Source: Dictyostelium discoideum (lineage: Eukaryota). Taken from it: a stretch of 64,000 bases of DNA. The stretch covers positions 4,896,001-4,960,000 of the forward strand of contig CM000153.2 of assembly GCA_000004695.1 (NCBI GenBank). The letters are read 5' to 3'. Every line of letters starts with the position of its first letter. The stretch's first letter is position 1. Below are positions 1-64,000 of the stretch, one piece after another. The notes below the pieces were generated by a model. That model worked only from the letters and a program-made list of their open reading frames with translations. It ran no database searches and was not told the origin of the DNA. A program made the translations under genes and the position numbers.

Positions 1-3000
1 AAAAATAATTTTGAAGATGAATTAAGAAACCAACATTTGCATTGAATAAGATTGATTTAACATTTGCATTAACTGAAGCATCATAACCTGCATAATTTGA
101 TAGAGTCATTGAGAAAGTTTCATATTTAAAGTCTAACATATCACCAGATGTATTCTTTGGAATGATAATTTGTTTATAGTTTGAAATGGTTGGAGTTAAA
201 TCATCCAAAATGATTGAACCCAATCTACCTTGAACCAACATACGATTATCTTTAAACATTGAAACATCGGTTGAAACATTATTAATTGTAAAGATACCCA
301 ATAATTCATTATTATCTTGATTTAATGCTAAACCTAAACTATTGATATGAACACTAAATTTCATTGAAACAAATTCAGTTGGACCTTTCTTTTTTGGTAC
401 ATGACGAACTGAACGAATGATAACTCTTCTTGTAGTGGTACCAGATGCAGTTTTACTTGAAACCACTTTTTCATCAGGACCAACTGGTTTACTATTACTA
501 CCTGTACCTGTAATAATCTTTCTTGAAACGATTTGTGGTGATTGTTGATTTGGTGATTGTTGATTTGGTGATTGTTGATTTGGTGATGATAAGTGAGCAT
601 TAGGTGAGGTTGCTGCTGTACCACCACCTTCAGATGAATTAATTGGTACCACTTTATTTCTACTTAATAGTCTTGGATAAGCTTTACTAATTTGATCAAT
701 ATTTTCAGGATCTTTTTGTAATGATTTTGCTAATTTTAATAATTGATAAATGGTTGATGGATTAATAACCAAATAAAAAGAATGAATCTTTAAATCGATG
801 GACATATCTATTTTATTAAATTCTGGTGAAGCTGTTTGAATTTGTTTGAAATGCATTTGAACCAAACTATCCTTACCCAATGAACGATCTGCATGTGGTG
901 GATTTGAAGTTGCCAATTTATTTAAAGTATTCTTTGTGAAACAATCTTCAATCTCTAATGATGATAGTTTAAATGTACCAGACATATCAAAAGTACGTTG
1001 TTGGAAACCAACATTAATATCAGAGAAAACCACTCTAATTAAATCGGATTGATTATTTGATAAAGTTAAACTAATTGATTTAATTTCAAATTCAGCTTCA
1101 ACTAATTTTGCATTCAATAGTAATTCAATGTTTTCTTTTGATTTCTTTAAATCATTTGATGAATTAACATCAACAGGTGCAGAAGAGGAAGAAAAAGAAT
1201 GTGGTGAAGTTGAAATTAATTTTGGTGAAACTGAAGAAGGTGAATTTGAATCATTAATTGGTGTTATGGTTGCTTTTGGTTTACCACTAGTAACTGGTAT
1301 ATCTGCAGTGATGGCATTTAAAATAGTTAACAATTGTTTGAATTTCTTATCAGATAAATAGAAATCGAATTTTGGTAATTCACCTTTAATTTTTAATTTT
1401 GTCATTGTTAGGTTATTTTGTTGAATTGATGAAAAGATTTTCAATTGAATATCGAATTTTTTAATGATTGAGTTATGATGTTTTAGAGGATGACCTTGTT
1501 TATCATTGACACCACCAATAGTTGGTGGTTTTTTATCACCAGTACTAATTGCAGACTTTAAATCGTCTGATAATAAAACTTGAATCGATTCAAATGATAC
1601 ATTAAACTTATCGTAGAGATCAATTTCACTAGTGCTACCTGCCAATTTATTGCTACCTTTAACGAATGCTGAAGTATCAGAACGTACGACCAATTTACCT
1701 AAATCTACAATTAAAATATTTGAACGTTCATTAATTACATCCTCTGGTATGAAAATGACTGGAGCATGAATGTTAACAGCTAAACCTAAAACCTTGTGAT
1801 TATCAATAGCATCTTGTAGTTGCATTTTCGCTTGTTCTTTAATGTCTTCTAAATGAGCACCAGCTCTATTGGAAATATTGGTAATATCTAAATTTGGGTC
1901 ATGGAAAAAGTCTACAACTTTCATAATTAATGGTTTGGTGACAATGATATTCAATGGATCCATATTTAACTCTACAGAGAGATCTAAATTTTTATCGGGT
2001 GGACGAGTATCAACAATGACACTAGCAAAGGTTCCAGTACCTTTGGTTGGTACACTTGCAATAATCTTTGGGAAATGAGTACGTTTAGTGAATTGATCGT
2101 AAACTTCAAACAAATGAATACCAGCCATCACTTTAATACCTTCATTACGTTGTTCGAATTTCAAAGATAAACCAGTGTACAATGCTTCAATGAAAACTTG
2201 ATTCGCCTCTACCAATTGAATTGCAAAACCTTTGATTTCAAAATTACCAATAATCTTTACCCAATCTGGTGGTTCTTCACTTGCGGAAACCACATCATTA
2301 TATTCAATGGTTTTATAGAGTTCATCACGTTCTTCACTTGATAATTGAATTTTTGGTGCAGCTTTTTCATCTTCATCCTTTTTAGTATTGAAAATATTTT
2401 GAAAGAAACCACGTTCTTGACGTTTTGAATCGAGAAATTGTTTACGTATCTTATTTTTCTCTGTCTCTTTTTTAATCTCTGCATAGGCCAATGATCTAAA
2501 GTAAACTATATCTTCAAATGATAAACGCTCTTCCAATTGATTCAATTGTTCCAATTCATGTTTATTCAATGGTTGTAACCAATCAACCTTTGGTATATTT
2601 CTTTTGAATAATGGAATGTATGCTAATCTTGCGCGACGTCTTTGTGCTATAAATTCCCATGATCTACTAAATCTCTTTTCTCTAATTTGTTCAACAATAA
2701 CTTGACCAACATATCTCCACCATAATTTTGGATTCTCTGATACCTTTACAATAGGTCTAAACTTTAAATACTTTATATCTCTTAAATATTCATTTGTAAA
2801 ATTTAATATACTTAAAATATTTTGATATTGACCTGATGATAATGTACATGTAATTTGTGACATTACACATTCAACCAATATTTTTGGTATTGATTTTTCA
2901 ATAATATCACTTTTATTAATATTTAACTATTAAATAAAATAAAATTAATAAAAAGTTAATATATAAATTATTATTATTTTAAATATTATTATTATTATTA

Positions 3001-3939
3001 TTATTATTAAAATATATTTATATTTACTTTTAATTGTGAAGAAATTGGTTTAATAATATATTTTGATAATAAAGAGAATGAAGCAGATGATGGAATTAAA
3101 CTTGTAAATGCTTTTGTAAATTCATCAAGTTTTAAATTTTGAAGTGAATCTGCATTATCATCAATATAAAAACCTAATGAATCCATTAATGCTAACTTTT
3201 TTATAAACTTTGATTTTGAACTATCAACAAATGATGGTATCCAAAATTCATCGGTTGATTGAATTGATAATTTATCTAATGTTATACCAAGTGCATATAA
3301 CTTTATTTTTTTTTTTTTTTTTTTTTTTTTTATTATTTTAGTAAAATAGAATTACTTTATTTTATTATTATTATTATTATTTTTTTTTTTTTTTTTTTTT
3401 TTACTTACTTTACCAATATCATTTTTATTTTCAAATCTAATATGAACTTTATTAATTACAATTTGTAAATTATCAATAATTTTTGTAACTAAACGATCAG
3501 TGAATGAATCTGATTTTTCGGATTGTAATGAAGAGATTTCATTCTCTTCAGCATCTTTAATTGATTTAATCCATTCATAATTTTCTAATTTCTTTTTCTT
3601 TAATTCTGCTTGTTTCTTTGCTTCTTCTTTTTCATCGTATTTATAGTTTTGTGTTTGTGGTACTGCCAATGCATAGATACAATCGATATTGATAATTACA
3701 GGTTTAGATTTTAAATCTTTCCAAGGTACTTTGAGATCTAATTTACCAAGAAAACCCTTCTTCACTGTAATGGGTAAATTTATTGGTAGATTCGCCAGAG
3801 CATCCTCTTTTAATTCTAAATTTTGAAGTTGTACACTACCTCCAAATATACCAATCTTTAATTGATCTTTATTTAAATTCTTTACATATTCACCAAGTAC
3901 TCTTGATAAAACATCTGATACTAATCCTTCAAATACCAT
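1..3939 (-). CDS. VPS13/chorein-family lipid-transfer protein, N-terminal part; the gene runs off the window start. Exons (minus strand): 3939..3409, 3300..3028, 2926..<1. Introns: 3408..3302 and 3027..2927.
   Basis: Exon 1 translates MVFEGLVSDVLSRVLGEYVKNLNKDQLKIGIFGG...HIRFENKNDIGK, the canonical chorein-N domain. It ends at a GTAAGT donor. Exon 2 reads LYALGITLDKLSIQSTDEFW... Exon 3 is an uninterrupted frame (...PKLWWRYVGQVIVEQIREKRFSRSWEF...) through position 1. It includes a 3x tandem 15-bp unit encoding SPNQQ at ~541-590. Confidence 0.9.
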
Positions 3940-4620
3940 TATTTATAATTCTTTTCTTTTTTTTTTTTTTTTTTTTTAATAATTTGTTTTTTAATTATTT
4001 GTTTTTTTAAAATTCTATCTTTTTTTTTTTTTTTTTTTTCTGAATACTATAAAAAAAAAAAAAAATAAAATATAAAATTAAAAAATAAAATTGAAATTAA
4101 ATTAAATTAAATTAAAAAAAAAAGTAAAAAAAAAAAAAAATTGCTTTTTTTGGGTTGTTTTTTTTTTTTTGTATTTTTTTAAATTATTATAATTTTAATT
4201 TATTTTATAGCATATAAATAAAAATTATATTAATATTAATATTAATAATAATAAAAAATAATATGATTAATTAATATAAAAATATAAAAAATAATAAAAA
4301 AAGTTATTATTATAATAATTATTAATAATTTTTCTTTTTTAAAAAAAAAAAAAAAAAAAAAAAACAAAAAAATAAAAATTAATAAAATTAAAAATAAAAA
4401 AAAAAAAAAAAAAAAAAAAAATTCGCCTTGAAGTTTGTTTTGAAAATATCTTCCCAGGGGTTCGAAAACCATTTTTTTAAGTTTATTTTTAATTTTTTTT
4501 TTTAGTTTTTTTTTTAATTTCCCACTCGTGAGCTGGACTAAGAAAAATCAAAATCAAAATCTTTTTTTTTTTTATTTTTTTTTTTATTTTTTTTTTTATT
4601 TTTTATTTTATATTTTTCAT

Positions 4621-5469
4621 TTAAAGTAAAATTAAATTATTATGATCTATTACAGCTTCTTTTGTAAAACCAGTTAAAGTATTAAAATAATCTTTAGATT
4701 GTTTACCAATAATTTGATTGATTTCATCAGATGAATAGTTTGTTATACCTCTTGAGATTTGAGAAGAGTTTACATCTAAAATTGTAACCAATGAATCCTT
4801 TGGAAATTCACCAAAAATCGAGATGATACCAACGGGCAATAGGGACTTGGCACGTTGTGAAATCGCTTGAACGGCACCATCATCTATACATAATTGACCC
4901 AACGGTTTGGAATAGAATCGTTTATGTTGATTTAATAACTCTAATGATTTATCAGGTGATGACGACAGTAGAGAATCCGTTATATTTTCAATTGTTTCAT
5001 TATGATGGTTAATTTTATGATGGCTCATCAAGTCCAATACCAATCGCTCGATTTCAAAAACATGTTTATCATTCACACCCATATCATGAAGAGAATTTGC
5101 CAACTTTAATAAATAATCTATGTTTCTACCACTTGGTCCTATCGATCTAAAGATTTGGTTTGCAATGTTTTCATTGGTATCTTCACCCAAAAACTCTAAA
5201 TTCTCTGTGGTTGCCAAATATACAATTGCTTTGCCATAGGGCTCAACATCGTCACCCTCCTCTAAAAACACATCCAACTCGTGTCTCTCATAACCACCTT
5301 TCTCTCTATAATCTAAATTCTTTAAAATTGGCATTGCTGCATCATCGGATATTGAATAAACTGTTCCCCACGTCAACCAAACTTCATTTGATTTATCATC
5401 CTCTGGTTGTTTAATTAATGTTACAACTCTACCAGGATTTTCAATTGTTCCTCTATGGTCAGTTGATCC

Positions 5470-5500
<31 letters not shown>

Positions 5501-5710
5501 AAATAAAATAAAAATAAAATAATAAAATTAATATATTTTATTAATAAAAAAAAAATAGTATATACAAATAATTTTAATAATATACCTACCTTGGTAAAAT
5601 ACTCTTTTCCATCCTTTTATATACGCATTAAATTTTCTAGAATATGGAAAACCGGGTCTCCACATTAAGCTACCATATCCAAATAAATATACAAACATAT
5701 CCTCACACAT
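4621..5710 (-). CDS. ChaC-like gamma-glutamylcyclotransferase (glutathione-specific). Two exons, 5710..5590 and 5468..4621; intron 5589..5469.
   Basis: Exon 1 reads MCEDMFVYLFGYGSLMWRPGFPY...RVFYQ and ends at a GTAGGT donor in phase 1. Exon 2 starts after (T)nAAG and reads GSTDHRGTIENPGRVVTLIKQPEDDKSNEVWLTWGTVYSI...LDYREKGGYER. The YGSL-W and HRGT-PGRV-TL motifs are diagnostic of the ChaC family. Confidence 0.85.
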
Positions 5711-5723
5711 TTTTTATTATTTC

Positions 5724-5757
<34 letters not shown>

Positions 5758-5766
5758 CTTTCTTTA

Positions 5767-5797
<31 letters not shown>

Positions 5798-6847
5798 TAT
5801 TATTTTTTTTTTTTTATTTTATTATTTTTTTTTTTATTTTTATTTATTAATTATTTATTTTATTTTTTTTTAAATTGAAATAACTAGTTATTTGAATATT
5901 TAAATATTATAATATGTAATGTTAAATATATGATACAAGAATGGAAAGATATTGTATTTGTTACACACACAGACGAAAGCTTAATGTGGTCGGGGTTAAA
6001 AAAAAAAAATTATTTAAATAATTAAAAAAAAAATTAAAAAAAATAAAAAAAAAACAAAAAAAATAAAAAAAAAATATTTAATTTTATTTATTTTTTTTTA
6101 TTTTTTTTTTTTTTTTAAAACATTAGCGTTCAAAATCAACTGAAAATGGTAGAACCAAAAAAAAAGAAGATATTTTTGCAATCCTAACAATTCCACTGTT
6201 CCCATATTTTTTATTAAGGGAAAAAAAAAAGAAAGAAAATTCGGACAATCATTTTACATTATTTTTACTTTGAAAATTACTATACAAAAAAGAAAACTTT
6301 ATCATTTAAAATTTTTTCGTGCTATCTAATAAAATTTTTTTTTTTATTTTTTTTTATTTTTTTTTTTTTTTTTTAGTAATAATAAAGAAAAAAAAAAAAA
6401 AAAAAAAAAAAAATTAAATTAGTTGAAGTTATTTATTTGTATGAAGAATTTAATGTTTTCTTAATAAATTTTAATATTAAAAAAAAAAAAATAAAAAAAA
6501 AAATAAATAAAAATAAATGAATGAATGAATTTTTAAAATGATATTAATATTTATAACTTTTTTTAAAATCTAAAAAATCTAATAAACACAAATCAATAGA
6601 GTTATTCATAAAATTCTTTACATAGTGTTTCAAATTAAAAAAAAAAAATTAAAAAAAATATTTTTTTTTTATTTTTTTTTATTTTTTTATTTTTTTTTTT
6701 ATTTTTTTCTTTTTTTTTTTTTTTTCCCAATAAAATTTTTTTTTTTTTTTTCTTTTTTTTTTTTATCTAATTTTTTTTTTCCTCAATATTTTTTTTTTAC
6801 AATTTAAATATCTTTTTTATTATTTCAATATCAATATCAATATCAAT

Positions 6848-7797
6848 ATGGGTGTTGCAGACAATGAATATATTTCAGTTCCAACTGGTGAACCAGTTCA
6901 ACAACAACCACAAACTACATCTGTTGTTTTTGGAGCTCCACAAAGCTATTATCCACATCAACAACCACAAATCATTTTAAGTGCACCAACAACCACCGCT
7001 TCAACCTCAACTACAGATTCAACTGTTGTTGAAGAAAATCCAGTTTGTTGTGATCGTTGCGATTTAGAAAATAAAGTCAAATATCAACGTTACTCAACCG
7101 TTGGTCCATGGTTATACCAAATTATCATTTTATTCTTTTCCCAACAATTTTTACTTTTCAGTATTGCTCCAATTTTAGGTCTATTTGCAATGTACACTCA
7201 AAATAGATGTATTGTTGTTATGGTAAGATTTTATTTATTTATTATTATTATTTTTTTTTTTTGTATATTTTTTTTTGTTCTTATTTTTTTATTTATTTTT
7301 TTTTTTTCTTTTTTTTTGACCTAAATAATTATAAACTAACACACACTCATATTAATTTTTTTTTTTTTTTTTTCAAAATTTTTTTTTATAGCATTTCTTA
7401 ACAGCTGCATTCTATTATATTTTCAGTGTTATTTTCTTATTTAGTGGAGATCAAATTAATACCATTTTATTATCAATTCTCTTTTCTATTATTTTCACTC
7501 TCTCATTAATGAACTATAGTAGATATATTAAAACCTTAAACAAATTAGCAAACGTTGGTGAATGTTTACAATCAACTATCAATGGTTCTGGTTTTGAAGT
7601 CACAATTGAATCTCAACCAACTCCAACCACTATTCCACAACCAATCGTTCAACCACAACCAATCTATGTTTCACAATTACCAATGATGATTCCACAACCA
7701 TCATCACAACCACCACAAATTATTGTTCCACAAATCGTTTATGATGCAAACCATAACCCAATCTATCACTTAATCCCAATTCAAAACAGTAACCAAC

Positions 7798-7802
<5 letters not shown>
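6848..7802 (+). CDS. Hypothetical multi-pass membrane protein with Pro/Gln-rich termini. Two exons, 6848..7221 and 7392..7802; intron 7222..7391.
   Basis: ATG at 6848. A GTAAGA donor follows ...CIVVM. A (T)nATAG acceptor at 7388-7391 restores the frame to HFLTAAFYYIFSVIF...MNYSRYIKTL...PQPIVQPQPIY... Hydrophobic helices are flanked by PQ-rich segments. I recognise no family. Confidence 0.6.
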
Positions 7803-7838
<36 letters not shown>

Positions 7839-7956
7839 ATATTTTTTTTTTTTTTTAATTTTTTTTGGGAGGTGAGGGTTAATTCACCAATTTTGTATCA
7901 ATATTATTATTTCTTAATTTAACATCAATAAAATCGAAATTTATTTCAATATTTAA

Positions 7957-7996
<40 letters not shown>

Positions 7997-8116
7997 TATA
8001 AAGCTTCTTTAATCAAATTAGTTTTATTGGTTTAAATTTACAAATGAAATTTCATCCATTTTGTCTTAAAAATTTCGAATAAAAGAAATTGTTTTTTAAT
8101 TTATTATCTTTATTTA

Positions 8117-8186
8117 TAATAATCACATTTTTTAATAATCACATTTTTTTTAATAATCACATTTTTTTTTAATAATCACATTTTTT
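8117..8186. repeat. Four tandem copies of a 17-19 nt unit, taataatcacatttttt(t).
   Basis: Direct read: ataataatcacattttttaataatcacattttttttaataatcacatttttttttaataatcacatttttt. Confidence 0.9.
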
Positions 8187-8261
8187 AATTTAAATTAAAA
8201 TTTTTTTTCCATAATATTTTAAAAAATATATTACCTTGCAAAAAGTTTTAAAAATCTTACA

Positions 8262-8425
8262 GTGTCTAAAATTGGTAATCAAGACTTTGGTACTCAACTA
8301 AGTTACAACAATCAAGAGGCATTCTTGATAAAAGATTTTTGGGAGTACATTTGGTCTTGAGTTTTACTGATGAAATTAAAAGTATAACTCTTGAACATGT
8401 TGAAGTATTTAATTAGAAAATTAGG
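8262..8425 (+). pseudogene. Degenerate partial tandem copy of the 5' coding region of the gene at 8757..9377.
   Basis: 8262-8425 aligns by eye to 8790-8956 (...ggtaatcaagactttggtact... versus ...ggtaatccagaatttgatgct...). The copy carries frame disruptions and in-frame stops. Confidence 0.45.
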
Positions 8426-8756
8426 TTTAAATGTTCAGACAATAATTGAAAATTTGGTCTAATAAAAACATGGTATCTTAAATTCAGGTTCTTATTACTC
8501 AAAGTATTAAAAAAATTACTTTCGCCATTAATTTTTTTTTTAAATATTTTTTTTTTTTTTTCAAAAAACTACATAAAATTTTTTAAAAAATATTTAATGA
8601 CGAAATTGGATTTAAAATTTTAAATCCCATTTTTTTTTTTTTTTTTAAAAAACCCAACTTTTATTTTAAAATTTTTCATGGTTTAATGAAAATTTTAAAA
8701 AAAAAATTTTATTTAAAATATTCATTTTTTTTTTTTCATTAAATTTTTAAAAAAAA

Positions 8757-9377
8757 ATGGAAAGTATTATAAACCAATTGAATAATCTAACTGTGTCAAC
8801 AATCGGTAATCCAGAATTTGATGCTGCCACTAAAGCCAATGACGCAAAAGGCATTCTTAATAATCATTATACTGGAAAAGATTTGGTATTTAGTTTGAAA
8901 AATGATATTAAAAGTATTACGATTGACCAAGTTGAAGTTTTTAATAGAGAATTAAGAGATGTAAAGGAACAAATTCTAAATTTTGTCCAATCAGAACATG
9001 GTATTATAAATGTAGGTCCTCGTTATAAAAAGTATAGAAAAATTAGAAATAAAATCAGAATTAAAGTTGGTAAGTACTTTTATATATACACCAACATTAA
9101 AATATCATTAATAATATTAAAATCCAAATTCCAATCAAATTTTATAGGCACAGTAGCAGCCGATCCAGAACTCACTCAACAACAAAAAAATGTTATAATT
9201 TATGTCCTTTTACCAATTTATAACTTGCCAGATTATGATAGAAATTATAACCCAGATAAAGGTGGAGGTGAAAAAACATTCTCAAAGATGTTGCTTAATG
9301 TCGCTGTTATGCACTCAAAATCAAAATTTGAATATGTAGATGGTTATTATTCTTTTCACCAAGAGACATTAATTTGA
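8757..9377 (+). CDS. Hypothetical protein. Two exons, 8757..9069 and 9148..9377; 78-bp in-frame intron 9070..9147.
   Basis: ATG at 8757. A GTAAGT donor sits at 9070 and an AT-rich interior ends in TTTATAG at 9147. The spliced product reads ...KIRIKVGTVAADPELTQQQKNVIIYVLLPIYNLPDYDRNYNPDKGGGEK... I recognise no family. Confidence 0.55.
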   Translation: MESIINQLNNLTVSTIGNPEFDAATKANDAKGILNNHYTGKDLVFSLKNDIKSITIDQVEVFNRELRDVKEQILNFVQSEHGIINVGPRYKKYRKIRNKIRIKVGKYFYIYTNIKISLIILKSKFQSNFIGTVAADPELTQQQKNVIIYVLLPIYNLPDYDRNYNPDKGGGEKTFSKMLLNVAVMHSKSKFEYVDGYYSFHQETLI

Positions 9378-9653
9378 AATTAATATGAAATTGGTATTTT
9401 ATCTACGCAAATTAATTTCAAATTGATTTCATAAAAATAAATAAAATTATATTTATCACTTTTAAATTTTTTATAGTATTTTGAATTCCAGTTCAGGGAA
9501 AAAAGATTTTTTTTTTTTTTGGGTATCACCCATCCTTATCCATTAGCTAAATAATAATAAAATTTTCCAGATAAAGTAAAAACACTAATTTTGTTATTAA
9601 TCTTTATTTTATTTTGTTTTATTTTATTTTATTTTATTTTTTAAAAAAAGTAT

Positions 9654-10589
9654 TTAATGAAAACCTATTTGTTTTTTCAAATTAACAATTCTTTGATTCT
9701 TTTCTCTACTTCTTTTATTACTAAACCAATTATTACGTTGATATTTTGAAAGATCAATTAAAGCAGAGATGATTATTTTTTCATCCTCATTTGGATAAGG
9801 ATGATCTGAATGATTTTTAAAGTAGTCAGAGATGAATGATTTATATTGATCATTTAAAGTTCTACGATTCTTTTTATCACTAATACTACAGCCACCACCA
9901 TTTGTAAAGTCGTCAGTGAAAGTATTTGAGAAACCATGTTGGTGATCCATTGATTGTGGTCTCATCTGATAGATGAAATCAAATGATAAACATTTCTGAT
10001 GAGCGATTATCAATGTGAAAAAACCATGAATATGATTTCTTTGGGCCTTCAAATCCGATCGATCCAACAATGGTGATCTAACGGTGGTAGATAATTGTTG
10101 AATGGATTTCATGATTTCCAATGATTCAGATTTGGTTGTATTGATTTTAGTAATCTCAAAATTGAAATCCTTTTTCAACTTTTCAATATTTGCTTTAATT
10201 AATGGATTCTTTAATTCTATTCTCTCTTGAGTTATATAATTATCCAATGATGGATTCAAAGTTTTATACTTTAAATATGAGAAATCTTTTGAACCACGAA
10301 TACCCAACTCTTCATTAACAACTGATTCACCTGTGAATTCATTAATAAAATTGAATGATTTCTCTCTAATCCATTGAAATTTTGAATTCTTTTCTAAAAA
10401 ATGTAATTTTTGTTTAATTGATTTAATTCTATCATTTATAATTTCATAATAATTATCACCAATTATTATTGATTCATTTTTAAATTGATTATTATTATTA
10501 TTATTATTGTTATTATTATTATTTTCTTCATCATAACTATCATTTCCATTACAATTATCATTATCATCTTCTTCTTCCTCCTCCTCTTC

Positions 10590-10621
<32 letters not shown>

Positions 10622-11160
10622 TATTATTATTGTCTTTATTATTTTGTTTAAAGTTTTGATATTGTTGGTATGGTTGATAATTTTGATATTCTTCCCCACT
10701 TTCATCATCACCAGATTCATCAATATAATTATTACAATTTTGTTTTTTATATATTTGTTGTTGTTGTTGTTGTTGTTGTTGTGAGGTTTGTTGGAATGTT
10801 TTATTATTATTGTTATTATTGTTTTCATAACCATAGTCTCTATGTTGTTTATTAATATAGGTTTTATTACTATTACTATTATTATTATTAGGATTATTAT
10901 TAGGTTTATTATTATTATTATTATTACAAGGATTATTATTGCTAATATTATTATAATTATTATTATTATTGTTATTGTTGTTATTATTATTATTATAATT
11001 AACTTGGTTGTAATTATTTCTTGTAATTGGTTGGTTGAAATCAAAATATTTATTATTTAGATTTTGAAATGATGGGGAAGAAGAAATTGGAGGTAATCCT
11101 TGGGAAACCATTATTTTTTTAGTTGGTCTATTATAAGGATTATTATTATTATTATTATTA

Positions 11161-11206
<46 letters not shown>

Positions 11207-12357
11207 GATATGAAGCTTCTTTTCTTTTTAGTTGTTGAGATTGAGGTTGAGATTGAAGTTGAGGTTGAAGTTGAGGTTGAGGTTGAGGTTGAGGTTGAAG
11301 TTGTTGAGATTGAGATTGAGATTGAGGTTGCTTAGTTCCAATGTATTGTTGTGTGGGAATGATTGGTACAGAAGAATTCATTGGTATTGGGAATTGATTA
11401 TAATAGAGACCATGTTGATGCTGTTGATGTTGATAGAAAGAGTTATTATTGTAATTATAATTATTATTATTATTATTATGATTGCCATTACCATTACCAT
11501 TGCCATTGCCATTAGCATTTAATTGATGATATAATTGACAGATATTTTGTTGATATTGTTCATTATAAGTGTAGCCTAAGAATGAAAGAGCAGTTTGATG
11601 ATGTATCGTTGGTTGTAATGATGGTGGTGTAGCTGTTGTTTGAATAGTTGTTATTGGTGTCATTACACTTGGTGGTGGAGTTGATGCTGGTACTACAGTT
11701 GATGATGATGATAGTGGTGTTGATGGTGGTGGTGGTTGTACAATTGTCATTGCTGAAGATTGTGCTTGATGTGGTAACATTAAATAGTTTGTTGATGAAT
11801 TTAAATTATCATCATTAGTAATTAATGATGATGTTGTTGCCACTACAGGTGATGGAGTTACTATCATTGGTTGTACTAGTAGTGATGAGGATGAAGGTGG
11901 TGGCGTTGGTGGTGTTGCTTGAACTGATGGTGTTGATAATGTATTTGAACTACTACCAATAATATTATTACAACCATTATTTGAATTTTGAATATTTAAA
12001 GCTGATCCATGTGGTGGTGTTGATGTTGGTGTTGGTGTTGGTGCACATCTCTCTTCATTTACTGTTGTCAATGTTGTTTCTGTGGTATTGTTTCCATTGT
12101 GACCTGTATTACTACAACAATTAATGTTTATATTGTTATTACTGTTATTATTATTACAATAAAATGATGCTAATTGATAAAAAAAAAAAAAAAAATTAAA
12201 AAAAAATTAAAAAAAAATAAAAAAATTAAAAAAATAAATAAAAAATAAAAAACATCAGTTAAACTTTTTTATTTTTTTTTATTATGAAATGCGTAATGTG
12301 AATGTAAAAAATATAAAATATAAAATACATACTATTATTATTTGCTGTTGATGTCAT
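9654..12357 (-). CDS. TALE-class homeobox protein with a very long low-complexity body (poly-Asn, poly-Gln, PQ and D/E tracts). Main exon 12169..9654. A putative 25-nt first exon at 12357..12333 is joined by intron 12332..12170.
   Basis: C-terminal KKNRRTLNDQYKSFISDYFKNHSDHPYPNEDEKIIISALIDLSKYQRNNWFSNKRSREK is a homeodomain with the 3-aa TALE insertion (HPYP) and an NWF-N-R helix 3. The long frame has no ATG near its 5' end. An upstream ATG ACA TCA ACA GCA AAT AAT AAT A followed by a GTATGT donor joins in frame at a ...AATTAG acceptor at 12171-12170. Confidence 0.75.
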
Positions 12358-13096
12358 TTACAAAATATTTTTATTATGGTTTGAAGTTTTTTTTTTTTTT
12401 TTTGATTATTATTTTATATTAAAAAAAAAAAGAGAGAAAAGAAAAACGACTTTTTTTTTTTAAAGAGTGTGAATAAATCTAAAGAAAATTATATCCTATT
12501 TTTAGTGCATATCTTTGAATGGGTGGTAAAAGTTGCCATTGTTTTTTTAATATGGAAAAGAGTAGGTTATTGGATTTTGGTTATTTGTGCATTTTATTTG
12601 ATATATTTTTAAATCAAATTTGGTTTTGTTTTTTTTTTTTGAAATTTTTTTTTTTTTAATTTTTTTTTTTTTTTTTTTTTAATTTTTTAAGGGGTCCTGC
12701 AAACATTTTTTTTATTTTTTCTTTTTTTTTTTTTTATACACATCCAAACACAAACTGCACTACACATACCTAAAAATCAAAATCAAAAAAAAAAAAATAA
12801 AAAATATCTCGCGATATATTTTTATTTTTAATTTAAGAAACAAAAAAAAATAAAAAAAAAACCTTAAAGGAATACTTGTATATAATTTGTAATAATAGAA
12901 TATTTTTTTTTGTTTTCTATACTATAAAGAATAATTTGTACATTAAAGAACTATAACAAAATAATATGTAATAATACAGAAAAAAAAATAAAAAATAAAA
13001 AATAAAAAATAAAAAATAAAAAATAAAAAACAAACAACAAAAATACATAATAATAATAGAAAAAAAAAAAAAAAATAAAATTTTATAACATAAAAG

Positions 13097-14016
13097 ATGT
13101 ACTACAACCAGCAACAGCAACAACTACAACAACCACAACAACACCAACAATTATTACATATTGAAAGATCATCACCAGTATTTTCATCAGCATCATCTAA
13201 TCATTCAACTACAAGTGGTGGTGGATTTAATAATAATAATAATGGCAATAATAACTATTATAACAATAATGGAGCAAGTAGTAGTAGTATACAACAAAGT
13301 GAAACATCAATAGATACACATTTATTTGTATCACCACCACCAACTACATTAGTATGTCCATTACATAATGGTATTTTCAATCAACCATTCATAGCAAAAT
13401 GTGGACATACCTTTTGTTTTAGTTGTATATTTAAACCACATGCAAATTCAACCTCACCAAATCAATCACCTATAAACTCAAGTAATAGTACAAGTACAAA
13501 TGAATTATTAAAATGTTTAAATAATATATCAATATCTCATCAATCAGGTAATAATAATAATAATAATAATAATAGTAATAATAATAGTAATAGTAATATA
13601 GCGAATAATCAAAATAATACACAGCAACAGCAACAACAACCACAACAAAATATATTTAATAATAATACAAATATAATGATATGTCCAATTGATAAAATGT
13701 CATTAAGAGAATATGAATTCTTTCCAAATTTAGCATTATCAAGTCAAATTAATGATTTATTAATCTATTGTAGGTGGGGTATAAAAAAGAGTTCAATCAA
13801 TGGTGAATTAGTACAGGATGATCAAGGTTGTCAACAAAAGATAAAATTAGGTTTAAGAATTGATCATGAAAATGTTTGTGAACATGCAATTATACCATGT
13901 CCATATAATAGATCATGTCAACCTTTAAAAAGGTTTCAATTAAAACAACATACATTGTTTGTATCTCAAAATTAATTAGTTACCATTATTATAGTTTATT
14001 AAAATTTTTTTTACTA

Positions 14017-14101
<85 letters not shown>

Positions 14102-15357
14102 TATTATTTTTATTTTTATGATAAAAAAATAGAATATGTAATCATATACATTGTAATCATAGATCAGCAGGATGTACATTTGAAGGTACAAAACAACAAT
14201 TAGAGGATCATTTACAAGGTTGTGTTTATGAAAGTATTAAAGATTATATACAGAGGAATGAAGAACAAATCAATACATTAAGATTACATTTAGAGGAGAA
14301 GACAACAGAGAATGATTTCTTGAAAAAGAGTATAGTACAATTGACAGCAGGTTTCAATCAGTTGGCAATGAAATTAGAAGCGAAAACCAATAAATTCGAG
14401 GGTACAATGAGACATATTCAAGCGAGTTTAGAGGCAACACAACATCAACTATCAGAGACAGTTTATGATTTAAATATAATTAAAAAGAATTCCAATTTGG
14501 AGAGTGTGGATATAGTGGATTTGAAAATACCACAATTGAAATGTAAAGGTACGTTCGTGGGTCATAATGGCCCCATTTGGTGCATGACTGTCACAAATGG
14601 TATGTTAATTAGTGGTAGTTCCGATATGAAGGTAAAGATATGGGATTTGGTGACCTTGAAATGTAAGCAAGTCCTATCGGGCCATGAGGGTATAGTCCAT
14701 ACGTTGGCTGTCATTGGCAATAGGTTGTTCTCGGGCTCCTCTGATCAAACCATTCGAGTTTGGGATTTGGAGACCTTTGAATGTCTATCAGTACTCAGGG
14801 ATGATAATACAGTGTGCGCTTTGGTTATTGCTGCTGGTTACCTTTTCTCAGGCTCATTTCAGCATATCAAAGTTTGGGATTTGGAAACATTTGAATGTGT
14901 TCAAACTTTAAAGGGTAATAGTCATTGGGTGCGTGCTCTGACCGTTAGTGGTGGTTATTTGTATAGTGGTGCTTATAATGTTGTCAGGGTTTGGGATTTG
15001 GCAAATTTCGAGTGTGTTCAAACAATTCCTGGTGGTAGTGGTAGTATATATTCTTTGGCCGTTTCAAATCGTAGATTATTGGCTGGAACTTATGAAAATA
15101 CTATTGTGGTTTGGAATTTAGATACTTTTGAAATCATTAACAAGTTGGAAGGTCACATTGGAGCTGTCTATACTTTGGCTGTTTCTGATAAAAAGTTTTA
15201 TAGTGGTTCTTATGATTCAACCATTAAAGTTTGGAATGATTCTTTAGTTTGTGTTCAAACTTTAAATAGGCATACATCTTCAGTTGAATCAATAGTTGTT
15301 AGTAGTGGTTGTGTTTTTTCTGGTTCTGCTGATAATTCTATAAAAGTTTGGAAATAA
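13097..15357 (+). CDS. TRAF7-like protein with RING finger, TRAF-type zinc fingers, coiled coil and 7 WD40 repeats. Exons 13097..13956 and 14133..15357; intron 13957..14132.
   Basis: CPLHNGIFNQPFIAKCGHTFCFSCIF is a RING finger. CEHAIIPCPYNRSCQPLKRFQLKQHTL-ICNHIHCNHRSAGCTFEGTKQQLEDHLQGC gives TRAF-type zinc fingers once the (TTA)n-containing intron is removed. The donor is a non-canonical GTTTGT, chosen because it restores the H-x3-C spacing. Downstream, GHNGPIWCMTV...KVWDL units repeat about 7 times, which is the WD40 pattern. Confidence 0.8.
14026..14106. repeat. (TTA)n microsatellite inside the TRAF7-like gene's intron.
   Basis: ttattattatta... for about 80 nt between the GTTTGT donor and the ATAG acceptor. 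Confidence 0.9.
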
Positions 15358-15627
15358 AAAAAAAAAAAATAAAAAAAAAAAATAAAAAAAATTAAAAAAT
15401 TAAAAACCATAATATTAATATTATAAAATATCTTTTTTTTTTATTTTTTTTTTTACTTTTGAAATATAAAAATGATTAAACCACAAAATTTGTTATGGGC
15501 AATTATTAAAATTCCTAAAAAAAAAAAATCTAAAAATAAATGTTTTTGTGGGAAAAAAAAAAAAAATTAGGGTTGTGGGAAATAAGGGCAAGTTCATGAA
15601 TTTTTTTTTTTTTTGGGGGGGTAGAAG

Positions 15628-15696
<69 letters not shown>

Positions 15697-15743
15697 CTCA
15701 CTATAACATTTTAATACCACAAAACTAAATAAAAATAATAATA

Positions 15744-17372
15744 ATGATTGATATCGATAATTCAAATTTATTTTTTAAAATTTTTAGAAATAAATTTTTA
15801 AGAAATCAAATTTTTAAACATTTAAGAAAATTTAATATTTGTCCAAGACTAGTAAAATATAATAGTATTAAACGATTTAAAGAGTGTAAATTTAAAGGTT
15901 ATTTATCAAATGTTTATTACAATTTCAAAGGATTTGAATATTTACCAAATTCAGTTAAATTTTTAAAATTGGGTGATAATTTTTGGACATCAAATTTATT
16001 TATTTTGGAATTAAATAAATTGAAAAATTTTTTACCACAATCATTAACACATTTGGAACTTTCAAATTCATTTTCAAGATATTCAAAATTGAATGGACGT
16101 TCATTCATACCAGAATCAGTTACAAAATTAAATATTGGTGATGGTTTCAATAGAATTATAAGATCTGATGATATACCATTAACTTTAAAATCATTAAAAA
16201 TTGGTAAAACATTTAAAAATTCATTAAATTTAATTGATTGTAAAAATTTAGAAAATTTAGAATTTGTCGAAGAATCACATTTTAATAATATTTTTAATAA
16301 TGATTCGAATAATTTACCACAAAATTTAAAATATTTAAAATTTGGTAATTTATATACAATGGAAATAAAAAATGTTGAATTAAATTTACCAAAAACATTA
16401 ACATATTTATCATTTGGAAGTGGATTTAATTCACCAATTAATTTACAATCATTAATAAATTTAAAAAGTTTAACATTTGAATCAAATTATAAATGTAAAT
16501 TTAGTGTTGGATCATTACCATCAAGTTTAACATACCTTTCAATTAATGGATATGAAAAAGATTTTGAAATTGGTGTATTACCATCAAATTTACAAACTTT
16601 AATTATTAAAAGTTATACTATAACAACTAAACAAAAATTTGAAATTGGTGTATTACCATCATCAATTACAAATTTCACTTTTAATAATCACTATAATACA
16701 TTACATCCATTCCAAAGTGGCGTATTACCATCATCATTGACAAGTTTAGATTTATCTTATTATGAACATCCAATTGATAATTTAATTCTACCATCATCTT
16801 TAACATATTTAGAATTACCAAATAAAGAAGAAAGTAATAAAAGTTGCATTTTGTTAAAACTATTTTCAAATTTAATAAATTTAAAAAGTTTAGTTTGGAA
16901 TTGTAAAGATAAAATACCTCCAAATATATTACCCAAATCATTGTCACAATTTAAAATTATAAATATTAAATATTATCATAAATTTGAATTGGATACTTTC
17001 CCAAGTTCACTTTTATCTCTTTTAATTAATTCACATAATTGCCATGGTTTTGAAGATGGCATTTTACCACAATCATTAAAAAAACTTGAATTAGTTAGTC
17101 ACCTATTTAAAACTCAATTTCAATTAAATTCAATTCCCAAAAATTTAGAAATATTATCACTTTCATATACATCATACCATTATGGATTTAAGAAAAATGA
17201 ACTCCCTACAACTTTAAAACATCTGTCTTTGCCTGAATATTATTCACATTTTATTGATTGTGATTTACCAAATTTGGAATCATTATATATTGGAAAGCGT
17301 TCAGTTGATACTAAATTAAGAAATATAGCTTCAGAAATTGAAGATATTAGTTTTATAAATTTATTTGAATAA
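15744..17372 (+). CDS. FNIP-repeat-containing protein, a Dictyostelium-expanded family.
   Basis: ATG at 15744. The frame is a single 542-codon ORF. A unit of about 22 aa recurs more than 15 times: LP.SLT.L.FG..FN..I..G.LP.SL..L. Confidence 0.8.
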   Translation: MIDIDNSNLFFKIFRNKFLRNQIFKHLRKFNICPRLVKYNSIKRFKECKFKGYLSNVYYNFKGFEYLPNSVKFLKLGDNFWTSNLFILELNKLKNFLPQSLTHLELSNSFSRYSKLNGRSFIPESVTKLNIGDGFNRIIRSDDIPLTLKSLKIGKTFKNSLNLIDCKNLENLEFVEESHFNNIFNNDSNNLPQNLKYLKFGNLYTMEIKNVELNLPKTLTYLSFGSGFNSPINLQSLINLKSLTFESNYKCKFSVGSLPSSLTYLSINGYEKDFEIGVLPSNLQTLIIKSYTITTKQKFEIGVLPSSITNFTFNNHYNTLHPFQSGVLPSSLTSLDLSYYEHPIDNLILPSSLTYLELPNKEESNKSCILLKLFSNLINLKSLVWNCKDKIPPNILPKSLSQFKIINIKYYHKFELDTFPSSLLSLLINSHNCHGFEDGILPQSLKKLELVSHLFKTQFQLNSIPKNLEILSLSYTSYHYGFKKNELPTTLKHLSLPEYYSHFIDCDLPNLESLYIGKRSVDTKLRNIASEIEDISFINLFE

Positions 17373-17801
17373 AATTAAATAAATAAATAAAAATAAATAA
17401 ATAAATAAATAAATATATAAAAATCTTTACAATTAATTAACTAATTATTTTTTTATTTTTTTATTTTTTTTATTAAATTAATTTTTTTTATACTTTAAAA
17501 TTTAAAAGTGGGGAGTTTTCATTAAACATTGGAAAACCATTATTTATATTATTATAATTACTATTTTTACAACTACCACTACTATTATTTTCATAATATT
17601 CTATACATATTGTCTTTGATGTATAATAGTTTTTATAATAAAATTTAATTGATCTTTTTTCAAACTTTTCATTTAATTCTTTTAAAAATAAATTAAATTT
17701 TAGTTTCCTCTATTTTTTTTTTTTTTTTTTTATTTGTAATTGTTAGTATTAATTTTTAATTTTTATTAATATGTAAAGTTTTTTTTTTTTTTTTTTTTTT
17801 T

Positions 17802-18188
17802 TTAAATTCTAATGGTTACATTTTTAAATTTAAAAATAATTATTAAAATAAATATAATATCAAATATAACAAGTGGTGTTAAAAATCCAATTATTAATGT
17901 TAAAGGTGGATCAATAATTTTAAATGCTATTGATGTAATAACTGTTAAAATTGTACAAACTAATGTTGGAATATAAATTTGAAATGGTAATGGTTGTTTT
18001 AAAATTGTACATTCTTCACTAATATCATTATATTCAGTACGATGGATTAAACAATTATTTAATTCACCATTTGTAGGATAATAATCAAACCTTTTGAATT
18101 TCCCATATTTATTTGTTATTATTTTAAATCCATATAATATAGGTGGTAAAATCTTTTTATTATTAATTTCATCATTTATTACTACCAT
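17802..18188 (-). CDS. Hypothetical small membrane protein.
   Basis: ATG-initiated 128-aa ORF with 2-3 hydrophobic helices at the C-terminus. I recognise no motif. Confidence 0.35.
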   Translation of the reverse strand: MVVINDEINNKKILPPILYGFKIITNKYGKFKRFDYYPTNGELNNCLIHRTEYNDISEECTILKQPLPFQIYIPTLVCTILTVITSIAFKIIDPPLTLIIGFLTPLVIFDIIFILIIIFKFKNVTIRI

Positions 18189-18218
18189 TATTTTTTTATT
18201 TTTTTATTTTAATTAAAA

Positions 18219-18249
<31 letters not shown>

Positions 18250-18541
18250 AACAACCAAAAATAAATTTTTTGTTTTTATTAAATTGAAAAAAAATCAAAA
18301 ATCAAAAATATCTAAAAATGATGATGACATAATGAATTTGGAACAAATCAAAAGCTTCCATTTTTAATTTTTTTTTTTTTTTTTTTTTTTTTCAAATTTT
18401 TTTTTTTTTTTTTTTTAATTTTTTTTACAACTACACATATTTATTTTATTTCATTTGCATTTACTTCATCCTACACTTTGTTTTTTTTTTTTTATTTAAT
18501 ATTAATATTTAAATTAAATATAAAAAAAATGAAGGGGATTT

Positions 18542-18578
<37 letters not shown>

Positions 18579-18734
18579 CAAAAAAAAAAACTATAAATAA
18601 CAATGAAAAAAAAAAAATAATATAATTCATTCATTAAGCTTTTCTTTTTATTAAATTATTTATTTAAAGTTATAATTACTATTAATTTATATATATTTAT
18701 AATATTTACAAACACAATTTTCAAAAATATAATT

Positions 18735-19994
18735 ATGAATATTATTAAAATCATTTTTTCATTATCTTTATTAATGATGATGATTTCATCAAGTATTGGT
18801 CAAGGTCAAGGTCAATATTTAAGAATGGATGTATTTGGTGATGACCAATGTAGTAGAGAAACTGTTTATAGTACCAAATGGACTAAATTAAATTTTTGTA
18901 ATGGTCAATTTGTTTATAGATATGTTCCAAATTTAGGTGATGGTAGTAGTACAACAACCACTGGTAATCCATTAACAACTGCAGGTACATTAAGCTCTGT
19001 CGATATCACTTCAATTGTTACTCAAGCTGTTACTCTTGGTATGAGTGGTGCTGGTGGTTTAACCAATTCTGGTCTTTTATCAATTGGTGCTTTAAATGTT
19101 GATAATTTAGTTGACGCAGCTGCTTCACAAAGTGATAATCAAAATAGTGGTACCACTTCACAATCACCATTACCAACATCCGATCCTATCTCATCAGCCA
19201 CTACCACCACTACCATTACCAATAATCCAACAACTACTTCATCATCAATTTTAACCAATTCCGGTTTATTAACAATTGGTGGTACTACTGTTTCAGCAGT
19301 TACTGATTTCGTTACCAGTCTTATTTCATCATCATTAACAAATATTGTTACTACTGGTAATGGTGGTGCCACTACATCAGTTCAAGGTGCTATGGGTAAT
19401 GTTGTTCTATATTATTGTCTTAGTGCTTCAGGTTGTCTTACTCAATGTGTTAGTTTACAAAGTTCACCAGTTGGAATTTGTACAAAGAATAAATTAGATA
19501 ATGTTGTTTACTCTGTTGTTAATGGTACTGATATGATCGTAAAGATTGATAATACCACTAATCCAGGTCCAAACAATGGTTATTGTCAATCCTTTACTTC
19601 TCCATCCGCTTGTGTAACTGATAATAATGAATTAACTCAATATATGAATAATCAATGTGGTAAAGGTATTAAAATCAATTGTACAAGTTCAGTTTACAAT
19701 TCATATAGCTGTGTTGATTCAAGTTGTTTACAATGTTCAAAAATCAGTTCATATCCATTAAATCAATGTAATTTAATAAATTCAACCAGTGGTGTAATGT
19801 TTAAATCATTATTAAAAACTCCAATCACTGAAGAACCAACTCCACTTCCATATTCGTCTTCCTCATCAACTAATGATACTGATTCATCTCAACAATCAAG
19901 TAATTCAAATAATTCATTTTATAATAATAATAATAATAATAATATGATTACAATTATCATCTTCTCCATTTTTTTCATTATTTCAATGATTTAA
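18735..19994 (+). CDS. Secreted or cell-surface Ser/Thr-rich, Cys-rich glycoprotein-like protein.
   Basis: N-terminal signal peptide MNIIKIIFSLSLLMMMISSSIGQ. Ser/Thr/Gly-rich middle. About 16 Cys in the C-terminal third. Hydrophobic C-terminal tail IIIFSIFFIISMI, consistent with a GPI anchor signal. Confidence 0.55.
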   Translation: MNIIKIIFSLSLLMMMISSSIGQGQGQYLRMDVFGDDQCSRETVYSTKWTKLNFCNGQFVYRYVPNLGDGSSTTTTGNPLTTAGTLSSVDITSIVTQAVTLGMSGAGGLTNSGLLSIGALNVDNLVDAAASQSDNQNSGTTSQSPLPTSDPISSATTTTTITNNPTTTSSSILTNSGLLTIGGTTVSAVTDFVTSLISSSLTNIVTTGNGGATTSVQGAMGNVVLYYCLSASGCLTQCVSLQSSPVGICTKNKLDNVVYSVVNGTDMIVKIDNTTNPGPNNGYCQSFTSPSACVTDNNELTQYMNNQCGKGIKINCTSSVYNSYSCVDSSCLQCSKISSYPLNQCNLINSTSGVMFKSLLKTPITEEPTPLPYSSSSSTNDTDSSQQSSNSNNSFYNNNNNNNMITIIIFSIFFIISMI

Positions 19995-20137
19995 ATTAAT
20001 ATATAAATTAATAATTATTACTATTGTTTTTCAAAAAAACAAAGAATAATTAAAAATATAAAAAAATATAAAAATATAAAAATAAAAATAACATATATAT
20101 AAAAAGAAAATGTGTTTTAATTTATTTTTATTTTTTT

Positions 20138-21744
20138 TTATCTTTTTATTAAATTAATTTTAAAAGGAAATGGTGATAATGTTGTTCCGCCTTCTCTAAT
20201 TTCTTCTTCAATTAATTTATTTGAAGAGAATTTAATTGATTTAAATAATATTAAATTTACAATCCATATTGACATTAATGCAAATTGAAAACCTAAACAA
20301 TTTCTAGGACCCATTCCAAATGTAATTAATTTCTTTTCTAATTGATTATTATTTAAAAATCTATCTGGATTAAATTGGAATGGGTTTTCCCAATCTTTGT
20401 CATTTAAATGACAAGAATAAACATTTTGAATAATTTGAGAACCACTTGGTATGAAATAACCATTTAATATAATATCTTTATTTGTTCTATGAGGTTGTGA
20501 TAATGGGGAAACTGTGAATCTTCTTTCAACTTCTTTTAAAACTGAATTATAATATGGTGTTTTACTTTTATTTGAAAATGTAATTTTATTATTTTCATTT
20601 AATATATAAAAATTTAAAATTTCATTAAATACTTTATTTTGAATATTTTCTCTATTTGTTAATGCAATAATTAAATGAATTGTAAAAAGTGACTAAAATT
20701 AAATTTAATTAAATATATTAAAAAAGTTAGTAAAAAAACCAATAATAATATATAATTTAAAAATAATTAAAAATTACATTTGTATCAGATCCAGCAATCA
20801 TTAAATCAGTTGTTGTTTTTATAACTTCATTCCAAGTTAATAGATTTGATTTAAATTTTAATAATAATAAATCAACAAAACATTCATTTATATTATTATT
20901 ATTATTATTATTATTTTTATTTAAAATTTCTAAACGTTTTTGAACTTGGTTTTCTATATATTCATATATATTTTCAAATATTTTTTGATGAATTTTTGTA
21001 GTTTTATTTATATAAAATTTATTTAAAATTGGAATATAATCTTGTGGAATTGGATGTGACCCCATTCTAAATATAGAATGTATATAATCAACAAGTTGAA
21101 TGACTTTTTCATCTTTATAATCATTATATCTAAAATTAAATAAAAATGATATAATTATATTTAAAAAACAAATTTTAATATTTAATGTTGGGTCTATTGA
21201 TTCATTTGATTTTATATGTTCATTGAAACTATCAATTAATTTATTTGTTTCATTGATTATCATTGGTTCATATTTTTTAATTTTTATATTTGGTGATAAT
21301 TCTTGAATTGAAATTGATTGTAATTTTTTCCATATTAATCCATTTGAATTTACAATATTTTCTGCTATAATTCAAAACAATTTTTAAATTAATAAAAAAA
21401 ATAAAATAAAATAAAATATATTGATACTTACAAGATTTAAATTTTTTAGTAATTTTATTATATCTTTCAATAAAAACTTCACCATTTTCAATGAATGCTT
21501 CTTTTAAAATATCAAATTCAGATAATACAACAGTATTTACAATACCATATTGTAATTGATAAATTTTACCATATTTTTTATAATAATTAAATAAAATATT
21601 TTGTGGTTGATTATTTAATAAAGAAATTAAATTCCCAATTACTGGCAAAGTAATTGGAGAAGGTGGTCTTTTCTTTTTAGGATTTAAATTTAAATTTAAA
21701 AAAGAAAAATAAAATAAAAAAACAACTATTACAATTATTATCAT
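20138..21744 (-). CDS. Cytochrome P450 monooxygenase. Three exons, 21744..21432, 21364..20778 and 20692..20138; introns 21431..21365 and 20777..20693.
   Basis: N-terminal membrane anchor plus PPSPITLPVIGNL (proline hinge). I-helix AGSDTN lies at the exon 2/3 junction. EVERR, FNPDRFL (PERF) and the heme loop FGMGPRNCLGFQFA are present. Donors are GTAAGT and GTAATT; acceptors follow T-rich tracts. Confidence 0.9.
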
Positions 21745-22277
21745 TTTTTTTATTATTTTTTTTTTTTAATTTTTATTTTTATTTTTATTTTTATTTATTG
21801 TTTCTTAACAAATTCAAACTTTGTTTTTTTTAATATTTATTCAATTATTAATGAAGAGAAATAAAAAATTAAATAAATAAAAAAAATAATAAAAGATAAT
21901 CCCCAAAAAAAAAAAATTCTTTTCAAAAAAAAAAAAAAAATAAAAAAAAATGGCTGGTGTTTTTGTGTGTTTTTGTGTGTTTTTTTTCTTTTTTAAATAA
22001 TCAAAAAAAATTTTAAATTATTTAATTATTATTATTTTGTGGTTAATTTTTTTAAATTTTTTTTTTTTTCCTTAACACTATTTTTTAATTAATAAAAAAT
22101 AAAAAAAAAAACTTTTTTAAATTTTTTATTACTGTTCTAATTATTACTCATATAGTTTTATTGAATCTTTATTTGAAGATTATTCATAAAAAGTAACAAA
22201 TAAATAATAAAAAAAAATTACAAATAAGATAAAAAATATAATTTCAAATTAATTAAAATAATAAGTTAATTAAAAAA
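21745..22277. promoter_or_regulatory. Divergent intergenic region, presumably a shared promoter, between the P450 (minus) and the IucA/IucC gene (plus).
   Basis: 533-bp AT-rich spacer between two divergently oriented start codons. It contains a GT-rich element, tggctggtgtttttgtgtgtttttgtgtg, at ~21951-21980. Confidence 0.3.
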
Positions 22278-24365
22278 ATGGAATTTACAAACTATAAATA
22301 TTTTAACCAAGTTTTTGAATATATCACAAAAAACTATCAAAATAAAACAAATGATTTTTTAAAAAATTTAAAAAATTCAGAAAATGAAACATTTAATAAA
22401 TTACTAGTTTCAATAATTAGGGAAAAACTATTACCATTTATTAATGATGAAATAAATTTAAAAGAAAATCAAACAAATAATTTTAAATTTAATTGTGGTG
22501 ATAATAGTATTAAAGAAATTAGTTTTGAAATTGAAAAAGTTTTTGGATTTTCATTTTTTACATTTAAAAAACCAATATATTATAATTATTACACTGAAAG
22601 AAATCAAACAATTTTAAATTCAACATTAGAATTAATTGAAATTTTAAAACAGAATCCATCATTTAATGATATTGAAGTATTTAAAAGTGAAATTGTAAAT
22701 AGTATTACCAATATGGCATTAATTACAACACTATGTTCTGATGATTTAAATAAAATCAAAAAATTATCAATTGAAAATAATTGGAATTATTTATCAGATT
22801 ATGTCGATGCCCAATTTAAAAAAGATAAAACATTTGATAAATTTTTATTTTATGATCAAATTCATCTTAGTGGTCATCATATTCATCCAAGTTTTAAATT
22901 AAGGTTAGGTTTAAATCATAAACAAGTAATTCAATACTCTTATGAATTAAAAAAAGAAATACCAATTAGATTCATTGGTTTAAATAAATCAGTGGCAAGA
23001 TTTGATATGATCAATGATGGTGATGGTAATGGTGATGGTAATGGTGATGATAATCCAACAAGTTATTTTTTTAAATTATTTCCAAATTTAAAAGAATTAA
23101 TAATAAATTACTTTAAAGTAAATCAAGGATTAAATATTGATAATTATATTATTTATCCAATGTTTCCATATCAAATAACTGATACATTTCCAATACAATT
23201 TAAAAATGAAATTGAAAATAAAGAATTAATAATTATACCAGAGGAATTATATTCAATTAAATCATTTCAAACTTCATCATTAAGGAATTTAATACCAGTA
23301 ATTGAAAATAATAATAACCCACCACATATTAAATTTTCAGTACCAATTCAAACTACAAATTTCGTTAGATTTATGCCAAATGATTTTATACCAGTTGGTA
23401 CATCAGTTTCAAAAATTTTAAAAAGAATTAAAGAAATTGAATTTGAAAATTTTAATAATAAAATTGTATTTTTAAATGAAATTGGTGGAATTTATCATAA
23501 AAATGATACAGAATTAAAATATCAAAATTTTGCAATAATATGGAAAGAAAATACAAATTTATTTTTAAAATCAAATGATGATCATCCAATTAGTTCTTGT
23601 TCATTATTTAATCAATCACCAATTTGTGAATCTTCAAAATTACAAACAATTTTGGGTGAAATTATTAAAAAATATAATGAATTTAATATAAGTAGTAGTA
23701 GTAGTAGTACTATTATTTCCAATGATGATATTGATCATGATGGTTTTAAAAATTCAATTTTAAATTGGTTTAAATTATATTGTAAATTATTAATTGAACC
23801 AAGTTTAATTTTATTAACAAAGTATGGTATTTCATTAGAATCTCATTTACAAAATTCAGTTTATGTTTATGTTAAAGGTGAACCAAAATTATTAATTTTA
23901 AAAGATTGGTCTGGTATTGTAATTAAAATGGATAGAATTTTAAAACATAAGCAATTAATTGGTGAAAACTTAATAAACTCAATTCCAAAGTTAATTCAAT
24001 TATCAGATTTAGAATTTTATAAAATGTTTTCACATTCAATTTTACATAATCATATTTGTCAAATTATAATTGGAATTTGTAAAGAATTTCCAAATCATAT
24101 TACAGAGACTCAATTATGGTTTGAATGTTATCAAATAATGAAAAATACTTTTAATTTAATTAATAATCAAGATATTAGTAGTAATGGTAGTGGTGGTAGT
24201 GATAGTGGTAGTGGTGGTACTTTTAAGAATGATATTGAAAATGATGAAAATGAATTATTTAAAAAAGAATTAAAAGTTAAAGCACTTACTGGAATGAGAT
24301 TATTAACAAAAAATCAAATTTTATTACCATTTAATGTTAAAAATCCTTTAAATCAATTTATTTAA
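22278..24365 (+). CDS. IucA/IucC-family NRPS-independent siderophore (NIS) synthetase-like protein. Intronless.
   Basis: Single 695-codon ORF from ATG. LSGHHIHPSFKLRLG matches the GHP-HP-K-R-G motif of the IucA/IucC N-terminal domain. ESHLQNSVYVYVKGEPKLLILKDWSG matches the E-H-QN...(R/K)D catalytic region of NIS synthetases. The call rests on these motifs alone. Confidence 0.7.
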   Translation: MEFTNYKYFNQVFEYITKNYQNKTNDFLKNLKNSENETFNKLLVSIIREKLLPFINDEINLKENQTNNFKFNCGDNSIKEISFEIEKVFGFSFFTFKKPIYYNYYTERNQTILNSTLELIEILKQNPSFNDIEVFKSEIVNSITNMALITTLCSDDLNKIKKLSIENNWNYLSDYVDAQFKKDKTFDKFLFYDQIHLSGHHIHPSFKLRLGLNHKQVIQYSYELKKEIPIRFIGLNKSVARFDMINDGDGNGDGNGDDNPTSYFFKLFPNLKELIINYFKVNQGLNIDNYIIYPMFPYQITDTFPIQFKNEIENKELIIIPEELYSIKSFQTSSLRNLIPVIENNNNPPHIKFSVPIQTTNFVRFMPNDFIPVGTSVSKILKRIKEIEFENFNNKIVFLNEIGGIYHKNDTELKYQNFAIIWKENTNLFLKSNDDHPISSCSLFNQSPICESSKLQTILGEIIKKYNEFNISSSSSSTIISNDDIDHDGFKNSILNWFKLYCKLLIEPSLILLTKYGISLESHLQNSVYVYVKGEPKLLILKDWSGIVIKMDRILKHKQLIGENLINSIPKLIQLSDLEFYKMFSHSILHNHICQIIIGICKEFPNHITETQLWFECYQIMKNTFNLINNQDISSNGSGGSDSGSGGTFKNDIENDENELFKKELKVKALTGMRLLTKNQILLPFNVKNPLNQFI

Positions 24366-24444
24366 AAAATAATAATAATAATAATTTTAAAATATAATAA
24401 AGTCTATTTTTTTTTTTTTAAACTTTTTTTTTTTTTTTTTTTTT

Positions 24445-25839
24445 TTATCTTGGTAAACCTTTACCAGTAGCTGTTCTTTGTCTACCTCTTGAAGAAATAG
24501 GTGATGCTTCTACTAATGTTGCTGATTTTTGTTTTTTTATAATTTCATTATCTGAATGATCATCCTCTGATTCATTTTCAGATTCTGATGAAACTGGTTT
24601 CTTCTTTGGTTTTGGTGATGATTTTGTTGGTGTTTTTGTTGGTGTTTTTGTTGTTGGTGTTTTAGATGAACTAGAAGGTCGACCTCTTTTTTTACCACTT
24701 ACTGTTGTTGTTGAATTAGAAGCTTTACCTTTATTTGGGATTGTAGTTGATTTCTTTTTTAATTTTTTATTATCATCATTTTCAGATGATTCACTTTCAT
24801 TATCATCATCATCTTCTTCACTATCACTATCATTATCTTCTTCATCACTACTATTATCATTATTATTATTTTTATTTTTATTATTAGCAGATTTTCTACC
24901 TTTTTTTGGTGGTATTAATTCAAAAACACCAAAAGTTGATTTAAATTGTTGTTCGAATGAATTGATCATTTGTTGTGGTATTTGTTCAGTTGTTAACCAA
25001 AAACGATTTTTAGTTTGTTTCAAAGAGACTAAATAATATAAAACGTTTGAAATTGTTTTCTTTTCAAAGATTTCAACCACCTCTGGTAGTGGATCAGGTA
25101 ATGGTAATTCATTGATTTTATTTAATGCTGATTGTGTCTTTATTGTTTTCTTTTCTTGATTGAATAAAATATTATTATTATTTAAATCAACTGTTTCAAA
25201 TTTTTTGGTTAAAAATGGTTTTGGTGTTGGTTTTGTTGTAGCTGTTGTTGTTGTTGTTGTTGCTGCTGTTGTTTCTTCTGTTACTGTTTTAGTATTTGCA
25301 ACTTCACCAGATGCAATTGGTTCTAAATCTTCATCATCCTCTTCATACAGGTTTGGTTTTTTTTCTTCTTCTGATTCATGTTCCTTTGGTTTTTCTTCTT
25401 CCTCTTTTGATTCTTGTTCTTTTGGTTCTTGATCTTTTAATTCTTGTTCCTTTGGTTCTTGTCCTTTTAATTCTTTTGATTCTTGTTCTGTTGTTGATAA
25501 TGTTACTGAAGATTGTTCTTGTTTATCATTATTTATTGGTTCCTCTATTTTGTTAGAATCTGTTTTATCATCTGTAACCATTTTATCATCTGTAACTATT
25601 TTATCATCTGTAAATATTTTTGAATCTGTTGTAGTTGTTTCTTTTAATGTATCATCTGTTTCAATTGTTGGCTTTTCTAATGTTGCTGTTGTATTTGTTG
25701 TTGTTGTTGTATCTGTAGTATCTTTATTTACAATATTATCACTATTATTTATTGATTTTGTGTCTGTTGCTTCATCAACACTTGTTACTACCTCTGACTC
25801 TGATTTTTCTACATTGTTATCCTTTTTTTTTTTTTTAGT

Positions 25840-25875
<36 letters not shown>

Positions 25876-25982
25876 TATTTTTTATAAACTTTTAATGATC
25901 TCATACATACCTCTAATTTTGTTTGTGATTCCTTTTCTTTATCTAAACCATTTAAAGTAGCATTGTCACTGCTATCGGACAT
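24445..25982 (-). CDS. AT-hook-containing acidic, Ser/Thr/Lys-rich nuclear-type protein. Exons 25982..25911 and 25821..24445; intron 25910..25822.
   Basis: Exon 1 reads MSDSSDNATLNGLDKEKESQTKLE and ends at a GTATGT donor. The acceptor lies after a long A-run. Three 18-bp repeats encode TDDK(I/M)V. GKKRGRPSS is an AT-hook. The rest is acidic SDEEDNDSDSEEDDDD and TPTK repeats. Confidence 0.65.
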
Positions 25983-26307
25983 ATCTTTGGTTAAAACTAT
26001 TAATATAAACCTGTGTAATATAGTTTGAAGAAAATAAAAAAATAAAAAAAAAAATTTGGAAAATAAAAAAAAAAATGCCGCCAAAAAAAAAAAAAAAAAA
26101 AAAAAAATAATTAAAAAAAAAAAAAATTAAATTAAATTAAAATATCCAAAAATGTGCAAATAAAATAAAAAAATCGATTCGCTTTTTTTGAGAAATTGTT
26201 TGAAATCTATTTTTATAAATAATTTTACTTTTTTTACTTTTTTTTTTTTTGTTTTTTTTTTGTTTTTTTTTTTTTTTTTTTTTAAAAATTATTCTTTATT
26301 ATAATTT

Positions 26308-26688
26308 TTAAATTGATTTAATTGTTTGTTTTTGTTGTGGATGAGTTGGTTTTTGTTCAACCTTTTTCAAAACTTCATGAATGTATGGGATGACACCACC
26401 ACCAGCAATTGTTGTTGAAACTCTAATTAAATTATCTAATTCTTCATCAGTTTTAATTGCTAAAAGTAAATGACGTGGTGAAATTCTTCTTACATTGTGA
26501 TATTCTTTAGATTGAATTGAAACTTGTGAGATGGTTAATTCTAATACCTCTGATGCTAAATACTCTAAAATTGCTGCTAAATAAACTGACGATAGAATTG
26601 ATACTCTCTTTAATGGTACTTTATTCTTTAACATTCTATGAATTCTACCAACTGGGAACTATCATAATTTATTTATTTATTTATTTTT

Positions 26689-26719
<31 letters not shown>

Positions 26720-26992
26720 TAATAAAACTAATCAATTAATTTGTCATTATAAATTTACACCAAATTCTTGATAGTAATAATATTATTATTGTTTGTTGCT
26801 TTTTTTTTTTTTTTTTTTTATTACTTACAATCAAACCTGCTTTAGTTGATTTAGGTACTGGTTTAACTCTTTTGTTAACTTTTTTTGATGTTGTTTCTGA
26901 TTCTGTCTATAATAAAAATAAAATAATAATAATAATAATAATAAGTAGGTGATAACACATATTAATTATGAAGTAATATTGGTACATACCAT
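26308..26992 (-). CDS. H2A.Z-like histone H2A variant. Three exons: 26992..26990 (ATG only), 26906..26829 and 26658..26308; introns 26989..26907 and 26828..26659.
   Basis: Exon 3 reads [13 protein letters not shown]...[17 protein letters not shown]...[52 protein letters not shown] and AGGGVIP-IH are H2A.Z signatures. Exon 2 reads [26 protein letters not shown] and ends in GTAAGT. The initiator ATG is immediately followed by a GTATGT donor. Intron 2 contains (TTTA)n. Confidence 0.85.
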
Positions 26993-27225
26993 GGTAACTT
27001 TGTTTATAATATAATAAATTAAAATGTATAATTGGTATAAAAAAAAAACTTTTGAAAAATAATAATAAAAAAAAAAAAGAAGAAAACAATAAAAAATAGT
27101 TTTGTATTTATAGAATACAGTTATTGTGTAAATTTAGTGAAATTAAATTGAAAAAAAAAGTTTTTGCTTTTTTTTATATTTTTTTTTTTTTTTTTAATTT
27201 TTGAATTTTTTGAATATTTTATTTT

Positions 27226-27271
<46 letters not shown>

Positions 27272-28313
27272 CAACGGATCTTTTTATTCATTCCAAAAAT
27301 AATTACCACTTTTATTTTTTTTTTTTTTTATTATTATTTTTTTTTTTTTTTTATTCATTTTATATTTTTGTTTTGTTTTGTTTTTTATTTTTTGTTTTTT
27401 TAATTTATTTTTTTTTTTTATTTTTTAGAAGGTTATTGTTATAGAAAACATAATACCCAAAAAATAATAAAAGATGATTATCCATGTATTTCCAGTAAAA
27501 TTAATATGGTAAGTTATTACTTTTTATTATTATTTTTATTATTTTTTATTTTTTATTTTTTTATTTTTTATTTTTATTTTTCATTTTTATTTTTCATTTT
27601 TTTTTTTTTTTTTGTATAAGCAAATAATAGAAAAAAAAAAAAAATAGTAATAGTTTCTCTCTCATTCATCCCATTCCAAAATATTTTATTTTGATGGGTT
27701 AAGAAAAAAAAAAAAAAACAGGGTGACCAGTTAAAAAGAACTAAATTCATTTTATTTTAATTTTTTTATTTTATTTTTTTTTTTAATTTTTTTTTTTTTA
27801 TTTTATTTTTTTATTTTTTTTTTTATTTTTTATTTTTTATTTTTTTTTTTTTTTGAGTCGTGTGTTTAATATTTTTATACATATAAATTAAAATAAAAAT
27901 ATCGCATTTTTAAATAAAAATATCACATATATACATATTTGTAATATTTCTAAAAAAAAAAAAAATTTGTATTTTTCCATAAAATCCAACTTTGGAAAAA
28001 AAAAAAAAAAAAAATTAAATTAAAATTAGAATTTAATTAATTTATTACTATTTATATATAATTTCACACCCAAACCATAAATCAAATTACTATTTTTGTT
28101 ATTATTAAAATATTATGAATAATAATAATAATAATAAAAAAAAAAAAAAACAAAATACAAAAATATTTTTAACAATTAAAAAAAATAAAAATTAAAAAAT
28201 AAAATAAAATTTAATAAAATATAAAAAAAATATAATAATAACAAAATTAACAACATTAAATAATAAACACAATATTTTATTAATAAAATAATAATAATAA
28301 TAATATAGATATA

Positions 28314-29001
28314 ATGATAAATATTTATCAAAGTAATAATAGTATATCAAATAGTAGTGCAGATGAAAATGAAGAATTATCTTTTTCAGAAAATGAAGAT
28401 AATAATATAATAATAAATGGTGAAAATAATAATTTAATAAAAAATTCACACCAATCATCATCTTCTTCAAATCTAATGTTCTCTGGTAGTGAAAATTATA
28501 TGATAGTTAGTAGAGTTTTATCAGATAATAGTTTATTCATAATGGAAAATGACATTGAAAATAAAGATAATATAATTAATAATAATAAAAATAATAATAG
28601 TAATAATAATGTTAATATAGAAACATATGATAAAATTGATACACCAGGGAATGATATTAATGGTGATAAAGAAATTAATGATATTAATATACCAGATGAA
28701 AATGAAAGAAATTCACCATCAAATACAAGTCCATTATTATCTTCATCATCATCTCAACCACAACAACCACAACAACAGCCAAATTATAAAGGATATACAA
28801 ATCTAACACCTACTCACTCAGATTCAGAAGATTCTTATGATGAAATTGATACTTACGATAATATGTATATTGAACAACTTAAACATAGTAAACCAATTAA
28901 TATAAGGAATAGTAGTGATGATTTTGAAACAATTGAAATTAAAACTGAATTTAAAGATAATAATAATTATGATGATTATGATGATGAACAATTAAATGAT
29001 A

Positions 29002-29039
<38 letters not shown>

Positions 29040-30363
29040 ATTCATAATAATAATAATAATTTAAATTCAATATCTAGTAATTCAATATCACCACCAACAG
29101 TATCACCATTTAAAATACTCTTAACAAATAAATTAAAATCGATTAAAGATAAAATTGAAAATTCACCAAATAGTGATAAATATAATACATTTCCAATGGA
29201 TAGATATAACAATATACCGAGTAGTGATATTTCATTATTTTCATCTTCTCCTGCGTATGATATTGTAGTTTTAAATACAAATCAATCATTAACTTTAACA
29301 ACAACCTCAACAACCTCAAATAATTGTAACAACAGTAATAATAATAATAATAATAATGGTAATCATAGTAATAGTAATAGTATTGGAAGTAATAGTAGTT
29401 TAAATAGTGGTATTAATTCAATATTAAGTACATCATCTATGACACCATCAAATTCGAGTCATTTTCATGATAATAATAATAAAAATAATATAACTACTGA
29501 TGGTGAAAGTGAAACATCATTTGAAACCGATAGTCAAATTAGTAGTAAAGCTTTGGATGGCGCAGGTGGTGAGACAATATTTGATACACCTCACCATAAT
29601 CATCATCATAATCATCACCATCATAGTCATCATATTATTCATCATGAACTTCATCAGAATCCAAATGGTAAAACCATTTTGTATAGTAATCCAAATTTAA
29701 TAAGATATAATTCAAATTCTTCAATCACAAGACCAGTATTATCATATGAAAGAACCAAACTAAACTATAAGATATTGTCATTACTATCATTGTCAGTGTT
29801 TTTCTCAGTCAGTAATTTATATTATGCTCAACCATTACTTAATGAATTTGTTAAGGAATTCAATATATCAAATAGTGTAGCATCATTAATTACAATGGCA
29901 GTTCAACTTGGTTATGCATTGGGTTTGTCACTCATTTCAATTCTTGGTGATTCAATGTCAAAGAAAAAGTTAACATTGGTTCTATCATTAATAACCTGTG
30001 GTTCTTTATTTGGTATTGCCACTTCACCACATATCATATCGGTAATTATCTTTCATTTCATAGTTGGAGCATCAACCATCATTCCATACATTGCAATTCC
30101 TTTGGCAATGGATATGACCAATCCATCAGATCGTAGTAGTATCGTTGGCGTTTTATTATCTTCAGTTTTCGTTGGATTATTAGGTGCACGTGTCCTATCT
30201 GGTGTAATTGGTTATCTATTTGGTTGGAGAACTGTATTTTATTTTGCTGGTGTAACAATGTTTATTATTTCTTCATTATTATTTTATTTTTTACCATATA
30301 CTCCAAGTAAGTTTTAAAAATAATTATTAGTAGTATTTTATTTAAATTAAATTAAATACTAAT

Positions 30364-30422
<59 letters not shown>

Positions 30423-31076
30423 AAAGGAAATCAAAATACTATGCCATATAATAAATTATTAATATCAGTTTATGAATTTTTAAAAAAAGAAAAAGTATTA
30501 AGACAAACTTGTTTTATTGGATCAATGGTATTTTCAACATTTTCAATACTTTGGACAACATTATCATTTAGATTGAATGAAGAACCCTATGAATATCCAT
30601 GTGCATTCATTGGTTTATTTGGTTTAATTGGTATGGCAGGTGCAATTTCTTCCCCATTATCTGGTAGATTGGCTGAAAGATTTGGTATAAATAGATTGAT
30701 GATAGTTTATTTATTAATTTGTGCAGTTGGTTATTTAATTTTAATGTTTTTCGATTATCATATCATTGGTTTAATTGTTGGTATTTTCATATTGGATTTA
30801 GGTGTTCAATCATGTCATATTAGTAATCAATCAAGAAATAATCTTTTATCCTCCTCCTTACAAGATGATACTTCAAAATATAATATCAATACAATTTATA
30901 TGGCTTCTTATTTCATTGGTGGAAGTATTGGTTCTGGTTTATCTGGTGTCATTTTTGCTCATTTTGGTTGGGCTGGCTCTTCAATAGTAGCACTTTTATT
31001 CCTAAGTCTTGGTTTAATTTGTCATTTAATAACTTATGAAAAACCAACATTTATTTCAGTTCCAATTGAAGATTAA
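28314..31076 (+). CDS. MFS-type transporter with a long Asn/Ser-rich N-terminal extension and a His-rich cluster. Exons 28314..30306 and 30427..31076; intron 30307..30426.
   Basis: Exon 1 ends with 5-6 TM helices (...LGARVLSGVIGYLFGWRTVFYFAGV...) at a GTAAGT donor. The acceptor lies after a T55 run and restores the frame to another 6 helices (...FIGLFGLIGMAGAISSPLSGRLAERFG...), giving a 12-TM MFS layout. HHNHHHNHHHHSHHIIHHELH at ~29580-29650 precedes TM1. Confidence 0.8.
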
Positions 31077-31186
31077 TAAAAAAATAAAAAAATAAATAAA
31101 TAAATTAAAAAAAATAAAATTTAAATTATTCACCTAAAATCTTTTTAAATATTTTAGAAAAAAAGAAAAATGGAAATAAATAGAAT

Positions 31187-31226
<40 letters not shown>

Positions 31227-31371
31227 CAATTTAAACATATTTTGTCAAAATAAATATTTTATTTTATTTTATTTTATTTTATTTTATTTTATTTTATTTT
31301 ATTTTATTTTTTAAACTATCATTTTAAAATAGCCTTTTTTTTTTTTTTTTTTTTTTTAGATTAAAATTAAA

Positions 31372-31911
<540 letters not shown>

Positions 31912-32654
31912 TTTTCCCCTTTATAGTTTTGGATTTTATTTTTATAATAAAAAAAAATAAATAAATAAAAAAAAGTTTTATGTGTTAAAAGTTAAGGGTA
32001 ATATTATAATTAATGCAATTTTTATTATTTTTGTTTTTCCTTTTTTTTTTTATTTTGTTTTTTTTTTTTTTTTACTTTTATTATTTTTAAACACAACCCA
32101 CAAAAACCTTTGAATTAAATGGAAATTTGGCAAAAATAAATAAATAAATATTCGATAATAACCACACCTTTATTCGTTCGCAAAGTGGACTATTGGTTTA
32201 TTTTTTTTTTTTTTTTTTTGGTATTACCCGTTTTATAAATAAAAAAATATAATTAATATCTAAAAATAAATAAAAATAAATGAAATAAAAATAAAATAAA
32301 AATAAAACAAAATAAAATAAAAAAAAATTAAAAATAAAAAAACTAATAAACGAAATTTAAATAATCGAAATTTAAATAATCATTAAAAAAAAAAAAAAAC
32401 ATACAAAAAAAAACATACAAAAAAAAAACATACAAAAAAAACATACAAAAAAAAAAAAAATTTTAGTGAAAATATTAATTAATATTAATTTTTTAATTTT
32501 ATTTTTTTTTTTTTTTTGATTTCTTAAATCATAATCATTTTGGTTTTTGGTTTTGATTTTTGATTTTTTTTTATTATTTTTTTATTATTTTTTTATTATT
32601 TTTTTTTAATTTTTACTTTTTTTTTTTTCATTTTTTTTTTTTAAAAAAAAAAAG

Positions 32655-32701
<47 letters not shown>

Positions 32702-33587
32702 AAAATTTTTAGTCACTCGTGCCACTTAAAATTTTTTACACAATTACACACTCTCGCTCTAGATCAAGAGAATTTAAATTAGATAAAAAAGTAATGTTTT
32801 AATAATATTAAACTTTTTTTTTCCTTTTTTTTCTTTTTTTTTTTTTTTTTTTTTTAAAAATATTTATCACAATAAATAAAAGCAATACTATTAAATAAAT
32901 CTTCATAAATTCACACACAACCACTCAAACCTTAATTCACATAAAAATCACAAAAAATTTTTAAACGAACATTATTAAAAAAAATTAAAATTAAAAAAAT
33001 TAAAAAAAAAAAAAAAAAAAAATTTGTGGTTACAATTATTATTTTAATTAATTTTATTTTATTTTTTATTTTATTTTTTTTTTTTTTTTTTAATTTTTTA
33101 ATAAATTTTTTTTTTTTTTTTTTTTTATTATTTTTTTTAAACCACATTTTCACAAAACCAACACACGCACACACACGCAATATATATAACAATTTATCCA
33201 CAATAGTATTTTCTATATAATATATTACAATTCACATTTTAAATAATAAAATAAAATAATATAGTTTCTATATTGTTTATTTAAAAGTTTTTAATATCAA
33301 TTGTAAAAAAAATAAACAAAAAAAAAAAAAAAACAAAAAAACAAATAGCCAATGATATTCAGTAAAAAAAAAAAGAGTTTAAATATATACTCCCTTATGA
33401 TGTTATCCTTCTACACATCAACCTAAAAATCATTATTCCTTCTAAATAATAATAATAATAATAATAACAATAATACTTAAACAAACACTTCAGCAGCAAA
33501 AAACAAAACAAAAATAAAATAAAATAAAAAAAAAAAACTCAAGCATACATTTATTTCCACACTGTATTAATTTTTAAAAAAAAAAAA

Positions 33588-33619
<32 letters not shown>

Positions 33620-34003
33620 TTTATTACAAAACAGGTTCAATTAATCATAACAAAAACAAAAAAAAAAAAAAAAAAAACCAAACAAAAATAATTTTTTAAA
33701 AAAAAAAAATATACACATTTAATTTATTTAAACTTTTTTTTTTCAACTTTTCAAACCAATAAAGAAATAGAGAAAAAAAAAAATCAACAAATAAAAAAAA
33801 CCCAACCAACTCAAAATACAAAAAAAGTAATTTAATATATATAATTAAAAAAATATATATTTAATTCAAAAATAATTATCAAACTTTTTAGTTTATGCCT
33901 TGTCAACATCATATAAAAAAAAAAATTGTCTTAAATTACAATAAAGTTTTGTTTAATCTTAACAACAAACCACCGACCAATAACCAACAATTAAATTACA
34001 ATC

Positions 34004-34169
34004 ATGGCGCAAGTTAATATTCGTAGAGATGTAGAAGATCAATTCTATAGATACAAAATGGAAGTTTTACAAGGAAAAGTAGAAGGTAAAGGTAATGGTA
34101 TTAAAACTGTTATTGTCAATTTACCAAATATTGCAAGAGATTTAGATAGACAACCAGAATGTAGGTTTT

Positions 34170-34220
<51 letters not shown>

Positions 34221-35298
34221 TTATTAAATTAATTTTTATTAACTTTTTTATTATAATTTTTTTAAAAAAAAAGACATTACTAAATTCTTTGAAATTGAAT
34301 TTAATGCTAAATCAAATATTGAAAATGAAAAATATTCAATTAATGGTCAATATACAGTTGAAAGATTAGCATCAGCTTTGGATAAATTCATTAGTAAATT
34401 TGTTTTATGTTCCTTTTGCAAGAATCCAGAAACCAAATTTGTCATTAAAAAAGGTGTCATTGAATTCAAATGTGCCGCTTGTGGTAGAGTTGGACCAATT
34501 GATATGAAACATAAATTAACCAGTTATATCGTAAAGAATCCACCAAAGGCTGTCTCAACCAAATCAACTCATGATGAAGCTTTGGCTCAACAACCACAAA
34601 TTAAGAAAGAAAAGAAATCTAAAAAGAAGAAGGATGACGACGATGAGGAAGATGATGTCGTATGGTTCACTGATACCTCTGAAAAGGCTGCTGAAGAGAG
34701 AAAGAAAAAGGCAATCGGTGATTCAACCTCTGCTGTCATTAGTATGATGGCTGACATTAGTGTCGAACCACAAAGTGCAAAGGAGGAACAAGATGAAGAT
34801 GATGAACAAGAGGAAGGCCAAGAAAAAGAATCTGACCCAGTCTCTAGTATCAGTTCATTCCTTGAAACCAATCCAGCTGATCAAGAATTGATGGAAAAAC
34901 TAGACTCTGTTCAAGAGGAGTTTGGTCTTAGAAGTTCAGCCACCTCTAAAGCTGCAATTGAAGCTTTATGTAAAAACGCTGAAAACACCATCAAATTTGT
35001 AAAGACTCAAACCGCTCTCCTCAAGAAAATCTCTAAAAGAAGAGATGGTAAATTGGGTATTTTATTAGGTTTCGAAGAATTATGTGTCAAAGATGAAACA
35101 CTCTTGAAATCAATTCAAGGTATCTTGAAAAACCTTTTCGATGCTGGTATTCTCACTGAAGAAAATATCCTCAAATGGTATCATCAAAAAGCAAAATCAA
35201 AGGTTGTAATTAAAGCTTGTAAAGATTTTATTGCATGGTTAGAAACTGCTGAAGAAGAGGAAGAAGATGAAGAAGAAGATGAAGAAGATGATTCTTAA
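34004..35298 (+). CDS. eif5: Eukaryotic translation initiation factor 5 (eIF5). Exons 34004..34160 and 34274..35298; intron 34161..34273.
   Basis: N-terminal [40 protein letters not shown] matches the eIF5 N-terminus ([23 protein letters not shown]). After splicing (GTAGGT donor, (TTTATT)n intron) the protein continues ...[12 protein letters not shown]...[15 protein letters not shown]...CAACG (zinc ribbon). The C-terminal W2 domain has an acidic tail. Confidence 0.9.
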
Positions 35299-35409
35299 AT
35301 TATTTCCATCTTTTATTTTTAATTTCCCTAAATAAAAAAAAAAAAAAAAAAAAAAATCAACAACACTCAATTATAATAACTTCAAATAAAATAATAAAAG
35401 ATTATATAT

Positions 35410-35440
<31 letters not shown>

Positions 35441-35448
35441 TTAATTTA

Positions 35449-35982
35449 TTAATTTTGATTTTCAACTTTATAATCTATTAATATTTCTTCATTTTTAACA
35501 TAATACGTAATTGAGAAATCTAAATTATTTTGATGATCTTTTGGGTGATGAATTTGGTTTACAACTTTCCATTTATTTCTTTCATCATTTGAAGGGAATG
35601 GATTATAAATTACAACATCATTCTCTTCAATATGAACATCAACATCGGTGATAATTAATTCATGTGAATATTGTTGTGAGTCCTCATAAATTCCTTTACC
35701 ACCACAAATATAAACTAAATCTGTTTTCAATATATCTTTTGCATAATCAACTGCTTCTTTAACACTTTTTACAATAACATATTGGGCTCCCTTTTCTGTT
35801 ATACCTGTCTCATATTCTGGTAAATTAATTGCAATTTTCTCTCTAATATTAATAAATTCTTTTTTTGATGAAACAATTATATTAAATCTGTTTGGTAATA
35901 AATCTCCAAATGCTTCTAATGAAATTCTACCCTATAATTTTAAAATTTGGAAAAAAAAAAAAAAAATATAATTAATTTATTG

Positions 35983-36030
<48 letters not shown>

Positions 36031-36181
36031 ATTAAGAAATATTTCTTACAATAATACATGGAAAACCATGAGTTGTATCTCTAAAATGTTTTAAATCTTT
36101 TGGTAATTCCCATGGAATGTCACCGGCTTTTGTACCTATAACATTATTTTTTGAAACTGCAACTATAATTGAAACTTTCAT
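35449..36181 (-). CDS. Dihydrofolate reductase, monofunctional. Exons 36181..36050 and 35931..35449; intron 36049..35932.
   Basis: Exon 1 reads MKVSIIVAVSKNNVIGTKAGDIPWELPKDLKHFRDTTHGFPCII and ends at a GTAAGA donor. Exon 2 reads GRISLEAFGDLLPNRFNIIVSS...LVYICGGKGIYEDSQQYSHELIITDVDVHIEENDVVIYNPFP. The IG-LPW, R-N-(I/V)-LS and GGxxIY motifs plus overall colinearity match DHFR. Confidence 0.85.
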
Positions 36182-36631
36182 ATTTATTTTTAATATCTAT
36201 ATATTTTCAATTTTAAATAAAAAAAAAAAAAAAAAAAAAAAATCTAACTAAAATGAAAATTAAAAATATGTTGAAAATATAAAAAATAAAAAAAAAAAAA
36301 TTTTGGTTTTAGGAAAAAAAAAAAAAAAAAAAAACTAAAAAAAAATATAAAATAATGGATTAGTTTAAAAAAATTACCATAAAAGTTGTAAATGTTTAGA
36401 TCAAAATGATGTAAAAATTATTTTTAAAATACATACAAACCCTTTTATTTTATTTTAATTTTTTAATTTAAAATAATTATTTTCTATGTGGATCTATTTT
36501 TTATCGGCAAACGCAGGTTTTTTTTTTTTTTTTCAGTTTATTTTTTTTAATTTTTTTTTTTTTTTTTTTTTATTTTTTTTTTTTCAATAAAATTTTTTCA
36601 TTTTAAAAAATAAAAAAATAAAAAATTGCAA

Positions 36632-36667
<36 letters not shown>

Positions 36668-37013
36668 AGATAATATCAAGCGCAACAAATAAATTAAAAA
36701 AAAAAAAAAAATAAAAAAATAATATTTTAACATTCAGGAGAGGGGTGGTGCTATTATTTTTATTTTTTTAAATCACCTTACAAATCGCAAAAAAAAAAAA
36801 AAACCTCACTCAAAATCACAAAACACACCACCTTAAAAAAAAAAAAATACAAACCACCACCAATCAGTTATTTTAAATATTTTATAATAATCAGCAACAA
36901 AATAACAACCCACCTATCAAAGAAAATAATAAATAATCACATATAACATTGATATTTTTTTAATTTTATATTTTTTTTTTAATTTTTTTTTTTCTATTCA
37001 TTCATCCTTTCAT

Positions 37014-37044
<31 letters not shown>

Positions 37045-37285
37045 TTCAATTGGATAAAAAAAATAAAATAAAATAAAATTAAAATAAAAAATAAAATAAA
37101 TAAAAAAAACAAAAACTAGACCAATTAGAAACTTTTTTTTTTTTTTTTTAAAATAAAAACTTATTAACAAGAAATAATACAAATTATTTACCAATTTACA
37201 AAAATAGTAAAGAAGAATTATAATTATTTTAAATATTAATTAATTTGGTACCATAAAGAATTTTACAGTATATTTATAAAATAGA

Positions 37286-37316
<31 letters not shown>

Positions 37317-37317
37317 A

Positions 37318-37590
37318 ATGGAAAAAAGAAATACAGAACAAGTACAAAATGATGCAAAGACAGAAGCCACTAATATGTATAAATATGTAGTATGTGAAGC
37401 AATGTTATCACCAAACTCAATACCAGTACATTTATCAGAACCATTTAATATTAATGTTGAATTCATTAGAATTTCACAAGATTGGGTTGATTTAGAATTA
37501 TTAGATAAATCACAACAAATTGTTGAAAAAAGTAAAATAATTTTTTTATTTTCATTTATTATAAATAGTAGTGGGCTCTAATTTAATAAC

Positions 37591-37632
<42 letters not shown>

Positions 37633-38654
37633 TTTTAATAGTAAAAATAAATGCAATTACATCAGCAGAATTAAGTAATAATAGTAATCCATTAAGTAGT
37701 AGTGGTGGTGGTGGTGGCAATGGAACTCCAATATTAACAAGATCAAATTCAATTTTAAATAGGGGAGCATTGGGATCAAATTCAAGTAGTGATGATTTAT
37801 TAGCAAATGGTTCATCACCAATTGGTTCACCAAAAAGTAGTAGTAAAGCGAGTATGTTATTAGGTTTAGATGAAAATGAGTCATCATTATCATCATCACC
37901 ATCATCATCCTCTTCACCAAAGTCATCAAAGAAATCAGAGAATAAGAATGCTGTACTTTCACCAAAATTTGGTTTATTAGCAAGATCAGCAAGTAATAAC
38001 TTATTAAGTGTAAATAAATTAGAGAAATTAGATCAACCATTATCACCAACTCTTAGTGGTTCGCCATCTTTAAATGTAGTTGGTAGTGGCGGTGGTGGTG
38101 GCGGCGGTGGTGGATATCTAACATCACCACCATTAAATATATCAGGTTCATCACCAATGTTATCATCATCAAATGGTAGTTTAAATAGTAGTAATGGTTC
38201 ATTAAGTATTTCACCATCAAATATATCTTCACCAAGAGGGTTTAACATCAATAATAATAATAGTAATAGTAATAGTAGTAGTGATCAATTTATGTTATCA
38301 TCAAGTGTTGGTAGTTCATCAGTTTTATCACAAAGTATTGGCGGTACATCAATTAGTAGTAGTGGTGTTAGTGGAACTTTACATTATAATCAAGGTTTTA
38401 CAATTGTCACCAAAAATATAAATTATACTTTTAATGCACCCGATAGAGATGGTATTAATCATATAATGAATAGTGTTAAAATGTTAGCTATGGGTCGTCC
38501 ACACCAAGAACAACTTCAACTCACTTTTGACGCAATCGTTGAATCTCTAATAATATCTCAAACCTGTAAAATACCCACTATCCCACCATTACCAACTTCT
38601 CCACCACCTCCTCCACCACTTCTCCAAATTACAAATAAACAATCTGAGGCCTAA
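37318..38654 (+). CDS. Hypothetical Ser-rich protein. Exons 37318..37531 and 37642..38654; intron 37532..37641.
   Basis: ATG at 37318. A GTAAAA donor in phase 1 and a TAATAG acceptor restore the frame to KINAITSAELSNNSNPLSSSGGGGG... The body is long Ser/Gly-rich low complexity. A non-repetitive C-terminus (HYNQGFTIVTKNINYTFNAPDRDGINHIMNSVKMLAMGRPHQEQ) ends in a PPPPPP tract. Confidence 0.55.
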
Positions 38655-63343: not shown

Positions 63344-64000
63344 ATAAAATTGAATCCATATTGTGATTTCAAAAAAAAAAAATAAAAAAAAAAAAAAATA
63401 AAATGAAAAATAAAAAAGATTTTTTTTTATTTTTTTTTTTTTTATTTTTTTTTTATTTATTTTTCGAAAGCCCAAAGTAAAACAACCTCTTAAAAAATAC
63501 TATAAAAAAAAATAAACAATATATTTATTTATTGTTTTTTTTAAACTTTAATACACTTAATTTTTAAGAAAAAAAAAACTTAGAAATAACACTTATATAA
63601 ATATTGATACTATTTTTAGCAATCAAATTTATTTAATTTTTTTTTAATTTTTTTTAATTTTTTTTTTTTTCGTGTGCTTCAAAACCACCATTGTTTTGTT
63701 TACAATCCAATAGAATTTTGAAAATCAAATTAAAAATAAAAAAAAAAATAGATCCACTTAAAAATATACAAATTTTAAAATTGAGAAAAAATAAAGAAAG
63801 GAGATTTTCAAGATTCTATCAAAATAGATTTATAAAAAAGGTAATTCTAAAACTGATTTATTAATTTTTTTTTTCAACATGTTGTTGGTGTTTTTCTGTT
63901 ATTAAATTTATTTTTAGAGTACTCAGCTAGTCATACTAAAATTGAGAAAAAAAAAAAAATAATAATAATAAAAATAATAAAAATAATAAAAATAATAAAA

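Follow-up and report, generated by a model that had tools for sequence, protein, structure and literature searches.

The gene and its surroundings

On the forward strand of the window, the 64-kb stretch of Dictyostelium discoideum DNA analysed here, positions 22278..24365 hold an unbroken single-exon reading frame that begins with an ATG at 22278, ends with a stop codon closing at 24365 and encodes 695 residues. The ORF itself, its GC3, an AlphaFold2 (AF2) model, Foldseek matches and identity to a known AX4 protein together mark it as a complete coding sequence for a predicted NRPS-independent siderophore (NIS; IucA/IucC-family) synthetase. That AX4 protein is DDB_G0286821 (XP_637654.1, EAL64166.1, UniProt Q54LA7), matched at 100% identity over 100% of its length, and the single-exon reading thus agrees with the public gene model. 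Databases label the protein “hypothetical” or “uncharacterized”, and no biochemical, genetic or expression data on it were found in the searchable literature. A 533-bp intergenic region of 10.5% GC (21745..22277) separates the gene from a divergent cytochrome P450 gene; it is presumed to be the promoter region, and no regulatory element was identified in it. By tblastn, the 64-kb window contains one NIS copy.

The gene has a GC content of 19.9% overall and a GC3 of 6.3%, its flanks are 4-10% GC and its codon usage is fully amoebal. Three low-complexity inserts lie in the protein. The first, D-G-D-G-N-G-D-G-N-G-D-D-N (aa 247-259; 23016..23054, +), forms a predicted surface loop (pLDDT <50 at 249-256) that is missing from aligned bacterial homologues, with a gap in AsbB and SbnC, and differs in length among D. 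discoideum strains. The others are host-type loops, one poly-Ser (aa 472-478; 23691..23711, +; low pLDDT at 481-484 just downstream) and one Gly/Ser-rich, N-G-S-G-G-S-D-S-G-S-G-G (aa 636-647; 24183..24218, +; pLDDT <50 at 638-645). The divergent P450-NIS pair is kept in D. cf. discoideum, D. dimigraforme and D. firmibasis and is not found in D. purpureum, where the NIS gene neighbours a GNAT gene instead of the P450 gene of the D. discoideum group. In four further group-4 assemblies, on Mb-scale contigs in three and a 283-kb contig in the fourth, the gene has the same place between the same eukaryotic neighbours.

Given a protein family that is mostly prokaryotic, one might suspect bacterial contamination or an assembly artefact. 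We give this practically no chance: it is ruled out by the GC content of the gene and its flanks, the Dictyostelium-type inserts, the same place among the same neighbours in four other assemblies, a spliceosomal-type intron of 72-74 nt in both Heterostelium copies and a best bacterial identity of ~25-31%. Codons, flanks, synteny and the Heterostelium intron show that the gene is truly integrated in the amoeba genome. Moreover, the ORF is uninterrupted in each of five group-4 assemblies, and a dN/dS of 0.19-0.33 indicates purifying selection; DDB_G0286821 is a genuine gene that evolution has kept undamaged in social amoebae.

An earlier note, made from the letters of the window, had taken the lack of introns, said to set the gene apart from almost every neighbour, as fitting horizontal transfer. 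The gene is indeed intronless, but the contrast with its neighbours does not hold: at the syntenic D. cf. discoideum locus three of nine complete neighbour gene models are intronless (span versus CDS length), and the two matching ORFs in the window (15744..17372 and 18735..19994) have no interruption either. Because of these neighbours, and because the Heterostelium orthologues carry a short intron, intronlessness is weak evidence for transfer.

The family assignment made in the same note is confirmed by Pfam, where the IucA_IucC domain (aa 189-445; 22842..23612, +) is matched at E=4.4e-52 with 177.5 bits (cutoff 25) over profile positions 2-239 of 239, and the FhuF-like region (aa 497-622; 23766..24143, +) at E=3.7e-12 with 47.4 bits (cutoff 25.2); both scores are far above chance. 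Rather than a separate reductase, the FhuF-like region makes up the C-terminal portion of the NIS palm domain. This IucA_IucC plus FhuF architecture is common to all bacterial relatives examined, and fungal NIS enzymes and the rhizoferrin synthetases have it as well (PMC8070225). The hand-shaped NIS fold has been described as thumb, finger and palm (PMC9356276), and the region 5′ of the IucA_IucC domain (aa 1-185; 22278..22832, +), confidently modelled by AF2 as a helix/β-sheet/helix unit, would by model and alignment be the thumb. These residues also align to N-terminal parts of bacterial homologues, and aa 27-635 align to positions 31-590 of the FslA model, N-terminal region included.

The AF2 model as a whole has a pLDDT of 90.3 and a pTM of 0.92, and in a Foldseek search of the PDB the top 50 matches listed are all NIS synthetases, with target-normalised TM scores of 0.74-0.82. 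A family profile ranks AsbB first in the PDB (3.3e-78), followed by SbnC, IucC, DfoC, AlcC, DesD, AcsD and IucA. Judged by family and predicted fold, DDB_G0286821 encodes a full-length NIS synthetase.

Active-site and specificity residues

The NIS motifs previously read from the 695-residue ORF are all present, and so are the ATP-binding Arg, Lys and His residues whose conservation the note had asked about, mapped here through published work on the family (PMC9356276, PMC3323832). The GHHIHPSFKLRLG motif spans aa 199-211 and begins with G199-H-H-I-H203-P-S-F-K207 (22872..22898, +), in which one His aligns with the adenine-stacking His153 of DesD (PMC9356276); alignment suggests H200 or H203 as its exact equivalent, and K207 is family-invariant. 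Next in order is P-M-F296-P-Y-Q (23157..23174, +), the counterpart of a near-invariant P-V-H-P-W-Q. The His of this motif is Phe296 in DDB_G0286821 and Tyr in D. purpureum; all other sequences inspected keep it, among them those of Heterostelium and the other dictyostelid paralogues. In S333-S334-L-R336-N (23274..23288, +), S334 and R336 align with the phosphate-binding pairs S275/R277 of DesD and S279/R281 of AcsD (PMC9356276). The segment H-I-K352-F-S-V-P-I-Q-T-T360-N361-F-V-R364 (23325..23369, +) supplies K352, aligned with DesD K291, and R364, aligned with the catalytic Arg of AcsD (R305) and DesD (R303) (PMC9356276).

In the C-terminal half the best match is AcsD (achromobactin, type A, PDB 2W02; 4.5e-09), although its overall similarity is weaker than that of AsbB. 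A direct phmmer alignment to AcsD (2w02_A) places E521-S-H523-L-Q525-N526 (23838..23855, +) on the general base E442, which touches citrate, on H444 (H440 of DesD) and on the phosphate/Mg2+ ligands Q446 and N447 (PMC3323832, PMC9356276). D543 in L-K-D543-W-S545-G (23898..23915, +) corresponds to the Mg2+-binding D464 of AcsD and D460 of DesD, all five AcsD residues being identical and in register; S545 is also present in the Silvanigrella-type bacterial group. Near the C-terminus lies K668-A-L-T-G-M-R674 (24279..24299, +), with a family-invariant R674. Conservation and motif similarity make K668 the probable equivalent of AcsD K563, which forms a salt bridge to citrate; the comparison is by likeness to ‘VAC-K-TNLKVRL’, translated from the K563A primer (PMC3323832), instead of by direct alignment. 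The Arg by which AcsD recognises the carboxylate of serine, R501, is replaced by Met583; AcsD thus gives no guide to the nucleophile, which must be a different one.

The universal NIS ATP/Mg2+ list comprises DesD S275, R277, K291, R303, R370, H440, E/Q442, N443 and D460 plus the adenine-stacking His (PMC9356276). All of these but DesD R370 were mapped; H200/H203, K207, S334, R336, K352, R364, H523, Q525, N526 and D543 are all kept, and the mapped ATP/Mg2+ and general-base residues are conserved across deep divergence.

The residues expected to contact the acid substrate are compatible with citrate. AcsD T301-N302-x-x-R305 is matched by T360-N361-F-V-R364, giving the citrate-compatible Thr-Asn pair, where SbnC has Leu-Gly and DfoC Met-Gly. 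In AcsD N302 hydrogen-bonds citrate, and the Met or Leu of DesD (M299) and SbnC (L288) would clash with it (PMC9356276). At the E521 position IucC has Ile and DfoC Met. Three residues of the type A set (AcsD T301, N302 and E442) are matched by T360, N361 and E521, with R576 left without an assigned equivalent, and K668 is common to the SfaB/SfaD, Bacillaceae and Silvanigrella clades. Of the two kinds of acid earlier proposed, citrate-type residues are present and the succinate type is disfavoured by the specificity residues. Since the Thr is found in the type C enzymes AsbB and IucC too, these positions cannot separate free citrate from citryl derivatives, but we infer from them that citrate would supply the acid moiety.

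The loss of the near-invariant His at position 296, the retrieval of D. citrinum proteins that include no orthologue of DDB_G0286821 and an annotation that goes no further than hypothetical or uncharacterized could also be read as signs of a decaying relic or dead pseudo-enzyme, kept by chance or for a non-catalytic role. Such a relic is very improbable, since it would have to have kept an intact ORF in five assemblies, a dN/dS of 0.19-0.33, every mapped ATP/Mg2+ and general-base residue and a confidently predicted fold. The residue-level case for an active enzyme is new.

The dictyostelid family and its origin

NIS genes are found across Dictyostelium, Heterostelium and Cavenderia, and the encoded proteins form one clade (bootstrap 98-100). 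Copy sets differ among species: D. citrinum has a divergent pair adjoining a lipocalin gene, and Heterostelium and Cavenderia have tandem copies. The D. citrinum proteins retrieved are this other paralogue pair, without an orthologue of DDB_G0286821, so lineage-specific loss occurs in the family. In other dictyostelid paralogues K668 is replaced by Tyr, Phe or Pro. The D. purpureum orthologue is modelled as DICPUDRAFT_50166.

Outside Dictyostelia the nearest homologues are prokaryotic NIS synthetases and not members of an ordinary eukaryotic family, as the bacterial-type reading had predicted. The closest, at ~25-31% identity, are staphyloferrin A/rhizoferrin-type synthetases of soil Bacillaceae and of a Silvanigrella MAG, and the nearest named relatives are SfaB/SfaD and paired NIS operons of Gottfriedia, Fictibacillus, Halobacillus and others (~25% identity, tblastn E to 1e-61). 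SfaB/SfaD-type enzymes and DDB_G0286821 have in common a T/E/K/R signature at the specificity positions and a preference for the FslA model; staphyloferrin A-type chemistry joins citrate to ornithine or a diamine (PMC7857480). The gene order is NIS-NIS-MFS_3-PLP decarboxylase-FTR1 in Gottfriedia and an sfaABC/sfaD layout in S. caprae, and in Silvanigrella a single NIS gene lies beside a FecCD/ABC importer; these nearest bacterial loci are polycarboxylate-siderophore operons. In the bacterial pairs, two distinct NIS genes are accompanied by one for an MFS_3 exporter and one for a racemase or decarboxylase of the PLP type; the D. discoideum locus has a single copy and no such partners. The bacterial partner clades have 81-99% bootstrap and the dictyostelid clade falls inside none of them; in S. 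caprae, for example, the clades of SfaD-like (99%) and SfaB-like (98%) sequences leave out the dictyostelid clade (100%).

Our trees are neighbour-joining (NJ) trees on Kimura distances, computed on a set without fungal sequences, FslA, LbtA or Rfs and without full-length AcsD, IucA, AsbA and SbnE. All identified neighbours of the dictyostelid clade in them are prokaryotic. The phylogeny called for in the earlier note thus recovers a monophyletic dictyostelid clade (98-100%) among bacterial sequences, but does not point to a donor: the bacterial sister node has 43-50% bootstrap and the NJ backbone is unresolved. Among the best 150 relatives in a library of 1.84 billion proteins, those with names, a minority, are all dictyostelid or prokaryotic, and no fungal protein was found among the ones looked up. 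The description of the family as overwhelmingly bacterial needs qualifying, as fungal NIS enzymes (Rfs, making rhizoferrin) are conserved in Mucoromycota (PMC8070225).

We propose that an NIS gene of prokaryotic and most probably bacterial origin was captured once, before Cavenderia, Heterostelium and Dictyostelium split, and that duplication and differential loss would have followed. Adaptation to the host since then would account for the AT-rich codons, the low-complexity loop inserts and the Heterostelium intron. An improbable alternative has no direct transfer from bacterium to amoeba and an origin shared with fungal Rfs, either vertical from early Amorphea with losses or by transfer between eukaryotes. 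Early-diverging fungi do keep an IucA_IucC plus FhuF NIS enzyme whose tree largely tracks the fungal species tree (PMC8070225), the amoebal gene would be older than the dictyostelid radiation, and the trees here have no fungal sequence and a weak bacterial sister node (43-50%). The named minority of the best 150 relatives, dictyostelid or prokaryotic and in no case fungal, argues instead for a prokaryotic source, and two genome papers place the family inside a bacterial clade (PMC3188802).

Indeed, the bacterial origin of this family in Dictyostelium has already been published, as the earlier note had suspected, and the finding is right yet largely known. Table 2 of Sucgang et al. 2011 carries over from the 2005 genome paper (Eichinger et al.) an IucA_IucC entry, ‘siderophore synthesis’, function unknown, among horizontal transfer candidates that the two papers describe as embedded in a bacterial clade (PMC3188802). 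The entry is DDB_G0294004, with ‘no model’ in D. purpureum (PMC3188802). Since this identifier is not DDB_G0286821, for which a D. purpureum model exists, the published entry may be a second locus. Papers and databases already record the gene and its probable descent from bacteria, and these parts of our analysis are confirmation and not discovery. The published list places the transfers no more precisely than before the group-4 radiation (PMC3188802); what is new is the deeper date, before the dictyostelid radiation, the recognition of a dictyostelid NIS gene family with differential loss and the affinity of that family to polycarboxylate (staphyloferrin A/rhizoferrin-type) synthetases.

Proposed chemistry and product

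Rhizoferrin synthetases include FslA/FigA of Francisella, LbtA of Legionella, the Ralstonia pickettii NIS enzyme and the fungal Rfs of Rhizopus and Mucor; rhizoferrin itself has an m/z of 437.2 (PMC7857480). Among curated models the FslA model (NCBIfam NF041038) scores best with DDB_G0286821, at 129.5 bits over nearly its full length against an equivalog cutoff of 1000 bits; other dictyostelid members score 91-155 bits on it and all near relatives also prefer it. DDB_G0286821 stands alone, as do the NIS genes of R. pickettii, Legionella and fungi, where one enzyme yields dicitryl-putrescine (PMC7857480). Unlike in the LbtB/FigB and FigC systems, neither a linked MFS exporter nor a decarboxylase was found in the 64-kb window; the search there for pathway partners (PLP decarboxylase, racemase, dedicated exporter, N-hydroxylase) found none. 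For the MFS gene 4 kb away (28314..31076), comparison with an MFS_3 exporter of bacterial siderophores gave E=0.34, and the two are unrelated. One NIS enzyme suffices for symmetric dicitryl-diamines (PMC7857480), and a locus with one NIS gene therefore makes a rhizoferrin-like product the likeliest.

By analogy with these systems, the enzyme would most likely form citryl amides in an ATP-dependent reaction, the product being a polycarboxylate chelator akin to rhizoferrin. As in other family members, Mg-ATP would be held between two His residues and the Ser, Arg, Lys, Gln, Asn and Asp ligands, and a carboxyl group of citrate would be adenylated to citryl-AMP. Glu521, as general base, would then aid attack of an amine on the adenylate, releasing AMP and forming the citryl amide. 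The amine would likely be a diamine (putrescine or 1,3-diaminopropane) or a basic amino acid (ornithine or lysine), and the product a rhizoferrin-like α-hydroxycarboxylate metal chelator. Catalytic activity, the choice of amine and a link to iron are each inferred here from relatives. The account as a whole, in which a functional NIS synthetase acquired once from a prokaryote ligates citrate to an amine to give a rhizoferrin-like product, is in our judgement reasonably probable.

The closest solved structure is AsbB (petrobactin, type C, PDB 3TO3; 5.6e-17 with the single sequence), which by fold is matched at a Foldseek E of 1e-28 and a TM of 0.80 with ~15-16% identity in the structural alignment. 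AsbB, SbnC, IucC and DfoC all rank ahead of the type A enzymes AcsD and IucA in the PDB. Because AsbB is a type C enzyme, a citrate derivative instead of free citrate is possible as the substrate. AsbB, which acts on citryl-spermidine-type acids, has in common with DDB_G0286821 the E-S-H-x-Q-N motif and a Thr aligned with AcsD T301, but has Glu in place of K668, and in the tree it groups with IucC and DfoC apart from the dictyostelid clade (97%).

The likeness to AsbB is one reason to consider an active enzyme of the same chemistry put to another use, making a citryl or other acyl amide or ester that is no iron carrier, or else acting on a citrate derivative in the manner of type C enzymes; the product may be a polyamine conjugate, a metabolite of development or defence, or a compound taken from prey and modified. 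The absence of linked transporter, decarboxylase and reductase partners would fit this, as would a neighbour that changes from the P450 gene of the D. discoideum group to a GNAT gene in D. purpureum, the lineage-specific His296Phe change and the loss of K668 in other dictyostelid paralogues, which suggests substrate diversification in the family; nor is a Dictyostelium siderophore described in the iron-homeostasis literature examined. We nevertheless find such repurposing rather unlikely, as near relatives with readable context all lie in iron-acquisition loci and the T-N/E/K signature fits citrate-using enzymes. There is, moreover, a eukaryotic precedent in Rfs, an NIS enzyme with the same domains that makes a true siderophore (PMC8070225, PMC7857480).

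Tentatively, and as a proposal that may well prove wrong, we suggest that a bacterial enzyme captured long ago lets social amoebae produce a polycarboxylate siderophore or metallophore of their own that resembles rhizoferrin. Siderophore synthesis is viewed as a bacterial and fungal trait, and Dictyostelium is a leading model of the competition for iron between phagocytes and pathogens (Nramp1, Legionella, Francisella, Mycobacterium). The Dictyostelium iron reviews examined make no mention of a chelator made by the amoeba. Should DDB_G0286821 prove to make a chelator from citrate, an extra component would be needed in models of host iron withholding and acquisition, and a chelator-based layer would be added to iron handling in a professional phagocyte. 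Such a compound could serve to scavenge iron in soil, to compete with or starve prey and intracellular bacteria, or to distribute iron during multicellular development. The lineage-specific paralogue sets, with a single gene in D. discoideum and other sets elsewhere, would then imply lineage-specific chelator chemistry.

Gene model, fold and constraint

DDB_G0286821 is a bona fide, constrained and host-adapted member of the NIS synthetase family, of prokaryotic ancestry. Its ORF runs uninterrupted on the + strand from the ATG at 22278 to the end of the stop codon at 24365 and encodes 695 aa. Over its full length the protein matches XP_637654.1/EAL64166.1/UniProt Q54LA7 at 100% identity, an entry named in the databases 'hypothetical protein DDB_G0286821 [Dictyostelium discoideum AX4]', so the public model is likewise a single exon. 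With tblastn, we found one NIS copy in the window. The entire window is extremely AT-rich; the ORF has a GC content of 19.9% (6.3% at third codon positions) and is flanked by DNA of 10.5% GC upstream and 3.8% GC downstream.

The protein matches the full Pfam IucA_IucC profile at aa 189-445 (E=4.4e-52) and FhuF at aa 497-622 (E=3.7e-12), the two domains for which the earlier note had proposed a search. Together with the ORF and the single-exon public model, these matches bear out its reading of an intronless 695-aa NIS gene. The top NCBIfam model is FslA (rhizoferrin biosynthesis protein), which aligns over nearly its full length at 129.5 bits, far below its 1000-bit cutoff, followed by SbnF and SbnC. 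Among PDB sequences, a single-protein search matches AsbB (5.6e-17), SbnC (7CBB), AcsD and IucC, and a family profile ranks AsbB first (3.3e-78), then SbnC, IucC, DfoC, NcdF, AlcC, DesD, AcsD and IucA. An AlphaFold model built on a shallow dictyostelid-only alignment (pLDDT 48) was discarded; with a 28-sequence alignment the mean pLDDT rose to 90.3 and the pTM to 0.92. Foldseek returned 56 PDB matches at E<=0.001 for the latter model, and all 50 of the matches listed are NIS synthetases, headed by AsbB (E=1e-28, target-normalised TM 0.80).

The low-confidence loops of the model (aa 249-256, 481-484 and 638-645) lie in or beside Dictyostelium-type low-complexity inserts. These are DGDGNGDGNGDDN (window 23016-23054, + strand), itself of low model confidence, a poly-Ser insert adjoining aa 481-484, and NGSGGSDSGSGG around aa 638-645. 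The DGDGNGDGNGDDN loop differs in length and sequence among D. discoideum strains, with protein lengths of 689, 694, 695 and 702 aa, a typical triplet-repeat instability within a bacterial-type enzyme.

Orthologues in D. cf. discoideum (87% identity), D. dimigraforme (76%), D. firmibasis (73%) and D. purpureum (60%) are all single uninterrupted ORFs. Nei-Gojobori dN/dS is 0.19-0.33 in each of ten pairs (10/10), over a dS range of 0.13-1.4, which indicates that the gene is under purifying selection.

Active site and candidate product

In DesD, the ligands of the ATP phosphates common to all NIS types are S275, R277, K291, R303, R370, H440, E442, N443 and D460, and the adenine is sandwiched by H153 and H440 (PMC9356276); in AcsD, E442 is the general base and R305 and H444 are essential (PMC3323832). 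Using a phmmer alignment to AcsD chain 2w02_A to carry over the literature numbering, we found that E521, H523, Q525, N526 and D543 align with AcsD E442, H444, Q446, N447 and D464. S334, R336, K352, R364, H200/H203 and K207 are nearly or fully invariant in the family alignments and are all kept in the amoeba protein. By alignment, then, the ATP-site Arg, Lys and His residues whose conservation the earlier note wanted checked are present (R336, R364, K207, K352, H200/H203 and H523).

Citrate recognition by AcsD involves a hydrogen bond from N302 and a salt bridge from K563, and needs a small residue at T301, where the Met or Leu of DesD and SbnC would clash with citrate (PMC9356276). T360-N361-F-V-R364 of the amoeba protein is in register with AcsD T301-N302-x-x-R305, and K668 is kept in a K-x5-R-L motif resembling the K563 region; from a primer-derived AcsD peptide alone, we infer that K668 would be the equivalent of K563. 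In our alignment the T-N position is Leu-Gly in SbnC and Met-Gly in DfoC, the E521-type Glu is missing from IucC and DfoC, and AsbB carries Glu at the K668 position. The T, E, K, R signature is common to the amoeba protein and the SfaB/SfaD-like, Bacillaceae and Silvanigrella sequences. In AcsD the serine carboxylate is recognised by R501; the amoeba protein has Met583 at that position.

One near-invariant residue is altered. At window 23157-23174 (aa 294-299), the His of the 'P-V-H-P-W-Q' motif is replaced by Phe296, a change shared with D. cf. discoideum, D. dimigraforme and D. firmibasis; D. purpureum has Tyr. Position 296 is His in Heterostelium, the other dictyostelid paralogues and every bacterial sequence inspected.

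By homology, the enzyme would bind Mg-ATP, adenylate a carboxylate and then, as AMP leaves, pass the acyl group on to an amine, the two-step chemistry described for NIS enzymes (PMC9356276, PMC3323832). Citrate is the likely acid substrate, judging from the T-N / E / K signature and the operons of the relatives. A single NIS enzyme suffices for symmetric dicitryl-diamines such as rhizoferrin, and asymmetric amino-acid bridges require two NIS enzymes or a fused pair (PMC7857480). A rhizoferrin-like product would be favoured, as no more than one gene turned up in D. discoideum. Putrescine, 1,3-diaminopropane and spermidine are abundant in this organism. The fungal rhizoferrin synthetase Rfs accepts both 1,3-diaminopropane and putrescine (PMC7857480). 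The testable question posed is whether social amoebae make a citrate-based chelator of their own.

The dictyostelid family and its prokaryotic relatives

HMMER, run exhaustively on 1.84 billion representative proteins, gave 421 relatives at E<=1e-3, with identity falling to 22-34% past the close orthologues (39% for one short fragment). Word-indexed protein searches returned dictyostelid proteins only, their candidate lists being filled by low-complexity Dictyostelium words. The named relatives outside the dictyostelids are bacterial or archaeal (Alkalihalophilus, Paenisporosarcina, Bacillus spongiae, Metabacillus, Mammaliicoccus, a Patescibacteria MAG and Natrialba), joined by fused double-NIS proteins from compost metagenomes and a JGI cluster annotated 'D-ornithine-citrate ligase'. 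As the earlier note had supposed, the nearest named relatives outside the dictyostelids are thus prokaryotic NIS proteins and not an ordinary eukaryotic family. A pattern scan of 185,579 species genomes, using two peptide patterns from a seven-sequence alignment, gave 77 loci, nearly all from Bacillaceae and their relatives (~25% identity, E down to 1e-61), the others including a Silvanigrella MAG (31%), two Planctomycetota MAGs, Staphylococcus/Mammaliicoccus and Amycolatopsis; the patterns are biased towards Bacillaceae-like sequences, so this taxon list is no unbiased census.

The near relatives whose gene context can be interpreted lie in iron-acquisition loci of several layouts. In Gottfriedia, two NIS genes are accompanied by an MFS_3 exporter, an Orn/DAP-type PLP decarboxylase and an FTR1 iron permease; in Silvanigrella, a lone NIS gene adjoins a FecCD/ABC importer. 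In S. caprae, MFS_3, NIS and alanine-racemase-fold genes lie on one strand, together with a divergent second NIS gene and a periplasmic-binding-protein gene, the staphyloferrin A (sfaABC/sfaD-hts) layout of S. aureus. FslA is the best model for all near relatives (179-253 bits for bacterial and 91-155 for amoebal proteins, none reaching the cutoff), and the family has its affinity with the synthetases of citrate-(di)amine-citrate polycarboxylate siderophores. In many bacterial relatives two tandem NIS domains share one polypeptide of 1065-1324 aa (proteins P0009, P0012, P0054, P0077, P0084, P0091, P0113, P0135 and P0137; loci L073, L080 (Amycolatopsis)), an architecture like that described for the corynebactin synthetase CiuE (PMC7857480). 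Their N- and C-terminal halves form two separate clades, both well supported (85% and 96%).

In a neighbour-joining tree of 161 NIS domains, 14 sequences form one dictyostelid clade with 98% bootstrap support, which rose to 100% in a larger tree that also took in four PDB fragments and, from named bacterial loci, 65 NIS ORFs. Cluster look-ups identify 11 of the 14 as named dictyostelid proteins: the D. discoideum-type orthologues, two divergent D. citrinum paralogues, and the tandem pairs PPL_11284 and PPL_11285 of Heterostelium album and DFA_12326 and DFA_12327 of Cavenderia fasciculata. The other three come from one EukProt species and have Dictyostelium-like composition. All dictyostelid paralogues descend from a single event, and because this clade spans Cavenderia, Heterostelium and Dictyostelium, acquisition predates the split of these lineages, earlier than the 'before the group-4 radiation' of Sucgang et al. 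2011 (PMC3188802). The Bacillaceae operon partners (99% and 81%), SfaD-like (99%), SfaB-like (98%) and type C structural reference (97%) sequences form clades of their own, none of which contains the dictyostelids. Joint transfer of both NIS genes of a bacterial operon was rejected, since the operon partners fall into two separate bacterial clades and the dictyostelid paralogues into one.

On the horizontal transfer suggested in the earlier note, the trees show one dictyostelid clade whose named neighbours are all prokaryotic, with a poorly supported sister group. In the larger tree it is Silvanigrella plus four metagenomic sequences (43%), and in the smaller tree two fused proteins (50%). NIS enzymes are also conserved in Mucoromycota (PMC8070225), and these distance trees contain no fungal sequence; with no supported sister group, a eukaryote-level origin shared with the fungal enzymes is a formal but improbable alternative, every named neighbour of the dictyostelid clade being prokaryotic. 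These neighbours, together with the published assessment (PMC3188802), support a bacterial origin. That the gene is no contaminant follows from its codon usage and host-type inserts, from its synteny on large contigs and from the intron in Heterostelium. The absence of introns, read in the earlier note as a sign of transfer, is real for this ORF but adds little to the question of origin, as three of nine neighbouring models are also intronless and the Heterostelium copies carry an intron.

That intron is AT-rich, 72-74 nt long and at the same site in each copy, directly before the GHHIHP motif. The genomic DNA encodes the full E-x-H-x-Q-N motif, which the annotated protein models splice out; PPL_11284 and PPL_11285 (locus L002, 10001-12404 and 13407-16270) lack the catalytic Y-G-I-A-L-E-S-H-L-Q-N-S segment. 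The genes appear to consist of two exons and one intron, with mis-spliced public models. A reading of PPL_11284 as intronless, from a continuous tblastn HSP, was wrong, as this HSP crosses three in-frame stops of the short intron. Cavenderia DFA_12326 (P0015, 1576 aa) has a long C-terminal region after its NIS domain and the UniRef name 'EGF-like domain-containing protein', and the EukProt-species protein P0010 (1043 aa) has ~385 N-terminal residues outside its NIS domain; both extra regions are probably merged gene models and not true fusions.

The D. citrinum NIS genes (locus L004 7640-13828, GCA_054859325.1, JBTAPL010000041.1; also L005 1944-8753) are divergently transcribed ~313 bp apart and encode 682 and 693 aa, both with IucA_IucC and FhuF domains and sharing only ~30% identity with DDB_G0286821. 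Asymmetric siderophores typically go with a two-NIS layout. A lipocalin gene (181 aa, PF00061/PF08212) adjoins the pair; mammalian lipocalins bind siderophores. Protein searches recovered neither a D. discoideum counterpart of the pair nor a D. citrinum orthologue of DDB_G0286821, which suggests differential loss of old paralogues among dictyostelids.

The earlier note's suspicion of a prior listing proved correct. IucA_IucC ('siderophore synthesis', function unknown) is among the 16 remaining HGT candidates in Table 2 of Sucgang et al. 2011, first proposed in the 2005 genome paper (PMC3188802). The finding is therefore little new, since the gene's existence and likely HGT origin are already recorded at the family level. 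The listed ID is DDB_G0294004, with 'no model' in D. purpureum (PMC3188802), whereas the window's DDB_G0286821 has the D. purpureum model DICPUDRAFT_50166; the published entry may thus be a second IucA/IucC locus in AX4, which might be a pseudogene, lie on an unplaced contig or be related to the D. citrinum pair. In the searchable literature we found no mention of DDB_G0286821, Q54LA7 or XP_637654 and none of NIS enzymes linked to Amoebozoa; some Dictyostelium metal and immunity papers name siderophores solely as bacterial products.

Gene neighbourhood

The gene order of the window, FNIP-repeat gene, two unknown genes, P450 (-), NIS (+), unknown (-) and histone H2A-like gene, is kept in D. cf. 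discoideum, D. dimigraforme and D. firmibasis. The cytochrome P450 gene (20757-21744, - strand, at least one intron) is divergent from the NIS gene across a 533-bp spacer of 10.5% GC. This pair, kept in the same three species, is absent in D. purpureum and so is probably not a functional cluster. An MFS transporter gene of two ORFs and one intron (28314-31076, + strand) has a ~490-aa, partly low-complexity N-terminal extension ahead of its MFS domain, and it did not specifically resemble the MFS_3 exporter encoded in bacterial NIS operons (E=0.34). A conserved P450, NIS and MFS biosynthetic cluster was rejected, as the P450 pairing is limited to the D. discoideum-firmibasis group, the MFS protein is unrelated to the exporter and the other window genes are ordinary. 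Those encoding a FAD_binding_1/NAD_binding_1 flavoprotein fragment (cytochrome-P450-reductase-like; 41868-42881, - strand), a RhoGAP-RasGEF-GlfB_C multidomain protein (50627-55538, - strand) and a 3-beta-HSD/epimerase-family protein (60039-61022, - strand) are ordinary eukaryotic genes with no evident NIS link, and no tRNA genes were found in the window.

The D. purpureum NIS gene has different neighbours, a dynactin-5-like gene upstream and a GNAT acetyltransferase gene downstream. The latter (172 aa, PF00583; locus L001 12218-12791) directly follows the NIS orthologue on the same strand, with no equivalent at the matching position of the D. discoideum window; acetyltransferases figure in some siderophore pathways.
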